In this document: in pieces, positions 1-64,000 of the stretch | Position numbering within the stretch: the first letter of the stretch is position 1 | Layout of the letters: every line of letters begins with the position of its first letter | NCBI GenBank assembly: GCA_963722145.1 | Contig: CAVRLW010000005.1 | Location: 70,773 to 134,772, forward strand | Source of the DNA: an uncultured Actinomycetota bacterium | Lineage (GTDB): Bacteria > Actinomycetota > Actinomycetes > Actinomycetales > Micrococcaceae | Length of the DNA: 64,000 nucleotides | Reading direction: 5' to 3' | Translations under genes and position numbers: made by a program | The notes under the pieces: model-generated | Seen by the model: only the letters and a program-made list of their open reading frames with translations | What the model was told of the DNA's origin: nothing | The model's database searches: none

Positions 1-635
1 CCAATGGACGGGTAGCCCTGTGAAAGCAGCGGGTTGACGGGAAGAAGGTTGTCGTCGGAGTACTGCACCAGCTGGTCGAACGTCCAGGCCGCGACCGGGT
101 TGACCTTGACCAGGCCGTTGGCCTCGTCCCAAGTGATCAGCGGCGTGTTGGTGCGGGTGGGGGCCTCGTCGCGGCGGACTCCGGTGAACCAGAGCTCGTA
201 GCCGGCCAGGGTGCGGCGCAGCGGCGCCACTTTGCGCAGGGCGCAGCACTGCGCGGGGTCGCGGGCGAAGAGGTCCTTGCCCAGGAGCCGGTCCTGCTGC
301 TCCACGGTGTTCTCCGGCAGCACGTCCACGACGTTGACCCGCAGGTTGGCGGCCACCTCGTCGCGCGTCGCGTGCGTTTCCGGGAAGTGGTAGCCGGTCT
401 CCAGGAACAGGACGTCGACGCCGGGGAGCTGGTCAGCGACAAGCGCAGGCAGGACCGCATCGGCCATGGAGCAGGCGACCGCGACCGCGGGCAGCTCGAA
501 ATTGCGGGCCACCCAGGCGATGACATCGCGGGCAGGGGCGTCCCAGCCGAGCTCGGCAGCGCCGGCCTCGGCGAGGGCCTTGAGCTCGTCGTGGGTGCGG
601 AGGACGGGGTCCACTCCCAAGGCGTGCTTGGTCAC
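1..635 (-). CDS. cysH: Phosphoadenylyl-sulfate (PAPS/APS) reductase, runs off the left edge
   Basis: Missing from the ORF track. Manual translation from GTG at 635 gives MTKHALG...VDVLFLETGYHFPET...CCALRKVAPL...WFTGVRRDEA, typical CysH motifs. Start overlaps the sulfite reductase stop (GTGA). Confidence 0.9.
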   Translation of the reverse strand, partial: MTKHALGVDPVLRTHDELKALAEAGAAELGWDAPARDVIAWVARNFELPAVAVACSMADAVLPALVADQLPGVDVLFLETGYHFPETHATRDEVAANLRVNVVDVLPENTVEQQDRLLGKDLFARDPAQCCALRKVAPLRRTLAGYELWFTGVRRDEAPTRTNTPLITWDEANGLVKVNPVAAWTFDQLVQYSDDNLLPVNPLLSQGYPSI

Positions 636-2377
636 TGAAGATCACCCTCCTCCGCGGCGAACGCCCACTCGGCGAAGCTTTGGCCCTCGGAGCGGTCTGC
701 GACGAACTTCCGGACCACGCGTTCCACGTAGTCTGGCAGCTCCCCGGCCGTGACCTTGAGGCCGCGGACGGTGCGGCCGAGGCCTGCCTCCTCGCGGCTG
801 TCGGACGCCAGCCCCCCGCCGAGGTGGACCTGGAAGCCCGGGGTGGGGTCGCCGTCGGGCGTCGGCAGCATCATGCCCTTGAGGCCGATGTCCGCCGTCT
901 GGATCCGGGCGCAGGAGTTGGGGCAGCCGTTGATGTGCAGGGACAACGCCTGGGGCAGCTGCTTGCTCTCGGCGAGGTCGGCCAGGCGGCGCTCTAGCTC
1001 GGCAACCGCCGTCGCCGCAGTAACCTTCGTTTCCACGATGGCGAGCTTGCAGAACTCGATGCCGGTGCAGGCAATGGTGCCGCGCCGGAACACCGACGGC
1101 CGGGCGGACAGGCCCAGGGCGTCGAGCTCGGCCACGAGCGGATCGACCTCGTCCTTGGGCACGTCGAGGACCACGAGCTTCTGGTGCGGGGTGGTGCGCA
1201 GGCGCCGCGAGCCGCGGGCCTCCAGGGTGTCAGCGAGCCTGACCAGCTGGCTGCCGGAGAGGCGGCCGGCCAGCGGGGTGGCGCCGATGAAGAACTTGCC
1301 GTCCTTTTGTTCGTGCACGCCGATGTGGTCGCCGGGCGTGGACGGCTTGGGCGCCGCGGGGCCGTCGGAGAGCTTGTAGCCGAGGTATTCGTCCTCGAGA
1401 ACCTGGCGGAACTTCACCGGTCCCCAGTCGGCCAGCAGGAACTTCAGGCGGGCCTTAGTGCGCATGCGCCGGTAGCCGTAGTCGCGGAAGATGCTGGTCA
1501 CGCCGAGCCACACGTCGGCGGCCTGGTCCGGCCGGACGAAGGCGCCGAGGCGCTTGCCCAGCATGGGGTTGGTGGAGAGCGCGCCGCCTACCCAGAGGTC
1601 GTAGCCGATGCCGAGTTCGGGGTGGACCAGGCCCACCAGGGCGACGTCGTTGATCTCATGCACCACGTCCTGGCTGGGGTGGCCGGTGATGGCGGTCTTG
1701 AATTTGCGCGGCAGGTTGGCCAGTTCAGGATCGCCGATGAACCGTTCGGCGAGTTCCTGGATTAGCGGCGTGGGGTCGATGATCTCGTCCTTGGCGATGC
1801 CCGCAACCGGGGAGCCGAGGATCACGCGGGGGACGTCGCCGCAGGCTTCCGTGGTGGACAGCCCCACGCCCTCGAGCCGGCGCCAGATCTCGGGCATGTC
1901 TTCCACCCGGATCCAGTGCAGCTGGATGTTCTGGCGGTCCGTGAGGTCGGCCGAGTCGCGGGCGAAGTCCACGGAGATCTGGCCGATGACGCGCAGCTGC
2001 TCGGTGGTGAGCGCACCGCCGTCGATCCGCACGCGGAGCATGAAGTATTTGTCTTCGAGTTCGTGCGGCTCAAGCGTGGCGGTCTTGCCGCCGTCGATCC
2101 CGGGTTTGCGCTGCGTGTACAGGCCCCACCAGCGGAAGCGGCCGTGCAGGTCGGTGCCGTCGATCGAGTCGAAGCCGTGCTTGGAGTAGACGGACTCAAT
2201 ACGCTCGCGGACGTTGAGGCCGTTGTCTTCCTGTTTCCAGGTTTCGTTGGCGTTCAGCGGCGTGGTGCCGTCCACTTTCCACTGCCCGTGCGGCTTTGCG
2301 GCCGGACGGGAGGGGCGCTTGGTGCGGCCGGCGGCAGCCTCGTCCGTGGACGCTCCGGCTAGAGCTGTATCAGTCAT
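632..2377 (-). CDS. sir: Ferredoxin-dependent nitrite/sulfite reductase (siroheme, 4Fe-4S)
   Basis: Motifs RWWGLYTQR, CTGIEFCKLA and NGCPNSCAR; coupled to cysH. Confidence 0.9.
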   Translation of the reverse strand: MTDTALAGASTDEAAAGRTKRPSRPAAKPHGQWKVDGTTPLNANETWKQEDNGLNVRERIESVYSKHGFDSIDGTDLHGRFRWWGLYTQRKPGIDGGKTATLEPHELEDKYFMLRVRIDGGALTTEQLRVIGQISVDFARDSADLTDRQNIQLHWIRVEDMPEIWRRLEGVGLSTTEACGDVPRVILGSPVAGIAKDEIIDPTPLIQELAERFIGDPELANLPRKFKTAITGHPSQDVVHEINDVALVGLVHPELGIGYDLWVGGALSTNPMLGKRLGAFVRPDQAADVWLGVTSIFRDYGYRRMRTKARLKFLLADWGPVKFRQVLEDEYLGYKLSDGPAAPKPSTPGDHIGVHEQKDGKFFIGATPLAGRLSGSQLVRLADTLEARGSRRLRTTPHQKLVVLDVPKDEVDPLVAELDALGLSARPSVFRRGTIACTGIEFCKLAIVETKVTAATAVAELERRLADLAESKQLPQALSLHINGCPNSCARIQTADIGLKGMMLPTPDGDPTPGFQVHLGGGLASDSREEAGLGRTVRGLKVTAGELPDYVERVVRKFVADRSEGQSFAEWAFAAEEGDLQ

Positions 2378-2508
2378 GCATCGACTGTAGGGGTGGCCGT
2401 AATGCCGTCACAAAGGGTCAGAAACGGGGAGTCACCTAGGGAAACATTTCGTCACGAACCGCCGAAAGCCCTTGAAGTAGCCATGCGGCTGTGCATCTGT
2501 GGGGACGG

Positions 2509-3255
2509 TCAGGGCCGGGATTGCGGGGCTGCGGCCAGGGCGGCGTCGTAGCGTTCCAGGGCAATTTCGGCCAAGACCGGCGAGGGCAGCAGCGGGGCCG
2601 TCACAAGGTCCGCGCCGGCCTTGGCCAACTGGTCATGGAAGAAACCGGGCGCCAGCAGATAGGAGGCGATGACCACGCGTCCGCCCAGGTCCACCGCTCC
2701 GGCCGACTCCCCCGCGCCGGCACCGCCGGCGGCCTCCTCGCGGAGCATGGCGACGGCGTCGGGAACCGAGGGCTTGGCGGAGGCGCCGTAGCCGGCCACG
2801 ATCCGGTTCGAACGCAGGGCGCGGAGCTGGTCCGTGAGTTCCTCGACATTCTGCGCGGCGCTGGGGTCGGAGGAACCGGCGGCGGCGAGGACCACGGCGT
2901 CGTTGTCCGTCACACCGGCCTCGCGCAGCCGCTGGTCCAGCAGCGCTGCGAGCCGCGGATCCGGGCCCAGCGGCGCCGCGGCAAGAGTGTCCGGCCGGCT
3001 CTTCACGGCCCGGGCGATGTCCACTTTGACGTGGTATCCGACGCTCAGCAGCAGCGGAACCACGACGGCGGTCTCCCCCTCCGGAAGGCCTGCCACGACG
3101 ACCGGAAGGTCAGGGTCCTGGACGTCGACGTAGGCCTCGCGGACATCCAGCCCGGGACGGAGCCCGGCGATGCCGTCCCGGAGCGCGTTGACCTCCGCGG
3201 CTCCATGCGGGCTTGAGGTGCCGTGGGCGCAGGCGATCAGGATGGGGCTATTCAT
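2509..3255 (-). CDS. Sirohydrochlorin chelatase (CbiX/SirB family)
   Basis: AHGT, VVVPLLLSVGYHVKVDI and YLLAPGFFH motifs; next to a siroheme enzyme. Confidence 0.85.
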   Translation of the reverse strand: MNSPILIACAHGTSSPHGAAEVNALRDGIAGLRPGLDVREAYVDVQDPDLPVVVAGLPEGETAVVVPLLLSVGYHVKVDIARAVKSRPDTLAAAPLGPDPRLAALLDQRLREAGVTDNDAVVLAAAGSSDPSAAQNVEELTDQLRALRSNRIVAGYGASAKPSVPDAVAMLREEAAGGAGAGESAGAVDLGGRVVIASYLLAPGFFHDQLAKAGADLVTAPLLPSPVLAEIALERYDAALAAAPQSRP

Positions 3256-3316
3256 AGCCGTTAGCGTAACCTTGGAGCCGCCCTATCCGCCCCCTTGTTA
3301 TCGACCGGGACGCTTC

Positions 3317-3982
3317 ATGACCTTCTCCTTTAGCCTTGTCCTGGTCTGGCTTGACCTCGCCGGCGTCTTCTTCTTTGCCGTCTCCGGCTCGCTGCTCGCG
3401 GCGCGGAAGCAGTTCGACATCATCGGCTCGCTGCTCCTTGCCTCGGTGGTGAGCCTGGGCGGCGGCGTCATCCGCGACATCATCATCAACACAGGCCCGC
3501 CCGCCGCGTTCACCAACCCGGCGTATCTGGCGCCGCCCCTGCTCGCCACGGTGCTGGTGTATTTCCTGTTCTCCAGCGTCCAGCGCTTCACTTCGCTGCT
3601 GGTCCTGTTTGACGCCGGCGGGCTGGCCCTGTTCTGCATCACCGGCACGCTGAAGGCCCTGGCCGCCGGGATGAATCCCGTGGCTGCCGTCCTGCTCGGT
3701 GTCACGACGGCGGTGGGCGGCGGCCTGTTGCGGGACATCACCGCCAACGAGGTGCCGCAGCTCTTCGACCCCAGGGATCTGTACGCACTGCCGGCGTTCG
3801 CAGGGGCGGTTTCGACCGTGATTCTGTCCCTCACGGGGACCTTTACCGCGGTCAGTGCCTGCGCCGTCGCCGCGGTAGTCTTCGCCTTCCGGGTCACGGC
3901 CTGGCGGCGCCACTGGTACGTTCCGCTGGCGGTGCGCGGCTGGCACCGGCTGGGCCTGGACACAGCGGAAAACGACCGCTAG
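3317..3982 (+). CDS. Trimeric intracellular cation channel (TRIC/UPF0126) family membrane protein
   Basis: Duplicated GGGxxRD motifs (LGGGVIRD, VGGGLLRD); start moved to ATG 3317. Confidence 0.85.
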   Translation: MTFSFSLVLVWLDLAGVFFFAVSGSLLAARKQFDIIGSLLLASVVSLGGGVIRDIIINTGPPAAFTNPAYLAPPLLATVLVYFLFSSVQRFTSLLVLFDAGGLALFCITGTLKALAAGMNPVAAVLLGVTTAVGGGLLRDITANEVPQLFDPRDLYALPAFAGAVSTVILSLTGTFTAVSACAVAAVVFAFRVTAWRRHWYVPLAVRGWHRLGLDTAENDR

Positions 3983-4002
3983 GGATTAGCTAGGATAAGA
4001 GC

Positions 4003-4431
4003 ATGACTGACATGTTCCTCGAGAAATTCCGCGCGCTTGTTCCGAAGTATCTCGAAGACGAATGGCAGGAAGAAGATGGCCTCCCGGCCGACGAGCTCGA
4101 CGCCGCCCTGGGCGAACATCAGTTCCAGGTCCCGCTGGTCCTGCGCGAGTTCTACCTCGCCGTCGGCGGCTGCGAGGACATCATGGAGGCTTACCACTAC
4201 TTCTGGGATCCCGAAGAGCTCGAAGTCGATGACGAGGGATTCCTCATGTTCCTCGAGGACGAGGAAGAGCAGTTCACCTGGGGCTTCCGCGTCGGGGACC
4301 TCAGCATCCCGGATCCCATCGTGTACCGCCGCAACAACGCCCGCGGCCAATGGAAGAGCGAGGAAGGGACCTTCTCCGAATTCGTCTTCGACATGTTCGA
4401 GTGGGCCTTCAACGACGAGGACGAAGACTAG
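4003..4431 (+). CDS. Acidic SMI1/KNR4-like protein
   Basis: RBS-like AGGA upstream; pattern G.....L..........P..LREFY...GG resembles the SMI1/KNR4 N-terminus. Confidence 0.55.
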   Translation: MTDMFLEKFRALVPKYLEDEWQEEDGLPADELDAALGEHQFQVPLVLREFYLAVGGCEDIMEAYHYFWDPEELEVDDEGFLMFLEDEEEQFTWGFRVGDLSIPDPIVYRRNNARGQWKSEEGTFSEFVFDMFEWAFNDEDED

Positions 4432-4668
4432 GCCCCGGCCAGGTCTTAGGCTCGGCGGTCCGGGCGCCGCCGGCGGGGCTCGGCGGTCCGGGGGCACTTT
4501 GACACGGACACGCCGACGCCCGGCCCGGGAATCCCCGACTGAGGCGCCAAAGTAGCCCCGGACGGCCGCCGCCCGCCGCCGATTCTCCCCATGTTTGGCG
4601 TCTTTCACCGGAGTGTCCGGCCGAACCGCCGGTATCCGGGGGCTTCGGAAGTTCATACCTGGGGAAAT

Positions 4669-5490
4669 TCAGCGGATGGCCCGGCCGCGCAGCACCTGCC
4701 ACACCTCATCGAGGACCTTCTGCGGGTTGTAGACGACGTCGTGATACCCGTACCGGAGCACGGCGTAGCCCGTCAGGGTGCTGGCGTTGTTCCGCCGCCG
4801 GTCCTTCTTGACCTGCGCGCGCTCAAGATGGGTGCTCCCGTCGATCTCCACGATCAGGAATCCTTCAAGCAGGAAATCCACGAAGCCGATCCCCGGCAGG
4901 TTCACCTGCGTCTGGGTGTAGATTCCCTGGCCCCTGAAGAGCAGCCTGGCAACGACCTCGATCGCCGAGTCAGCCGTGCCGTCGACCAGCTCCAGGACTG
5001 CGCGGGCGGGCCCGTTCCGGTTTCCCGGCAGCCTTCTGCCCAGATAGTCCAGAGTGGTGCGGCCCTGCAGCAGGGCACTTTCCACCATGACGGCGGCATC
5101 CACCGGGGGCAGGCATCGCAGCGCATGCAGCAAAGTGTCCGTCAGACTGGCCACGAGATGCGGGAAATCCGGCGGCACCAGGCTGCCGCGGTGGATGACC
5201 ACTCCGGGCGCTGAGCCGTGTGCGCACAGCAGGTGCAGCCGTTCGGGCTCATGCAGGCGCCATATGCCGTGGAACGGCGCGGCCGAGGCGCAGGTGAGCG
5301 TGCCGTTCGCGAGCACGGCAGCCACGAAGTCCGCCCGCGCCCCGGGCAGCGCCACCACGCCATGGCGGAGGCGACGAATTTCCCCGGCAGCCACGGCAGT
5401 GCGGATCCCGTTCGGCGTAAAACCGGCCTGCAGCAACGTGGCCGTGCGGGCAACCGAGCCGGCGTATCCCAGGTAACCCGCGAGGTCCAT
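4669..5490 (-). CDS. AbiEi-antitoxin-like N-terminal domain + DUF559/Vsr-like endonuclease domain protein
   Basis: N-terminal RLRHGVVAL wHTH-like segment; C-terminal VDFLLEGFLIVEIDGSTH...DRRRN...GYAVLRY; start set at ATG 5490. Confidence 0.8.
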   Translation of the reverse strand: MDLAGYLGYAGSVARTATLLQAGFTPNGIRTAVAAGEIRRLRHGVVALPGARADFVAAVLANGTLTCASAAPFHGIWRLHEPERLHLLCAHGSAPGVVIHRGSLVPPDFPHLVASLTDTLLHALRCLPPVDAAVMVESALLQGRTTLDYLGRRLPGNRNGPARAVLELVDGTADSAIEVVARLLFRGQGIYTQTQVNLPGIGFVDFLLEGFLIVEIDGSTHLERAQVKKDRRRNNASTLTGYAVLRYGYHDVVYNPQKVLDEVWQVLRGRAIR

Positions 5491-5541
5491 GGGGCAAGCA
5501 CACACGTGGCATGACACCAAGGGCAGCCACAACGCCGGCTA

Positions 5542-5550
5542 TGTGGACAA
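5542..5550 (-). promoter_or_regulatory. DnaA-box-like 9-mer TTGTCCACA
   Basis: Perfect actinobacterial DnaA box, 52 bp from ATG 5490. Confidence 0.5.
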
Positions 5551-5790
5551 GTCCGCACCATTTGAGCCGCTGGTTTTCTCCGGTTTTGAGGACGCCCGAC
5601 GGCGTGTCCCGCCACCGGCCAGCGTGTCCCGCCCGCCGTCCGGCCAAAGGTGGGGAAACTCAGCGCGACAACGTCCGGCAAAGGCCCAAAATCCTATGAC
5701 AACTAATTTACAGAAAAGTCTGGACGCTATGACACAACTGTCATAGACTCAGTTCTGGGTTCACCAAATGCCTCCGGTGGATCTGATGCG

Positions 5791-5860
5791 AACGGAGAAA
5801 TGGCCCCGGTTCGGCACAACGGAAGACTCGAACGTTGTGAGGAACCGGGGCCATTCCGTT
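5791..5860. repeat. REP-like imperfect inverted repeat
   Basis: Stem AATGGCCCCGGTTC (5799-5812) / GAACCGGGGCCATT (5842-5855) with inner stem CACAACG/CGTTGTG. Confidence 0.75.
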
Positions 5861-5888
5861 TAAGCGGGCAGACCCGGCTAGCGGCAGG

Positions 5889-6989
5889 CTAGCTGCTGCG
5901 GTCCACTACCGCGTGGGCGAAGCTGGTCAGCGAGTCCTTCACGACGCCTTCGGGCAGCGGGGCGAGGGCGGCGATGGCCTCATCGGCCCAGGCGCGTGCC
6001 ACCACCCAGGACTGAGCGGTGACGGGGTGCTCCCGGAGTCCGGCCACGGCGGCGGCCAGGGCCTCGTCCGAGCTGAGGTCGCCGTCGATCAGCGTCAACA
6101 GTTCGACGGCGGTCTGGTCCCCGTCGCGGGCGGCGTTGCGCAGCAGCAGCACAGGCAGGGTGGGGATGCCTTCGCGAAGGTCGGTCCCCGGGGATTTGCC
6201 GGACTTGACCTTGATCCCGGTGACGTCGATGACGTCGTCGGCGAGCTGGAAGGCCACGCCCACCTTCTCGCCATACTCGACCAGGAGGGGCTCGTAGGCC
6301 TCGTCGGCGCCGGAGAAGATGGCGCCAAGCTGGCCGGAGGCGGCCACGAGCGAGCCGGTCTTGTCCGCGATGACGGACAGGTAGTGCGCCAGGGGGTCCT
6401 CGTCCGGCCGCGGTCCCACGGTCTCGTGCAACTGCCCCAGGCAGAGCCGTTCAAAGGTCCGTGCCTGGATGCCAAGCGCACGGGACCCGAGCTCCGAGAC
6501 CAGGATGGAGGCGCGCGCAAAGATGAGGTCCCCGGTCAGGACGGCGACAGAGTTTCCCCAGACCTCGTGGGCCGTGGGCGCCCCCCGGCGGAACGGCGCG
6601 GAGTCCATGACGTCGTCGTGGTACAGGGTGGCGAGGTGCGTCAGTTCCACGACGACGGCGGCCTGCACCACTGCGGGCAGGGAGGCGTCGCCAAGGTGGG
6701 CGCACAGCAGGGTCAGCAGCGGGCGGATGCGCTTGCCGCCGGCTTCCACGAGGTGACGCGACGTTGCATCAGCCAGGGGATCGGAATTGGCAATGGCTTC
6801 GCGCAGCTTCTTCTCGACGCGCGCCAGGTTGGTGGTGAGCGCGGGACCCAGCTCCGGGTCGCCCGCAATCGCCGCGAAGCCTGCCGGCAGTTGGAGGCCG
6901 GTGGCGATCGCCGTGGTGTTGAGGTCGGGTTCAGAGCTCGGCAGGCCGTGTCCGGCGTGCGTCCAGCTTTGGTCTGCAGAGTTGGTCAC
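5889..6989 (-). CDS. Polyprenyl diphosphate synthase (HepT/GrcC-like)
   Basis: GGKRIRP, LYHDDVMD and FQLADDVID aspartate-rich motifs; in menaquinone cluster. Confidence 0.92.
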   Translation of the reverse strand: MTNSADQSWTHAGHGLPSSEPDLNTTAIATGLQLPAGFAAIAGDPELGPALTTNLARVEKKLREAIANSDPLADATSRHLVEAGGKRIRPLLTLLCAHLGDASLPAVVQAAVVVELTHLATLYHDDVMDSAPFRRGAPTAHEVWGNSVAVLTGDLIFARASILVSELGSRALGIQARTFERLCLGQLHETVGPRPDEDPLAHYLSVIADKTGSLVAASGQLGAIFSGADEAYEPLLVEYGEKVGVAFQLADDVIDVTGIKVKSGKSPGTDLREGIPTLPVLLLRNAARDGDQTAVELLTLIDGDLSSDEALAAAVAGLREHPVTAQSWVVARAWADEAIAALAPLPEGVVKDSLTSFAHAVVDRSS

Positions 6990-8392
6990 GGGTTAACCCT
7001 AACTTTTGTTGCGGAAACCGCGGAGTTGGTGCCGGAGGGCGGAACGCTGTCCGTGGTGGGCGCGGCCTTGGTGGACGTGGCCTGATTGGACGTGGCCTGA
7101 TTGGATGTGGCCTGATTCGATGTGGCACGGACCAGGGATTCCAGGACGCGGATGACCCGGTCCTCGAAACCCTTGGCGGCAGGATCGGTGAGGTTGGCCA
7201 GCAACCGCACCACGAAACGCATGAGCACAGGGACAGGCATGCCCGTCCGGAGGGCCAGTTTCATGACGGCCGGCTTGCCGATCAGGGCCGCGAACGCCCG
7301 GCCCAGCGTGAAGTGTGAGCCCCACTGCTGCCGCACGTAGTCGGCGTACCGGGCAAGGTGCGCGTCGGCGTCGGCCTCACTCCAGCCTGCCGACGCGGAC
7401 CGGGCAGCGCCGTCGATAATGAATTCGGCCGCAAAGCGGGCGGACTCCATGGCGTAGGAGATGCCCTCGCCGTTGAACGGGGACACCATGCCGCCGGCGT
7501 CGCCGAGCAGCAGCAGGCCCGGAGAGTAGTGCGGGGTGCGGTTGAAGCCCATGGGCAGCGCGGCGCCGCGGATCTCACCCACCTGGTTTTCCGGGGTGAA
7601 GCCCCAGTCGTCGGGCATGCCGGCGGTCCATTCGCGCAGCACCTGCTTGTAGTCCAACTTGCCGAAGTCCTTCGAGGAGTTCAGGATGCCCAGGCCCACG
7701 TTGGAGGTGCCGTCGCCGACGCCAAAGACCCAGCCGTAGCCCGGCAGGAGTTTGCCGTCGCGGCCGGGAAGCTCCAGCCAGCCTTCCATCCAGTCGTCCT
7801 CGTGCCGCGGCGAAGTGAAGTAGGTCCGCACGGCCACGCCGAGCGGCCGGTCGTCGCGCTTGCCGATGCCCAGCGAGACGGCGGTACGGGTCGAGTTGCC
7901 GTCCGCCGCGAGGACGACGTCGGCGGTGAAGTCGCGCGTTTCGCCGGTCTTGCGCCCGGAGTTGTCCAGCAGCGCGGCGCGGACGCCCGTCACCCGGCCG
8001 TTCTCGGAGCGCAGCGCCTCGGTGACGCTGTGGCGTTCCAGCACGACGGCGCCCGCGGACTGGGCATGGCGGGCCAGCTCCTCGTCGAAGCCGAGCCGGG
8101 TCCGGATCAGCCCGTACTGCGGGAAGTCGGCAACCTCCGGCCAGGGCAGTTCGATCGTGCGGCCGCCGGCGATCAGCCGAAGGCCCTTGTTCCGCCGCCA
8201 GCCCTCGGTTTCAGGATGCGCGAGCCCCAGCTTCTGGATCTCGCGGACCGCGCGCGGAGTCAGGCCGTCGCCGCAGACCTTCTCGCGCGGAAAGCTGGTT
8301 TTCTCCAGCACCGTTACGTCAATGCCGGCTTTGGCAAGGTAGTAGGCGGCGGTGGATCCGGCCGGGCCCGCTCCGACGATCAGTACATTCAC
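6986..8392 (-). CDS. menJ: Geranylgeranyl reductase family, probable menaquinone reductase MenJ
   Basis: GAGPAG FAD motif, REKVCGDGLTPRAV, GDAGGMVSPFNGEGI; lies between menG and the polyprenyl synthase. Confidence 0.8.
   Translation of the reverse strand: MNVLIVGAGPAGSTAAYYLAKAGIDVTVLEKTSFPREKVCGDGLTPRAVREIQKLGLAHPETEGWRRNKGLRLIAGGRTIELPWPEVADFPQYGLIRTRLGFDEELARHAQSAGAVVLERHSVTEALRSENGRVTGVRAALLDNSGRKTGETRDFTADVVLAADGNSTRTAVSLGIGKRDDRPLGVAVRTYFTSPRHEDDWMEGWLELPGRDGKLLPGYGWVFGVGDGTSNVGLGILNSSKDFGKLDYKQVLREWTAGMPDDWGFTPENQVGEIRGAALPMGFNRTPHYSPGLLLLGDAGGMVSPFNGEGISYAMESARFAAEFIIDGAARSASAGWSEADADAHLARYADYVRQQWGSHFTLGRAFAALIGKPAVMKLALRTGMPVPVLMRFVVRLLANLTDPAAKGFEDRVIRVLESLVRATSNQATSNQATSNQATSTKAAPTTDSVPPSGTNSAVSATKVRVNP
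7073..7126. repeat. 15-bp tandem repeat (about 3.6 copies) encoding (NQATS)3 in the MenJ tail
   Basis: GGACGTGGCCTGATT units read directly. Confidence 0.9.
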
Positions 8393-8404
8393 GACGCGTA
8401 GCGG

Positions 8405-9199
8405 CTAACGCCCGGGCCGGGTGATGTTGCGGCGCAGCTTGGCCACGGGTCCGGTGTGGGCGGCAAGCGCGTCAGCACCAGCGGCGGGACCAGTTGAGGG
8501 GCCGGCCACCGGTTTCTGCGCCCGGTGCACGGCGACGATGCCGCCGCTGAGGTTGCGGTAGGTGACGGATTCCCAGCCAGCCTCCTGCAACCAGGCCGCG
8601 AGGTGGTCCTGGTCCGGCCAGGCGCGGATGGACTCGGCGAGGTAGACGTAGGCGTCGGGGTTGGAAGAGACCTTGACGGCGATGGCCGGCAGGGCCCGCA
8701 TGAGGTACTCGGTGTACATGGTGCGCCACAGCGGCACCACGGGCTGGGAGAATTCCGCGATGACCAGCCGGCCGCCGGGCTTGGTGACCCGCAGCATCTC
8801 CGCCAGGGCCTTCTTCGGCTCGTTGACGTTGCGCAGGCCAAAGGAGATCGTGCTGGCATCAAAGGTGTTGTCCGCGAACGGCAGACGGGTGGCATCCCCG
8901 GCAATGAAGTCGATGTCCGGGCGGCGGCGCTTGCCGACCTTGAGCATGCCAAGGGAGAAATCACAGGCGATGACGTTGATGCCGGCGTCGGCATACGGCT
9001 CGCTGGAGGTGCCGGTGCCTGCGGCGAGGTCCAGGACGCGCTGGCCGGCCGATACACCCACGGCCTCCACCACCACCTTGCGCCAACGCCGCGTCTGCCC
9101 CAACGACAGGACATCGTTAACGACGTCGTATTTGGGTGCGACGTCGTCAAACATCGTGGCTACTTCGTCCGGACGCTTATCCAAGGATGCTCGGTTCAC
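8405..9199 (-). CDS. menG: Demethylmenaquinone methyltransferase
   Basis: [37 protein letters not shown]. Confidence 0.93.
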
Positions 9200-9353
9200 C
9201 CTGCCATTGTCTCAAATGATCGGCTCCCCCACGAACGGGCCACCAATCAACGCGGCTTTCACCTGCGGGAACGGCCGCAGCCGCCGCGTGCACCCCCCTG
9301 CCGGACCCTGTATATCCACGGCACGGGCGATCACGGGCTAGTGTTATGCCATC

Positions 9354-10757
9354 ATGACGAGCACGTTCCGCACCTTGACAGTCCCCCTCGATGCCGAAAC
9401 TTTCCCCGGGGGGCTGCCGTCGTTTCTGGTCCGGGACGATGTCCTCTGCTGGACCCGCCGCGAGGCCGGGCTCGTGGGCTTCGGCGAGATCGCCCGGTTC
9501 ACCGCCACCGGCCCCGAGCGGTTCCTGGAGGCGGACATCTGGTGGCGCCACCTGGTCCTGGAGGCGGAGATTGAGGATGCGGTGGACTGCCCCGGCACCG
9601 GGCCGGTCGCGTTTGGCTCCTTCGCCTTCTCCAAAGTTTCCGCCCACGACTCACGCCTGCTGGTCCCCGAAGTCGTCGTGGGGCTCCGTGACGGCCAGGC
9701 CTGGCTGACCCAGCTCACGCTCGACGGCGCTGAACTCACCGAAGCGGGCGCCCGCGCCGCCCTGGACCGCTGGCTTCGCAGCGCCAGCGCCAATACCGGT
9801 GCCAATTCCGAGGGTGCCGGTGCACATACCGACAGCGCCGTGGCGGACGACCCGATGCCGGGGGCCACGCAGGCGGGTCGCGCCGTCGTCCGTCCTTTGC
9901 CTTTGGCTGCAGGGGCAACTCTGCACACCGGCTCGCTCAGCGAGGAAGACTGGATGGCCGCCGTTGCCGCCGGCGTCCAGGAGATCCGGACCGGCGCCCT
10001 GGAAAAGCTGGTGCTTGCCCGCGACGTCGTGGCCACTGTCCCCACCGGCGTCAATGCCGCCGAGGTGCTGCGCGAGCTCTCCGCCCGGTACCGCGAATGC
10101 TGGACGTACGGGGTGGATGGACTGGTGGGCGCCACGCCGGAAATGCTGATCCAGGTGGAGGGCCGCACCGCACAGGCCCGCGTCCTGGCCGGCACCCTGG
10201 ACCGCCGCGACGCCGACGGAATGGACGGCTCCCCACTGGAATTCGCCGAACGCGTCCTCGCCGGCTCCGAGAAGCAGCGGCACGAACACGACATCGCGAT
10301 CCAGTCCCTGACCACGCAGCTGGCCCCGTTTTCCGAGGCCATGAACGCGCACAGCGAGCCGTTCATCCTGGAACTGCCCAATGTGTGGCATCTGGCCTCG
10401 GATGTGAAGGCCGAACTGGCCGAGGTGGAAGGCCACGTCCCCACCTGCCTTGCCCTGATCAACGCGCTGCATCCGACCGCCGCCGTCTGCGGCACTCCCA
10501 CCACCGTGGCCGGGGCACTGATCCGCAAGCTCGAGCACCTGGACCGCGGCCCGTACGCCGGGCCGGTCGGCTGGCTGGACGCCGCCGGCAACGGCGAGTG
10601 GGGCATCGCGCTGCGGGGCGCTGTCATCGAGTCCCCGCAGACGGTCCGGCTGTACGCGGGCTGCGGCGTGGTGGATGGCTCGGTCCCCGAGACCGAGCTA
10701 GCCGAGACGTGGGCGAAGTTCCGTCCCATGCTGGAGTCGCTCGGCATCAGCAGCTAG
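9354..10757 (+). CDS. menF: Isochorismate synthase
   Basis: KLVLARD, GATPE, LAGT, EKQRHEH, LHPTAAVCG, RGPYAGPVGW, YAGCGVV motifs of the MST family. Confidence 0.88.
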   Translation: MTSTFRTLTVPLDAETFPGGLPSFLVRDDVLCWTRREAGLVGFGEIARFTATGPERFLEADIWWRHLVLEAEIEDAVDCPGTGPVAFGSFAFSKVSAHDSRLLVPEVVVGLRDGQAWLTQLTLDGAELTEAGARAALDRWLRSASANTGANSEGAGAHTDSAVADDPMPGATQAGRAVVRPLPLAAGATLHTGSLSEEDWMAAVAAGVQEIRTGALEKLVLARDVVATVPTGVNAAEVLRELSARYRECWTYGVDGLVGATPEMLIQVEGRTAQARVLAGTLDRRDADGMDGSPLEFAERVLAGSEKQRHEHDIAIQSLTTQLAPFSEAMNAHSEPFILELPNVWHLASDVKAELAEVEGHVPTCLALINALHPTAAVCGTPTTVAGALIRKLEHLDRGPYAGPVGWLDAAGNGEWGIALRGAVIESPQTVRLYAGCGVVDGSVPETELAETWAKFRPMLESLGISS

Positions 10758-11005
10758 CCTGCGGCGCGCCAGCTGGGTTCGCGAAACGGCAGTGCCGGCG
10801 GTCCGGCGAAACGGCAGTCCAGCGGGGCCCGCGAATCGGCCGGAATCCGGGATTACAGACAGATCGGGCATTGGGGATATTGCATTTGGGTCTGGTTTAG
10901 TTATCCAATAGTGAAACTTAGTTTTCTGTGACGTACATCTCTTGTTCGGCGATACACTATAAATCGGCCTCGTTACGCATCCCTCCGGCAACAAAAGGTA
11001 AGAAA

Positions 11006-11956
11006 ATGCAGATCTCCCGTTCGCTCCTGAGCAACCCCGCGCTGAAGGCCGCCACGGTCCTCGCCGTGAGCGCATTGGCCCTATCGGCGTGCACGAACGC
11101 CTCCGAGACCGGCACCGGCGCGGCCCCCGCTTCCGGCAGTGCCAGCGCCAGCTTTGACCCCAGCACGGTTCAGAAGGACGATGCCCTGGCGGCCATGGTG
11201 CCCGAGGCGATCAAGTCCAAAGGCACGCTGACCGTGGGCTCGGACACGTCCTACGCACCCGCAGAATTCCTCGGCACCGACGGCCAGACCCCCGTGGGCT
11301 ACGACGTCGACATCGCCAAGGCGATCGGTGCCGCGCTGGGCCTGAAGGTCCAGGTCCAGACGTCCGAATTCACCGGCATCCTTCCGGCCCTGGGGCCGAA
11401 GTACGACCTCGGGATCTCTTCCTTTACGATCAACCCGGAGCGGCTCGCCGCAGTGAACATGGTGAGCTACTACCAGGCAGGTACCGGCTGGGCCGTGCAG
11501 AAGGGCAACCCGAAAAAGGTCTCCCTGGATGACCTCTGCGGCAAGTCCGTCGGCGTGCAGACCGGCACCATCCAGGAGGATCCGGACGTCGCGGACCGCA
11601 ACAAGAAGTGCACCGCCGAAGGCAAACAGCCCATCAACGTCGTGACGCTCAAGACCCAGACGGACATCACCACCCGCCTGGTCAACGGCAGCATCGATGC
11701 GATGGCGGCCGACTCCCCCATCGTCGGCTACGCGCTGACGCAGACCGGCGGCCAGCTCGAAAAGCTCGGCGATGTCTACGACGCCGCACCCCAGGGCATC
11801 GCCGTCGCCAAGACCGATACGGCCCTGGCGGACGTCATCCAGAAAACCGTCACCAAGCTGATGGAAGACGGCTCTTACAAGAAGATCCTGGACGGCTGGG
11901 GCGCCTCTGACGGTGCCATCACCAAGTCCGAGGTCAACCCGGCGGTCGCGTCTTGA
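11006..11956 (+). CDS. Polar amino acid ABC transporter substrate-binding lipoprotein
   Basis: Lipobox LALSAC; PBP3-type motifs GYDVDI and GVQTGT; start ATG 11006. Confidence 0.9.
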   Translation: MQISRSLLSNPALKAATVLAVSALALSACTNASETGTGAAPASGSASASFDPSTVQKDDALAAMVPEAIKSKGTLTVGSDTSYAPAEFLGTDGQTPVGYDVDIAKAIGAALGLKVQVQTSEFTGILPALGPKYDLGISSFTINPERLAAVNMVSYYQAGTGWAVQKGNPKKVSLDDLCGKSVGVQTGTIQEDPDVADRNKKCTAEGKQPINVVTLKTQTDITTRLVNGSIDAMAADSPIVGYALTQTGGQLEKLGDVYDAAPQGIAVAKTDTALADVIQKTVTKLMEDGSYKKILDGWGASDGAITKSEVNPAVAS

Positions 11957-12963
11957 GCCTTCCCACAACAGGTCGCGCAACTGGTGGACAGATGGACAGC
12001 CATCAGGACAAAAACGCCGCGCCTGTACTGAACAAAGCAGTTCCGGTGCGGCACCCCGGCCGCTGGATCAGCGCCGTGGTAATTCTCGGCGCATTGGCTC
12101 TCTTCCTGCAGAGCCTGGTCACGAACCCCAACTTCCGCTGGGACGTCGTCGGCGCCTACATCCTGGACACCAAGGTGGTCCAAGGCGTCGCCTGGACCCT
12201 GATCCTGACGGTTGCCTCCATGGTCCTGGCGATCATCCTCGCCATCCTCCTGGCCTTCATGCGCCAGTCCGAGAACCCTGTGTTCCGCTGGTCCAGCTGG
12301 GTTTGGGTCTGGTTCTTCCGCGGGACCCCCGTCTACACCCAGCTGATTTTCTGGGGCCTGATCGCTGTCCTTTACCCCAAAATCAGTGCCGGCGTCCCGT
12401 TCGGTCCGGAGATGTTTAGCGTTGACACCAACACGGTGGTCACCGCCACGGTGGCTGCGATCCTGGGACTTGGCCTCAATGAGTCCGCCTACCTGGCGGA
12501 AATCTTCCGGGCCGGGCTCAAATCCGTGGACAGCGGCCAGATGGAAGCCGCTGAAGCCCTGGGCATGGGCAAGACCAAGATCATGTGGCGGATCATCCTC
12601 CCGCAGGCGATGCGCGTGATCGTGCCGCCCACCGGGAACGAAACCATCGGCATGCTGAAGACCACATCGCTGGTTCTGGCCGTGCCGTTCACCCTGGACC
12701 TGACCTTCGCCACCAACGCCCTGGCCAACCGTACGTACCTTCCGGTGCCCCTGCTGATCGTGGCGGCCATCTGGTACCTCGTCATCACGAGCCTGCTCAT
12801 GGTGGGCCAGCACTTCATCGAGGCGTACTACGGCAAGGGCGTGGACAACCGGGCTCCCGCCACGGTGAACCCCGCGGCCGCCAAGGCTGCCGCAGCGGTG
12901 GCGCCGAGCGCCGAGGCCGAGCCCACCCTGAAGATGGACTTCCCCGAGGAGGAGGCGAAATGA
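11953..12963 (+). CDS. Polar amino acid ABC transporter permease
   Basis: [17 protein letters not shown] and EAA loop ([10 protein letters not shown]). Confidence 0.92.
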
Positions 12964-13736
12964 CGATCACCACTGAAAAGCCGCTGGTGCAGATCGAGGG
13001 CCTTCACAAGTACTACGGCCAGCACCACGTGCTGCGCGGGATCGACCTGACCGTCAACCAGGGCGAAGTGTCGGTGGTGATCGGCCCGTCCGGTTCGGGC
13101 AAGTCCACCATGCTCCGCTGCGTGAACCTGCTGGAGACCATCAGCGCGGGACGCATTTCCGTGGGCGGTGACTTGATCGGCTACCGCGAGGTCAAGGGCA
13201 GGCTCCATGACCTGAAGGCCAAAGAAATCGCCGCCCAGCGGCGCGAGATCGGCATGGTGTTCCAGCGATTCAATCTGTTCCCGCACAAGACGGCGCTGCA
13301 GAACATCATGGAAGCTCCGGTCCAGGTCAAGGGCCAGTCGAAGGCAGTGGCGCGGAAGCGGGCCCTCGAGCTGCTGGACCGCGTGGGGCTCGGCGACCGT
13401 GCAGGCCACTACCCGTCCCAGCTCTCCGGCGGCCAGCAGCAGCGCGTTGCGATTGCCCGGGCCCTGGCCATGGATCCCGAACTCATGCTGTTCGATGAGC
13501 CCACGTCCGCGCTCGACCCGGAGCTCGTTGGCGATGTCCTGAACGTGATGAAGGACCTCGCCAAGTCCGGCATGACCATGATCGTGGTGACCCACGAGAT
13601 CGGCTTCGCCCGGGAGGTCGGTGACCGCCTGACGTTCATGGACGGCGGCGTCGTTGTGGAGTCGGGCGACCCGCGTGAGGTCCTCGCCAACCCGCAGCAC
13701 CCCCGCACCAAGGAGTTCCTGAGCCGGGTGCTGTAA
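12960..13736 (+). CDS. Polar amino acid ABC transporter ATP-binding protein
   Basis: [28 protein letters not shown]; ATGA overlap with the permease. Confidence 0.93.
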
Positions 13737-13757
13737 CCCGACGCTCACGTGGCCTGA

Positions 13758-13817
13758 CGACGCGCAAATGCCCTGTCGCTACCGGAATTCCGGTAGCGAC
13801 AGGGCATTTGCGCGTCG
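13758..13817. repeat. Perfect 60-bp palindrome (REP-like or bidirectional terminator)
   Basis: CGACGCGCAAATGCCCTGTCGCTACCGGAA|TTCCGGTAGCGACAGGGCATTTGCGCGTCG between convergent genes. Confidence 0.9.
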
Positions 13818-13833
13818 CGGGAAGGGTTGCGTG

Positions 13834-14793
13834 TCATGGCCACGCTGCGGAACGGGCTCGACGGCGGGGTACGCCGAACGCGGCCAGCTTCTGTTCCAGC
13901 CGGCCCGGCTCCATGAGGTCCGCCCAGACCCACCGCAGTACCCGGAGCCCCGTGGCCCGGATCCGGTTTTCGCGCTCTTTCTCGTCCACGACGGCCTGCG
14001 ATGCGGTCCTGCCCCGAAGGTATTCGGGTTTCAGATATTTCTCGACGCCGTCGAACTCGCCCACCAGCCGTGCAGTGCCCCAGTAGTAGTCGGTGTAGCC
14101 CGCGAGACCGGCGCCGTCCCAGACTTCGTGCTGAAGTTCCGGCGGCTGGAATCCGGCTACGCACATGAGCGCGCGGCCGTAGGACTCCCCGGGCGACCCG
14201 GACAGCGGATCCGCGAACTCCACGGCAGCGAGGATCCTCCGCGCGGCCGCGGCGGTGTACTTGCCGTCGACCCCGGCCAGCAGCATTTCCTTGGAGAGCG
14301 CGGGCAACCCGTGCGCCGCGTCCGGCCTGAGCACGTGGTCCAGGGGAACGATAGCTTGGGCAAACGGCGTGAAAGCGGCCAGATCCAGTACCGTACGGAC
14401 CCTCCCCGTGACCAGGAGGCCTTCGCGCCGAAACACCCTGAGCCTTTCCGGGTCTGCGTAGTGCCGCCGCACTCCTGCTCGCGAGCGTCCCCCATCATTC
14501 TGCAGGGTCAGCGCATGGACCGGTTCTCCCCGCCCAATTGTTGGTACGCCCCACACGGACGCGGCGGAGTGCCTGGCGAAGACTGTCGGGGCCGTGAACG
14601 TCTCCGCCGCAGCGTCAACCCGGAGCCGGTACTGTTCCCAAGGCTGCAGCGCCCGCCATGCCTCCCCGTCGACGTAGACGCCATGGCGGACGCGAACGAG
14701 CGCGCCTGACCGGCAGCGTTTGGCGAGCTCTTTCGGCGTGAGCCCCTGCTGGACGTGCTCGCGGGCCAGGATCAGTCTCGGTAATTCGTTCAT
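13834..14793 (-). CDS. AbiEi-antitoxin-like N-terminal domain + PD-(D/E)xK-like nuclease domain protein
   Basis: C-terminal 319 aa of the 1025-aa track ORF, starting MNELPRLILAR; LVRVRHGVY, SGSPGES, TDYYW...VGEFDG..KY, EKERENRIR. Confidence 0.8.
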   Translation of the reverse strand: MNELPRLILAREHVQQGLTPKELAKRCRSGALVRVRHGVYVDGEAWRALQPWEQYRLRVDAAAETFTAPTVFARHSAASVWGVPTIGRGEPVHALTLQNDGGRSRAGVRRHYADPERLRVFRREGLLVTGRVRTVLDLAAFTPFAQAIVPLDHVLRPDAAHGLPALSKEMLLAGVDGKYTAAAARRILAAVEFADPLSGSPGESYGRALMCVAGFQPPELQHEVWDGAGLAGYTDYYWGTARLVGEFDGVEKYLKPEYLRGRTASQAVVDEKERENRIRATGLRVLRWVWADLMEPGRLEQKLAAFGVPRRRARSAAWP

Positions 14794-14844
14794 GGAACGA
14801 AGATCGCAGCAAGGGTGCAGCGGCGCCATGACCGGCTGCCCGGG

Positions 14845-14853
14845 TGTGGACAA
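14845..14853 (-). promoter_or_regulatory. DnaA-box-like 9-mer TTGTCCACA
   Basis: Perfect box, 52 bp from ATG 14793. Confidence 0.5.
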
Positions 14854-14981
14854 CCCGACGCACATTCCGTCCGGCGATGCGCAAATTACCTGACGTGGCG
14901 GGTATCCGGGTATCGGTGGGTATTTTGCGCAGCGCCGGGCACGGAGCGCGTCGTCGTGCCCGACGTCGCGGAAACCTGCGG

Positions 14982-16718
14982 TTACGTCTGCGGAAGGCCT
15001 TCCACGGCCGTGGCCACCGCGGCCCGGATGGCGCGGTGCAGTTCCCCGAGCCGGCGCCGGTCCGTGCGCACTTCGATGATGCTGCGGCCCTCCAGCGGGC
15101 CGGACAGTGCCTCGGCGAGTTCCGCCGTCGTCCCGACGCTGCGGTGCGCGACGCCGTAGGCCGCGGCCAGCGCGGCGAGGTCCACCCGCTGCGGTGTGGC
15201 AAAGAGGCGTTCGACGGCGTTGCCGTAGCGCCCCGCCGCGGCAACTGCGCCGTGCTCCAGGAGCCCGAAGATGGCACCGCCGGCGTCGTTGAGCACCACG
15301 ATGCGCAGCTGTGGTTCGGCCTCCCCGTCGCCGAGCAGGAGTCCCCCGGCGTCGTGCAGGAACGTCACGTCCCCCATGAATACGGTGGTTTCCTGGCCGC
15401 CGCCAAGCGCGATCCCGGTGGCGGTGGAGGTGGTGCCGTCGATCCCGGCCAGGCCCCGGTTGGCGAACATGGTGGCCTGGGGTTCCGCCGGCGGCGCCCC
15501 GGCGAGGTCGACGTCGCGGATGCCGTTCGACGAGCCCAGCACCAGCTGCCCGCGGGCGTGCTTCCAGACTTCTGCGCCCACCGACGGGCCGGTCGCTGCG
15601 GGGGACGCGGCCAGGATCAGGTCCACGGCGTGCTGCGCGGCGGCTCCTGCCAGCAGCCAGGCATCGAGCCACGCGGCAGCCCCGCGGCCGGCGAATTCCG
15701 CCAGGTCCGCCAGGGTTTCCAGCGGCAGTTCGGTGCGACGGCCGGGTTCGTACCAGGCCACCGGAACGGGCTGGTACAGGGCCGAGGGGACATCGGCCCG
15801 TTCCAGCAGCGCGCTCACCGGCCGGGAGAGCGTCGGCCGGCCAAAGAGGACCACACGTTCGATCGGCTGTGCCGAGTCCGCGCCGAAGTGGTCGATCAGC
15901 AGCCGGTAGGGCCCCACGGCGTTGGGGCCGAAGCGGGCGTTGGAGGAGGGCTCGGCCAGCAGCGGCAGGCCGTGCGCGCGGGCGAATGCCTCGGCGACCG
16001 GACCGGCGTCGTGTCCGGCCAGCACCACGGTGCGCCGCTCCGGGAGTGCCGTTGACGCGGCCGGAAAGTCCAGTGCCAGCGGGTTCCGGGCGGCCCGGTA
16101 CATCATCCCACGGCCGGCCGCCGCGGGCAGCCCGTCGCCCACGGCCGGGACCAGCGGGTCGCGGAAGGCAAGGTTCAGCTGCACCGGCCCGGGAGGGGCG
16201 TCCTCGAAAGCCCCGGTGGCGGCGCTGAGGGCCGTGTCCACGGCGCGGCGCGGATCGCTGCCCGCGGGCACGTCCACGGCGAAGCGGACGTGATCGCCAA
16301 AAAGGTCCAGCTGCACGGTGGTCTGGTTGGCGCCGGTCCCCCGCAGTTCCTCGGGCCGGTCGGCGGAGATGACCACGAGCGGCACCGCGGCGTGGTTGGC
16401 CTCCATGACGGCCGGCAGGAGGTTGCCGACGGCGGTCCCGGACGTGGTGAGGACGGCGGCGGGTGCCCCGGCGGACAAGGCGAGGCCGAGGGCCGTGAAG
16501 CCGGCCGACCGCTCGTCGATCCGGACCAGCAGCTCCACGCGGCCGGCGGCTTCGGCCTCGGCCAGGGCGTAGGCCATGGGTGCAGAGCGCGAACCCGGGG
16601 ACACGACCACCTGGCGCACACCGGCGGCGAGCAAAGTGTCGACGGCGATGCGCGCCGCCTCCACCGCGGTCAGTCCGCCGGGGGTGGCGGAAGCGGCAGC
16701 GGAATCCGCCGGACTCAC
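14982..16718 (-). CDS. menD: SEPHCHC synthase MenD
   Basis: SPGSRSAP, RIDERSAGF, TSGTAVGN, NRGLAGIDG, GDVTFLHD...NDAGGAIF; GTG 16718 overlaps the argS stop. Confidence 0.93.
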   Translation of the reverse strand: MSPADSAAASATPGGLTAVEAARIAVDTLLAAGVRQVVVSPGSRSAPMAYALAEAEAAGRVELLVRIDERSAGFTALGLALSAGAPAAVLTTSGTAVGNLLPAVMEANHAAVPLVVISADRPEELRGTGANQTTVQLDLFGDHVRFAVDVPAGSDPRRAVDTALSAATGAFEDAPPGPVQLNLAFRDPLVPAVGDGLPAAAGRGMMYRAARNPLALDFPAASTALPERRTVVLAGHDAGPVAEAFARAHGLPLLAEPSSNARFGPNAVGPYRLLIDHFGADSAQPIERVVLFGRPTLSRPVSALLERADVPSALYQPVPVAWYEPGRRTELPLETLADLAEFAGRGAAAWLDAWLLAGAAAQHAVDLILAASPAATGPSVGAEVWKHARGQLVLGSSNGIRDVDLAGAPPAEPQATMFANRGLAGIDGTTSTATGIALGGGQETTVFMGDVTFLHDAGGLLLGDGEAEPQLRIVVLNDAGGAIFGLLEHGAVAAAGRYGNAVERLFATPQRVDLAALAAAYGVAHRSVGTTAELAEALSGPLEGRSIIEVRTDRRRLGELHRAIRAAVATAVEGLPQT

Positions 16719-18571
16719 ATGTTCTCCGGCGTTTCGATGCCCAGCAGCTCCAGGCCGCCGGACAGGCGGCGCAGCACCAGCGCGCACAGGGACAGCCGCG
16801 AGTCCCGGACGGATTCCTCGGCCTTGAGCACCGGGCACTGGTCGTAGAAGGTGGTGAATAGCTGCGCGAGCTCAAAGAGGTAGCCGCAGAGCCGGTGCGG
16901 CTCGAGTGCATCCCGCACCTTGTTCAGCGTCGTGTCGAACTCCAGCAGGTGCAGGGCCAGCGCGCGCTCTGCCGGTTCGACGACGGCGATCGCCGTGGCG
17001 GGCCCGCCCGCCCCGGCCGCCGCGATGCCAGTTGCCTGGGTGCCGGTTGCCTGGGTGCCGGTTGCTTGGGTGCCGGCCGGCGTGCCGCCGTCGGGGCCGC
17101 CGGTGACCTGCTCCAGCACCCCGGCCTTGCGCAGGATGGAGCGGATCCGCGCGGCAGCGTACTGCACGTAGGGTCCGGTGTTGCCGCTGAGGGCGAGCAT
17201 GCGGTCGAAGTCGAAGACGTACTCGGTGTCGTGGCCGGTGGAGAGGTCGGCGTACTTGACGGCGCCGATGCCCACCTGGCGGGCGGTCACGGCGCGCTCC
17301 TCCTCGCTGAGCTCGGGCCGGCTGGCGTCAATGACGGCGCGGGCGCGGTCCACGGCCTCTTCGAGCAGGGCCATGAGCTTCACCGGGGCACCGGAGCGGG
17401 ACTTGAGGATCTTCCCGTCCTCGCCGAGCACGTTGCCGATCTGCACATGCACGGCCTCGACCGGGTCCGGAAGCCAGCCGGCGTCCCGGGCGGTGGCCAT
17501 GACCATGCGCAGGTGGACGTTCTGCGGGGCGCCGACGACGTAAAGGATCCGGTTGGCCGCCAGGTCGCGGACCCGGTAGCGGATGGTGGCGAGGTCCGTG
17601 GTGCCGTAGCCGTAGCCGCCGTCGGACTTGCGGATGATCAGCGGCAGCGGCTGCCCGTCGCGGCCGGTAAAGCCTGCGGGGAAGGTGCACAGGGCGCCGT
17701 CGCTGATCCGGGCGAGGCCGCGTTCCTCGAGTTCCTGGCACAGCTGTGCCAGATGCGCGTCGTAGGAACTTTCGCCGGCGATGTGGTCATCGGTGAGGCT
17801 GATGCCGAGCGTGGAGTAGATGGCGTTGAAGTAGCGCTTGGACTGGGCGACGAGCCGCTGCCAGACGGCGAAGGTCTCGGCGTCGCCGCCCTGCAGGGCA
17901 ACGACGCGGAGCCGGGCCCGGGTGGCGAAGCCGTCCTCGTCGGTGGCGGAGGCATCGAACTTGGACCGGGCGGCCTGGTAGAACGCGCTGGGGTCCTCCA
18001 CCAGCAGCGCCGCGTCCGGGGAGTCCTCGCCGATCTCCAGCCAGTGTTCGATCAGCATGCCGAACGGGGTGCCCCAGTCGCCGATGTGGTTCTGCCGGAT
18101 CACGGTGTCGCCGAGGGCTTCGAGCACCTTGACGAGGCTGTCCCCCACCACGGTGGTGCGCAGGTGCCCGACGTGCATTTCCTTGGCGACGTTCGGGGAG
18201 GAATAGTCGACGACGACGCGCTGCGGTGTCGCGGCCGGCGTGACCGCGGTGGCCTTGGACGCGGCTTGGACCGACTCTGCATTGAGCAGTTCCTCGATCC
18301 AGGTGCCGTCAAAGCTCAGGTTGATGAAGCCGGGCCCGGAGATTTCAATGCCGCTGCAGATGCCGTCCAGGTTCAGGGCGTCCACGATTTTTGCGGCGGC
18401 GTCGCGCGGCGGCAGGCCGGCTTTCTTGGCCAGGGCCATGGCGGCGTTGATCTGGATGTCGGCGAACTGGGAGGGCCTGACCACCGGGTCCGCCTGCCGG
18501 AACTCTTCGCCGAACGCGGTGGCAATTGCAGCCTGGACTCTGGGGACAACCAATTCGGCCGGATTATTCAC
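16715..18571 (-). CDS. argS: Arginine--tRNA ligase
   Basis: DYSSPNVAKEMHVGHLR (HIGH), NHIGDWGTPFG, KSDGGYGYGTTDLA, FDFDRML...GNTGPYVQYA..RIRSI, DALR-type C-terminus. Confidence 0.95.
   Translation of the reverse strand: MNNPAELVVPRVQAAIATAFGEEFRQADPVVRPSQFADIQINAAMALAKKAGLPPRDAAAKIVDALNLDGICSGIEISGPGFINLSFDGTWIEELLNAESVQAASKATAVTPAATPQRVVVDYSSPNVAKEMHVGHLRTTVVGDSLVKVLEALGDTVIRQNHIGDWGTPFGMLIEHWLEIGEDSPDAALLVEDPSAFYQAARSKFDASATDEDGFATRARLRVVALQGGDAETFAVWQRLVAQSKRYFNAIYSTLGISLTDDHIAGESSYDAHLAQLCQELEERGLARISDGALCTFPAGFTGRDGQPLPLIIRKSDGGYGYGTTDLATIRYRVRDLAANRILYVVGAPQNVHLRMVMATARDAGWLPDPVEAVHVQIGNVLGEDGKILKSRSGAPVKLMALLEEAVDRARAVIDASRPELSEEERAVTARQVGIGAVKYADLSTGHDTEYVFDFDRMLALSGNTGPYVQYAAARIRSILRKAGVLEQVTGGPDGGTPAGTQATGTQATGTQATGIAAAGAGGPATAIAVVEPAERALALHLLEFDTTLNKVRDALEPHRLCGYLFELAQLFTTFYDQCPVLKAEESVRDSRLSLCALVLRRLSGGLELLGIETPENM
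17027..17076. repeat. 15-bp tandem repeat encoding (TQATG)3 within ArgS
   Basis: GCCGGTTGCCTGGGT units read directly. Confidence 0.9.
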
Positions 18572-18626
18572 AGTCCCAAATTATCAGTTCGGGCCTGCCC
18601 CCAAATCTCCTCTTCCGCCGCCAGAA

Positions 18627-18690
18627 GCAAGGCGGGGTCACTTCGCGTCCGTGCAGAGCCCTGCATGGGCGCGAAGTGACCCCGCGTTGC
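18627..18690. repeat. REP-like hairpin or terminator downstream of phoX
   Basis: GCGGGGTCACTTCGCG ... CGCGAAGTGACCCCGC inverted repeat. Confidence 0.75.
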
Positions 18691-18704
18691 GGCGGCGAAG
18701 GAGG

Positions 18705-20816
18705 CTAGGCGTCCGTGCGGAACACCTGGACCACGGACGGACGCGGGGCGCGCACCTGGCCGGGCTTCGGCGTCGCGCCGGTGGCGACGTAGTCCGGGAA
18801 GTAGGAGTGCTGTTCGGCGTAAGTGCCTTCCTCGCCCGGGTGCTGGACGGCCACGAATACGGTGCGTTCGTCGTCGTGGATGACCGGGCCACAGGTCTCG
18901 GCGTCGCGCGGGACGGCGAGGAACTGCTCCACCTTGCCGCGTTCCGCACCCTCCAGGGTGACCTTGAAGAGCCCGTCGGCGTAGCCGATGCTGGAGGGCG
19001 CGCCGTCGGTGGAGATCCACATGTTGCCCACGGAATCGAAGGCCACGTTGTCCGGGCAGGAGATGGGTGAGACCTGGCTGGCGGGGAAGCCGGCGAAGTA
19101 GGCGGTGGAGTTCTTGGCCGGATCGCCGCAAACCATCAGCAGGTTCCAGCCAAACGTGGTGGAAGTCTGGTCCCCGGTTTCGGTGATTTCGACGATGTGG
19201 CCGTCACGGTTGAGCGTGCGGGGGTTGACCTCGGTGGCCCCTTCCTTGCCGGGCTTGCCGCGGTCCGCGTTGTTCGTGCAGACCACGTAGACCTTGCCGG
19301 TGTGCAGGCTGGGCTCGACGTCTTCGCAGCGGTCCATCTTGGTGGGGCCCACCTTGTCGGCGGCGAGGCGGGTGTAAACCAGCACCTCTTCCACGGACAT
19401 CCCGGCCACCTTGGACTGTCCGCCCACCACGAGGGGCAGCCATTCGCCGGAGCCGTCAAAGGCTCCGTCGGCCGGAACCTGGCCCGCGCCGTCGAACCCG
19501 GCGGCCGGGGAATTGCCCGTGAACTTGGCGACGTACAGGTCACCCTCCGAGAGCAGCGTGAGGTTGTTCTTGCGGTCCTCCGCCGTAGTGCCGGGCCGGT
19601 ACGTGCCGGCCGAGACGAACTTGTACAGGTAGTCGAAGCGCTCGTCGTCGCCCATGTAGGCCACCACGTGGCCGGACTTGGCGACGATCACGTTGGCGCC
19701 CTCGTGCTTGAAGCGGCCCATCGCGGAGTGCTTGCGGGGCGTGGAGGAGGGATCGAACGGGTCCACTTCCACGATCCAGCCGAAGCGGTTGGCCTCGTTC
19801 TGGTACCCGGGGTTGCGGGTGTCGAAGCGCGGGTCATCCAGTTCCCACTGGCGGGCAGTGGGCTTGCTGGTCAGGCCGTAGCGCTTGTCGGCGTCAGAGG
19901 TTCCGGGCGCGGCGAAATAGCCGTTGAAGTTTTCCTCGCCGGAGAGGATGGTGCCCCAGGGGGTGGTGCCGCCGGAGCAGTTTCCCAGCGTGCCCTTGAT
20001 GGCCCGGCCGGAGGGGTCGGCGGCGGTCTTCAGGAGTGCGGAACCGGCGGCAGGGCCGTCGAGCTCGTAGGTGGTCTCGGTCAGGAAGCGGCGGTTCAGT
20101 CCCGCGCCCTGGACGTAGCTCCAGGGCCTGTTCTTGTTCGCACGCTCCAACTCGACCACGGTCAGGCCGTGGGCTGCACGGCCGATCGCGCGGGCCTCGG
20201 CGGCGTCGAATCCGGCCGGCAGCATGATGGACTCGTTGGTGTATTCGTGGTTGGTGAAGAGCACGGCCCGGCGGTCCTTGGAACCAGCGATCGGCAGGAT
20301 GTCCGTGTAGTCGTTGTTGTAGCCGAACTGGCGGGCCTGCGCCGCGGCGCTCTGGTGATCGATGTCGAAGGCCGGCGAGTCCTTGAAGAGCGGGTCGCCC
20401 CAGCGGATGACCGGCTGCCAGGTGAACCCGGTGGGGACGGTGAGCTGGTCCACGGCGGCGTCCACCGGAGCGATGGCGGTGAACTGCAGCTTGGATTTTC
20501 CAAACCCGACCTTGGCGGCAGCGGCGAGGCCCGGGCCGCCGTCGGCGGCAGCCGGCCCGGCGGATGTCACCGCGTTGCCGAACGCGACGGCGAGCGCGCC
20601 GGCAGCGCCGAAGCCCAGGGCGGCGCGGCGGGACATCGTGGCGGAGGCGATGTCACGGAAGTAGCTGTTGGTGCTGGTGTTACAGACCTCGCCCGAGCAG
20701 GCGTTGTCGCACTTCAGCGCGCAGGTGACGGGGCTTCGCTTGCCTTTGGTGTGGCCAAGCATGGGGAGCAGGGAAAATTTGCGTCCGGAGGAGACAGACA
20801 TGGAGAGACCTTCCAT
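18705..20816 (-). CDS. phoX: PhoX family alkaline phosphatase, Tat-exported
   Basis: Tat motif SRRAALGFG, FGYNNDY, NHEY, NCSGGTTPWGTILSGEEN, GRFKHE, MDRCED, CPDN, AVQHPGE. Confidence 0.9.
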   Translation of the reverse strand: MEGLSMSVSSGRKFSLLPMLGHTKGKRSPVTCALKCDNACSGEVCNTSTNSYFRDIASATMSRRAALGFGAAGALAVAFGNAVTSAGPAAADGGPGLAAAAKVGFGKSKLQFTAIAPVDAAVDQLTVPTGFTWQPVIRWGDPLFKDSPAFDIDHQSAAAQARQFGYNNDYTDILPIAGSKDRRAVLFTNHEYTNESIMLPAGFDAAEARAIGRAAHGLTVVELERANKNRPWSYVQGAGLNRRFLTETTYELDGPAAGSALLKTAADPSGRAIKGTLGNCSGGTTPWGTILSGEENFNGYFAAPGTSDADKRYGLTSKPTARQWELDDPRFDTRNPGYQNEANRFGWIVEVDPFDPSSTPRKHSAMGRFKHEGANVIVAKSGHVVAYMGDDERFDYLYKFVSAGTYRPGTTAEDRKNNLTLLSEGDLYVAKFTGNSPAAGFDGAGQVPADGAFDGSGEWLPLVVGGQSKVAGMSVEEVLVYTRLAADKVGPTKMDRCEDVEPSLHTGKVYVVCTNNADRGKPGKEGATEVNPRTLNRDGHIVEITETGDQTSTTFGWNLLMVCGDPAKNSTAYFAGFPASQVSPISCPDNVAFDSVGNMWISTDGAPSSIGYADGLFKVTLEGAERGKVEQFLAVPRDAETCGPVIHDDERTVFVAVQHPGEEGTYAEQHSYFPDYVATGATPKPGQVRAPRPSVVQVFRTDA

Positions 20817-20943
20817 GGGGGTGAGTTGCGGTCGCGCTCACCCTTCCAGCCGCGGACGACGCGGACCCGTCTCCCGGGTGACGATCCGATGAACGGAAAA
20901 GCACGGCGCGGCGCCCTACAGGTCTCGCCCTACCGCACGCACC

Positions 20944-21981
20944 CTACAAAACGGCAGGTGCGGCCAGCACGGCGTGCACGCGCCGCAGCCGGTCCAGCCA
21001 CCACTCCCGGCGTTCCGGCGAGGCGGCGTGTGCCTCCAGCAGCTCCGGCGCCGGGCGGACGTCGCGGAGGGTGATCGCGCCGTCGTCCGGCACCAGGGGA
21101 TCCTGCGTGACATCGGCGGCGAGCAGGGACACTGTCCCCAGGCCGCAGGCGTACGGCAGCTCCGGCAGGGCGGCGGCGAGGGCCAGCCCTGCCCGGATTC
21201 CCACCGAGGTGTCCAGCGCCGAACTCACGACGGCGGGCAGCCCGGCCTGCGCCACGATCTGCAAGGCGCGCCGCACTCCGCCGAGCGGGGCCACCTTGAC
21301 CACGATCAGGTCCGCGGCGCCGGCGCGGGCCACTTTCAGGGGGTCGTCTTCCTTGCGTACGCTTTCATCCGCGGCGATCAGCACGGGGACTCCGGCGACC
21401 CGGAGCTGCCGCCGGACCTCGGCGAGGCCCGCGATCTCCCTCACCGGTTGTTCGGCATATTCGAGCCCGACGGCGGCGAGCCGCCGGAGTGCAGTGACGG
21501 CCTCCGGCACGTCCCAGCCGCCGTTCGCGTCCACCCGGATCGCGGCGTCGGGCAGCGCCTCCCGGACTGCCGCCACCCGGGCGGCGTCGTCGTCGAGGCT
21601 TTGGCCGCGATCCGCGACTTTGACTTTGACCGCATCCACCCGGCCAAAGCGGGCCAGGATCTCGGGCACCTGGTGCGCCGGCACGGCGGGGATCGTGGCG
21701 TTGACCGGGATGCTGTCCCGCAACGGCGCCGGGAACCCGGCCCAGCCGGCCTCGATCGCGGCTGTCAGCCAACGGGAGGCCTCGGCATCGTCATACTCGG
21801 GGAAGGGACAGAACTCGCCCCAGCCCAGCGGCCCGCGGAGCAGCAGGGCCTCGCGCTGCAGGATGCCCCGGAACTTCACGCGCATCGGCAGGCTCACAAC
21901 ATGGGCGCCGGACAGGAGTTCGTCGAGGCCGGGCAGGGGCGCGGCAGGGTGTGCCGGGGGGTCCATGGGGAGGGCGGGCAT
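20944..21981 (-). CDS. menC: o-succinylbenzoate synthase
   Basis: KVKV, RVDANGGW, EYAEQP, ADES, VVKVAP, VSSALDTSVG enolase-superfamily motifs. Confidence 0.9.
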   Translation of the reverse strand: MPALPMDPPAHPAAPLPGLDELLSGAHVVSLPMRVKFRGILQREALLLRGPLGWGEFCPFPEYDDAEASRWLTAAIEAGWAGFPAPLRDSIPVNATIPAVPAHQVPEILARFGRVDAVKVKVADRGQSLDDDAARVAAVREALPDAAIRVDANGGWDVPEAVTALRRLAAVGLEYAEQPVREIAGLAEVRRQLRVAGVPVLIAADESVRKEDDPLKVARAGAADLIVVKVAPLGGVRRALQIVAQAGLPAVVSSALDTSVGIRAGLALAAALPELPYACGLGTVSLLAADVTQDPLVPDDGAITLRDVRPAPELLEAHAASPERREWWLDRLRRVHAVLAAPAVL

Positions 21982-22323
21982 GGTGCCACTGTACTGGGAT
22001 TCTGTACCGGGATTCCGTACTGCGGTGCCGTACGGTGCCGTGCGGGGACGCGAAGCACCGGAAGGCAGTGCTGGGCGGCTGATGCGGTCCTTGATTGGGC
22101 CGGCGTCGACTGGGGGTGAGTCCCTGGTCCAGGAAACTCGTCGTCACCGGCCCCGCTCAAGGAGCGTAGTGCCGGGGACAAGCCGCGCCGGCACAGACGA
22201 CTCTATAGGTCCCGGTCCGGCCGGGCACGAGTAGCGATTACTCGCCTATTGGCGGGCACTACTCCCCCGCCGCATGCCGTGCCCTTCAGCTGGCACGCAG
22301 GGTTCTGTGGGACTCTTAATGGC

Positions 22324-23373
22324 ATGACTTTTCGGCAGGAACGCACCCCATGGGACCCGTCTGCCCGAGTCCAGAAAACACAGGCCGCGGACACACAGGT
22401 CCTAACGACCCGGCCGCCCGAAACTCAGGAGCGCAGGACTCGAGCCCGCCGGACATCGGATCCGCAGGCGCTTTGGTCCCCCGGCAAGGCCACGGCCGCC
22501 TTGTTCGTGCTGGCAACCATTGCCTGCGCCGCTGGGCTGGCCGCCACATACGTCTTCTTTGTCCGCACCACCACGGGCCAGTTCATCGACGAATCGGCCC
22601 TCGTGGAAGCGGTGGAGCTCAGCGGCACCGCGGGCAAGGCCGCCACCAAGTTGTTGGACTGGCTGCCGGCGCTCTCTGTGGTAATCGCGTCGATTGTGGT
22701 CGTATTCGTCACCATCCTGCGGCGCCGCTGGTCTGCGGCCGGGATCGCGATTGCGGCTTGCGTGGGTGCCAACTTGGCCACGCAGATCCTGAAGGACGTG
22801 CTCCCGGTCCGGCCGTACCGCGGCGTCGAGACGCTGGAGCTGAATTCGCTGCCCTCGGGCCACACCACCATGGCGGCCTCTGCCGCCGCCGCCGTGTTCC
22901 TGATGGTCTCGCCGCGCTGGCGGCCGCTGGCTGGCTATCTGGGCGGCAGCTTCGCCGTCGCCACGGGCGTATCCACCCTGATCAACCAGTGGCACCGGCC
23001 CGCCGATGTCGTGGCGGCCTTCCTGGTGGTGGGGGCCTTCATGATCCCGGCCGGCTGGCTGATCATCCGCCGGGGCCCGCGCTGGAACGTCTGGAACGGC
23101 TACGGCGGACACTGGGCCTCAGCCAAGGTATGGGTGGTGCTTCCGGTCCTCACCGGCCTTGCCGCGGCCGGAGTGGCGGCCTATGCCTTGCTGAGCATCG
23201 GGCCGACCGGGCAGGAGATCAGCACCACCAGCTACTTCTGGGCCGGAACGTCGCTGATCATCATCTCGGGTTACCTCGCCACCGTGGCCGGCGTGTGGCT
23301 GTTCGGCCTGGCCGCCCGGCAGACGGACGCCCGGCAGACTGACGCCCGACGGCGGGGCGCAGCCCTGCGCTAG
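22324..23373 (+). CDS. PAP2 family membrane phosphatase
   Basis: K...RP, PSGH, and WHRPADV motifs; multiple TM helices; C-terminal (ARQTD)2 duplication. Confidence 0.85.
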   Translation: MTFRQERTPWDPSARVQKTQAADTQVLTTRPPETQERRTRARRTSDPQALWSPGKATAALFVLATIACAAGLAATYVFFVRTTTGQFIDESALVEAVELSGTAGKAATKLLDWLPALSVVIASIVVVFVTILRRRWSAAGIAIAACVGANLATQILKDVLPVRPYRGVETLELNSLPSGHTTMAASAAAAVFLMVSPRWRPLAGYLGGSFAVATGVSTLINQWHRPADVVAAFLVVGAFMIPAGWLIIRRGPRWNVWNGYGGHWASAKVWVVLPVLTGLAAAGVAAYALLSIGPTGQEISTTSYFWAGTSLIIISGYLATVAGVWLFGLAARQTDARQTDARRRGAALR

Positions 23374-23392
23374 TCGCGCCGGCGCCGGCGGT

Positions 23393-24625
23393 TCAGTAGT
23401 TCCGGCGGTGCTTGAGGCGCGGAATGGTGACAGCGAACACCGCAGCGGCGGCGAGGCCGATCGCACCAGTCGCGGCCACGCCAGCCCCCAGGGACGCCAC
23501 GGCGGTGACGGCTGAGAGCAGTACGGGACCGCCGGTGGCGCCGGCGTCGGCCATGAAGCGCCAGATGCCCAGGAACTGGCCGCGGCCGTTGTCCGGCGAG
23601 AAGTCGGCCCCGAGCGTCATGTTCAGGCCGGAACTGATCCCGTTGCCGAAGCCGATCAGGAGCGCCGCCAGCATGAGCGAGACGAAGCCCGTACTGAGCG
23701 GGATCAGCACCATGGCCGCCCCCATAATGAGCGTGGACGGCACGGCCACCCATTGCCGGCCCTTGCGGTCCATCAGCTTTCCTGCCGGATAAAACACCAG
23801 CATGTCGATCGCCCCGGAGATCCCGTAGATCAGGGAGGCCTGGGTGGGGTCCAGGCCCAGGTGATCGGCCCACAGCGGGATGACAACCTGGCGCGAGGCG
23901 CGCAACGCGCTCAGCAGCAGGACCCCGGCCCCCACGCTCAGGAAGACACCGGCGTGGGACACCGCGATGCTGCGCAGGGTGGGCTGCTGCGCCGGAACGC
24001 CGTCGGCCGGAAGCGGCTTCGCCTCGAGGTCAGGAATGGTGACGGACACGGCCGCCGCGGCGGCCATCGCCACGACGCCGGCCCAGTAGGCCCCGCTGAT
24101 GCCGGCAAACTGCATCACGGCGGCGCCGATGAACGGGCCGATGAAGATCCCGACCCTGTTGACGCCACCCAGCGTGGACAGCGCCCGCGCCCGGAGCATG
24201 ACCGGCACGGCCTCGGTCAGGTACTTCTGCCTCGCCAGGCTGAAAACGCTGGCGGCCATGCCGACAACCATCATCGCCGCCGCCAGCACCCAAAGGCCGC
24301 CGGAAAACAGCGGAGCGACGGCCGCCGCGGCGAGGGCGAAAGCGCTGGCGGCCGCGGCCCCCACGATCGCCCAGCGTTCCCCAAATTTCAGGGTGATCAG
24401 TGACGCTGGCAGGTTGAAGAACCAGGATCCGAGGCCGATCAGCGTGACAATCAACGCAGCCCCCGGCACGGAGGCGCCAAGGTCGCGGGCGGACAAGGCG
24501 ACCACGGGCAGGATCGCGCCCTCGCCCAGGCTGAACATGAGGGCCGGACCGAACGCGGGTACGGCGATGCTGCGGAGGCTGAAGGGGGCGAGGCGTGTGG
24601 TGGTCATCCCCTTCATCCTAGGCAA
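23393..24625 (-). CDS. MFS transporter
   Basis: About 12 hydrophobic segments; GKLMDRKGR loop motif. Confidence 0.88.
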   Translation of the reverse strand: MPRMKGMTTTRLAPFSLRSIAVPAFGPALMFSLGEGAILPVVALSARDLGASVPGAALIVTLIGLGSWFFNLPASLITLKFGERWAIVGAAAASAFALAAAAVAPLFSGGLWVLAAAMMVVGMAASVFSLARQKYLTEAVPVMLRARALSTLGGVNRVGIFIGPFIGAAVMQFAGISGAYWAGVVAMAAAAAVSVTIPDLEAKPLPADGVPAQQPTLRSIAVSHAGVFLSVGAGVLLLSALRASRQVVIPLWADHLGLDPTQASLIYGISGAIDMLVFYPAGKLMDRKGRQWVAVPSTLIMGAAMVLIPLSTGFVSLMLAALLIGFGNGISSGLNMTLGADFSPDNGRGQFLGIWRFMADAGATGGPVLLSAVTAVASLGAGVAATGAIGLAAAAVFAVTIPRLKHRRNY

Positions 24626-24645
24626 CCGCTGGGGCTGTTCCTGGC

Positions 24646-25410
24646 CTAGGCGTCGAAGTGGGTACGGACTTCTTCGCTGGTGACGTTCCGCAGGACCTCC
24701 GCGGCCACTTCCCTGAGCTTCTGGTTCCGGTTGCTGGATACCCGGGTGAGGATACCCATGGCCTCGTCCTGGGAGCAGCGGTTTTGAGCCATGACCACAC
24801 CACAGGCGAGATCAATGGACGTGCGGTGTTCCATGGCGGCCTGCATGTCCTCGGCACGGGACTGGACAGTTGCGATCCGAACGGCCAGCCGCAGGGCGCG
24901 GCCGGCGAGATCGGCGAACCCGGCCGCCTCCGCGATGACGTCCTCAGAAAACAATCCGGTGTCCGCTGCGAAGAAGTTCAGGGCCGCGGCGGCGTCCTCG
25001 CCGATTTCCAGCGGCACGCCCAGGGTGCTCCGGCACCCGTTGGCGGCAAGCTGCAGCTGGTATTCGGGCCAGCGGGGGTCGGTGTCCACGTCCGCCAGCA
25101 GGACCACGGCCTTGGTGCGCAGGGCCTCGACGCAGGGGCCGGCACGGAGGCTTTGCTCAATGCGGTCCAGGACCACGGCATGGGGACTGCTGCCGGCGAC
25201 CGTCATGGTCCGTTTACGGCGCTGGAGCGTAACGCCGCACTCAATCTCGGCGCCAGTCGTGCGGCTCAGCGTCGCGGCCGAAAACTCCGCGAGACGATTC
25301 AGGAAGTCGTCGACGTTTTCGGTCCCCAATAGTAAGTCCTGGAGGTGCCGGGCGGCGTCGTCCCCGACGTAGTTGTTGGCCATGCTCAAATGTACCGCGG
25401 AGTCCTGCAT
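24646..25410 (-). CDS. GAF + ANTAR domain protein
   Basis: GPCVEA GAF segment; C-terminal RTSIDLACGVVMAQNRCSQDEAMGILTRVSSNRNQKLREVA (ANTAR). Confidence 0.9.
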   Translation of the reverse strand: MQDSAVHLSMANNYVGDDAARHLQDLLLGTENVDDFLNRLAEFSAATLSRTTGAEIECGVTLQRRKRTMTVAGSSPHAVVLDRIEQSLRAGPCVEALRTKAVVLLADVDTDPRWPEYQLQLAANGCRSTLGVPLEIGEDAAAALNFFAADTGLFSEDVIAEAAGFADLAGRALRLAVRIATVQSRAEDMQAAMEHRTSIDLACGVVMAQNRCSQDEAMGILTRVSSNRNQKLREVAAEVLRNVTSEEVRTHFDA

Positions 25411-25418
25411 GGGTGCGC

Positions 25419-26705
25419 CTAGACGTACCCGTCGACGATCGCCGCGGCGATCTCCCGGTAGGCGCGCCGCGTTTCGGGGCGGAGCACGTCGAGGGTGACG
25501 AGGTCGCCGTCGGCCACTCCGCGGTCGTGCGGGACCGCGATCAACTGGCGGCAGATGCCGGACAGGTGTTCCTCGATCGCGTCCTTGTCCACCCGGGTGG
25601 ACACCTCGTCCTTGTCGGTGATGACCACGATGGCGTTGCGCGCCAGGTCTTCGTAGCCGTGGCTGGCCAGCCAGTGCAGCGTGCTGCGGGCCCGTTTGGC
25701 GCCGCTGACGGCATAGCCGGCCGCGATGATCAGGTTGTCCGCCGACTGCAGGATGCCGCTCATCGCGTTGTGCGTCACGCCAGTTCCGCAGTCGATCAGC
25801 GCCACGGAGTAGTAGGCGGAGATGAGCTTGCGGATCCGCAGGTATTCCTCGGCCGTCAGCGAATCCGACACCTCGGGATCCTGTTCACCTGCAATGAGGT
25901 GGAGCCTGCCGGCATGGTGCATGTAGCGGGCCAGGGCCGTGAGGGAGTCGACCGACTCGATGTTCCTGAGCAGGTCCGTGATGGTGCGCGGGCTCTGCTG
26001 CTGGTAGATGCCCTCACCGAGGGCGCGTTCGACGAGGTCGCCGGAATCGGGGTTGGCGTCGATCGCGCACGGAGGATCGCCCCGGAACTCGGCCAGGGTC
26101 AGTCCGACGCCGACCGTGGTGGAGGTCTTGCCGATGCCGCCCTTGAGGCTCAGGACGGCCGTGTTGTAGCTGCCCTGGAGCTGGCGGGAGATGCGCCGGG
26201 CCAGCTCGTCTTCCTCACGCTGCCTGGCACTCGGGCCCAGGTTCAGGCCGCCGCCGGTCAGGTTGTAGAGCGCCCCGCGGAAACCGCCGACGGGCCGGGG
26301 CTTCTGCTCGCGGACAAAAAGGCCCGGGGAACTGATGAAGTCCGGCACGGGGGCATCGGCCAGAGCCGCAGCCTTGCTGGCCGAACGCGTGGAGCGGGTG
26401 GGCTGGGCGGGCACGGCAGGAGCGGCCTCGGGGGCAGGCGGCTTCAGAGCAGGATCCTTGGACGGTTTTGCAGGCTGCGGCCGTTCGGGCGCGTCGGCCG
26501 CAGCGGCAGCCTGAGCCCAGGAACTGCTGGGGGCTGTCGGGCGCTGTTCGGCTTGGTTGCTGGAAATGATAGGCATGGTTCCTGTCCAGGCATCGGAGTC
26601 GTCGCCTCGGCGGCGGTCTCTCCGACGCGGGAGTTGGGCCTGCTCTGCAGCTGCTTCAGCTTCAGCGAGGGCGTTGGCGGTCTTGTTTTCGACCGGTTCT
26701 GGCAT
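25419..26705 (-). CDS. MinD/ParA family ATPase with Pro/Ala-rich N-terminus
   Basis: Deviant Walker A KGGIGKT, DANPDSG, IDCGTG. Confidence 0.88.
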   Translation of the reverse strand: MPEPVENKTANALAEAEAAAEQAQLPRRRDRRRGDDSDAWTGTMPIISSNQAEQRPTAPSSSWAQAAAAADAPERPQPAKPSKDPALKPPAPEAAPAVPAQPTRSTRSASKAAALADAPVPDFISSPGLFVREQKPRPVGGFRGALYNLTGGGLNLGPSARQREEDELARRISRQLQGSYNTAVLSLKGGIGKTSTTVGVGLTLAEFRGDPPCAIDANPDSGDLVERALGEGIYQQQSPRTITDLLRNIESVDSLTALARYMHHAGRLHLIAGEQDPEVSDSLTAEEYLRIRKLISAYYSVALIDCGTGVTHNAMSGILQSADNLIIAAGYAVSGAKRARSTLHWLASHGYEDLARNAIVVITDKDEVSTRVDKDAIEEHLSGICRQLIAVPHDRGVADGDLVTLDVLRPETRRAYREIAAAIVDGYV

Positions 26706-26821
26706 GTTCGTTCCCCCCAGGGATCACAGCGCAGACCGCTGCAGTGCTCGATTGACATCGTTCAAGGAACAAGTCTAGGGGCAGTGATGAGCACACTTAC
26801 CATCACTGCCGATATCCTGCC

Positions 26822-27637
26822 CTAGCGGTGGGCCCGCGTGTCCTGCAGGCGCTTGATGAACCAGCGCGACTGCTCGGGGCCGTACGGCAGGATCGGGATG
26901 GCCTTCGTTGCGTCGTCCGGGGTTTCCCGGGTGGCCTGGATTGCCTGCCGGACCGCGGTGGTCATGGTGTTGGCCATGGTCTTGACGAACTGGTCCGAGC
27001 ACGGTTCGCCGTGGCCGGGAATCAGGAATTCGTAGCGGTGCCGCAGCGCGGAGAGGTGCCGGAGGGCGTCGGCCCAGTCTTCAGGGAAGGAGTCCTCGAA
27101 GGACGGGTGGGAACCCTGTTCCACGAGGTCGCCGGCGAAGAGCGTGGTCCCCGTGCCGACCAGGAGGTCCCCGTCGGTGTGGCCGCGGCCCAGATAGAAC
27201 AAGGTGGCGGTCTGTCCGCCAAGATCCACGAGGACGGGCTGGTCCTTCACGATCGCGTTCGGAACCACCAACTCGGCGTCGGAACCCTGCCCGGCCGCCA
27301 TCTCAGGTTCCGCGGAGGCCACGAGCCGGCGCTGCTCGTCGCCGTTCTCCTCGATTTCCGCGGCGCAGTTCTCGTGCGCCCAGAATTCCGTGACGCCGTC
27401 GTCGGCGAAGACGGCATTTCCGAAGTAGTGGTCGTAGTGGGCGTGCGTGTTGACGACGACCAGTGGCAGCGCGGTCTTCTCCCGCACGGCGGCCAGGATC
27501 TCGCGGCCCTGCCGGGGGCCGCCGCCCGTGTCGATCACCATGGCGCGCTCGGTGCCGACCACCAGACCCGTGTTGAGCAGGGAACCTTGAGTTGTCAGTA
27601 CGTAGTTGTCCGGACCGACCTCGAGCCATCGTGACAT
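26822..27637 (-). CDS. MBL-fold metallo-hydrolase
   Basis: THAHYDH, GHT, GDL, PGHG. Confidence 0.9.
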   Translation of the reverse strand: MSRWLEVGPDNYVLTTQGSLLNTGLVVGTERAMVIDTGGGPRQGREILAAVREKTALPLVVVNTHAHYDHYFGNAVFADDGVTEFWAHENCAAEIEENGDEQRRLVASAEPEMAAGQGSDAELVVPNAIVKDQPVLVDLGGQTATLFYLGRGHTDGDLLVGTGTTLFAGDLVEQGSHPSFEDSFPEDWADALRHLSALRHRYEFLIPGHGEPCSDQFVKTMANTMTTAVRQAIQATRETPDDATKAIPILPYGPEQSRWFIKRLQDTRAHR

Positions 27638-27882
27638 TGAATCTCCGTAATTCCGACGCTTTTCCGGCGTTGTTGGTGCGGTGTTGTTAAGCGGTGTTGT
27701 TATGCGCTGTACAGGCCTCGATTCTACCCGCGTCGGCTGGCAATTCCCTTCAGGGCATGCCCGTCCCGTCCCCGCGGCGGGTGTGCCGGCGCCCCTCGTT
27801 TTGGCCCGCGCCGCGGTGTAGCCTGTGGGCTACTTCCGTCGAATGAGCCAGTGCGCCGCCGAACGATTGGGGGTGGCTCCCG

Positions 27883-28512
27883 TTGAATGCCGGCACGTCC
27901 GTGGAGCGGATGGTGTTCTTCAGCGATGCCGTCTTCGCCATCGCCCTGACCCTCCTGGCCCTGGACCTGAAACTGCCCGAAGGCATCCCCGCGGAACAAC
28001 TGGACAGCGCCTTGAACGCGGCCTGGCCGCAGTTGCTGGCGTACGCCCTGTCCTTTGTCATCATCGCCAAGACATGGATGTCCCACCACTCCGACTTTGC
28101 CCTCATCCGCCGCTTCAATGCGAACCTGGCCTGGCTGAATCTGGCCCTTTTGTTCTTCATTGCCATGCTGCCCGCTCCGACGTCGATCCTCAGCGACTAC
28201 GGTGACGACCCCACTCCATGGCCGAGCGTTTTGTACGCCGCCAACATTGCCGCGGTCTACCTAATGCTGGCGATCATCTGGGGGTACGCGAAGCACGCCG
28301 GGCTCATGGACCGCGAGATGGCCGCCCACGTCCACCGCCGCATCTTCAACGCCCGCATGGCCGTGGCACTGGTCTTCCTGTTCTCGATCCCGGCGGCATT
28401 CGCCCTCAACGCCTACACGCCGTTTTTGTGGCTGTTGCTCCTGCCGGCGTCGTGGCTGGCGCGGTGGCTTTCCGCACGCGCGGAGACGAGCGCGGGGACC
28501 GCACAGAACTGA
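27883..28512 (+). CDS. TMEM175/DUF1211 family potassium channel-like protein
   Basis: RxxxFSD signature (RMVFFSDAVFAIALTLL); WMSHH. Confidence 0.85.
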   Translation: MNAGTSVERMVFFSDAVFAIALTLLALDLKLPEGIPAEQLDSALNAAWPQLLAYALSFVIIAKTWMSHHSDFALIRRFNANLAWLNLALLFFIAMLPAPTSILSDYGDDPTPWPSVLYAANIAAVYLMLAIIWGYAKHAGLMDREMAAHVHRRIFNARMAVALVFLFSIPAAFALNAYTPFLWLLLLPASWLARWLSARAETSAGTAQN

Positions 28513-28554
28513 CCGTGCGGTCCCCGCCCGTACCCGGGAATCAACAGGAGGTCC

Positions 28555-30147
28555 TCACATGTCCGCGAGCGCCGACCCCGGGTTCTCGATCGCGTCGGCC
28601 ACATAGCGCAGGAATCCGCCGGCCGTGCCGCCGTCGCACACCCGGTGGTCGAAGGTGAGGGTCAGCTCGGTGACCTTGCGGACCGCGAGTTCGCCGTTGA
28701 CCACCCAGGGCTTGTCGATGATCCGCCCGACGCCGAGGATCCCCACTTCGGGGTGGTTGATGATCGCGGCGGAACCGTCAACCCCGAACACACCGTAGTT
28801 GTTCAGCGTGAAGGTGCCGCTGCCCAGCTCCGCCGGGGTCGCCTTGCCCTCACGCACGACGGCGGTGAGGCGGCGGATCTCGGCGTCCAGTTCGCGGGCG
28901 CTGAGCTTGTCCGCGTTCCGCACCGACGGCACCATCAGTCCGCGGTCGGTCTGCGCCGCGAAACCGAGATTGACGCCGTCGAAGGCCACAATCTCCTGCA
29001 TCATGCCGCCCGCAGCATCCTCGGTGGTCACGATCCGGGTGTTCAGCTCCGGGAACTTCTTCAGCCCCGCGGTGACGAACCGGGCGATGAAAGCCAGCAG
29101 GCCCGGGGTGTTGTGCGGGTCCGCTTTCTTCAGCGCGGCACGCATCTCCACGAGCGCCGTGGCGTCCACGTCCACCCACACCGTGGCTTCCGGGATCTCG
29201 GACCGGCTGCGCGTCATGTTCGCCGCGACGGCCTTGCGCACGCCACGGACCGCTGTGCGTCCGGAAATGCCCAGCCCGGTGCGCGCGTCGGTGCCGGACG
29301 CCGCGGCCGGCTCCACGGCCGGGCGCTCCACCACCGGTGACGGCTTAATGACTGCCTCGACATCGCGCCGCATGATGAGCCCGCTGGCCCCCGACCCTTG
29401 GAGTTCCCCCAAATCAACCCCATGATCGCGCGCCATCCGGCGAACCAGCGGAGAAATAACAGCCCCCAGCTTCCCGGGCACCCGCGTCCGCAGCAGCACC
29501 AGGTCATCGGCAGCCTTCTCGGCAGCAGACACCCCGCTGACAGACTCAACCACCGCAGCCCGCTTAGGTGCCCGGGTCCGCCGAGCAACCCCATGCCCTC
29601 CCGGAGTCCCGTAACCGATCAGGACATTCCCAGACCCAGCCTTCTCCTCCTCGCGGTAAGCCTCAGCGGCAACAGCAGCCGGCGAAGAAGCAGAAGGGGC
29701 GGCGGCCGTTGAGCCAGCAGCGAAACCAGCCGGCGCGGATGATGCCGCCCCGGGAGTGGCATCGGGCCTGTCGGAGCCGGACGGCATGCTGCTTGCAGCA
29801 ATGCCGTCCGGCGAAGGGGCGGGGGCGGCATCATCCGCGGCGGCGCCACCGACGGAGGCGGCATCATCCGCGCCGGCCCCACCGGAGGCGGCCCCCCCAG
29901 CACCAACGGGCATCACCGAGATCAGAGGCTTGCCGACGTCGAGCGTCTGGCCGGGTTCGCCGTGCAGCACGGCCACGGTGCCGGCGTACGGCGAGGGCAC
30001 CTCCACCATGGACTTGGCGGTCTCCACCTCGGCGATCGGTTGGTCCACGCGGATCTCGTCGCCCACGGCTACCAGCCAGTTCACGAGCTCGGCTTCGGTG
30101 AGGCCTTCGCCCAGGTCCGGCAGGAGGAATACTTTCGGTTCGCTCAT
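28555..30147 (-). CDS. bkdC: 2-oxoacid dehydrogenase E2, dihydrolipoamide acyltransferase
   Basis: One lipoyl domain (ETAKS), E3-binding domain (SPLVRRMA), FDHRVCDG; start ATG 30147. Confidence 0.9.
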
Positions 30148-30149
30148 GG

Positions 30150-31262
30150 TCAGTCTTCCCACTGGAGGTCGTCAACGGCGTCGAGGATGCGGTCCACGCC
30201 GGGCAGGTAGTAGTGCTCAAGCTTCGGCGCCGGATACGGGACGTCGAAGCCGGTGACGCGGCGGATCGGTGCGGCCAGGTGGTGGAAACAGCGTTCCTGA
30301 ACCCGGGCGACGATCTCCGAGGCCACGGACGCGAAGCCGTGGGCCTCGGCGATCACCACGGCGCGGCCGGTCTTGCGGACGGAGGCGCAGACGGTCTCGT
30401 CGTCGAACGGCACGATCGAGCGGACGTCGATCACTTCCAGGGAGCGGCCTTCCTCGGCCGCGGCGGCCGCGGCGGCGAGCGCCGTCGGGACGGACGGCCC
30501 GTAGGCGATCAGGGTGGCGTCGGTGCCGGGGCGGGCGACGGCGGCCCGGCCCTCGGAGGACGTGCCGCGCTCGGTGTTCGCGGCGTGCTCGGCGCGCAGC
30601 GCGTCCAGGTCCACCTGGTCCTTGGACCAGTACAGCTTCTTGGGCTCCATGAACATGACGGGGTCGTCGGAGTCGATGGCTTCGCGGAGCATCCGGTAGC
30701 CGTCGGCCACGGTGGCGGGAGTGAAGACCTTCAGGCCGGCGGTGTGCGCGTAGTAGGCCTCGGAGGAGTCGCAGTGGTGCTCCACTCCCCCGATGCCGCC
30801 GGCATAGGGAACCCGGATGACCATGGGCAGCTTCACGGCGCCCTTGGTGCGGTTGTGCATCTTGGCGACGTGGCTGACGATCTGTTCAAAGGCCGGGTAG
30901 GCGAACGCGTCGAACTGCATCTCGATGACCGGGCGCATGCCGTTCATGGCCATGCCCACGGCCATGCCGACGATGCCGGATTCGGCCAGCGGGGTGTCGA
31001 AGCAGCGGCTCGTGCCGAAGGTCTTGGTGAGCCCGTCCGTGATGCGGAAGACGCCGCCGAGCATACCGACATCCTCGCCGAAGACCAGAACGGAAGGGTC
31101 CGCGTGCATGGCGTCGGCCATCGCGGTGTTAAGGGCCTTGGCAAGCGTGATGGTCTGCGGGCCGGTCGACTCGGCGGTGGCTGCAGCCTTGGCGGCCGCC
31201 CGGGCAGTCGCCGCGCTGACGTTGCCGTTCGCCTCTGAGGACGTGGTGATGGTGGGGCTCAT
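30150..31262 (-). CDS. bkdB: 2-oxoacid dehydrogenase E1 beta subunit
   Basis: [28 protein letters not shown]. Confidence 0.92.
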
Positions 31263-32482
31263 TTGCCGGCCTCCCTTGAGGTGGATGCGGCGTCGCGGGC
31301 CAGTTCGTCGGCGAGCATGGCTGACTGTTCCTTCAGCTGTGGGGTGGGGGCGGAGAAGACGTATTTGAAGAGGTCCTGCGGTTCCACCGGGACCTCTTCG
31401 CTGAGGCCTTCGCGCAGCTGCGTGGCAACCGCCTCCGCCTTTTCGGCGATCCGGGCGGCGCGGTCATCGTCGAGCAGACCGCGGTCCGTCAGGTAGGTCT
31501 GCATCCGGCTCAGCGGGTCCTTGGCCACCCATTCGGCGACTTCGCTGTCCTGCCGGTACCGGGTGGCGTCGTCGGCGTTGGTGTGCGCCTGCATCCGGTA
31601 GGTGTGCGCCTCCACCAGCAGCGGACCGGAGCCTTCCCGGGCGAGCTTGACGGCCCGGGAGAGGACTGCGAGCAGGGCCACGATGTCGTTGCCGTCCACG
31701 CGTTCGCCGGCCATGCCGTAGCCCACGGCCTTGTGGGCGAGCGAGGGCGCAACAGACTGGTGCGCCAGCGGCACGGAGATCGCGTACTGGTTGTTCTGGA
31801 CGAAGAAGACCACTGGCAGGTGGAAAACGGCGGCGAAGTTCAGGGCTTCGTGGAAGTCGCCTTCGCTTGTGGCACCATCGCCGCACATGGCCAGGACCAC
31901 GGTGTCCTCGCCGCGCAGCTTGGCGGCGTGGGCAACGCCGACGCCGTGCAGCAGCTGGGTGGTCAACGGGGTGCACTGGATGCCGACCTTGTTCTTGGCG
32001 GGGTCGTAGCCGCTGTGCCAGTCGCCGCGGAAGAGCGTCATGGTCTGGACAGGATCCACGCCGCGGGCCATCACGGCCACGGAGTCACGGTAGGTGGGGA
32101 ACAGCCAGTCACCGTCGGCAAGGCACAGCGCTGCGGCTACCTGGCATGCTTCCTGGCCGTGGCTGGAGGGGTAGACAGCCATGCGGCCCTGCCGGACCAG
32201 CGCGGAGTTCTGGTCATTGACACGGCGGCCGACGACGAGCTGTTCGTACGCGGCCAACAGTTCGGCCTCGCTGGGCAGGCTGTATTCGTGCCCGGGCTGG
32301 GTGCCCTGCTCCGTGTGGGGATTCAGGGTGCCGTCGGGGCCGACCATCTGGATCTGGTGGCGGGCCGGGAGCATGTAGTCCTCAACCGTGATGCCGAACT
32401 TGCTCACGGCATCACTCGCGGGATTTTGCTGCGCGGCCTGCTGCGCGTGTTGCTGCGCAGCGTGGTCTGCGGAGATCGTCAT
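31259..32482 (-). CDS. bkdA: 2-oxoacid dehydrogenase E1 alpha subunit (branched-chain type)
   Basis: GDGATSEGD...QNN ThDP motif, YRMQAHTNADD; divergent Lrp regulator as in Streptomyces bkd clusters. Confidence 0.88.
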   Translation of the reverse strand: MTISADHAAQQHAQQAAQQNPASDAVSKFGITVEDYMLPARHQIQMVGPDGTLNPHTEQGTQPGHEYSLPSEAELLAAYEQLVVGRRVNDQNSALVRQGRMAVYPSSHGQEACQVAAALCLADGDWLFPTYRDSVAVMARGVDPVQTMTLFRGDWHSGYDPAKNKVGIQCTPLTTQLLHGVGVAHAAKLRGEDTVVLAMCGDGATSEGDFHEALNFAAVFHLPVVFFVQNNQYAISVPLAHQSVAPSLAHKAVGYGMAGERVDGNDIVALLAVLSRAVKLAREGSGPLLVEAHTYRMQAHTNADDATRYRQDSEVAEWVAKDPLSRMQTYLTDRGLLDDDRAARIAEKAEAVATQLREGLSEEVPVEPQDLFKYVFSAPTPQLKEQSAMLADELARDAASTSREAGK

Positions 32483-32640
32483 TGGTCCGTCCTTCTGTAG
32501 CCACTAATCTTTCCCAGTATCCGCCAGCCGCTGTTTCGTATCCACCTCCACCGCAAATCGTGGAGAAGTCCCCAAATTTGCCCTAGTCTGGAAGACAAAT
32601 CGTAAGTGTGAGCTGGATTACCGGCGGAGGTTGTAGACGA

Positions 32641-33105
32641 ATGGCAGAGCTTGAGGCGGAGCAGGTGGCGGTGCCGCTGGACGATGTGGACCGGAACATC
32701 ATTGCGGAGCTGACCCGGGACGGCCGGATGTCGGTGACACAAGTGGCCGAGAACGTCCACATTTCCCGCGCCCACGCCTACACCCGGATCGCCCGGCTCA
32801 CCGGCGAAGGCGTCCTGACCAAGTTCACCGCCCTGGTCGATCCCATCAAGGCCGGCCTGAAGTCTTCTGCCTACGTCACGCTCAAAGTGCGCCAACATTC
32901 CTGGCGAGAGCTGCGCGAACTCCTGCGCGCCATCCCGGAGGTCCATCACATCGCGCTGGTGGGCGGGGACTTCGATGTCATCCTGCTGGTGCGCGCCGTG
33001 GACAACATCGACCTTCGCCGGGTGATCTTCGACCAGCTGCAGTCCATGCCGGGAGTCCTGGACACCCAGACATTCCTGGTGTTCGAAGATGTGGACACAC
33101 GCTAG
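32641..33105 (+). CDS. Lrp/AsnC family regulator (BkdR-like)
   Basis: LDDVDRNIIAELTRDGR HTH and GDFDVIL RAM domain; divergent from E1 alpha. Confidence 0.9.
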   Translation: MAELEAEQVAVPLDDVDRNIIAELTRDGRMSVTQVAENVHISRAHAYTRIARLTGEGVLTKFTALVDPIKAGLKSSAYVTLKVRQHSWRELRELLRAIPEVHHIALVGGDFDVILLVRAVDNIDLRRVIFDQLQSMPGVLDTQTFLVFEDVDTR

Positions 33106-33992
33106 CTAACGAACACTTTCATCCAGGCCCGGAGCTCCTCGCCAAACTCCACCCGGTCGGCCGCGATGGAGATGACCGCCTTGAGGTAGCTGAGTTTGTC
33201 TCCTGTGTCGTACCGGCGGCCCCGGAAGACCACGCCGTAGACGCCGCCGCCCTCGCAGTCGGACACGGCAAGGGTCTGCAGCGCATCGGTGAGCTGGATC
33301 TCGCCGCCGCGGCCGGGCGGGGTGTCCTCCAGGACATCGAAAATCTCCGGATGCAGGACGTACCGGCCGATCACGGCCAGGTTCGACGGGGCATCGGCGA
33401 CGCTGGGTTTCTCCACGAGCCGGTTGACCCGCACATGGTTCTGGCCCGGCACCGCCGAAATGTCGGCGCAGCCGTAGGCACTGATTTCCGCCGGATCCAC
33501 CTCGATCAAGGCCACGACGGAGCCGCCGGTCCGGGCCTGGACGTCCATCATCGAGGTCAGCAGATCGTCCCGCTCGTCGATCAGGTCATCGCCCAGCAGG
33601 ACGGCGAACGGTTCGTACCCCACGTGTTGGCGGGCGCAGAGGACTGCATGGCCGAGCCCTTTCGGGTCGCCCTGGCGCACGTAGTGCAGCGGGCCCAGGC
33701 TGGAGGCATGGCGGACGGCCTCCAGCCGGTCGACGTCGCCCTTGCGTTCGAGGGCGCTTTCCAGCGAGGGCTCGCGGTCGAAGTGGTCCTCCAGCGCCCG
33801 CTTCTGGCGCCCGGTAACCATCAGCAGATCGGTCAGCCCGGCCCGGACGGCTTCCTCCACAACGTATTGGATGGCCGGCTGGTCGACCACCGGCAACATT
33901 TCCTTGGGCATGGCCTTAGTGGCCGGCAGGAAGCGTGTTCCCAGTCCCGCAGCGGGTATGACAGCTTTAGTTACAGATCTCCCCAGACTCAT
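33102..33992 (-). CDS. galU: UTP--glucose-1-phosphate uridylyltransferase
   Basis: AVIPAAGLGTRFLPATKAMPKEMLP, GLGHAV, EKP, GEIQLTDAL. Confidence 0.95.
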   Translation of the reverse strand: MSLGRSVTKAVIPAAGLGTRFLPATKAMPKEMLPVVDQPAIQYVVEEAVRAGLTDLLMVTGRQKRALEDHFDREPSLESALERKGDVDRLEAVRHASSLGPLHYVRQGDPKGLGHAVLCARQHVGYEPFAVLLGDDLIDERDDLLTSMMDVQARTGGSVVALIEVDPAEISAYGCADISAVPGQNHVRVNRLVEKPSVADAPSNLAVIGRYVLHPEIFDVLEDTPPGRGGEIQLTDALQTLAVSDCEGGGVYGVVFRGRRYDTGDKLSYLKAVISIAADRVEFGEELRAWMKVFVS

Positions 33993-34089
33993 AACCGAAC
34001 TTTACAAGCGGGTTGCGGAAATGAGAATGCTTCGAGGCAAAGACGAGTACCCGGACATTCCGTGCTTACGGACCCCGTCGGGCCGCATG

Positions 34090-34869
34090 TCAGCCCTTGA
34101 AAACCGGGCTGCGCTTCTCCTGGAAGGCGCGGAAACCCTCGGCGTAGTCCTCGCTCTTGCACAGCCGTGCCTGCTCCGCGTTTTCCTCTTCCATGGCCTC
34201 CCACAGCCCCAGCCGCTGGTCACGGATGTGCGCCACGAGCTCCTTGCTGGCCCTGAACGCACCCGTGGCGCCGGTGGCAACGCCGGCCACGATGGCCCGG
34301 GTATTCTCCAGCAGTTCCGCCGCGGGCATGGCCCTGCTGAACAGGCCCTGCGCCACGGCGTCGGTGCCGCTCATGAGCTCGGCCGTGTAGATCAGGTCCA
34401 GGGTCCGGTGCATGCCAAGGCGCTCGGTGAAATACCAGTGCCCGCCGGAATCGAGGGTGGCGCCGAGCTTGGCGAACGGCGAGCCGAACTTGGCATTCTC
34501 CGCCACGTAGACCACGTCCGTGGCCAGCAGCAGGCCCAGCCCCACGCCGAGGCAGGCGCCCTGGGCCGCGGCGAACGTGGGCGCGGGGAAGGCGCTCATT
34601 TTCTTGAGCAGGGGCTGGACGAGTCCGCCCAGGTAGGCCTGCGCGTCGTCGCTCTCCGGGGTCACGCCGGCAATGTCCCGGCCGGCGCAGAAGGCGCGGC
34701 CCTCACCGCGGAGCAGCAGTGCCCGGACCTCGCCGCGTGCGGCGGCGTCAGCGGCGTCGTCGTACGCCCGGGACAAATCCGCCAGTGCCTGCTCGTCGAG
34801 CGAGTTCAGCTTGTGCGGGGCATCGAGTACGACCTCGGCGACGCCGTCGGCAATGGAGAGGGAAATCAT
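34090..34869 (-). CDS. Enoyl-CoA hydratase/isomerase (PaaG-like)
   Basis: AFCAGRD, GACLGVG, DSGG crotonase motifs; follows paaE. Confidence 0.8.
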   Translation of the reverse strand: MISLSIADGVAEVVLDAPHKLNSLDEQALADLSRAYDDAADAAARGEVRALLLRGEGRAFCAGRDIAGVTPESDDAQAYLGGLVQPLLKKMSAFPAPTFAAAQGACLGVGLGLLLATDVVYVAENAKFGSPFAKLGATLDSGGHWYFTERLGMHRTLDLIYTAELMSGTDAVAQGLFSRAMPAAELLENTRAIVAGVATGATGAFRASKELVAHIRDQRLGLWEAMEEENAEQARLCKSEDYAEGFRAFQEKRSPVFKG

Positions 34870-34908
34870 GGGACTCCTTGGATTCGAAAAGGCGGGCGCC
34901 GAAAAAAC

Positions 34909-36147
34909 CTAGACGTCGAAGTCGACCGTGACTTCCGGGGTGGTGGGGTGGGACTGGCAGGTCAGGACGTAGCCCTTGTCGAGCTCGTCCTGCTCCAGGG
35001 CGTAGTTCTCGTCCATGGTGACATTGCCGCTGACCAACTTGGCCCGGCAGGTGCCGCAAACGCCGCCGGCGCACGCGAACGGCACATCGGGGCGGACCCG
35101 GAGGGCGGCGTTGAGGATGGATTCGCGGGCGTGGGTGGGGCTCGCCACCTCGCCCTGCAGACCGTCCAGCTTGAACGTGATCTTGTAGGTCTCCTTGGAT
35201 TCGTCCGCTATCACCGGCCGGCCAATGTTGCCCTCGGGGCGGTCCGGCTTGCCGGAGGTGAACAGCTCGAAGCGGACGTGCTCCGGGGCAACGCCGCGCG
35301 CGGCGAGTGTGTCCCGGCACAGCTGGACGAGTTCGAACGGGCCGCAGAGGAACCACTCGTCGACGTCGTCAGCGTGGATGGCGGTGCCCAGCAGCGCCTG
35401 CAGCTTCTCGGCGTCGATCCTGCCGCTGAGCAGCGGCGCGATCCGCTGTTCACGCGAGAGCACGTGGTGCAGCGCCAGCCGGGCAGGGTATTTGTCCTTC
35501 AGGTCCGCGAGTTCTTCGAGGAACATCACGTCCATGGCCGCCTTGTTGGCGTAGATGAGGTCGAAACGGGTCTCCGGGTGGGCCGCCAGCAAGGTGCGCG
35601 CGATGGCGATCACGGGGGTGATGCCGGAGCCGGCGGCGATCGCGACGAACGAGCCGGGCTCCCCTGCCAGCTCCGTGGCCATGTCCTGAGGATGGTTCAT
35701 GGAGTTCATGACGTTCTGTTCCACGGACTTGCCGTCGCGGCCGTGCTTGGAGATAAAGGCGCCCATGGGGCTCATGACGTCCAGGACGTCGCCCGCCTCG
35801 AGTTCGGCGTTGGCCCAGGTGGAGAACAGGCCCCCGAGGTCTTTCTTGATGGCCACTCGGATTTCGCTGCTGCCGTCCGCGAAACTGCGCGGTTCGGCAC
35901 AGATCGAGTAGCTGCGGCGGATCTCGTGCGGCTGGCCGTCGGCGTCGGGCAGGGTGGTGCGCAGCGCGACGTACTGGCCCGGCAGGTAGTCGAACTGTCC
36001 GGCGAGCTCGGCCGGGACCCCGAACGTCACCTCGATGGCGTCGTCGGTGAGCCGGCGGACCTCGTCCACCGTCAGGGGGTGGAAGGACGCACGACGGCGG
36101 CCGGTGGCTGCGGCCGACTCCGCGGCGGTCTGGCGGACAACCTTCAT
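34909..36147 (-). CDS. paaE: Phenylacetyl-CoA epoxidase reductase subunit
   Basis: RSYSIC, AGSGITP, CGP, and 2Fe-2S CAGGVCGTC...C. Confidence 0.92.
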   Translation of the reverse strand: MKVVRQTAAESAAATGRRRASFHPLTVDEVRRLTDDAIEVTFGVPAELAGQFDYLPGQYVALRTTLPDADGQPHEIRRSYSICAEPRSFADGSSEIRVAIKKDLGGLFSTWANAELEAGDVLDVMSPMGAFISKHGRDGKSVEQNVMNSMNHPQDMATELAGEPGSFVAIAAGSGITPVIAIARTLLAAHPETRFDLIYANKAAMDVMFLEELADLKDKYPARLALHHVLSREQRIAPLLSGRIDAEKLQALLGTAIHADDVDEWFLCGPFELVQLCRDTLAARGVAPEHVRFELFTSGKPDRPEGNIGRPVIADESKETYKITFKLDGLQGEVASPTHARESILNAALRVRPDVPFACAGGVCGTCRAKLVSGNVTMDENYALEQDELDKGYVLTCQSHPTTPEVTVDFDV

Positions 36148-36162
36148 GGAGGCACCTGTTCC

Positions 36163-36753
36163 TTACAAAACTTTGAAGTAGTCGAACGGTTCCTTGCAGT
36201 CCTGGCACACGTAGAGGGCCTTGCAGGACGTGGAACCGAAGCGGGTGAGTTCTTTGGTGTTCAGCGATGAGCACTGGGGACACTTGACGGCGAGCGCGAG
36301 CCGGACCGGGCCGGCGTGCCGGACTGGTTTTCCATCAACAGCTGTCTGGCCGGACGGCGGGGCGATCCCGTACTGCTCCAGCTTGGCCTTGCCGTCCTCG
36401 CTCATCCAGTCGGTGGTCCAGGCCGGGGACAGGACAAGTTCGATCCGGACGCTCGGGTATCCCGCGCTGTGGAAGGCCGCGGTGAGGTCATCCCGAATGG
36501 CGTCCATGGCGGGGCAGCCGGAGTAGGTCGGGGTGATGGTGACCTGGACGGCGGGAACCATCCCGCCGTCGTCAGTGCTTGGTTCCTTCGAAACCTGGAC
36601 ATCGCGCAGGATGCCGAGATCAGCAATGGTGAGGACCGGGATTTCGGGGTCGCACACTGTGGCAGCCACCGCCCAGGCCTTCTCTTGGGCGGTGTTGCCC
36701 TTGGCGGCGTTGCGGCGCTCAGCGGTTTCCGGGTCGGAGACAAACATTTCCAT
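36163..36753 (-). CDS. paaD: Phenylacetyl-CoA epoxidase subunit PaaD
   Basis: DPEIPVL, TPTYSGCPA, CPQC...CQDCKEPFDYFK. Confidence 0.93.
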   Translation of the reverse strand: MEMFVSDPETAERRNAAKGNTAQEKAWAVAATVCDPEIPVLTIADLGILRDVQVSKEPSTDDGGMVPAVQVTITPTYSGCPAMDAIRDDLTAAFHSAGYPSVRIELVLSPAWTTDWMSEDGKAKLEQYGIAPPSGQTAVDGKPVRHAGPVRLALAVKCPQCSSLNTKELTRFGSTSCKALYVCQDCKEPFDYFKVL

Positions 36754-36758
36754 GGTGC

Positions 36759-37679
36759 CTACCAGCTGGCTCCGGGGTACTCGCGGGCGAGCACCTGCAT
36801 CTCGGCGAGGATGTAGCCGAGGTGTTCAGAGTGCTGGCCGCGGCGTCCCCCGCCCGGTGTTGGCTGCACGTTGGGAACCTCGAGTTCCACTTCGGCCAGG
36901 ACCTCGCCGGTGAGCCGGTCGAAGTCCTCGCGCAGGCTCGACGGTTGGGGCGCGGCGCCGGCTTCGCTGAGGCGTCCGGTGAGCTCGTCGTCGTGGAACA
37001 GCTCGTCCACGTAGGGCCAGATGACTTTGAACGCGTGGATCATGCGCTGGCGCGATTCGTCCGTGCCGAGGGCCAGGCGCAGGACCCACTGGGCGCTGTG
37101 GTCCCGGTGGTAGTCCACTTCCTTGACCGCCTTGGCGGCGATGCCGGCCAGGGTGGAGTCGGTGGAGGACGTCAGCTGGCGGTAGAGCTCGAACTGGTAG
37201 TAGCTGACCACGAACTGCCTTGCAATGGTGACGGCGAAGTCCCCGTTCGGCTGTTCGAAGAGCGCCGCCGAGCGGAACTCGTGCTCGCGGCGGAAGTAGG
37301 CGAGATCGTCTTCGCTGCGCCCGTCCAGTCCGCCGGCGTAGCTGAGCAGGGACCGGGCGTGGCCGAGTTGGTCCAAGGCGATGTTGCCGAGGGCGACGTC
37401 CTCTTCGAGTTCCGGCGCGCGGGAGATCCAGTGGCCGAGCCGCTGGGCCAGGATCAGGGCGTCGTCGCCCAGGCGCAGGGCGAACTCGGCAACGTCTTCG
37501 CCCGGCTTCGCGGCGCCGCGGCTGACGGCCAGCGCGATGTCTTCGGGGCGGAGGGCGTTGCCGGGAGTGATGCGGGTGGCGCTCGCGGTGCCGTCACCGC
37601 TGGCGCCGGCACCGGATACACCGACGGAGATGTCGCCGTGTCCGCTGTCTTGCATGTCTGTTTCAGGCTGGGTGCTCAC
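36759..37679 (-). CDS. paaC: Phenylacetyl-CoA epoxidase subunit PaaC
   Basis: LGDDALILAQRL, APELEEDVALGNIALD, KEVDYHRDH. Confidence 0.93.
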   Translation of the reverse strand: MSTQPETDMQDSGHGDISVGVSGAGASGDGTASATRITPGNALRPEDIALAVSRGAAKPGEDVAEFALRLGDDALILAQRLGHWISRAPELEEDVALGNIALDQLGHARSLLSYAGGLDGRSEDDLAYFRREHEFRSAALFEQPNGDFAVTIARQFVVSYYQFELYRQLTSSTDSTLAGIAAKAVKEVDYHRDHSAQWVLRLALGTDESRQRMIHAFKVIWPYVDELFHDDELTGRLSEAGAAPQPSSLREDFDRLTGEVLAEVELEVPNVQPTPGGGRRGQHSEHLGYILAEMQVLAREYPGASW

Positions 37680-37978
37680 AGGTGCTTCACGCCCTCACTC
37701 TTGGTGTAGTACGTGGCGTGGCGGTAGTCCTTGCCCTGCGGGGATTCAAAGAAGGAACCCTTGGAATCGGGGTCGCTGGAGGCGATGGCCTCGGCCGGGA
37801 CCACCCAGATGGACACCCCTTCGTTGCGGCGGGTGTAGAGGTCCCGGGCGTTGCGCAGGGCCATGGCCGCGTCGGGTGCGTGCAGGGATCCTGCGTGGAC
37901 GTGGGACAGGCCGCGGCTGGAGCGGACGAATACTTCCCAGATGGGCCAGACGTTTCCTGATTGAGGCTCTGTTGTCAT
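37676..37978 (-). CDS. paaB: Phenylacetyl-CoA epoxidase subunit PaaB
   Basis: [45 protein letters not shown]; ATGA overlap with paaA. Confidence 0.93.
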
Positions 37979-39000
37979 GCTGCTGATTCCTTCTGCTTGC
38001 GGCTCTGCTTTTCCGCGTATGCGGCCGCGGCTTCGCGCACCCACGCGCCGTTCTGGTGTGCCTCGCGGCGCCGTTCCAGGCGCTGGGCGTTGCAGGGGCC
38101 GCGGCCGGCCAGGACTTCATGGAATTCAGCCCAGTCCAGCGGCCCGTGCTCCCACTTCTTGGTTTCCTCGTTGAAGCGGATGTCCTTGTCCGGCAGCGTC
38201 AGGCCGAGGACCTTGACCTGCTCCATCATCATGCCGACAAACCGGTTGCGGAGCTCGTCATTGCTGAATCGCTTGATGTTCCAGGCCATGGACTGCTTGG
38301 AGTTGGGCGAGTCGTCATCCGGCGGGCCAAACATCATCAGGGCCGGGGCGTACCAGCGGTTTACCGCGTCCTGCGCCATCTGCTTCTGTTCGGGCGTGCC
38401 GTGGGAGAGTTCCAGCAGGATCTCGAAGCCCTGGCGCTGGTGGAAGGACTCTTCCTTGCAGACCCGCACCATGGCCCGGCCGTAGGGGCCGAAGGATGCG
38501 CGGCAGAGCGGCACCTGATTGGCAATCGCGGCGCCGTCGACCATCCAGCCGATGGCACCCATGTCGGCCCATGTGCGGGCCGGGTAGTTAAAGATGGAGG
38601 AGTATTTGGCCTTGCCGTCCATCAGGTCCTGCATCATCTGATCGCGCGGCTGGCCGAGGGTTTCGGCGGCGGAGTAGAGATAGAGTCCATGGCCGGCCTC
38701 GTCCTGGACCTTGGCCATGAGGATGGCCTTGCGCTTCAGGCTCGGGGCGCGGGAGATCCAGTTGGCTTCGGGCTGCATGCCAATGATCTCCGAGTGGGCG
38801 TGCTGCGAGATCTGGCGCAGGAGCGTTTTGCGGTAGGCCGGCGGCATCCAGTCACGCGGCTCGATCCGGGAATCCTCCGCCATGACCTTGTCGAAGTAGG
38901 CCTGGCCCTCGGCGTCAAGCCGGGCCGCGTCTTCGGGGCTCGGTTCATGCCGTGCCGGCGATGGCTCGGCGGGCACTGACTGCAGGGTCTGCGATGCCAT
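37975..39000 (-). CDS. paaA: Phenylacetyl-CoA epoxidase subunit PaaA
   Basis: [32 protein letters not shown]. Confidence 0.95.
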
Positions 39001-39003
39001 GGT

Positions 39004-39053
39004 TGCTCCTAATGAATTTCCGATAAATAATTACCGACCGTTCGTTCAGGATA
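39004..39053. promoter_or_regulatory. Putative tandem PaaR (TetR) operators upstream of paaA
   Basis: ATTACCGA-N8-TCAGGATA at 39030-39053; weaker TGCTCCTAATGAATTTCCGATAAA at 39004-39027 resembles the paaI site. Confidence 0.65.
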
Positions 39054-39135
39054 TGCGGAAGGCCCGAGATGCGTCAAGGACAGGGCCGGTCGCCCGGGCC
39101 CAGCAGGAAGCTAAGGACCGCCGCGCCCAGTACGT

Positions 39136-39182
39136 CTATACCTAGAGCTGCTATGTTTGATACCTTTCAGCTCTAGGTATAG
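39136..39182. promoter_or_regulatory. 15-bp perfect inverted repeat before the PadR gene (probable auto-operator)
   Basis: CTATACCTAGAGCTG-N17-CAGCTCTAGGTATAG, abutting the RBS. Confidence 0.7.
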
Positions 39183-39190
39183 GAGGAGCA

Positions 39191-39552
39191 GTGCGCATTG
39201 ACAAAGACCTGGTCGCCGCCTCAGCCACGCCCCTCGTGCTGGGCATTCTGGCGGACGGCGACCTGTACGGCTACGCAATCCTCAAGCGCGTGAGTGAGCT
39301 CTCGGGCGGCGGCATGCAGTGGACCGACGGGATGCTCTACCCGCTACTGCACCGGCTCGAGCGGCTCGGCTACGTGTCCTCGCTGTGGGGCACGTCCGAC
39401 GCCGGGCGCCGTCGCAAGCACTACACAATCACGCGGCGGGCCGGGACGCCCTCGCCGACCGGCAGGAGCAGTGGACCGTCGTGGCAGACGCGCTGCGGCA
39501 GGTGTGGCAGACCACGCCACGGCCCCCGGCCGCGATTGAGGGATGGGCGTGA
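39191..39552 (+). pseudogene. PadR family regulator with a -1 frameshift near 39434
   Basis: PadR motifs LYGYAI, GMLYPLLHRLE, RRRKHYTIT; the C-terminus (AGRDALADRQEQW) continues in another frame ending TGA 39550-52. Confidence 0.8.
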
Positions 39553-40903
39553 TGGCGCCGCACGCTGAGCTGGAGGCCCAGATCGACCGGTGGCGCGGAT
39601 ACGTTCAGCGGAGCCAGGCGATCTCCCCCGCCGACGTGGACGAGCTGGAGGACCACCTGCGCGAGCAGATAGCCGACCGGCAGGCGACCGGCCTCGATGA
39701 CGAGGAGGCCTTTCTCGTCGCCATCAAGCGCCTGGGCAACCTCGACGCCGTCTCACGCGAATTCGCCCGCGAGCACTCCGAGCGGCTGTGGAAGCAGCTC
39801 GTCCTGGTGCCGGAGGGCTACCGACGACGCCGACGCGTCTCCGTGGCGCGAACTGGCCGTCGTCCTCGCACTCGCCGTCGGGGCGGGTGTGGCGGTCAAG
39901 GCAGGCTTTGCCTGGATCGACGACGGCGAAGTCGCTGATGCGCAACCTGGGCCTGCTCGTCTTCCCCTTCGTGGCCGCATACTTCGCGTGGAAGCGGCGT
40001 CTCACCGGGACGGTGGCGGCGACACTGCTCGTTCCGTTTGCCGCCCTGGCGGTCGCGCTCAACGTCTACCCGTTCGCCCCTGGCGGCTCCACCGGGATGC
40101 TCGCCGCCCTCCACGCCCCGGTCATCCTGTGGCTGCTGGCCGGGGTGGCCTACGTCGGCGGGAGGTGGCGGTCCGACAAGCGGCGCATGGACTTCGTCCG
40201 ATTCACCGGCGAGCTCGCGGTCTACTACACGCTGCTAGCACTAGGCGGCGCAGTCCTGATCGCCCTCACAGTCGGGGCCCTCCAGGCCCTTGGCGCCGAT
40301 TTCGAACCGGTCCTGGAAGACTGGGTCCTGCCGTTCGCTGTGCCCGGGGCGCTCGTGGTCGCCGCCTGGCTCGTAGAAGCCAAGCAGCAGGTCGTGGAAA
40401 ATATCGCCCCCGTCCTCACCCGCGTTTTCACACCGCTGACCGTTGCCATGCTGCTGGTCCTTCTGGCCGTGCTTGCCACCGCGGGCGGTTTCGTCGACAT
40501 CGACCGAAACCTACTCATCCTCATGGACGCAATCCTCATGCTCGTCCTTTGCCTATTGCTCTATTCGATCTCCGCCCGCGACCCGCTCGCCCCTCCCGGA
40601 CTGTTCGATGCACTGCAGTTGGCCCTCGTCATCGCGGCTCTTGCCGTCGATGCCGTAATGCTGACTGCGATGCTGGCCCGGATCGCCGAGTTCGGCCACA
40701 GCCCCAACAAGATCGCCGCGCTCGGCCTGAACCTGCTGCTGCTGGTGCACTTGTTGGGCGCGGCCTGGCTCGCCGTCGGATTCCTCCGCGGCCGATTCCC
40801 GTTTACTGCCGTCGAGCGGTGGCAAACCCGCTACCTGCCGATCTACGGCGCCTGGGCAGCGGTCGTGGTCGTGGTCTTCCCGCCTATCTTCGGCTTCATC
40901 TAA
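39552..40903 (+). pseudogene. PadR-partner membrane protein (N-terminal permease-prefix/HAAS-like domain), two frameshifts near 39815 and 39933
   Basis: DELEDHL...GLDDEEAFLVAIKRLG domain followed by TM segments spread over three frames. Confidence 0.75.
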
Positions 40904-41069
40904 TCAGCACGCCCGCTCAGTCATGGACCGGAGGATCGAGCCACGGCTGTCCCGACGGATCCAGTGGATGGCGAAGCTCTGCGCGGCATGCAGGGCCTCG
41001 TTGATCGGCTGGACCGTGGCACGGTGCCCGCCGTCGGTAATCGCGCCCATACCGTGCAAGGCTAGATGT

Positions 41070-41492
41070 ATGGATCTGGAGGTATCGCCCGCGCTCACGA
41101 TTCCCGCGTCAGAACTCGGCTGGCGGTTCTCGCGTTCGTCCGGGCCGGGCGGTCAACACGTCAACACCTCGGACAGCAGAGTCGAACTCTCGTGGAACGT
41201 CGCCGACTCGGCGGCGCTTTCGGATGGCCAGCGGCTGATGCTGGTCAGTCGTCTCGGGCAACGCCTCATCGCCGGGGTGATCACCGTGACCGCTTCGGAG
41301 CGGCGCTCTCAGCTGCGCAATCGCGAGATCGCCCTGGCCAAGCTCTCTGCCCTCGTGGCAGAGGGCCTTGCTCCCGAAGCTGCTCGCCGCCGCGCGACCA
41401 AACCCACCCGGGGCTCGAACCGTCGGCGCCTCGCCGCAAAGGAACAGCGGGCAGCGACGAAACGGCAACGCCAGCGGCCGTCCGCCGAGTAG
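41070..41492 (+). CDS. arfB: Alternative ribosome rescue peptidyl-tRNA hydrolase ArfB
   Basis: FSRSSGPGGQHVN (GGQ), RSQLRNR, basic tail RRATKPTRGS. Confidence 0.93.
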   Translation: MDLEVSPALTIPASELGWRFSRSSGPGGQHVNTSDSRVELSWNVADSAALSDGQRLMLVSRLGQRLIAGVITVTASERRSQLRNREIALAKLSALVAEGLAPEAARRRATKPTRGSNRRRLAAKEQRAATKRQRQRPSAE

Positions 41493-41569
41493 CGCCGTCC
41501 AGTCGACACTTTTCAGCCGGGGGACGGCCGGAGCGCGTAGACCACGACGCCCGCGGCAGTGCTGCAGCG

Positions 41570-42045
41570 TTAGGCGGGTCCGCGCAGGATCGGCGTCGCT
41601 GGTTTCGTCCGGGTTATTGCTGCGCGGATGACTTGCCGGGCAGCGGCGCGGGCAAGGCACGGCGTATCGGGGTCGGGCGCCGCAATTTCCTGCGCCTGTC
41701 CTCCTTCGAGGATGAGCTCAAGGGTGCGGGCCAGCTTGTCCGGGTCGTCGGCCTCTGCCTGACGGGCGAGGCAGGATATCCACTCAAGGATCCCTGCCCT
41801 GTGTTCGGCGATCTTTAAGTGCGCTTCGCTGCCTGGGCGGGTTTCGGCTGCAGCCCGCAGGAAGGCGACGCTGGGGTTATCGCCGGAGTGATCGACGCGG
41901 GCAAGGGCGTCGCCTTGGCCACGCCGGCCTCGTCAATGATGCGATTGACGCCGACCTGGTAAAGGCCTTCGGCGGCGAACAACTCGGAGGCGGTCTTGAG
42001 GACCCGCTCACTGGCCGCGGTCCCGCTTTGAATCGGTGTGTCCAT
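41570..42045 (-). pseudogene. TetR family regulator with internal deletion and frameshift
   Basis: HTH ends abruptly at GVAKAT; a TetR-like C-terminus (AFLRAAAE...EHRAGILEW..LARQAEADDPDKLARTLELILEG) resumes in another frame. Confidence 0.65.
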
Positions 42046-42233
42046 TGTTCACCTCTGCAGGAGGGGTTCGATGGGTGCAACTCCCACTGAGTCGGTTTTT
42101 GTCCTCACAGTGGGGCCGGGCGCTCGTTTGTGGCGCGGTTAGTGGAATGACTCGATCAAATTCCACTGTACGCCCGTCGTCGACGGCAGCCCCGAAGCGC
42201 GGCGGACCCGGCTTGGCGAAACGCGGCTGGGGC

Positions 42234-42584
42234 CTAGGCCGCCGCCAGCCTTCGGGCCCGGGGAAGCGCGGCCGTTTCCGCCGGCGCCACGATGCTGAGC
42301 TGGCACTCTGACTGAAGCGGATCAATGGTGGCCGGCAGGTGGTGGGAGGCGGAGCACTCCCGCAGTTGCTCGAGGGCCGCCGGTTCCACCACGGCGTGGC
42401 TGACATCCAACACCAGATGGAGTCCTTCCCTCAGGTGGTTTGCCCGCTTGACCACCACGTACAGGGCTTGGAGGCTCCTCGCCGTCACATGTCCCTGCGC
42501 TGCTACTTCTGCCTGACCGCAATCGAGGTCGAGCCTGACAAGAACCCGGAGTTTGTGGTTCAAACGATTCCCCTGTTCGTGCAT
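42234..42584 (-). CDS. Hypothetical protein (possibly STAS-like)
   Basis: LVLDVSHAVVEPAALEQL segment resembles a STAS fold; start uncertain. Confidence 0.5.
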   Translation of the reverse strand: MHEQGNRLNHKLRVLVRLDLDCGQAEVAAQGHVTARSLQALYVVVKRANHLREGLHLVLDVSHAVVEPAALEQLRECSASHHLPATIDPLQSECQLSIVAPAETAALPRARRLAAA

Positions 42585-42989
42585 TTACCGCTTGGCCGCG
42601 ACGCTGCGACCGCTTTGGCCGCGACGCTGCGACCGCAACCCAGCCTAGGCAGGGAGTGTGACCTAGGCAACAGTGCGCTTCATATCGGGGAAACCTCGCG
42701 TTATGTGCCGGTTTGTTGGCGAAAAAGTGTTGATCGGCGGGCCCGGTGTATTGTAAAGGGGGCCCCACGGCGACCATCCGGCACTTGGCACCAGTCCAAG
42801 ACGCAACGGAGAGCGGCATCGTGGCCCCCTTGCCGCCGCGGCGAGGAACTGCATCTTCGGATGCAGGACGAGCCAGCGCCGGCCAGCCAGTCCACTCTGC
42901 GTTTCGCGCCTCTCAACACTCCGGCGTGGCCCGCGTGGGTACTGACAGCCAGAATCCGGGCACCAGGCCCGGCCGACTTAGAGGAACAC

Positions 42990-44051
42990 ATGACACACCC
43001 CTTCGACAGCCCAGACGACGTCCGCGGGGCGGATTTCCGCGAGCGGCGGCGGCCCGTGAAGAAACGCCGAGGCCGCAAGGTGCTGGTCGCCGTCGCCGTC
43101 GTAGTGGCGCTCGTCGCGGTGGTGGCTGGCGGCTACCTCTTCAACCTCGCACGCACTTTCGACTCCGGTTCGAGCAAAATTGACCAGGCCTTCCCGGACG
43201 AGTCCACGCGTCCGAAGAAGACGGACACGGCGATGAACATTCTGGTGATGGGCAGTGACAGCCGTGGCGCCACCGAGTCTGATACCGCGGCCGGCACGTC
43301 CACGGACCAGCGTGCGGACGCGCTGATGCTCATGCATATCCCGGCGGACCGCAAGAATATCTACACCATGTCCATCATGCGCGACCTCTGGGTGGACATC
43401 CCGGGACACGGCGAGGCGAAGATCAACTCCGCACTGGCCCTTGGCGGTACGCCGCTGATGGTGCAGACCATCGAGTCGACCTTCCAGCAGCGCATCGATC
43501 ACGTCGCGATGATCGACTTCGAGGGCTTCAAGGGCCTCACGGACGCGCTGGGTGGGGTGAGCGTGAATATCAAGGTGCCGTTCACCTCGACTGCGCTGCC
43601 CGGCCAGTCCTTCGCCCCGGGCCAGCACACCTTCAACGGAACCGAAGCGCTGGCCTTCGTGCGCGAGCGCCATGCCTACGCCGACGGCGACTACCAGCGC
43701 GTCCGCAACCAGCAGGAGTTCCTGCGGGCCATCATCAAGAAGTCGATCGCCGGCCAGACGCTGAGCAACCCGATCACGATCAACAACATGGTGGGCGCAG
43801 TCTCGCCGTTCGTCACGGTCGACAAGTCCTTTGACTCGGGAACCGTGGCCGGCCTGGCGTTCGAGCTCAGAGACATCCGGGCGCAGAATACCGTCATGTT
43901 CACACTGCCGACCGGGGGCATCGGAACGTCCACGGATGGCCAGTCGATCGTGCTGACCGACCCGAACGCCATCCAGGAAATCTCCGCGGCGATGGCCGCG
44001 GATTCCCTGGGCGAGTATGTCGCGGCGAACAAGTTCGAGAACGGGAACTGA
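42990..44051 (+). CDS. LCP (LytR-CpsA-Psr) family protein
   Basis: N-terminal TM; NILVMGSDSR, RADALML, SIMRD, KINSA, FVRER, DYQRVRNQQ; RBS GAGGA before ATG 42990. Confidence 0.92.
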   Translation: MTHPFDSPDDVRGADFRERRRPVKKRRGRKVLVAVAVVVALVAVVAGGYLFNLARTFDSGSSKIDQAFPDESTRPKKTDTAMNILVMGSDSRGATESDTAAGTSTDQRADALMLMHIPADRKNIYTMSIMRDLWVDIPGHGEAKINSALALGGTPLMVQTIESTFQQRIDHVAMIDFEGFKGLTDALGGVSVNIKVPFTSTALPGQSFAPGQHTFNGTEALAFVRERHAYADGDYQRVRNQQEFLRAIIKKSIAGQTLSNPITINNMVGAVSPFVTVDKSFDSGTVAGLAFELRDIRAQNTVMFTLPTGGIGTSTDGQSIVLTDPNAIQEISAAMAADSLGEYVAANKFENGN

Positions 44052-44126
44052 GTCCCGCCAGGTGAGGCGCCAGGGGAGGCCCTTGGACCCATGGTCCGCG
44101 GCCGGCTGCAGTGGTAGCGTCCGTTC

Positions 44127-45239
44127 ATGGGGAACGCTCCGGAGCCAGCAGCCGCGGCTTCCGCGGCGTCCCCGTCCCCTCCCTCGTCCCCGGCGGCGGG
44201 CCGTCGCCGTCGGCTAGTTCTGCTCCTAGGGGCGCTGCTCGCAGTCGCGCTCGCCGTCGCCGTCGCGGTCTCGGCATACGTTCTCTCCCGGCAGCAGGCC
44301 GGGGACCCCACACCCGACGGGGCCGTCACCCCGGCGATCGCGCCTGCGACGGCACCCAGACTGCCCTCGCCCTCGCCGCCACCCAGCCCCACGCCCACGC
44401 CGGAACCACCCGCCGTCGCCCTCAACATCTTGCTGATCGGGAGCGACAGCCGGGTGAATGAGCGGGCGGTGGCGGCCGGCGGCGCCGCCTCCGACCAGCG
44501 CGGCGACGCCCTTGTGCTGATCCACCTCCCGGCGGACCGGCAGAGCGTCTACGGCATCTCGATCATGCGCGACCTTTGGGTGAACATCCCCGGCCGCGGA
44601 TCCGCGAAAGTGAACGCCGGACTGGAACTTGGCGGGCTGCCGCTGATGACGAAGACAGTGGAGGCGCTGCTGGGCCAGCACATCGACCACACGGTGATGC
44701 TGGACTTCCAGGGGTTCGCGGCCATGACAGACGCGCTCGGCGGTGTCGACGTCGATATCAAGCGGTCATTCACCAGCACCGTAGATGACAGGGTGTATTT
44801 TCCGGCGGGCGTGAACCGGCTCAACGGGCTGCAAGCCCTGGCCTTTGTCCGCGAGCGCCATGCCTTCGCCGACGGCGACTACCAGCGGGTCCGGAACCAG
44901 CAGACGTTCTTGAAAGCCATGATGGCCAAGATGGCTTCCGAAGGCGGGCTGGCGGACCGCGACACCGTCCGCAAACTCATCAAAACGGTGTTGCCGCACG
45001 TGACCCTGGACGCAAGCTTCACCATGGAGTCGCTGGAAAACCTCGCCTTCAGCCTCCGCAACACAGCGCCGGGACGTGGAGTGTTCTTCACGCTGCCGAC
45101 CGCCGGCACCGGGTTCAGCCGGGACGGCCAGTCGATTGTCCTGCAGGACCCTGCCGCGACTGCCGCGGTCTCCGCCGCGCTGGGCTCGGGAACGCTCGCC
45201 GGCTACGTGGCGGCCAACAATCTTCAGAACGGCAATTGA
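44127..45239 (+). CDS. LCP family protein, second tandem paralog
   Basis: NILLIGSDSR, RGDAL, SIMRD, FVRERHA, DYQRVRNQQ. Confidence 0.92.
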   Translation: MGNAPEPAAAASAASPSPPSSPAAGRRRRLVLLLGALLAVALAVAVAVSAYVLSRQQAGDPTPDGAVTPAIAPATAPRLPSPSPPPSPTPTPEPPAVALNILLIGSDSRVNERAVAAGGAASDQRGDALVLIHLPADRQSVYGISIMRDLWVNIPGRGSAKVNAGLELGGLPLMTKTVEALLGQHIDHTVMLDFQGFAAMTDALGGVDVDIKRSFTSTVDDRVYFPAGVNRLNGLQALAFVRERHAFADGDYQRVRNQQTFLKAMMAKMASEGGLADRDTVRKLIKTVLPHVTLDASFTMESLENLAFSLRNTAPGRGVFFTLPTAGTGFSRDGQSIVLQDPAATAAVSAALGSGTLAGYVAANNLQNGN

Positions 45240-45266
45240 GGCGCCGCTCTTCGGTAGATTGGGACC

Positions 45267-47483
45267 ATGACCCAGACTCCCGCCCAGCCGTCCCCGCAGC
45301 CCCCCGTCGCCCGGAAAGTTCCCTCGGTGCGCACCCACCACGGCGACGCGTTCGAGGACAACTACGAGTGGCTGCGGGACAAGGAATCCGCCGAGGTCGT
45401 TGACCTGCTCAAGGCCGAAAACACCTACCAGGAGGCCGTGACCGCGCACCAAGAGCCGCTGCGCGAGGCCATCTTCCAGGAAATCAAGGGCCGCACCCAG
45501 GAAACAGACCTCTCCGTACCGAACCGCAAGGACGGCTGGTGGTACTACACCCGCTCGGTCGAGGGCAAGGAGTACGGCATCCACTGCCGCGTGCGCGGCC
45601 AGGAAACCGGGGACCGCGTCGCGGACTGGACTCCCCCGGCCGTGGAGGCCGGCGTCGTCATCCCCGGCGAGGAAGTCCTGCTCGATGGCAACCTCGAGGC
45701 GGAGGGCAAGCCGTTCTTTGCCGTTGGCGGGGCCGCCACGACCATCGACGGCACCCTGTATGCCTACGCCGTGGACAACGCCGGCGACGAGCGCTTCACG
45801 CTGCGCATCAAGGACCTCAGCACCGGCGTGCTGCTGCCGGACGTGATCGAGAACGTCTTCTACGGCATCTCCTTCTCCCCCGACGGCAGCCGGATCTTCT
45901 ACACCGTGGTGGACGATTCCTGGCGGCCGTACCAGGTGAAGTCCCATGTGCTCGGCACACCGGTCAGCGAAGACACGGTCATCTATCAGGAGGACGACGT
46001 CGCCATGTGGCTCGGCTTCGAGCTCTCGGCCGACCGGCGCCATCTGGTGCTCAGCATCGGCTGCTCCGAGTTCAGCGAGACCCGCCTGCTGAGCTTTGAT
46101 GACCTCGACGCCGGACTGCGCACCGTAATCTCCCGCGACGAGCGCATCCTGTACGAGGCCGAGCCGTTCCTGCTGGCGGACGCCTCGGGCCGGAGCCAGG
46201 AGCGGATCCTGCTCACCCACAACAAGGACGCCATCAATTCCATGGTCTCGCTCGTGGACCCGGCCGAGCTCGCAAAGCCCCTTGCCGAGCAGCACTGGGA
46301 CACCGTCGTCGCCCATTCCGACCACGTCCGAGTCAACGGCGCCGGGGTCACGTCCACCCACGCGGTGGTCTCCGTCCGCAAGGACACCATCGAAAGGGTC
46401 CAGGTCCTTCCCCTGGCCGGCCTGGGCACCCCGGAGCAGGGTGCCGCGGTGGAACCCGCCTTCGACGAGGAGCTGTACACGGCCGGCGTCGCGGGCTCGG
46501 ACTACGAGGCCCCCGTGATCCGGATGGGCTACACCTCCTACTTCACGCCGTCCCGGGTCTACGACTTTGTGCTGCCCACCCCGGAGCTCCCGGCCGGTGA
46601 ACTCCTGCTACGCAAGGAGAGCCCGGTGCTGGGCGGTTACTCGCCGTCGGACTACGTCGCCACCCGGGAGTGGGCCACGGCCGCGGACGGGACGAAGATT
46701 CCGCTCTCGGTCCTCCGCCACGCCTCTGTCCGGCAGGATTCGACGGCGGCCGGCTTGGTGTACGGCTACGGCTCCTACGAATTGAGCATGGACCCGGGCT
46801 TCGGGATCCCCCGGCTGTCCCTGCTGGACCGGGGCATCGTGTTCGTGATCGCCCACATCCGCGGCGGCGGCGAGCTGGGCCGGCACTGGTACGACGACGG
46901 CAAGAAGCTGCACAAGAAGAACACGTTCACGGACTTCATCGCGGCCACGGACTGGCTCGCCGGATCCGGCTGGGTGGACCCGGGCCGGATCGCAGCGATG
47001 GGCGGCTCCGCCGGCGGCCTGCTGATGGGCGCGGTCGCCAACCTCGCGCCGGAAAAGTATGCGGCGATGGTTGCCGCCGTCCCGTTCGTGGACGCGCTGA
47101 CCACCATCTTGGACCCCGAACTGCCGCTCTCGGCGCTGGAGTGGGAGGAATGGGGCAACCCGATCACCGACCCGGACGTGTACACGTACATGAAGTCGTA
47201 CACACCGTACGAGAACGTCCGCGCCGTGACCTACCCGAAGATCGCCGCTGTCACCAGCTTCAACGACACCCGTGTGCTCTACGTGGAGCCGGCCAAATGG
47301 GTGCAGCGGCTGCGCGAAGTGAACACCGGAACCGAGCCGATTGTCCTGAAGATCGAGATGGAAGGCGGCCACGGCGGCGCCTCGGGCCGGTACGTGCAGT
47401 GGCGCGAACGGGCCTGGGACTACGCGTTCGTCGCCGATTCCCTCGGCGCCACCGAGCTGCTTCCGGGAGCCGGTCTGAAGTAG
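45267..47483 (+). CDS. ptrB: Oligopeptidase B (S9A)
   Basis: DNYEWLRD, GGSAGG nucleophile, DTRV, GHGG. Confidence 0.92.
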   Translation: MTQTPAQPSPQPPVARKVPSVRTHHGDAFEDNYEWLRDKESAEVVDLLKAENTYQEAVTAHQEPLREAIFQEIKGRTQETDLSVPNRKDGWWYYTRSVEGKEYGIHCRVRGQETGDRVADWTPPAVEAGVVIPGEEVLLDGNLEAEGKPFFAVGGAATTIDGTLYAYAVDNAGDERFTLRIKDLSTGVLLPDVIENVFYGISFSPDGSRIFYTVVDDSWRPYQVKSHVLGTPVSEDTVIYQEDDVAMWLGFELSADRRHLVLSIGCSEFSETRLLSFDDLDAGLRTVISRDERILYEAEPFLLADASGRSQERILLTHNKDAINSMVSLVDPAELAKPLAEQHWDTVVAHSDHVRVNGAGVTSTHAVVSVRKDTIERVQVLPLAGLGTPEQGAAVEPAFDEELYTAGVAGSDYEAPVIRMGYTSYFTPSRVYDFVLPTPELPAGELLLRKESPVLGGYSPSDYVATREWATAADGTKIPLSVLRHASVRQDSTAAGLVYGYGSYELSMDPGFGIPRLSLLDRGIVFVIAHIRGGGELGRHWYDDGKKLHKKNTFTDFIAATDWLAGSGWVDPGRIAAMGGSAGGLLMGAVANLAPEKYAAMVAAVPFVDALTTILDPELPLSALEWEEWGNPITDPDVYTYMKSYTPYENVRAVTYPKIAAVTSFNDTRVLYVEPAKWVQRLREVNTGTEPIVLKIEMEGGHGGASGRYVQWRERAWDYAFVADSLGATELLPGAGLK

Positions 47484-47491
47484 CCGCATGT

Positions 47492-47557
47492 CCCATCGAT
47501 TGCTCCGCAACGGCCCTTTTGAGCGCCCATAAGGGCCGTTGCGGAGCAATCGATGGG
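47492..47557. repeat. REP-like hairpin with perfect 27-bp stem and 12-nt loop
   Basis: CCCATCGATTGCTCCGCAACGGCCCTT / AAGGGCCGTTGCGGAGCAATCGATGGG. Confidence 0.9.
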
Positions 47558-47680
47558 GCGTCCGGTACCGCTATGTACAAAAAAATCGTCATCATGCTTA
47601 CTATTGACCGGTGTTAGGCACATCGATGTAGAAACTGCTCACTGGGGGCAGCAGACGCGGTGCCGGAGATGGAGTTTGTT

Positions 47681-48415
47681 ATGAGCGCTGAGCAGGGATT
47701 GACCCCGTTGACCGATGATGAGCTGATGGCGCAGGGCGGCACGGCCCTCCCCGACAAGGAAGTCGCCTCCGTCCTGGACCTGAACGCCGACCTGAACCTG
47801 GGGATAAGCGCCGCGGCGCCGATCGACCTCGGCATCGCGGCCAACGCCAACGTCGCCGCCCCGATTGACGCGGCCGCGTCGGCGAATGTTCTCTCCGTCG
47901 GGTCCGAGTCCCAGGCTCTTGCCGATCAGGGCACCATCATCAACCAGGGCGTGACGGGCGACGCCACTGCAGCTTCCACCCAGGACAGCGTCATCGATCA
48001 GGGCGCCGGCACGGCTGCCGGCACGGCTGCTGATGCCGGCACGGCTGCCGGCACGGCTGCTGATGCCGGCACGGTCCCGACCGGAACCGCCGACGGCGGA
48101 GTCCTCCCCGGCGGTGCGCTGCCGACGGATGTGGCCGGTGTTGCCGACGCCGCTGGCGCCGCGGGCGCTCTCAACGGCAACCTGCTCAACGTTGACGTGA
48201 ACCTGGACGCCGACGCGGACATTGCAGCGCCCATCAACGGTGCGGTGGCCGCCAACGCCAACGTAGCTGCGCCGATCGACGCCGCCGTCGGCGCCAACAT
48301 CGGCTCGATCGACAGCAACGCGTTCGCCGTCGCCCAGCAGGATGCCATCATCAACCAGGACATCCATGGCGACGCCACGGCTTCGGCTGACCAGCAGTCC
48401 GACCTGAAGCAGTAG
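47681..48415 (+). CDS. Acidic Ala/Asn/Gln/Asp-rich protein: leader + two 77-aa repeats; candidate processed fibre subunit
   Basis: GGAG RBS before ATG 47681; ungapped internal duplication; no Sec/Tat signal; no Cys, Trp, Tyr or Arg. Confidence 0.85.
   Translation: MSAEQGLTPLTDDELMAQGGTALPDKEVASVLDLNADLNLGISAAAPIDLGIAANANVAAPIDAAASANVLSVGSESQALADQGTIINQGVTGDATAASTQDSVIDQGAGTAAGTAADAGTAAGTAADAGTVPTGTADGGVLPGGALPTDVAGVADAAGAAGALNGNLLNVDVNLDADADIAAPINGAVAANANVAAPIDAAVGANIGSIDSNAFAVAQQDAIINQDIHGDATASADQQSDLKQ
48005..48074. repeat. 30-bp tandem repeat encoding (AGTAAGTAAD)2 linker
   Basis: GCCGGCACGGCTGCCGGCACGGCTGCTGAT x2 plus a partial copy. Confidence 0.9.
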
Positions 48416-48421
48416 CTCTAG

Positions 48422-50929
48422 ATGAACACTGTGCACGGAGGGCCGTCCGGGCAGGACGGCCCTCCGGTGCCGCCCGCCCAAGGCGGTATGGCCTCCGGAG
48501 GTGCCGCTCCGGCGTCGTCCGTTGCTATCAGCCAGCAGCCGGTACCGGTGCGGGCCGCCGGCGTCCAACTGATCGGCGAGGCGCAGGGGTCCGGCTACAA
48601 GGAAGCTCCGTCCCTGGTGCGCCGCGCCGACGGCCAGACCATCCAGCTCACCCGCCTGCTGTACCTGGTGCTCGAGGCGATAGACGGCCAGCGGGGCCCG
48701 GAAGAAATCGCCGGGCACGCCAGCAACAGCTTCGGACGGCTCGTCAGTGCCGAGAACGTCCGCACGCTGATCAGCTCCCAACTCCTCCCCCTCGGCCTCC
48801 TCCGGCTGGCGGACGGTTCCGAGCCCGCGGTGAAGAAATCGAACCCGCTGCTGGGCATGCGCTTCCGGTACTCGGTGACCGACCCGGACCGCACCCGGAA
48901 GCTCACGGCGCCGTTCGCCACGCTGTTCAACCCCGTGATCGTGGTGGCGGTGACCGTTGCTTTCCTGGCCACGTGCTGGTGGGTACTGATGGTCAAGGGG
49001 CTGGCATCGGCCACGCATGAAGCCTTCGCCAACCCCGGCTTGGTCCTCCTGATCCTGGTGGTCACGGTGCTCTCGGCCGGTTTCCATGAGTTCGGCCACG
49101 CCGCCGCCGCCCGCCGCGGCGGCGCCACCCCCGGCGCCATGGGCACGGGCCTGTACCTGATGTGGCCGGCCTTCTACACCGACGTTACCGATTCCTACCG
49201 GCTGGGGCGGGCCGGCCGGCTGCGCACCGACCTGGGCGGACTCTACTTCAACGCAATCGTGGCCGTCGCGATCATGGGCATCTGGTGGGCCACCGGCTTC
49301 GATGCGCTCCTGCTGGTGGTGGTCACCCAGATCCTGCAGATGGTCCGGCAGCTGATGCCGCTGGTCCGCTTTGACGGCTATCACATCCTGGCCGACGCTA
49401 CCGGCGTGCCGGACCTGTTCCAGCGCATCAAGCCCACCCTGCTGGCCCTGGTGCCGTGGCGCAGGACAGACCCCGAAGCCAGGCTCCTGAAGCCCTGGGC
49501 GCGGGCAGTGGTCACCATTTGGGTGCTGGTCACGGTTCCCCTGCTGCTCTTCAGCATGGCCACCATGGTGCTGACCCTGCCGCGCATCCTGGGCACCGCT
49601 TGGGACAACGGCCTCAAGCAGCAGGCCTTGCTCACCCAGAGCATCGCCACCGGGGACGTCGCCGACGCCGCTGTGCGGGTTATCGCGCTCGCCTGCCTGG
49701 CACTGCCGGTGCTGGGCATCCTGTACATCCTGCTGCGCCTGGTCCGTCAGCTGGTCACCGGGCTGTGGCGCAAGACCCGCGGCAAGGCCCTGCAGCGCGC
49801 CACCGCAGTCGTTGCGATCGCGGCCGTCGCTGCGGGCCTCGCCTGGGCCTGGTGGCCCGGCGGTGACACCTATCGCCCGGTCCAGCCCTACGAGCGCGGC
49901 ACCCTCGCCGACGCCACCACCGCGGTCTTCCCGGCCGCCGCAACGGGCCGGATGGCAGAGGGACAGTCTGGCAAGACCGTTGCCCTGTGGCCGGAGGACG
50001 CACGCCAGCCCACCCGCGACGAGCCGCAACTGAGCATGGTCCTGGTCCCCCGTCAGGCCGCCACAGCCGGCTCGGCAGGCACGGCCGGCACCGCGGCGGC
50101 GCCGTCGTGGGTGTTCCCCTTCGACAGGCCGGCCGCTCCGGACGACGACGGCAATCAGTCCCTCGCGGTCAACACCACTGACGGTTCCGTGGTCTACGAC
50201 GTCGCCTTCGCCCTGGTCTGGGCGGACGACGGCGACACCGTGGACACCAAGAATGAGGCCTACGCCTTTGCCAGCTGCGCGGACTGCGCCGCCGTGGCCG
50301 TGGGCTTCCAGGTGGTCCTGGTTGTGGGCCAGACCCATGTGGTCGTCCCGGAAAACCTGTCGGCGTCGGCCAACTACAACTGCCTCCGGTGCCTGACCTA
50401 TGCGCTCGCGAGCCAACTGGTGCTCACCCTCGACGGGCCCCTCAGCGGCGACGGCATGGCCAGGCTCAACGCGCTGTGGCAGGAGATCGCGGCCTACGGC
50501 AAGGACCTGCGGAACCAGCCGCTCTCGGAAATCCAGGGCCGGCTCAGCGCGTACAAGGAACAGATCATGGCGGTCATCAAGGCCGATCCCAGTGCCACCC
50601 CGGCTGGGTCCGCCGGCACGGCCACGGCGCCGGGCACCGCACCCGGCGCAACATCTGGTGCCACCCATGCCGCCAGTACCGCGGCAGCTCCCGGCAGCAC
50701 GCAGGCTCCGTCACCGGGCGCCACCGGGACCACGCGGACGACGGCGCCGCCGGCCGGCGACGCCGCGCCGACCGGCGCTGCGACGTCGCCCGCGCCCGGG
50801 TCCGGGTCCACGGTGCCGGCCGAGCAGAAACCAACGCAGCCCGCCGCATCGGCACCGGCCGGTCCCACTACGCCCGCAGCGGGGACAACCGCGCCCGTGC
50901 CGGCGGGAACCACGCCGCCGGCTCCGTAG
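48422..50929 (+). CDS. PqqD/RRE-like domain + M50-type intramembrane zinc metalloprotease + C-terminal CxxC beta-repeat domain + Pro/Ala/Thr tail
   Basis: HEFGH at 49085-49099, PAFYTDVT, QLMPLVRFDGY third-ligand motif, multiple TMs; N-terminal strand-strand-helix pattern (LVRRADGQTIQL..LLYLVLEAIDG.R..EEIA). Confidence 0.8.
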   Translation: MNTVHGGPSGQDGPPVPPAQGGMASGGAAPASSVAISQQPVPVRAAGVQLIGEAQGSGYKEAPSLVRRADGQTIQLTRLLYLVLEAIDGQRGPEEIAGHASNSFGRLVSAENVRTLISSQLLPLGLLRLADGSEPAVKKSNPLLGMRFRYSVTDPDRTRKLTAPFATLFNPVIVVAVTVAFLATCWWVLMVKGLASATHEAFANPGLVLLILVVTVLSAGFHEFGHAAAARRGGATPGAMGTGLYLMWPAFYTDVTDSYRLGRAGRLRTDLGGLYFNAIVAVAIMGIWWATGFDALLLVVVTQILQMVRQLMPLVRFDGYHILADATGVPDLFQRIKPTLLALVPWRRTDPEARLLKPWARAVVTIWVLVTVPLLLFSMATMVLTLPRILGTAWDNGLKQQALLTQSIATGDVADAAVRVIALACLALPVLGILYILLRLVRQLVTGLWRKTRGKALQRATAVVAIAAVAAGLAWAWWPGGDTYRPVQPYERGTLADATTAVFPAAATGRMAEGQSGKTVALWPEDARQPTRDEPQLSMVLVPRQAATAGSAGTAGTAAAPSWVFPFDRPAAPDDDGNQSLAVNTTDGSVVYDVAFALVWADDGDTVDTKNEAYAFASCADCAAVAVGFQVVLVVGQTHVVVPENLSASANYNCLRCLTYALASQLVLTLDGPLSGDGMARLNALWQEIAAYGKDLRNQPLSEIQGRLSAYKEQIMAVIKADPSATPAGSAGTATAPGTAPGATSGATHAASTAAAPGSTQAPSPGATGTTRTTAPPAGDAAPTGAATSPAPGSGSTVPAEQKPTQPAASAPAGPTTPAAGTTAPVPAGTTPPAP

Positions 50930-51014
50930 GCGCGCACCCGTAAACAGGTTCGGCCGGAAGGATCTCGCCTTCCGGCCGAACCTGTCAGATCGTCTGGGTC
51001 CCCCCGGGGCCCGG

Positions 51015-51145
51015 TCAGCGGGCCGTCCACTCATCCGCGAGGATGGCGTACACCATTTCCGTGGCGCATTCGCCCCTTGTAGTGCCACTTGTCCACCTGC
51101 CATAATTCCAGGCGCATGCCGAGACGTTGGACCGCAGCAGCCAAT
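51015..51145 (-). pseudogene. 3-prime remnant of a GNAT gene, paralogous to 51875-52438
   Basis: Encodes ..LGMRLELWQVDKWHYKG/ECATEMVYAILADEWTAR* with a +1 C insertion. Confidence 0.75.
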
Positions 51146-51178
51146 ACGGAGCGGCAACCAATACGGAGGGGTAACACG

Positions 51179-51805
51179 ATGAGACTAACGCTGACAGAGT
51201 TCCTCACCTTGGACGGCGTGGCGCAGGGTCCTGGATCGCCCGAGGAGGACACCAGCGACGGCTTCTCACAAGGGGGTTGGTTCGTCCCCTACGTGGACGA
51301 GGACTTCATCCAGCGGGCGGCGGACTGGCTCGGTGAGGCGGACGCGCTACTGTTCGGCCGTCGGACCTACGTCAACTTTGCGAGGGACTGGCCGAGAATC
51401 ACGGACCCTGATGATCCGTTCTCTGAAAAGATGAATGGTTTGCCGAAGTATGTGGCCTCGCACAGCCTGGCGCAGGCTGGTTGGGCACCGACGACGATCC
51501 TGTCCGGGGACGTCCCCGCGCAGGTCGCTGAGTTGAAGAGGCAGCCCGGCAGGGAGTTGCAGATCCACGGGAGCGCCCAGCTGGCCCAGTCGCTTCTGGG
51601 CGCGGGGCTGATCGACGAACTGAGGCTGGTGGTCGCCCCGGTGGTGGTAGGCAACGGCAGGCGGCTGTTTCCGGCGGGAGGCGCCCCGGCGGGCCTGCGT
51701 CTGGTCCGCAATGAGACGACGACGGGCGGACTCGCGATTCTTGTCTATGAGTCGGCAGGGCTTCCGACGTACGGGACCTATGAGCCCGGTTCGTCCGGTG
51801 GGTGA
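51179..51805 (+). CDS. Dihydrofolate reductase family (RibD C-terminal-like) protein
   Basis: FLTLDGV, LLFGRRTY, HGSAQL, LIDELRL...GNG. Confidence 0.88.
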   Translation: MRLTLTEFLTLDGVAQGPGSPEEDTSDGFSQGGWFVPYVDEDFIQRAADWLGEADALLFGRRTYVNFARDWPRITDPDDPFSEKMNGLPKYVASHSLAQAGWAPTTILSGDVPAQVAELKRQPGRELQIHGSAQLAQSLLGAGLIDELRLVVAPVVVGNGRRLFPAGGAPAGLRLVRNETTTGGLAILVYESAGLPTYGTYEPGSSGG

Positions 51806-51874
51806 GCCTGCCGAAACCCCGGGGCCAGGGCCGCGCGGCTGGTCGTCCTCCTAGCTTGCCGGTCAGGACGGCGG

Positions 51875-52438
51875 TTAGCAGGCCTTCCATTCCTCCGCGA
51901 GGATGGCGTACACAACTTCCGTGGCCCACTCGCCCTTGTAGTGCCACTTGTCCAGCTGCCGTGACTCCAGGCGCATGCCGAGCCGCTCACAGAGCGCAGC
52001 CGAGGCCGTGTTCAGGGCATCGAGCTTGGCGTCAATGCGGTGGAAGCCCAGGTCCTCAAAACCGAGCTTGAGCAGCGCACGGGCGGCCTCGCTCGCGATG
52101 CCCCGCCCCCGCGCCTCCGGGGCCAGGCTCCAGCCGATCTCGGCCTGCCCGCACCCCTCCAGCCACTTCAGCACCACCTCGCCGAGCAGCCCGGGCGAGT
52201 CCGTGGCCTCGATCGCCAGAGCCACCCAGTCACCCTCCTTCTCGAACTCGAAGTTGGCGTACCGTCCCACCAGTTCCATCGACTGGGTGTAGCTCTTGGC
52301 CTCGCGGGGCAGGAACCGGGCGGTTTCCGGGAGCGAGTGGTAGGCATGGAAGGCATCGAGGTCGGAGGCTTCAAAGCGCCGCAGCACCAGCCGTTCGGTG
52401 CGGATGGGCAGCGGAGGGAGGGGCTTGGGTTCGGTCAT
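51875..52438 (-). CDS. GNAT family (RimJ/RimL-like) N-acetyltransferase
   Basis: TERLVLR, EIGW.L..EARGRGIASEA, NTAS..L.ERLGM. Confidence 0.9.
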   Translation of the reverse strand: MTEPKPLPPLPIRTERLVLRRFEASDLDAFHAYHSLPETARFLPREAKSYTQSMELVGRYANFEFEKEGDWVALAIEATDSPGLLGEVVLKWLEGCGQAEIGWSLAPEARGRGIASEAARALLKLGFEDLGFHRIDAKLDALNTASAALCERLGMRLESRQLDKWHYKGEWATEVVYAILAEEWKAC

Positions 52439-52451
52439 GCCCCCAACGCTA

Positions 52452-52516
52452 CCCATCGGCTGCTCCGTAAGCGCCGTTTTGAGCCGCCACAAGGGCCGTT
52501 ACGGAGCAACGGATGC
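52452..52516. repeat. REP-like hairpin, second copy of the 47492 family; overlaps the ackA stop
   Basis: CCCATCGGCTGCTCCGTAAGCGCCGTTTTGAGCCGCCACAAGGGCCGTTACGGAGCAACGGATG. Confidence 0.8.
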
Positions 52517-53668
52517 CTGGGCGACGACGGCGGCCGTTGCCTCGGCGATCGCCCGCTCCTCGTCGGTGGGGACCACCAGGACAGGCAGGGCCGACGTCGG
52601 GGTGGAAATGACCCGGGGTTCCTTGGACCGCTCCCGGTTCAGCCCGGCGTCGAGTTCGACGCCGAGGGCACCGAGCCGCTGCGCCACGAGGTTCCGGAAC
52701 TGGTGCGAGTTCTCGCCGATGCCGGCCGTGAACACAAGGGCCTTCGCGCCGCCAACGGCCACGTGGTACCCGCCGATGTACTTCGCGAGCCGGTAGGACG
52801 CGACCGCCAGGGCCATGGCCGCCTTGGCATCGCCGGCCTCCGCGGCCTCCACCACCGAGCGCATGTCGTTGTTTCCGGCCAGGCCCTTGAGCCCGGACTG
52901 CCGGTTCAGCATCGAGTCCAGGTCCTCGGGAGACCAGCCGTTCCGGCCCAGGAAGACCAGGATGGACGGATCGAGGTCACCGGAGCGGGTGCCCATGACG
53001 AGGCCCTCGAGGGGCGTGAATCCCATGGAGGTGTCGATCGACAGACCGCCGCGGATCGCCGTGACCGACGCGCCGTTCCCCAGGTGGGCGATGACGGCGT
53101 CGAACTCCTCGACCGGAACGTCCAGCAGCGCCGCCGCCCGGTGCGCAACGTATTCGTGCGAGGTGCCGTGGAACCCGTAGCGGCGGATCCCGTGGTTCGT
53201 GTAGAGCTCGTCCGGCACCGCGTAACGCCAGGCGTGCTCGGGCAGCGTGCGGTGAAAGGCGGTGTCGAACACGGCCACTTGCGGCAGCTCGGGCCACTTC
53301 TTCGAGATCGCGCGGATGCCAAGGACGTTGGCGGGGTTGTGCAGCGGCGCGAGCGGGTTCAGCCGCTCAATGGCCCGGGTGATCTCGTTGTTGACCAGCA
53401 CCGGCTCGGCGAAGCGCTCCCCGCCGTGCACCACGCGGTGGCCCACGGCATCGAGCACGCGGTCCCCCAAAGCTGCGTGGATGGCCGCGTCCACCTGTTC
53501 CAGGGCCTCGGCGTGGTCGCGCGGGCCCTCGATCTGGCCGTCGCCCTCACCGCCGGAACCCATGCCGATCTTCTCGACCAGACCTTCGGTGAGCACGCTG
53601 CCGGCCTCGACGTCGCGCACCTGGTACTTGAGCGAGGACGAGCCGGAGTTGATGACGAGCACGAGCAT
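52499..53668 (-). CDS. ackA: Acetate kinase
   Basis: INSGSSSLK, GHRVVHGG, APLHNP, YGFHGTSH, HLGNGAS, FTAGIGEN, PTDEE. Confidence 0.95.
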   Translation of the reverse strand: MLVLVINSGSSSLKYQVRDVEAGSVLTEGLVEKIGMGSGGEGDGQIEGPRDHAEALEQVDAAIHAALGDRVLDAVGHRVVHGGERFAEPVLVNNEITRAIERLNPLAPLHNPANVLGIRAISKKWPELPQVAVFDTAFHRTLPEHAWRYAVPDELYTNHGIRRYGFHGTSHEYVAHRAAALLDVPVEEFDAVIAHLGNGASVTAIRGGLSIDTSMGFTPLEGLVMGTRSGDLDPSILVFLGRNGWSPEDLDSMLNRQSGLKGLAGNNDMRSVVEAAEAGDAKAAMALAVASYRLAKYIGGYHVAVGGAKALVFTAGIGENSHQFRNLVAQRLGALGVELDAGLNRERSKEPRVISTPTSALPVLVVPTDEERAIAEATAAVVAQASVAP

Positions 53669-53861
53669 GGGGCCTCCTAAGCCTTGGCTTCGCCGCTAAC
53701 CCGGAGGGAGCGTCGGGATTGGCATCACGCCGGAGCCTGGCGGAGCGCTCCGTGGGATCCACTATAAATTGTCGGACCGGCGAGGACGCCCATCCGTTGC
53801 GAAAGCCGCGGCGGGCGCCTAGAGTCGGCGGACCAACTGGACAACTCACGACGGGATTTCC

Positions 53862-54125
53862 ATGACTGACGACACGACCCAGCCAGACAGCGCCCAGCCA
53901 GAGCGAACCGAACCGGCCAGCGGTTCCGGTAAACCGGATCCCAGCGGCGTCGAAGGCGCGAACCCGGCCCTGGACGACACGGGAAACTTCAAGGCCGCCG
54001 AGGTCGGAGAAGCCACCGAGGCCCCCGAGGATCTGGAGGACCTGGATCTCACGCCGGCGGGGCTGGCCGACGAGCCCGCCGAGCAGGAAGATCCCGACAG
54101 CCCGGCAGTGCCGGAAAACAGCTGA
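53862..54125 (+). CDS. Small acidic low-complexity hypothetical protein
   Basis: GGGA RBS-like site, GC3-rich codons, Asp/Glu/Pro-rich; stop codon lies inside a 15-bp duplication (54111-54140). Confidence 0.55.
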   Translation: MTDDTTQPDSAQPERTEPASGSGKPDPSGVEGANPALDDTGNFKAAEVGEATEAPEDLEDLDLTPAGLADEPAEQEDPDSPAVPENS

Positions 54126-54140
54126 CCGGAAAACAGCTGA

Positions 54141-56252
54141 CTATGCACGGGCAGCCGCTGGTGCCGGCTCGGTGGCGGGCTCCACGGACTGCGCCTGGAC
54201 GGCGGTGATGGCCACCGTGTTCACGATGTCCTCCACGGTGCAGCCGCGCGAGAGGTCGTTGACCGGCTTCCGGAGCCCCTGCAGGACGGGCCCGACGGCG
54301 ACCGCCCCCGAGGACTGCTGCACAGCCTTGTAGGTGTTGTTGCCGGTGTTGAGGTCCGGGAAGATGAACACGGTGGCCTGCCCGGCGACGGACGAGCCGG
54401 GCATCTTGGACTGCGCGATCGCGGCATCCACGGCGGCGTCGTACTGGATGGGGCCTTCGACGGCGAGATCCGGGCGGCGGTCCTTCACGACTTCGGTGGC
54501 CTGCCGGACTTTGTCCACTGCCTCCCCGGTCCCGGACCCGCCGGTGGAGTAGGACAGCATGGCCACCCGCGGCTCCACGCCGAACTGGTCGGCCGTCTCG
54601 GCCGAGGCCAGGGCAATGTCCGCCAGTTGCTCCGCGTTCGGGTCAGGATTGACCGCGCAGTCGCCGTACACCAGCACCCGGTCCGGCATCAGCATCAGGA
54701 ACACTGAGGAGACGATCTTGACGCCGTCGCGCGTCTTCACGAACTCCAACGCGGGACGAATGGTGTGGGCGGTGGTGTGCGCGGCACCGGACACCATGCC
54801 GTCCACGACTCCCAGTTGCACCATCATGGTGCCGAAGTAGCTGCCGTCCAGCATGACTTCCAGCGCCCGGGCGAGGTCGACGCCCTTGTGCGCTCGCAGC
54901 TCCGCGTACTTCTGTGCAAACTGCTGGCGCAGCTCCGACGTCGAGGGATCCACGATTTTGATGCCGGAGAGCTCGATGCCCCGGGTGGACGCCAGCTCCC
55001 GGACCGCGGACTCGTTGCCCAGGATAGTGAGGTCGCAGACGTCCCGCCGGTGCAGTATCTCGGCGGCACGCAGGACCCGCACGTCGTTCCCCTCCGGGAG
55101 GACGATGTGCCGGCGCTGCAGCCGGGCCCGCTCAATGAGGTCGTGCAGGAACCTCAGCGGCGTCATCCGCTCCGGCCGCGGCAGGTGCAGCCGCTCCAGC
55201 AGCTCCGTTTCGTCCACCCGCTTGGCCCACAGGCCCAGCGCGGAGGCCACCTTGCGGCGGTGCCCGGACCAGATCTCGCTGCGCACCTCGGAGACCCGCT
55301 TGGCCGTGGTGTAGGTGTCGTCCGGGGCCGCGAACACGGGGAATGGCGCCTGCGCCAGCAGCGAGTAGATGTTGGGGTCCGGGGCTAGGCCGCCGGTGAG
55401 GATGAGCGCCGACGGCACCGGGAACTCCGGCGAGAACGACGACGCCAGGCACCCAACCATCACGTCCGCACGGTCACCGGGAACGATCACCAGGGCGCCG
55501 TCGTCGAGCACGTGCAGGAAGTTGGCAACATTCATTGCCGCCACCTTGATGGAATGGACGTCGCGTTCCATGTCCTGCCGGCCGGCCACCTGGCGGATCC
55601 CGAGGGCCGAAGCGACCTCGCCGGTGGTGGGCCGGGCAATGTCTTCCAGCTCCGGGAAGACGTACACGGGACGGCCGGACGCACCGGGCTTCACGGCGGC
55701 GACGATCCCGTCCACGTCCTCCGGGTCGGCGCGGTTCACCATGATGGCCAGGAGGCTGCAGCGTTCCGCCGCGAGTTCCTTGCGGGCAACTTCGACGGCG
55801 TCGGCAGCCTCCGCGACGGTCCGCCCCTTCGCGCCCACCACGGCCACGATGGAGGCGGCCAGGTTGTTCGCGAGGCGTGCGTTAAGGTCGAATTCGACGG
55901 CGGCGTCCTGGCCGGTGAGATCCGTCCCCTCCACAATCACCACGTCGCAATGGCGGGACATTTCGGCGAAGATCTCCACACAGCGGGCGTCGATCTCGGC
56001 CCTGTTTCCCTCGGCCAGCAGCCCGCGGACCTCGGCAAACGTCAGGCCGCCGCGGCAGCGCTGGTCGTCAAGATCGAACCGGGCCTTCATCAGGGCCACC
56101 ATCGGGTCCGCCGCGGCGTCGTTGCCGTGGACCACAGGCTTGAAGAAGCCGATGCGGTCCGCGTGCCGGTGCAGCGTGTCCGCCAGCCCCAGCGCTATGA
56201 GGGACTTACCGGAGCCCGGGGTGGTCGCGCTGACATAGATTCCTTTGGCCAT
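54141..56252 (-). CDS. pta: Phosphate acetyltransferase (long form with BioD-like and DRTGG domains)
   Basis: PGSGKS, PGDRAD, LPEGND.R, DGMVSGA.HTT, IQYDAA, FPDLNTGN, VNDLSRG. Confidence 0.95.
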   Translation of the reverse strand: MAKGIYVSATTPGSGKSLIALGLADTLHRHADRIGFFKPVVHGNDAAADPMVALMKARFDLDDQRCRGGLTFAEVRGLLAEGNRAEIDARCVEIFAEMSRHCDVVIVEGTDLTGQDAAVEFDLNARLANNLAASIVAVVGAKGRTVAEAADAVEVARKELAAERCSLLAIMVNRADPEDVDGIVAAVKPGASGRPVYVFPELEDIARPTTGEVASALGIRQVAGRQDMERDVHSIKVAAMNVANFLHVLDDGALVIVPGDRADVMVGCLASSFSPEFPVPSALILTGGLAPDPNIYSLLAQAPFPVFAAPDDTYTTAKRVSEVRSEIWSGHRRKVASALGLWAKRVDETELLERLHLPRPERMTPLRFLHDLIERARLQRRHIVLPEGNDVRVLRAAEILHRRDVCDLTILGNESAVRELASTRGIELSGIKIVDPSTSELRQQFAQKYAELRAHKGVDLARALEVMLDGSYFGTMMVQLGVVDGMVSGAAHTTAHTIRPALEFVKTRDGVKIVSSVFLMLMPDRVLVYGDCAVNPDPNAEQLADIALASAETADQFGVEPRVAMLSYSTGGSGTGEAVDKVRQATEVVKDRRPDLAVEGPIQYDAAVDAAIAQSKMPGSSVAGQATVFIFPDLNTGNNTYKAVQQSSGAVAVGPVLQGLRKPVNDLSRGCTVEDIVNTVAITAVQAQSVEPATEPAPAAARA

Positions 56253-56298
56253 GTGTCCCAGCATACTTACACCCCTTGACAGCGGGCACCCACATGGG

Positions 56299-56322
56299 AT
56301 TACCTAATGAACATTCGGTAAA
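56299..56322. promoter_or_regulatory. Putative PaaR operator between divergent pta and paaI
   Basis: ATTACCTA-N8-TCGGTAAA. Confidence 0.7.
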
Positions 56323-56343
56323 TAAAGCTGGAGGCAACGAGGC

Positions 56344-56883
56344 ATGGCTGAACTGACGATTTCCGGTGACATCCACCCCATCCTGAAGGACGACTACGCC
56401 TCCGAATGGATGGGCATCGAAGTTGTCGCACTGGACGACGGACATGCCACCATCCGGATGACGCTCCGGCAGGAGATGCTCAACGGCTTCGGCATGGCCC
56501 ACGGCGGAATGATCTTCGCCTTCGGCGACACGGCTTTCGCGCTGGCCTGCAACCCGGCCAGCCCGAGCCCGGCCGACTCAGGCAACATCACGGTTGCCGC
56601 CGGCGTCGACATCAACTTCCTCAAGCCGGCCTTCCGCGGCCAGGTCCTGACCGCCGTCGCCAACCGCCGCGCCAGCACCGGGCGCAGCGGCCTCTACGAC
56701 ATCCAGATCTACGCCGCCGATCCCGGCGCGGGCGCGCCTGGGACGCCGCAGTCGGCACCCGCCGGCTCGGTTCCCGCCGTTACCGTCCCGGGCGAACTCC
56801 CCGCCGACATCGCCACCGACGCTCCTACGTGGGAACTCATCGCCGAGTTCCGCGGCCGCAGCCGCACCATCTCCAAGAAATAG
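56344..56883 (+). CDS. paaI: Phenylacetyl-CoA thioesterase (hotdog fold)
   Basis: NGFGMAHGGMIFAFGDTAFALACN, RSGLYD. Confidence 0.9.
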   Translation: MAELTISGDIHPILKDDYASEWMGIEVVALDDGHATIRMTLRQEMLNGFGMAHGGMIFAFGDTAFALACNPASPSPADSGNITVAAGVDINFLKPAFRGQVLTAVANRRASTGRSGLYDIQIYAADPGAGAPGTPQSAPAGSVPAVTVPGELPADIATDAPTWELIAEFRGRSRTISKK

Positions 56884-56899
56884 AAACAGGGAACCACAG

Positions 56900-58228
56900 A
56901 TGACCCAAGAAACTGCCGCCGCCACAACTGATGCCGTCCTGGACCGCGAGGAGACCATCTCCCGCGATGAACTCGAGGCGCTCCAGCTCAGCCGCCTGCA
57001 GCACACGGTGGCCTACGCCTATGACCGCGTCCCCCTGTACAAGCGCAAGTTCGACGAGGCCGGCGTCCACCCGACGGACCTGCGTGAACTCTCCGACCTC
57101 GCCAAGTTCCCCTTCACCACCAAGGAGGACCTCCGGCTCGAGTACCCCTTCGGCATGTTCGCCGTGCCGCAGCACGAGGTCGCGCGGATCCACGCCAGCT
57201 CCGGCACCACGGGGCGCGCCACCGTGGTGGGCTACACGAAGAAGGATCTCGCCGACTGGGCCAAGCTCGTGGCCCGCTCGCTGCGCGCCTCCGGCGTCCG
57301 GCCTGGCATGAAGGTGCACAACGCCTACGGCTACGGCCTGTTCACCGGCGGCATGGGCGCCCACGCCGGCGCCGAGGCACTCGGCTGCACCGTCATCCCG
57401 ATCTCCGGCGGCCAGACCGAGCGCCAGATCACGCTCATCCAGGACTTCAAGCCCGACGCCATTCTGGCGACGCCCACGTACCTGCTGACCATTGCCGACG
57501 CCATGATCAAGCAGGGCATCGACCCGGCCTCGACGTCACTGAAGTACGCGGTCCTGGGCGCCGAGCCGTGGACCGAGGAAATGCGGCACGAGCTCGAAAC
57601 CACCATGAACCTCAAGGCCTGCGACATCTACGGCCTCTCCGAGGTCATGGGCCCCGGCGTCGCCGGCGAGGCCGTGGAAACGCAGGACGGCAGCCACATC
57701 TGGGAGGACCACTTCCGGCCCGAGATCATCGACGCCTTCGATCCCACGGTGGTGCTGGGCGACGGCGAACCGGGCGAGCTCGTCTTCACCTCGCTCACCA
57801 AGGAAGCGCTGCCGATCATCCGGTACCGCACCAAGGACCTCACCAGGCTGCTGCCGGGCACCGCGCGTCCGGCGCACCGCCGCATGGGCCGGATCACCGG
57901 CCGCAGCGACGACATGATCATCCTGCGCGGCGTGAACCTGTTCCCGTCGCAGATCGAGGAGATCGCCCTGCGCATCCCCGAGCTCAGCCCGCACTTCCAG
58001 CTGGAACTCACCCGGCCCGAGGGTACGCGCATGGATCAGCTGACCGTCAAGATCGAGCGCCGCGACGCCGTCACGGTCGAGGGCGCCGCCACCGCCGCCA
58101 AGGTCCTGCAGCAGCAGATCAAGATCCATGTCGGCTCCTCCTGCACCGTCGACGTCGTCGAGCCCGGCTCGCTGGAGCGGTCCAACGGCAAGTTGCGGCG
58201 GATCTACGACATGCGCCCCAAGGGCTGA
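56900..58228 (+). CDS. paaK: Phenylacetate--CoA ligase
   Basis: HASSGTTG, YGYGLFTGG, DIYGLSE, RYRTKD, GRSDDM. Confidence 0.95.
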   Translation: MTQETAAATTDAVLDREETISRDELEALQLSRLQHTVAYAYDRVPLYKRKFDEAGVHPTDLRELSDLAKFPFTTKEDLRLEYPFGMFAVPQHEVARIHASSGTTGRATVVGYTKKDLADWAKLVARSLRASGVRPGMKVHNAYGYGLFTGGMGAHAGAEALGCTVIPISGGQTERQITLIQDFKPDAILATPTYLLTIADAMIKQGIDPASTSLKYAVLGAEPWTEEMRHELETTMNLKACDIYGLSEVMGPGVAGEAVETQDGSHIWEDHFRPEIIDAFDPTVVLGDGEPGELVFTSLTKEALPIIRYRTKDLTRLLPGTARPAHRRMGRITGRSDDMIILRGVNLFPSQIEEIALRIPELSPHFQLELTRPEGTRMDQLTVKIERRDAVTVEGAATAAKVLQQQIKIHVGSSCTVDVVEPGSLERSNGKLRRIYDMRPKG

Positions 58229-58259
58229 GTGACCATCCGATCGTGAGAAACTAGCCACT

Positions 58260-58865
58260 ATGCCCAGCACAGCAACCACCACGAAGCGCGGCCGTCCCGG
58301 CTATGACCAGCAGTCGGTGCTGGTGATCGCCGTCGACGTCTTCAACCGCCATGGCTACGATGCCACCTCGATGGGCATCCTTGCCGAGAACCTGGGCATC
58401 TCCAAGTCCGCGATCTACCACCACGTGCCGTCCAAGGGCGACCTGCTGAAGCTCGCCCTGGACCACGCCCTGGGCGGGCTCGAGGCGATCCTGGACCAGC
58501 CCGGCGCCACCTCCGGTTCGGCCGATGCCCGGCTGGAGTTCGTGGTCCGGCAGACCATCTCCGTGCTGGTGGAGCGGTTGCCCTTCGTGACGCTGCTGCT
58601 GCGCCTGCGCGGGAACACGGAGATCGAGCGGGACGCGCTGGAACGGCGCCGCGCCTTCGACCACAAGGTCGCCGCCCTGATTTCCGAGGCCCGGGATGAG
58701 GGTTCGCTCCGCCAGGACATCGATCCCCGCACCGTCACCCGCCTGCTGTTCGGCACCATCAACTCGATCGTGGAGTGGTACAAGCCCGGCGGCTCGCTGT
58801 CCCCGGAAAAGCTGGCCGACGACGTCATCACCATGGCGTTCCACGGCCTCCACGTCCCCAACTAG
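58260..58865 (+). CDS. paaR: TetR family repressor of paa genes (PaaR-like)
   Basis: HTH GISKSAIYHHVPSK; directly follows paaK. Confidence 0.8.
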   Translation: MPSTATTTKRGRPGYDQQSVLVIAVDVFNRHGYDATSMGILAENLGISKSAIYHHVPSKGDLLKLALDHALGGLEAILDQPGATSGSADARLEFVVRQTISVLVERLPFVTLLLRLRGNTEIERDALERRRAFDHKVAALISEARDEGSLRQDIDPRTVTRLLFGTINSIVEWYKPGGSLSPEKLADDVITMAFHGLHVPN

Positions 58866-58885
58866 GAGAAGCTTCCCCACCTCCC

Positions 58886-58927
58886 GCAGAATCTCATTGA
58901 CTGCGCAGAATTTCATTGACTGTGCAG
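58886..58927. repeat. 19-bp intergenic tandem repeat
   Basis: GCAGAATCTCATTGACTGC / GCAGAATTTCATTGACTGT / GCAG. Confidence 0.75.
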
Positions 58928-58950
58928 GGCACCCGGGCCACGCTGTGAGG

Positions 58951-59814
58951 ATGGCCACCAGATTATCGAAGGTGCTCATGGGCGCTTTCCCCCAGTTGCG
59001 TTACGAACCCACTGCCAAAAGGATCCGTGCAAGCTTCGGCGGAAACGTCGTCGTCGATACGATGCAGGCTTGGCTGGTTTGGGAACCTAGGCGGGTCACT
59101 CCCATTTTTGCCGTGCCGGAGCAGGAACTGTTGGCGGAGCTCGCCCCGGCGGCCCTGCCGGCGGCTTCTGTCCAGGAGCACGCCTTCGCCGTCCGGCAAG
59201 GCGAGCCGCCGACATCGCTCGACCCCGGAACGAAGTTTGGCAGGCACACCTGTGCCGGCGAGGAACTCGACGTCGTGACGGCGGCGGCAACGGTTCCCCG
59301 GGCAGCCTTCCGGCCCGAGGACCCGGACCTGGCCGGCTATGTGGTGCTGGATTTCACCGCCTTCGACTGGCTCGAGGACGATGAGGAGATCATCGGCCAT
59401 CCACGCGATCCGTTCCACCGCGTTGATATCCGCGCGTCGTCCGCGGACGTCGACGTGGCGCTCGACGGCGTGACGCTCGCCAAGACGAACGGCGCGCAGC
59501 TGCTCTACGAGACGTTGCTTCCGGTGCGGTACTACATCCCGCCGTCGGATGTGCGGCTGGATCTGATGGAGGAGAGCCCCAAGCGGACCGTCTGCCCGTA
59601 CAAGGGCCAGGCGAGCTATTGGAGCTACCCGGAGTCCGGGCAGGGCAGGAATGTCGCGTGGAGCTATGACCGGCGCTACCGCGACGCCGCCCAGATCCAC
59701 GGCCTCATCAGTTTCTTCAATGAAAGAGTGGACCTGAGGGTCAATGGCGTACTCCAAGACCGCCCCGTGTCGCCGTGGTCCCGCCCGGACGGACCGGGGG
59801 CACCTCCGGGATGA
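58951..59814 (+). CDS. Tandem DUF427 domain protein
   Basis: HPRDPFHRVD, ETLLPVRYYIP, CPYKGQASYW. Confidence 0.85.
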   Translation: MATRLSKVLMGAFPQLRYEPTAKRIRASFGGNVVVDTMQAWLVWEPRRVTPIFAVPEQELLAELAPAALPAASVQEHAFAVRQGEPPTSLDPGTKFGRHTCAGEELDVVTAAATVPRAAFRPEDPDLAGYVVLDFTAFDWLEDDEEIIGHPRDPFHRVDIRASSADVDVALDGVTLAKTNGAQLLYETLLPVRYYIPPSDVRLDLMEESPKRTVCPYKGQASYWSYPESGQGRNVAWSYDRRYRDAAQIHGLISFFNERVDLRVNGVLQDRPVSPWSRPDGPGAPPG

Positions 59815-59916
59815 GCGCAGGCCTGGACAACAGAAGGGGCGCCCCGCTGAGCCGGAGCGCCGCGCTTCTGTCCACCCTGATCTTGTCCCCCCGAATTTCC
59901 AGGGCTGGACCGGACC

Positions 59917-60324
59917 TCAGAGCTGGTAATCAGCTGCCGTGGTGATGTTCTCGTGCACGCAGAGAATATTGTGCTCGGAGTCCATGAACCAGGCGCACTT
60001 CTCTGAATCGGTTGTACAGATGTGGTTTTCGGTCTTGAGATCCGGGCGATCGTAGTCCTGGAACATGACGCCCTTGGCTTCCATTTCCTGGACCGTGCGT
60101 TCGATCTCGCTGACTTCGAAACTCAGGGTGGTGTGCTCTGAGTGCTTACCATCCTTGACTGGCATCAGCTGCAGCATCGGGCCGTCGCCGCTGCCAAATA
60201 GTTCACTTCCGTCGTCTGCCACTCCCCTGTGCGGGAGGCCGAGCGTCTCGGCGTAGAAACGCCGGGCGCGTTCTGCATCATCGACTGGCAGGACCGTTGT
60301 GGCTTTGTTGAGTACTAGGGTCAT
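59917..60324 (-). CDS. VOC/glyoxalase family protein
   Basis: LPVDDAERARRFY..LGL, AWFMDSEHNIL. Confidence 0.85.
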   Translation of the reverse strand: MTLVLNKATTVLPVDDAERARRFYAETLGLPHRGVADDGSELFGSGDGPMLQLMPVKDGKHSEHTTLSFEVSEIERTVQEMEAKGVMFQDYDRPDLKTENHICTTDSEKCAWFMDSEHNILCVHENITTAADYQL

Positions 60325-60425
60325 TTCGCCACCTCCTACGAGCAAGATTTTACGCCGGAGCGTGGTGGAAAGAGCCTGCAATTTGCGCCCTGAACAGGCG
60401 ATGCTTCACGGGATGACCCCCTTCC

Positions 60426-60818
60426 TCAGCGGGCTGCGTGGGAGCGCGGAACCGGGCGATAGTAGTCAGTCAGGAATCCGGCGAGGAGACCGCCCAGGAC
60501 CAGCACCAGCGCCGGCCAAAGTCTTATCGGGCCAACGACGTCGCGGATATCGACCCTCAGGAACGGCAGAAGAAGCATCGAGACGGCTCCATAGATGATT
60601 GCCAGCACCAGTCCGATCTTGATGATGGTTGCCCCCTGTGATCGCATCTTCGTCTTGGGAAACTGCTTCGCGTAATCCTGCGCGGTACCGAAGTCGTCTT
60701 CAGCCGGAGTCCCTGTGGCGCTCTCGTGAGCGCGGACTTCGTCCAGGGTCTCGGCGATCTCATCTTCCGAGAACCCGCGGATGCGCAGGTTGAAAGCCAG
60801 GTCTCGTGCGTAGCTCAT
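60426..60818 (-). CDS. PadR-associated membrane protein (HAAS-like N-terminus)
   Basis: IAETLDEVRAH...FGTAQDYA followed by two TM helices; coupled to padR. Confidence 0.75.
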   Translation of the reverse strand: MSYARDLAFNLRIRGFSEDEIAETLDEVRAHESATGTPAEDDFGTAQDYAKQFPKTKMRSQGATIIKIGLVLAIIYGAVSMLLLPFLRVDIRDVVGPIRLWPALVLVLGGLLAGFLTDYYRPVPRSHAAR

Positions 60819-61159
60819 GCTTGTTCCTGTCGAGTTGCTCGGATCTCGGTGAGGGTTTCGTTCATGCGCTGCCAGGCTGCTGCCGAGCGCTGCAGCTCGT
60901 TGCGGCCTGGCTCAGTGATCGCGAACTGCTTTCGTCCAGGGCCGGACTGGTCATGCTGCCATGTGTGCTCGACGAGGCCCTGGTCCTCCAGTCTCTTCAG
61001 GAGGGGATACAGCGTTCCGCCCTTGATGCGGACGAAGCCGTGTTGCCGCAGAAATTCCGCGATGGCGTAGCCATGGCTTTCCCCGTGGCTGAGCACGGCC
61101 AGCACTGCCTGCGGAAGCGCCGCACGGGCCAGCTCCGGGTTCCCATCGTCCTCATCCAT
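60815..61159 (-). CDS. PadR family regulator
   Basis: HGYAI, GGTLYPLLKRLE, RKQFAITEPG. Confidence 0.92.
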   Translation of the reverse strand: MDEDDGNPELARAALPQAVLAVLSHGESHGYAIAEFLRQHGFVRIKGGTLYPLLKRLEDQGLVEHTWQHDQSGPGRKQFAITEPGRNELQRSAAAWQRMNETLTEIRATRQEQA

Positions 61160-61247
61160 ACCTAGATAGTGTCACGACTTAGCTCGCCGGGCAACCCACT
61201 TTCCTGAACCAGAACCGAGGTGCTGTTTTCCTCCGTTAAACACGACA

Positions 61248-61290
61248 CGGTCGTTGCAACTCCCAAAAATTCTGGGTGTTGCAACGACCG
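61248..61290. terminator. Hairpin downstream of paaZ
   Basis: CGGTCGTTGCAAC / GTTGCAACGACCG 13-bp stem. Confidence 0.6.
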
Positions 61291-61327
61291 CTGGAGCCTT
61301 AGGGGCGTGAGGGAGCGCCGGGAGGGG

Positions 61328-63432
61328 CTACTTCTCCACGAGGGTCAGGACGTCGTAGGTCGCCACGATTTCGTCGTCCTGGTTGGTCAGGACGGCGTCC
61401 CAGGCCACCTCGCCGTACTCGTCGGTCTCGCGCGGGGTGATCTTCTTGGCCGTCAGGGTCACGCGGATGGAGTCGCCCGCGGCCACCGGGGTGATGAAGC
61501 GCAGGCTCTCCAGGCCGTAGTTGGCCAGGACGGGGCCCGGTGCGGGCTCCACGAACAGGCCGGCGGCCCAGCTGAGCAGGAGGTAGCCGTGCGCCACGAT
61601 GCCCGGGAAGAACGGGTTGGCCGCGGCGGCTTCCTGGTTAGTGTGCGCGTAGAAGGTGTCGCCGGTGGAGTTGGCAAACTTGGTGATTTCCTCCAGCGAG
61701 ACCTCTCGCAGCTCCGAGCGGATGGCGTCGCCGATGTGCAGCGTGGCCAGGGACTTCCGGAACGGGTGCTGGCCCTCGGTCTCGAGCGTGAAGTTGCGGT
61801 CTGCACCGGTGTGCCAGACGCCGGTGACGGCGGTGAGCATGTTGGGTGAGCCCTGGATTGCGGTGCGCTGCATGTGGTGCATCACCGAGCGGATGCCGCC
61901 GAGCTCTTCGCCGCCGCCGGCGCGGCCGGGGCCGCCGTGGACCAGGTGCGGGACCGGGGAGCCGTGGCCGGTGGAGCTGCGGGCGTCCTCGCGGTTGAGC
62001 ATAAGCACGCGCCCGTGGTGGGCCGCGATCCCGGTGACCAGCTGCTGCGCGACGGCGGGATCGTTCGTGCAGACCGAGGCGACGAGCGAGCCGCCGCCGC
62101 GGGCGGCGAGGCGGACGGCGTCGGCCAGGTCGGTGTAGCCAATCACCGAGGACACCGGGCCGAAGGCCTCGAGTGAGTGGACCTCCTCGGCCTCCGGGTT
62201 GGCCCAGCTCAGCAGGATCGGGGACATGAAGGCACCGCCGTCAAGGACGCCGATACTGCCGTCCGCGCTGGTGACTTTCGGCGCATCGAGCGTGCCGTAG
62301 GCCAGCTCCCCGCCGGCGTCGAGCATGGACTGGACGGCGGCGCGCACGTCGGCGAGCTGCTCGAGGGAGGCCAGGGCGCCCATCGTGACACCCTCGGCGC
62401 GGGGGTCACCGAGCACGACGCGTTCGCGGATGCGGTCCCCCACGGCGGCGACTGACGTCGGCGACCAGGTCCTGCGGCACGATGGCGCGGCGGATGGACG
62501 TGCACTTCTGGCCGGCCTTGGCGGTCATCTCGGTGACGAGGGACTTGATGAAGGCGTCGAATTCCGGCGTGCCCTTGACGGCATCCGGGCCCAGGATCGC
62601 GGCGTTGAGGGAGTCGGTCTCGGACGTGAAGCGGACGCCGCCCTTCACCACATTGTCGTGGGACTTGAGCGCATTGGCGGTCTGAGGCCGAGCCGGTGAA
62701 GGCCACGAGGTCGCGGTAGTCCAGGTGGTCCAGCAGGGTGCGGACGGAGCCGGAAATCAGCTGCAGCGAACCTGTGGGCAGGATGCCGGATTCGTCGATT
62801 GCCTTGACCACTGCGGCGGCCACGTACCCGGTGGGGGTGGCCGGCTTGACGATCGTGGGCACGCCGGCGAGGAAGGCCGGGGCCAGCTTCTCGAGCATGC
62901 CCCACACGGGGAAGTTGAAGGCATTGATCTGCACGGCGACGCCGGGGATGCGGGTGTAGATGTGTTCACCGGCGAACGAGCCGTCCCGGGACAGCACCTC
63001 CATGGGGCCGTCCACCACCACTTGGGAGTTGGGCAGTTCGCGGCGTCCCTTGGACCCGAAGGTGAACAGGACGCCGATCCCGCCGTCGATGTCGATCATC
63101 GAGTCGATTTTGGTGGCACCGGTCTGGGCCGAGAGCGCGTAGAACTCCTCACGGCGGCCGTTGAGGTACTGCGCCAGCTCCTTGAGTTTGAGCGCGCGCT
63201 GGTGGAAGGTCAGCGTGCCAAGTTCCGCCTGACCGGTGGTGCGGCCGTAATCCACGACGGCGGCGAGGTCGAGCCCCTCGGTGCTCACCTTGGCCAGGAG
63301 CTCGCCGGTGCTGGCGTCCAGGACCGGCGCCGCGCCGGCGGCGGAGGCGGCGTCCGGAGTCCACCAGGAACCCCGGATGAAGCTGGGAACGATCTCGACA
63401 GTGTCTACCGTGGGTGCGGCTGTGGTGGTCAT
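61328..63432 (-). pseudogene. paaZ: Bifunctional oxepin-CoA hydrolase/aldehyde dehydrogenase PaaZ with two +1 frameshifts (about 62683 and 62453)
   Basis: ALDH motifs INAFNFP, KPA, FTGS, ETDSLN, GQKCT and EAFGP plus a C-terminal MaoC domain, spread over three frames. Confidence 0.85.
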
Positions 63433-63480
63433 CGTTGACGGGTCCTTCCAACGGGGGAGCAAGATCAACACGGCCGGAAC

Positions 63481-63504
63481 ATTACTGACCGTCCGTTCGG
63501 TAAT
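63481..63504. promoter_or_regulatory. Putative PaaR operator between paaZ and the divergent thioesterase
   Basis: ATTACTGA-N8-TCGGTAAT near-perfect palindrome. Confidence 0.75.
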
Positions 63505-63598
63505 ATGATCTAGAGTACATGAATGAGGCCTGTCGCACACTAGCCGCGGCGGCACCGACCGTCCGGGCCCACAGCCGGCCGGCAACAAAGGAGACGCT

Positions 63599-64000
63599 AT
63601 GACGCCCGAGACCGGCAGCACCGAATTGTGGAAGATCACCCTCGGCGAACTCGACGAGAAGATGGGCGTGAAGATCGTCGAGGAGTCCGTGGACCGCGTG
63701 GTGGCAACCATGCCAGTGGAGGGCAACCGGCAGTCGTTCGGGCTGCTGCACGGCGGCGCCTCGCTGGCAGTGGGCGAGGCCGTCGGCTCCTGGGCCGCCG
63801 TCATCCACGCCAGCACCCTGGGCAAGACAGCTGTGGGCGTGGACGTCTCGGCCACGCACCACAGATCGGCCCGCGAGGGGCTGATCACGATCACGGCGAC
63901 CCCCATCCACCTGGGCGGCACCCTGACCACCCACGAGGTACTGATCACCAACGAGGCCGGCCAGCGGCTCTGCACGCTGCGGATCACCAACCTGCTGCTG
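63599..64000 (+). CDS. Hotdog-fold thioesterase (PaaI/YdiI family), runs off the right edge
   Basis: AAGGAG RBS; MTPETGS...GNRQSFGLLHGGASLAVGEAVGS...THHRSAREG. Confidence 0.85.
   Translation, partial: MTPETGSTELWKITLGELDEKMGVKIVEESVDRVVATMPVEGNRQSFGLLHGGASLAVGEAVGSWAAVIHASTLGKTAVGVDVSATHHRSAREGLITITATPIHLGGTLTTHEVLITNEAGQRLCTLRITNLLL

Follow-up and report, generated by a model that had tools for sequence, protein, structure and literature searches.

The 64,000-nucleotide stretch of actinobacterial DNA analyzed here (the window) encodes an acidic protein of 244 residues with two 77-residue repeats, and this protein is probably the substrate of the membrane protease encoded directly downstream, which carries an RRE-like leader-binding domain fused to a site-2 protease (S2P)-like core. 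In the explanation that we favor, the repeats are duplicated and enlarged cores of a leader-peptide family, are processed by the adjacent RRE-S2P protease, and then assemble as modules on the extracytoplasmic domain (ectodomain) of that protease. Taken as a whole, this explanation has in our estimate slightly less than an even chance of being correct. The original prediction, which described the repeats as amyloid units, missed what would be their main context, namely, that they are enlarged cores of a substrate of the neighboring protease. The features of the two genes, here called the precursor and the partner, are listed in Table 1.

Table 1. Features of the precursor-protease module and its upstream boundary (positions in the window)
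Feature	Position	Strand	Basis
Long perfect hairpin separating the prolyl-oligopeptidase gene (upstream) from the precursor gene	47488..47565	+	RNA fold
Precursor gene (acidic repeat protein, 244 aa)	47681..48415	+	ORF list and sequence
Leader-like N-terminal region, aa 1-30, LTPLTDDELMAQGGTALPDKEVAS	47681..47770	+	Family conservation
Repeat 1, aa 31-107	47771..48001	+	38/77 identity to repeat 2
Variable Gly/Thr/Ala/Asp/Pro spacer, aa 108-167	48002..48181	+	Neither length nor sequence conserved in the family
Repeat 2, aa 168-244, ending in the conserved C-terminal Gln	48182..48412	+	38/77 identity to repeat 1
Gene for the 835-aa partner	48422..50929	+	NF041824 daptide_HExxH match; adjoins the precursor in 12/12 genomes
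Predicted RRE-like leader-binding domain, aa ~43-125	48548..48796	+	AlphaFold fold, DapP model alignment
S2P-like polytopic membrane metalloprotease core, aa ~165-480	48914..49861	+	Invariant motifs, pLDDT 85-95
Predicted extracytoplasmic beta domain with three hairpin-like units	50144..50437	+	Invariant cysteines, AlphaFold strands
Disordered Ser/Thr/Pro/Ala-rich C-terminal tail of the partner	50600..50926	+	pLDDT ~30; length and sequence vary between homologues

The preferred start of the precursor gene is the ATG at 47681, which has a GGAG 6 nt upstream and is equivalent to the Met at which homologues start; in-frame alternative starts are present at 47660 (GTG) and 47669 (ATG). The gene occurs as a single copy in its own genome. 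The ungapped alignment of the two 77-residue repeats that had been described was reproduced, with 38 identities compared to a mean of 9.2 (standard deviation, 2.7; maximum, 21) in 20,000 composition-preserving shuffles of repeat 2 (z of ~10.7). The motifs reported to be common to both copies (AANANVAAPIDAA, AAPI(D/N), AN..S..S...A.A.Q, IINQ, and GDATA) were likewise all found, with AAPI(D/N) occurring twice per repeat at a spacing of 14. A shared terminal motif is also present, although its spacing is Q.S...Q (TQDSVIDQ and DQQSDLKQ) and not Q..S...Q as initially given. Cys, Trp, Tyr, and Arg, which had been noted as missing from the repeats, are absent from the entire protein; furthermore, it contains just one Phe, one His, two Lys, and two Met residues. 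The net charge is −9 or −10 per repeat and −29 for the whole precursor.

At the DNA level, the repeats are identical at 136 of 231 positions (44, 57, and 35 of 77 at the first, second, and third codon positions, respectively). As the DNA identity is low and the third codon positions are the least alike, the repeats derive from an old duplication that was kept at the protein level rather than from a recent DNA repeat. A perfect 30-bp tandem repeat was detected inside the spacer (48005-48074; TRF, 2.3 copies with a 100% match).

The precursor, alone or as a family profile, has no Pfam, NCBIfam, or PDB match; for the window protein itself, Pfam gave nothing at an E value of ≤1. More than 3,400 homologues were identified at an E value of ≤1e-3 among the candidates examined, mostly in Arthrobacter and Pseudarthrobacter, and 391 clusters at 50% identity match the precursor. 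In an even sample of the class (301 genomes), 26 genomes from several families contain a precursor match (E ≤ 0.001), about 20 of which are strong. Many of the homologues are named "peptidoglycan-binding protein" in NCBI and UniRef records, a name that rests on no model and is unsupported. The cassette is thus abundant, has neither a description nor a family model, and is mislabeled in genome records.

The database name could be taken to indicate a metal-binding or wall-associated acidic protein, which would be disordered inside the cell and, by analogy with RTX beta-rolls, would fold with Ca2+ or Mg2+ outside. Consistent with this, there are 31 acidic residues, the strands alternate hydrophobic residues with Asp/Asn (e.g., LNVDVNLDADADI), the monomer model has low confidence, and LytR-CpsA-Psr (LCP) wall-attachment genes are located nearby in the window and in some other loci. 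However, in addition to the lack of Pfam and NCBIfam matches, no LysM, PG_binding, SH3b, or LPXTG signal and no match to a known Ca-binding repeat was found, and the LCP neighborhood is not conserved across families. We consider a function of this kind highly improbable.

Family alignments revealed a fixed plan that begins with a leader-like region: an acidic N terminus (L..EL.AE....LP[D/A]KEV.S.LDLN) is followed by repeat 1, the spacer, and repeat 2. Residues L15, L23, P24, K26, E27, V28, and S30 of the leader are invariant or at least 90% conserved, and this N terminus contains no hydrophobic signal peptide or Sec signal. Repeat 1 ends with ..IDQ across the family, while repeat 2 usually closes the protein at a conserved Gln. 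Short homologues with a single repeat, a search for which had been suggested with the original prediction, do exist as natural 104-residue versions (e.g., P0224 and P0252). In 28 diverse members, repeats 1 and 2 of the same protein are on average 52.7% identical, compared to 55.5% (repeat 1) and 57.4% (repeat 2) for orthologous repeats of different proteins. Judging from these identities, both copies are held to nearly one common consensus.

Several known leader and peptide types were considered for the precursor and rejected. In the case of a double-glycine (C39/PCAT) leader, the spacing of ELMAQGG falls short of the consensus by one residue, the GG is not conserved in the family, and no C39 transporter is present. 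A class III lanthipeptide leader of the ILELQ type would be accompanied by LanKC and by a Ser/Cys pattern in the core, neither of which was found. Likewise, there is no radical-SAM epimerase or methyltransferase to suggest a proteusin- or polytheonamide-like beta-helix peptide, and no conserved His or Lys to suggest Thr-Gln ester or isopeptide cross-links.

The partner open reading frame begins 6 bp past the stop codon of the precursor gene. Its product matches the daptide_HExxH model NF041824 at residues 61-337 (E value of 5.5e-31; 108.1 bits; cut-off, 300) and the YydH/LiaK model NF058609 (E value of 3e-8; 33 bits; cut-off, 225). On the basis of these sequence scores, the partner is a homologue, not an equivalog, of the daptide DapP and YydH proteases. 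The distance of the protease from the curated daptide and YydH cut-offs is large and counts against our favored explanation.

An AlphaFold model of the partner was built on 42 homologues. Three strands and three helices at residues 49-121 (pLDDT, 85 to 95) form the RRE-like domain, and the DapP model aligns with this region through its N-terminal part; no direct match to the PqqD Pfam model was obtained for the partner. Within the protease core, an HEFGH motif (residues 222-226; 49085-49099) is followed downstream by RFDGYH, and none of the residues H222, E223, H226, D318, and G319 varies among 42 sequences. HExxH and a downstream Asp ligand motif are features of site-2 proteases, and both are located in modeled helices. 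The match to Pfam Peptidase_M50 (PF02163) is weak (E value of 0.29; 10.9 bits versus a cut-off of 27.2), and there is no sequence match in the PDB. The best Foldseek match of the partner model, SpoIVFB (PDB 8vjl), is also weak (E value of 0.11; probability of 0.89). Like SpoIVFB, which acts on pro-sigma-K, the partner is an intramembrane HExxH...D metalloprotease that would process the N-terminal pro-sequence of a soluble substrate. In contrast to SpoIVFB, this substrate is not a sigma factor, is putatively recognized by a fused RRE, and is linked to an extracytoplasmic domain.

Beyond the protease core, the model continues with a poorly modeled linker, the beta region, and two helices. Six strands at residues 578-670 are read as three hairpins (pLDDT of about 45 to 55), two of which have CxxC at the turn, and the four cysteines concerned (C619, C622, C654, and C657) are invariant. 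From the positive-inside rule and the charge distribution, we read the topology of the partner as placing the RRE inside and the CxxC domain outside the cell.

The association between precursor and partner is conserved. In 12 of 12 genomes drawn from different families, the gene directly downstream of the precursor, in the same orientation, encodes a protease homologue (43 to 71% identical, with the C-terminal domain included), while the genes flanking the pair are not conserved among these genomes. A search with the ectodomain only identified it in 36 of the 301 sampled genomes, including all 20 with strong precursor matches.

Further evidence comes from a distant subfamily (loci L035-L039), in which the components are split. 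Here, three tandem genes encode precursors of ~70 residues (e.g., MAENEKDQAIDLTDEEIEQQSGEQLPDREAMSL-LNLNVAAPVNAAVAANVLSDGSVAYANAEQTAEITQSM), the RRE-HExxH protease does not have a CxxC domain, and a separate 2xCxxC protein of ~230 to 260 residues bears an AxA-type signal peptide; no NCBIfam model covers any of these proteins. In the short precursors, an LPDRE.MSL junction, the same motif as in the leader of the window precursor, precedes a core of ~37 residues (NANLAAPVNAAVAANVLSDGSVAYANAEQ.A.I.Q), which corresponds to the center of the window repeat (ANANVAAPIDAAASANVLSVGSESQALADQGTIINQ). These short cores suggest that the 77-residue repeats are enlarged, duplicated cores of a leader-peptide family. 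As the separate 2xCxxC protein has its own signal peptide, the CxxC domain is concluded to be extracytoplasmic, and the fusion of components in some genomes and their separation in others indicate that precursor, protease, and CxxC domain are functionally tied. Two hallmarks of RRE-dependent leader-peptide systems are an RRE fold in a co-encoded protein and a neighboring precursor whose leader has a conserved motif; the partner model shows the former, and the precursor described here is an example of the latter.

The closest known counterparts are the daptides of Microbacterium, in which DapP/MpaP, an RRE fused N-terminally to an intramembrane site-2 protease, removes the leader from precursors such as MpaA that carry the leader motif ELExMEAP (doi 10.1101/2023.03.08.531785). 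Similar to the daptide system, the partner aligns to NF041824 over both the RRE and the HExxH core, the leader is acidic with an EL...P motif, the precursor adjoins the peptidase, and both systems are found in Actinomycetota. However, neither the window locus nor the other loci inspected contain the tailoring genes DapB, DapC, DapD, or DapM or an ABC transporter, and a search near the loci for an oxidative decarboxylase, aminotransferase, or methyltransferase found none. Whereas daptide cores are short and aliphatic with a Thr end, the cores here comprise two times 77 or ~37 residues, are anionic and rich in Ala, Asn, Asp, and Gln, and end with Gln. With a leader of the form EL.AE....LP.KEV and a C-terminal Gln, the protein does not qualify as a daptide precursor. 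Another difference from the daptide system is the secreted 2xCxxC beta domain, which is either part of the peptidase or encoded after it. A membrane HExxH protease paired with a small precursor is likewise known from the epipeptide YydF/YydG/YydH and LiaK-type systems of Bacillota, but the precursor here is unrelated, and there is no radical-SAM epimerase or YydIJ transporter. Compared with known RRE-peptidase leader-peptide systems, the giant anionic beta cores, the lack of tailoring genes, and the CxxC ectodomain are new.

To our knowledge, the only role found so far for RRE-fused site-2 proteases is leader removal from small modified peptides (daptides and epipeptides). In the case described here, such a protease is accompanied in many actinobacterial families by anionic beta-hairpin cores that look unmodified (from 37 to two times 77 residues) and by a secreted CxxC domain in which the core motif is echoed. 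In the literature searched for this family, for actinobacterial amyloids, and for RRE peptidases, only the daptide work was found, and no description of the family was among it.

Three observations also fit the main rival to our favored explanation: the partner is homologous to DapP and YydH, which are leader peptidases of RiPPs; the leader-core organization is conserved; and three ~70-residue precursors are encoded in tandem in the distant subfamily, as is typical of RiPP and bacteriocin loci. In that alternative, the precursor would give rise to several secreted bioactive peptides (bacteriocin-like or signaling) that do not form a polymer. The peptides would be unmodified or modified by remotely encoded enzymes, the protease would remove leader and spacer, the repeats would be soluble ligands, and the CxxC protein would serve as a receptor, carrier, or immunity factor. 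However, neither the fused nor the split version is linked to a tailoring enzyme, a transporter, or an immunity-like ABC system in the loci inspected. Membrane-active peptides are cationic or amphipathic-helical, which the strongly anionic cores are not, and 77-residue cores joined by a floppy, nonconserved spacer are unusually large for a RiPP. Furthermore, the conserved face of small residues with Gln and Asn resembles a packing surface. Overall, we regard soluble bioactive peptides as a rather unlikely product of these genes.

Such a packing surface is part of the mechanism that we propose for processing and assembly. The cytoplasmic RRE would bind the leader (L..EL.AE....LP.KEV.S), and the HExxH site would cut it off near the S-x-L-D/N-L-N junction, possibly with a second cut ahead of repeat 2, where LLNVDVN resembles this junction. 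After release, each module would consist of a hairpin (strand-[S]xx[S]-turn-strand) and one further strand, and its conserved face would be made up of Ala, Gln, and Asn. Outside the cell, beta-sheet augmentation would allow modules to pack against one another and against the CxxC hairpin units of the ectodomain, which have a similar shape; the result would be a cell-surface beta-sheet assembly. The module encodes no exporter and the precursor is without a signal peptide, which counts against export of a 21-kDa acidic product.

The hairpin modules are consistent with the conservation pattern of the repeats. Autocorrelation of the stacked-repeat profile gave z values of 2 to 4.6 at even lags, while the values at odd lags (−0.1 to −2.3) were at or below the shuffle mean; local maxima were observed at lags of 6, 14, and 18 residues. 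In the C-terminal half of the repeat, every second residue is conserved (A.A.A.Q...I.Q...G.A.A.A.Q.S.I.Q), and one face of the repeat is composed of conserved Ala, Gln, and Asn. The original argument from sequence design, i.e., an alternation of small and hydrophobic residues with regularly placed Gln and Asn, is therefore upheld by the period-2 conservation and the alternating conserved positions.

The AlphaFold monomer of the precursor (113 sequences in the alignment) has a mean pLDDT of 56.5 and a pTM of 0.27 and consists of strands and hairpins only. Strands were predicted at residues 65-70, 76-92, and 95-106 in repeat 1 and at 202-207, 213-229, and 232-243 in repeat 2. Disorder was predicted for the half of each repeat that contains AAPI and for the spacer, with pLDDT values below 50 at residues 114-159. 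The predicted repeat hairpins carry an SxxS turn, which parallels the CxxC turns of the ectodomain hairpins in the partner model. Both AlphaFold models are of low confidence in the relevant parts, an observation that counts against our favored explanation. On balance, it is somewhat more likely than not that hairpin units are the structural element of the protein. The claim that each repeat forms stacked beta-arches was supported insofar as the predicted elements are beta-type strands and hairpins, but a stacked arch or solenoid is absent from the low-confidence monomer. No helical or globular fold was predicted, and no characterized nonfibrous domain was matched, so none of the findings named in advance as refuting the original prediction was obtained. 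A Foldseek search with the low-confidence precursor model returned 0 matches.

According to the original prediction, each repeat would be an autonomous amyloid unit resembling those of curli or Fap, i.e., a beta-arch solenoid that polymerizes into extracellular fibers. This agrees with the strong period-2 conservation and its peaks at lags of 6, 14, and 18, with the conserved Gln, Asn, and Ala positions (aromatic and cationic residues being called absent in this argument), and with an all-beta, though low-confidence, model that contains no known globular domain. The ectodomain of the partner would, moreover, offer a possible built-in template. Indeed, as in CsgA/CsgB and FapC, the repeats of the precursor are imperfect, have a high content of Gln, Asn, Ala, Gly, and Ser, and contain predicted strand-turn-strand units, and an ectodomain unit possibly templates the subunit that it resembles, as CsgB resembles CsgA.

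However, other observations do not fit an autonomous amyloid. The sequence had been said not to follow a curlin consensus, and in agreement with this, none of 43 family members matched the curlin Pfam models at an E value of ≤10; the same was true of the Fap and chaplin models. AlphaFold readily builds a solenoid for CsgA and FapC, but none was obtained here, and the AAPI half of each repeat was predicted to be disordered. In contrast to the curli and Fap systems, the host is Gram positive, neither a Sec signal nor a channel of the CsgG or FapF type is present, and the precursor is much more acidic. Nucleator and secretion genes (csgB, csgEFG), which would be linked in a curli system, were not found among the neighbors of the module. 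The short homologues carry only one hairpin-sized core of ~37 residues. Spontaneous aggregation without counter-ions is disfavored by the net charge of the repeats (−9 or −10 each); with −29 overall, the precursor differs in charge from known functional amyloids and would need counter-ions. Also unlike in curli and Fap, maturation is here assigned to a leader and an RRE-S2P protease. Overall, autonomous amyloid repeats appear quite unlikely, and we are doubtful about an ordered cross-beta or fibrous assembly in general.

A match of one of the 43 members to a grass-antifreeze beta-roll model (PF21300; E value of 0.006), which suggested a 14-residue coil, was dismissed as noise, since the window gene itself did not match and weak matches were also obtained in six unrelated control genomes.

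In our favored explanation, modules dock onto the ectodomain, and the two were compared by profile. In hhalign, 32 columns of the repeat profile (IAANANVAAPIDAAASANVLSVGSESQALADQ) align to ectodomain unit 3 (VVGQTHVVVPENLSASANYNCLRCLTYALASQ), with a P value of 1e-3 and a probability of 22% when 13 sequences were used and a P value of 3e-3 and a probability of 10% with 18 sequences. In this alignment, the two turn serines of the repeat fall on the CxxC cysteines. Likewise, a hidden Markov model of the 37-residue core matches unit 3 in the same register in ~12 of 18 ectodomains (best score, 13.3 bits) and in 12 of the 18 outscores 95.5% or more of the composition-matched shuffles. The match is not significant in the remaining 6, including 4 of the 5 split-type proteins. 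These comparisons are suggestive of a weak resemblance between unit 3 and the center of the precursor repeat. If the resemblance is real, subunit and ectodomain hairpins share a shape, which fits docking by sheet extension.

A more far-reaching version would be a self-contained surface-fiber machine, in which the cytoplasmic RRE selects leader-tagged hairpin subunits, the protease matures them, and the ectodomain nucleates a cross-beta polymer. The intramembrane protease may in this case also help the subunits across the membrane, and the nucleating ectodomain hairpins would be disulfide locked and, in the split version, be provided as a separate secreted protein. We consider such a machine improbable. 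If it exists, it would constitute a functional-amyloid pathway unrelated to curli, Fap, TasA, and chaplins, and RiPP-type leader/RRE logic would for the first time serve a structural purpose. More generally, assembly of the modules, if true, would give Gram-positive soil bacteria a new way of making functional amyloid. Should the assembly idea fail, the precursor would still represent a new class of RRE-S2P substrate and a candidate new family of peptide natural products.

The neighbors of the module in the window encode a prolyl oligopeptidase, LCP proteins, and a RibD_C protein. A promoter scan gave no consensus promoter, and a terminator scan gave a single terminator-like site, on the opposite strand, with fewer sites than in shuffled sequences. 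The long hairpin upstream of the precursor gene has a predicted RNA folding energy of −73.9 kcal/mol (z of −12.9 versus shuffles). It is probably a terminator or insulator and is the 5' limit of the two-gene module.

Spacer length differs among homologues of the repeat protein, and the spacer in the window encodes GTAAGTAADA twice as the product of a perfect 30-bp tandem repeat. This length variation suggests that spacer change in the family is driven by slippage. In another subfamily (proteins P0156, P0158, P0206 and P0265), a leader of the ELEAEMAESLPERALMS type is separated from the two repeats by many copies of a short unit, TVG.TADNLLG.VGN.LP.VDN, arranged in a long tandem array.

Features of the module and its surroundings
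Feature	Position	Size	Description
LytR-CpsA-Psr (LCP) family genes	window 42339-45239	570 aa + 370 aa	two adjoining genes, upstream of module
Prolyl oligopeptidase/oligopeptidase B family gene	window 45267-47483	738 aa	directly upstream of module
Near-perfect hairpin	window 47488-47565	stem ~32 bp	fold -73.9 kcal/mol, z -12.9
Perfect 30-bp tandem repeat	window 48005-48074	2.3 copies	100% match
Distant subfamily layout	loci L035-L039, e.g. L036:4203-7694	precursors ~70 aa	three precursors in tandem, RRE-HExxH protease, separate 2xCxxC protein

The 2xCxxC domain has no model in Pfam or NCBIfam. The separate 2xCxxC protein of the distant subfamily (L035-L039) bears a signal peptide. Small stand-alone ORFs with this domain were also found in several other genomes, and two occur on one contig (G138:C198).

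As synteny of the prolyl oligopeptidase gene with the module was observed only within the genus (locus L031), this gene is probably not a module component. Another family also has LCP genes beside the module, at three of its loci (L022, L030 and L032), which may reflect synteny or a cell-wall link. The hairpin is placed between the prolyl oligopeptidase stop codon and the repeat-protein gene, and no T-run follows in the sequence 3' of its stem. Just downstream of the hairpin lies an AT-rich segment (47566-47640).

What the first reader, a model, noticed from the sequence alone, without database searches (positions are those of the whole stretch)
50153..50430. The protease carries disulfide-lockable copies of its partner's repeat motif (built-in nucleator?)
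Seen: after the last TM helix there are three similar units, NQSLAVNTTDGSVVYDVAFALV, NEAYAFASCADCAAVAVGFQVV and NLSASANYNCLRCLTYALASQLV. The third aligns without gaps to gene 1: ASAN-YN-C-LR-C-LTY-ALA-S-Q versus ASAN-VL-S-VG-S-ESQ-ALA-D-Q (repeat 1) and VGAN-IG-S-ID-S-NAF-AVA-Q-Q (repeat 2). The two Ser positions of the turn are replaced by CxxC, twice. Inference: a pre-folded, disulfide-stabilised, membrane-anchored template that seeds and tethers the subunit, like CsgB/CsgF, fused to the processing enzyme.
Basis: partly seen in the sequence, partly recalled or inferred. Interest (0 to 1): 0.85.

Follow-up and report, generated by a model that had tools for sequence, protein, structure and literature searches.

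The report
Protease domain mimicking its partner peptide
The outer tail of this Arthrobacter membrane protease is a conserved four-cysteine beta-hairpin domain whose third hairpin copies the core motif of the partner protein, which suggests, without proving, that it docks or seeds that protein outside the cell.

Summary
Residues 578-667 of the 835-aa protease form three strand-turn-strand units. Each starts with a near-invariant Asn, and both CxxC pairs are invariant and sit in turns. Unit 3 aligns without gaps to both gene-1 repeats (P-x-[N/D]-x5-N-x2-[S/C]-x2-[S/C]-x3-A-x-A-x-Q). Five profile-profile comparisons return this same register. They are weak (P 3e-4 to 0.5) but beat column-shuffled nulls wherever that was tested.

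New here:
- In other Actinomycetota the domain is a separate secreted protein; 74 of 78 carry a signal peptide.
- It sits beside a protease that lacks the domain and 2-4 tandem precursors of about 70 aa. Their core is exactly the segment that matches unit 3.
- Domain and peptide co-occur in 23 of the 27 genomes that have either.
- A lineage of large-genome actinobacteria changed the motif in both partners.

The domain is therefore extracytoplasmic, so disulfides are plausible, and it is tied to the peptide. Nucleation of fibres is unproven: the gene-1 model is poor, no export route is known, and membrane anchoring is not conserved.

The scan noted this cassette before on at least five other genomes. 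None of those notes, as shown, mentions this mimicry. No Pfam, NCBIfam, PDB or literature match exists for the domain.

The parts
47681..48415 (+). Gene 1: a 244-aa acidic Ala/Asn-rich protein. It has a leader-like N-terminus, two 77-aa modules (47774-48001 and 48182-48412) and a low-complexity linker.
   Evidence: ORF list. 3498 homologues. Found immediately upstream of the protease in 76/80 genome loci. No Pfam, NCBIfam or PDB match.
47861..47929 (+). Core motif copy 1 of gene 1, PIDAAASANVLSVGSESQALADQ. This is the segment that aligns to unit 3 of the protease. It is also the whole core of the short precursors found in other lineages.
   Evidence: hhalign register. Pattern search of the genome. 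Short precursors match A3 profile positions 59-94.
48272..48340 (+). Core motif copy 2 of gene 1, PIDAAVGANIGSIDSNAFAVAQQ.
   Evidence: hhalign register on repeat 2. Pattern search.
48422..50929 (+). Gene 2: an 835-aa intramembrane HExxH metalloprotease with an N-terminal leader-binding-type region, 7 hydrophobic segments, the Cys domain and a Pro/Thr/Ala-rich tail.
   Evidence: ORF. NCBIfam daptide_HExxH E 5.5e-31, 108 bits, below the cut-off of 300. YydH/LiaK E 3e-8. Single copy in the genome.
49085..49099 (+). HEFGH zinc-binding motif (aa 222-226) at the cytoplasmic end of TM2.
   Evidence: Read directly from the sequence.
49796..49855 (+). Last transmembrane segment (aa 459-478). It follows a Lys/Arg-rich loop, which places everything after it outside the cell.
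   Evidence: Hydropathy and positive-inside reading.
50108..50566 (+). Conserved extracytoplasmic domain (aa 563-715): the WVFPF lead-in, three hairpin units and a two-helix hairpin.
   Evidence: 1226 representatives at E<=1e-3. Conservation table. AF2 model: best pLDDT 79.9, six strands plus two helices. Standalone secreted homologues.
50153..50218 (+). Unit 1, NQSLAVNTTDGSVVYDVAFALV. It has a TxDG turn and no Cys.
   Evidence: Its profile similarity to units 2 and 3 is not significant.
50252..50317 (+). Unit 2, NEAYAFASCADCAAVAVGFQVV. CxxC no. 1 lies at 50276-50287.
   Evidence: Unit 2 versus unit 3: hhalign Prob 76%, E 2e-5.
50354..50422 (+). Unit 3, NLSASANYNCLRCLTYALASQLV. CxxC no. 2 lies at 50381-50392. 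This is the unit that mimics the partner's core motif.
50567..50926 (+). Pro/Thr/Ala/Gly-rich low-complexity tail (aa 716-835). The secreted standalone homologues carry a similar tail.
   Evidence: Sequence. Tails of standalone proteins.

Best explanation
The C-terminal domain is an extracytoplasmic docking or template module for the processed partner.

Shown:
- It is a conserved module of about 155 aa, exposed outside the membrane.
- It is built from three strand-turn-strand units followed by a helical hairpin.
- Four invariant Cys sit in the turns of units 2 and 3.
- It is an obligate third part of a peptide/protease system. It is fused to the protease in Micrococcales and many other lineages, and secreted as a separate protein in Acidimicrobiia-, Thermoleophilia-, Frankia- and Streptomyces-type lineages.
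- Its third hairpin carries the same residue pattern as the partner's core hairpin, with Cys where the partner has Ser.

Inferred:
1. The N-terminal RRE-type region of the protease binds the leader of gene 1, and the M50 core removes it. This rests on analogy with the daptide peptidase MpaP.
2. The core reaches the outer face by an unknown route.
3. There it stacks like-on-like, by Asn, Ala and Gln ladders, onto the pre-folded domain. The domain's turns are held by disulfides, so it is folded without needing to polymerise.
4. This captures the product at the cell surface and, in the stronger version, seeds further addition of subunits.
For: Location outside:
- 7 TM segments with K/R-rich cytoplasmic loops.
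- 74 of 78 standalone homologues have a signal peptide, and 68 of 78 have exactly four Cys (examples).

Genetic linkage:
- Gene 1 is adjacent in 76/80 loci, with no other conserved neighbour.
- In one sample of 401 Actinomycetota genomes the domain is in 25, the peptide in 25 and both in 23.
- All three parts are present in 21/21 loci of the large-genome (probably Streptomycetaceae) lineage.

Mimicry:
- The same ungapped register appears in five profile comparisons. Column-shuffled nulls are beaten.
- The short precursors consist of a leader plus exactly this segment.
- The joint pattern is unique to the operon within the genome.

Co-variation:
- Main lineages have domain VVxPxNxAxAxNxxC against peptide VAAPVNAAVAANVLS.
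- The large-genome lineage has HLNAxNLSRAxNxHC against xVxAHNxSxAxNxxS.
- That lineage's domain matches its own peptides at 5.5 of 14 positions, against 1.7 and 3.3 for the other lineages' peptides. The within-lineage permutation gives p about 0.02.

Fold:
- The AF2 top model has three hairpin units.
- The best fold-search hits are the FapC amyloid and beta-helices.
- Asn at the start of each unit and Gln near the end of units 2 and 3 fit ladders.

Other:
- There are 2-7 peptide matches per genome in split lineages against one or two domain copies.
- Core sequences are nearly unchanged across classes. That fits a structural subunit better than an arms-race toxin.
Against: - All profile-profile probabilities are low (0.1-40%). 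One comparison has E = 0.5.
- A sequence-HMM of the peptide core does not find unit 3 in the genome.
- Four of five AF2 models of the domain have pLDDT 45-54. No fold match is significant; the best has TM 0.22.
- The gene-1 model is poor and has no fold match.
- No exporter is conserved next to the genes, and M50 active sites face the cytoplasm.
- The fused-lineage domain does not match its own partner best. In the identity matrix the F row reads 4.23 against 5.42 and 4.71.
- Two genomes of one family have peptides and protease but no detectable domain.
- The helical hairpin directly follows unit 3 and might cover it.
- The co-variation rests mainly on one deep lineage split, so the number of independent events is small.
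Confidence: 0.4

Rival explanations
1. The domain binds the processed peptide through the same hairpin mimicry, but as a cap, a retention site, a chaperone or a self-protection (immunity) protein. It would limit or inhibit assembly or activity rather than seed it.
For: The linkage, location and mimicry evidence is the same as for the best explanation. One domain gene against several peptide genes also fits one immunity or cap protein for several peptides. The helical hairpin right after unit 3 looks like an end cap of a short beta stack, which would block growth.
Against: The cores are strongly acidic, carry no basic residues and are almost invariant across classes. That is unlike the diversifying antimicrobial peptides that need immunity proteins. 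Nothing distinguishes capping from seeding in silico.
Confidence: 0.2
2. The resemblance is a relic of common origin, with the domain arising from triplicated core-like hairpins, or a convergence of Ala/Asn-rich hairpins. The domain would have another job, such as a wall-binding, redox- or envelope-sensing module that gates the protease. The PDZ domains of RseP do this for another site-2 protease.
For: Units 2 and 3 are clearly duplicates. Profile similarity to the partner is weak. Extracytoplasmic accessory domains are usual in site-2 proteases (general knowledge of RseP). The domain carries a Pro/Thr-rich tail typical of wall-spanning segments.
Against: As a separate secreted protein, which is the form in most non-fused lineages, it cannot gate the protease in cis. 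A relic would not be expected to change P to A and A to S in parallel with the peptide. Strict co-occurrence with the peptide argues for a role tied to the peptide.
Confidence: 0.2
3. The two CxxC pairs form a Cys4 metal site, a zinc-ribbon or rubredoxin-like pair of knuckles on two hairpin turns, in a fold unrelated to the partner.
For: Two CxxC motifs at the tips of consecutive beta-hairpins are the classic zinc-knuckle arrangement.
Against: The domain is exported, and exported Cys are generally oxidised. In the large-genome lineage the first pair is C-x5-C. No zinc-ribbon family or solved structure matches.
Confidence: 0.07
4. The similarity is chance. It would arise from low-complexity Ala/Val/Asn composition in a high-GC genome and was picked out by eye.
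For: BLASTP gives E = 20. The picked 18-mer scores below the best-of-any-18-mer null. hhalign probabilities run from 0.1 to 40%.
Against: The same register is recovered in five comparisons built from different sequence sets. Column-shuffled and parity-preserving nulls never or almost never reach the score. Invariant columns coincide: P, N, [S/C], [S/C], A, Q. There are lineage-specific parallel changes. The pattern is unique within the genome.
Confidence: 0.08

Closest known systems
CsgB, the curli nucleator, with CsgA (E. coli); likewise FapB with FapC (Pseudomonas)
   Same: A minor, surface-exposed protein is encoded beside the major subunit and shares its strand-turn-strand repeat pattern with Asn/Gln positions. 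It is thought to offer a folded template for the subunit. The best, though non-significant, fold-search hit of the domain model is FapC, 9u4u.
   Different: There is no sequence or Pfam relationship. The system is Gram-positive. The subunit has a RiPP-type leader instead of a Sec signal. Here the template is fused to, or encoded next to, an intramembrane protease, carries four Cys and a helical hairpin, and only one of its three units resembles the subunit. Nucleation is not shown.
MpaP/DapP, the RRE-fused intramembrane site-2 leader peptidase of daptide clusters (NCBIfam NF041824; Ren et al. 2023, PMC10036551)
   Same: It is the closest family for the N-terminal 340 residues (E 5.5e-31). An RRE is fused N-terminally to an M50 protease encoded beside leader-bearing precursors.
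   Different: The score is 108 bits against a cut-off of 300. There are no daptide tailoring enzymes nearby. The NF041824 profile is 379 positions long and has no counterpart of the Cys domain. The precursor cores are unrelated.
TapA with TasA (Bacillus subtilis) and chaplins with rodlins (Streptomyces)
   Same: These are Gram-positive surface fibre systems in which an accessory protein anchors or organises a small beta-rich subunit. Chaplins also carry conserved Cys pairs (general knowledge).
   Different: All of those are Sec-exported and processed by signal peptidases. They share no sequence similarity, leader/RRE logic or M50 protease with this system.
PDZ domains of RseP, the extracytoplasmic accessory domains of a site-2 protease
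   Same: An extracytoplasmic domain is attached to an M50 intramembrane protease.
   Different: The fold is unrelated. Here the domain is C-terminal, can be a free secreted protein, and resembles the substrate's core.

Membership tests
Curli-type nucleator (CsgB; Pfam Curlin_rpt) | The curlin repeat sequence is detectable by the family profile. | tested here: not met
   No Pfam family at E<=1 for the whole protein. None relevant at E<=10 for 22 domain sequences.
Curli-type nucleator (CsgB; Pfam Curlin_rpt) | The protein shares the repeat pattern of the major subunit encoded in the same operon. | tested here: inconclusive
   Unit 3 shares the partner's pattern in a reproducible register, but with weak statistics. 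Units 1 and 2 do not do so clearly.
Curli-type nucleator (CsgB; Pfam Curlin_rpt) | The protein is located at the cell surface or outside the membrane. | tested here: met
   Topology by the positive-inside rule. Signal peptides on 74 of 78 standalone homologues.
Curli-type nucleator (CsgB; Pfam Curlin_rpt) | The protein accelerates polymerisation of the subunit. | not testable with these tools
   This needs seeding kinetics or genetics.
Daptide leader peptidase (NF041824, MpaP/DapP) | The score reaches the curated cut-off of 300 bits. | tested here: not met
   108.1 bits, E 5.5e-31. 108.7 bits in the whole-genome search.
Daptide leader peptidase (NF041824, MpaP/DapP) | An HExxH motif lies in a TM helix, with a downstream Asp of an xDG motif. 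| tested here: met
   HEFGH at aa 222-226 and LVRFDGYH at aa 314-321, read from the sequence.
Daptide leader peptidase (NF041824, MpaP/DapP) | Daptide tailoring genes (DapB/C, aminotransferase, methyltransferase) lie next door. | tested here: not met
   Clustering of neighbours in 80 loci finds only the two genes conserved.
Daptide leader peptidase (NF041824, MpaP/DapP) | An N-terminal RiPP recognition element is present. | tested here: inconclusive
   The NF041824 match starts at profile position 16, aa 61. A weak PqqD hit, E 0.029, falls on a split-lineage homologue. There is no Pfam hit in the window protein.
Zinc ribbon / rubredoxin-type Cys4 site | Two CxxC knuckles sit on beta-hairpin turns. 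| tested here: met
   The Cys are invariant. They lie in the turns between strands 53-63/69-81 and 87-97/104-116 of the model.
Zinc ribbon / rubredoxin-type Cys4 site | The site lies in a reducing compartment and binds metal. | tested here: not met
   The compartment is extracytoplasmic. Metal binding itself is not testable here.
Functional amyloid subunit (applied to gene 1) | The protein forms cross-beta fibres. | not testable with these tools
   The AF2 monomer model has pLDDT 56 with beta-strands only in the second half of each module. There is no fold match.

The most novel reading that the evidence does not exclude
A previously unrecognised Gram-positive surface-fibre system of Actinomycetota. 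Leader-tagged hairpin subunits are either 70-aa peptides or, in Arthrobacter, a doubled 244-aa protein. They are matured by an RRE-guided intramembrane M50 protease. They then polymerise on a disulfide-locked three-rung template that copies and co-evolves with the subunit hairpin. The template is secreted separately or fused to the protease itself.
Probability: 0.2. Interest if true: 0.9.

Novelty: new variant of a known kind. Interest (0 to 1): 0.72.

Why it matters
The protease-plus-leader logic is known so far only from small antibiotic-type peptides such as daptides and epipeptides. Here it is joined to a conserved secreted protein that imitates the product's core and changes with it between lineages. 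No characterised RiPP or amyloid system has this arrangement.

If the domain is a template or dock, three things follow:
- It would define a new way for Gram-positive bacteria to build or hold a surface assembly.
- It would give a first function to a domain family with more than 1,200 representatives and no annotation.
- It would explain a gene pair present in several percent of Actinomycetota genomes.

Even on the modest reading, the work adds a third (and in some lineages a fourth) component to a cassette that earlier notes of this scan treated as two genes. It also turns the question into a simple binding experiment.

Tried and rejected
- **Sequence searches of PDB.** Neither proteins nor the domain profile gave anything.
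- **Pfam and NCBIfam.** No family for the domain, for gene 1 or for the short peptides.
- **Foldseek against PDB.** No significant match for the domain model and none at all for gene 1.
- **Plain HMM of the peptide core against the six-frame genome.** It finds gene 1 only, not unit 3. The resemblance is therefore below sequence-to-profile sensitivity.
- **Mean-field DCA on 352-396 domain sequences.** I tried this to decide between a hairpin meander and a parallel stack. The top couplings were dominated by terminal gaps and indel-bearing loops, so it was inconclusive.
- **Literature.** There is no paper with the peptide motifs. Nothing beyond the daptide paper covers RRE-fused M50 peptidases.
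- **The first shuffle script** timed out and was rewritten.
- **NCBI's name 'peptidoglycan-binding protein' for gene 1.** I considered and dropped it. No domain evidence supports it.
- **A bacteriocin-plus-immunity reading.** I rate it unlikely because the cores are acidic and nearly invariant.
Full report
**1. What is at the coordinates**

The window is from an Arthrobacter-like genome; the best protein hits are Arthrobacter and Pseudarthrobacter. Two genes separated by 6 bp lie on the + strand.
- Gene 1 (47681-48415) encodes a 244-aa acidic Ala/Asn-rich protein.
- Gene 2 (48422-50929) encodes an 835-aa membrane protein with HEFGH at aa 222-226.

Gene 2 matches NCBIfam daptide_HExxH at E 5.5e-31. 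That is 108 bits, far below the cut-off of 300. It also matches YydH/LiaK at E 3e-8. Pfam gives only a sub-threshold M50 hit.

**2. Is the domain outside the cell?**

Hydropathy gives seven hydrophobic segments between aa 161 and 480. The loops predicted to be cytoplasmic are rich in Arg/Lys, especially the one before the last segment (RLVRQLVTGLWRKTRGKALQR). With a cytoplasmic N-terminus, the C-terminal part is therefore outside.

Independent support came from other lineages, where the same domain is a separate protein of 200-280 aa with an N-terminal signal peptide.
- Examples are MNRFYRSLALWAALLLLLVPTTAYAQE... and MKRLALLFVIGLSVAVTPAAAQEG....
- In a set of 78 full-length standalone homologues, 74 have a K/R-then-hydrophobic N-terminus. 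The other four look like mis-called starts.
- 68 of the 78 have exactly four Cys.

The refutation condition 'domain is cytoplasmic' is therefore not met.

**3. The domain as a family**

A search of 1.84 billion representatives with aa 555-715 found 1226 proteins at E<=1e-3. In 86 representatives that cover the domain, the four Cys are present in 86, 86, 84 and 84.

The consensus is WVFPF.P..P.GDNQALAVNT.DG..YDVAFALVW...V...NEAYAxASCxxCxxVAVAFQVVLV.....V.PxNxAxAxNYxCxxCxTxAxAxQLV, followed by about 40 helical residues. No Pfam family, NCBIfam family or PDB sequence matches it. It is single-copy in this genome.

**4. Structure**

AF2 with a 61-sequence alignment gave one model at pLDDT 79.9 and pTM 0.71. 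The other four were at 45-54, so the model deserves caution.
- It has six strands forming three strand-turn-strand units (24-29/37-48, 53-63/69-81 and 87-97/104-116 in domain numbering), then two helices.
- Both CxxC pairs fall in the turns.
- The units start with N24, N57 and N91 (N578, N611, N645). These are near-invariant or invariant and spaced 33 and 34 residues apart.
- Units 2 and 3 end with invariant Q76 and Q111.

At profile level units 2 and 3 are duplicates (Prob 76%, E 2e-5). Unit 1 is not significantly similar.

Foldseek against PDB found nothing significant. The top hit is the FapC amyloid, 9u4u (E 5.5e-3, TM 0.22). The next hits are beta-helices: LpxD, SufBD, ice-binding proteins and bactofilin. 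I read this only as a hint that the model is a short stack of hairpins.

**5. The resemblance to gene 1**

Pairwise BLASTP is not significant (E = 20). The best-of-any-18-mer null is 30.8, so a single-sequence comparison does not exceed what selection by eye would give.

Family profiles change the picture. hhalign returns the same ungapped register each time.

| Comparison | Score | P or E | Prob |
|---|---|---|---|
| Domain alignment A1 vs gene-1 repeat 1 (35 columns) | 23.6 | 0.0017 | 16% |
| A1 vs repeat 2 | 17.9 | 0.021 | 2.3% |
| A1 vs the whole gene-1 protein | 23.6 | 0.0089 | 4.5% |
| Independent alignments A2 vs A3 | 17.8 | 0.083 | 0.7% |
| Standalone-protein alignment A4 vs A3 | 13.1 | 0.5 | 0.1% |

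Column-shuffled nulls reached the observed score in 0/150, 2/150 and 0/150 trials.

Invariant columns coincide: P643 with P61, N651 with N69, C654 with S72, C657 with S75 and Q665 with Q83. AF2 of gene 1, though poor (pLDDT 56), puts strands 65-70 and 76-92 on either side of the S-x-x-S turn. This is the same secondary-structure register as unit 3.

In the whole genome (8.8 million six-frame residues) the joint pattern P.[ND].{5}N..[SC]..[SC].{3}A.A.Q occurs only three times: the two gene-1 repeats and unit 3. About 0.004 are expected from composition, but the pattern is post hoc. A plain HMM of the peptide core does not find unit 3.

The similarity is therefore real in the sense of reproducible and above shuffled controls. 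It is too weak to prove homology.

**6. The wider system**

In 80 genome loci from across Actinomycetota, gene 1 sits directly upstream of gene 2 in 76. Three of the other four are cut by a contig end. No other neighbour is conserved.

A sample of 401 Actinomycetota genomes has the domain in 25. In about half of these the domain lies in a small open frame rather than fused to the protease. Fetching those loci showed a split version of the system:
- two to four tandem precursors of 64-75 aa, each with a leader (GLSxEELExQxxExLPxREEMSL) and a 38-aa core (INANVAAPVNAAVAANVLSDNSVAYANAEQDVDIDQSN);
- an RRE-M50 protease without the Cys domain;
- a secreted protein carrying the domain, either directly downstream of the protease or nearby.

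The short core corresponds to gene-1 profile positions 59-94, which covers the motif that aligns to unit 3.

In these lineages a profile of 28 cores against 12 standalone domains gives Prob 40%, P 2.9e-4 and score 24.5 in the same register (vAaPvNaAvAxNvlSDxsxAyAnAxQ against vvxPxNxAiAvNxxCtxCxTxAxAYQ). A column-shuffle null gives 10.6 +/- 2.3 and a parity-preserving null 11.5 +/- 2.6. Neither reached the score in 300 trials.

Searching the same 401 genomes with the gene-1 profile gives 25 positives, of which 23 also have the domain.
- The two domain-only cases are a 640-contig assembly and a divergent variant in a large-genome actinobacterium.
- The two peptide-only cases belong to one family and show no domain even at E<=1. 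This counts against strict necessity.

Source names of standalone homologues place them in Acidimicrobiaceae, Solirubrobacterales and Frankiaceae MAGs.

**7. A third lineage and co-variation**

The weak hit in the 9.9-Mb genome led to a variant present in 59 of 251 genomes of that family. In 21 loci all three parts are present.
- The precursor is ELxAESAELLPGREALG plus LKFSFTKTVNVTKHVANVNAHNxSxAxNxxSPxAVAQSEAxQSISIHQ.
- The domain has C-x5-C in unit 2 and CxxC in unit 3.

The strand before the first Cys or Ser differs between lineages in the same way in both partners.

| Lineage | Domain | Peptide |
|---|---|---|
| Main lineages | VVxPxNxAxAxNxxC | VAAPVNAAVAANVLS |
| Large-genome lineage | HLNAxNLSRAxNxHC | xVxAHNxSxAxNxxS |

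Pro becomes Ala and Ala becomes Ser in both partners.

The table gives mean identities over 14 positions. F is the fused lineage, S the split lineages and T the large-genome lineage.

| Domain group | Peptides F | Peptides S | Peptides T |
|---|---|---|---|
| F | 4.23 | 5.42 | 4.71 |
| S | 4.51 | 6.11 | 4.28 |
| T | 1.67 | 3.33 | 5.52 |

A global permutation gives p<=2e-4, which relatedness inflates. Permutation within lineages gives p about 0.02. The fused lineage does not match its own partner best, so the co-variation is partial and rests on few independent events.

**8. Mechanism**

Shown:
- location outside the cell;
- invariant Cys in hairpin turns;
- linkage to the peptide and protease in fused and split forms;
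- a reproducible, lineage-tracking resemblance of unit 3 to the product's core.

Inferred:
- Leader recognition and removal by the RRE-M50 part. [quoted passage not shown]
- Passage of the core to the outside, for which no conserved exporter was seen.
- Like-on-like stacking of the core onto the disulfide-held domain.

I rate 'the domain binds the processed core by hairpin mimicry' at about 0.4 as stated. The fibre-seeding version is about 0.2. The main rivals are a binding-but-capping or retention role and a relic resemblance with another function, at about 0.2 each. A Cys4 metal site and pure chance are minor.

Three points favour a structural product over a toxin: the cores are very acidic, they are almost unchanged across classes, and peptide genes outnumber the domain gene.

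**9. Comparison with known systems and novelty**

The protease part works like, and is distantly related to, daptide and epipeptide leader peptidases. It fails the membership cut-off and lacks their tailoring genes. The domain works, if at all, like CsgB or FapB nucleators, but shares no detectable family with them.

Earlier notes of this scan recorded the two-gene cassette on at least five other genomes. One mentioned a three-part version. None of the texts shown addresses the Cys domain's mimicry of the core. No paper in the library holds the peptide motifs.

Noticed in passing
L001:2403-3455 (+), Pseudarthrobacter sp. TAF60_1: This genome has the fused protease and also a separate 350-aa gene just upstream of gene 1. 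It encodes only a TM anchor, a linker and a second copy of the Cys domain, matching aa 444-736 of the window protease. The 'anchor plus domain' module is therefore autonomous even in the fused lineage.
   Followed up: partly
L084:5335-6165(-), L086:5666-6442(-), L087:5724-6542(+), L088:5755-6588(-), L089:5961-6764(-), L094:5989-6798(-), L096:2648-3406(-): In 8 of 12 split-system loci a lipoprotein of about 260 aa, with a lipobox Cys near residue 20, lies directly beside the standalone domain gene. It may be a fourth component. It has no Pfam match and no homologue was found in the window's genome.
   Followed up: partly
L098:2989-3555(-) (genome G206): This precursor carries two core modules joined by an acidic Asp/Glu/Asn/Phe-rich spacer. 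It is intermediate between the 70-aa single-core peptides and the doubled 244-aa Arthrobacter protein. In this genome and in G373, of the same family, no Cys domain was detected even at E<=1.
   Followed up: partly
L093 and L130-L149 (family of G295): A divergent version of the whole system occurs in 59 of 251 genomes of this large-genome (probably Streptomycetaceae) family. It has a different core (LKFSFTKTVNVTKHVANVNAHN...), C-x5-C in place of the first CxxC, and 1-2 precursor genes.
   Followed up: partly
window 47660-48415: NCBI-derived names call gene-1 homologues 'peptidoglycan-binding protein'. JGI calls even the standalone Cys-domain proteins 'putative peptide zinc metalloprotease protein'. 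No domain evidence found here supports either name.
   Followed up: yes
window 45267-47483 (+): A 738-aa ORF directly upstream looks like an oligopeptidase B or prolyl-oligopeptidase-type serine peptidase, judged by eye from the sequence only. A long ORF with a similar N-terminus precedes the cassette in L001, but this neighbour is not conserved outside close relatives.
   Followed up: no
window 50567-50926: The 120-aa Pro/Thr/Ala/Gly tail after the domain recurs, with different composition (Pro/Ser/Thr/Glu), on the secreted standalone proteins. It may be a wall-spanning or glycosylated segment. None ends in a sortase motif in the examples read.
   Followed up: no
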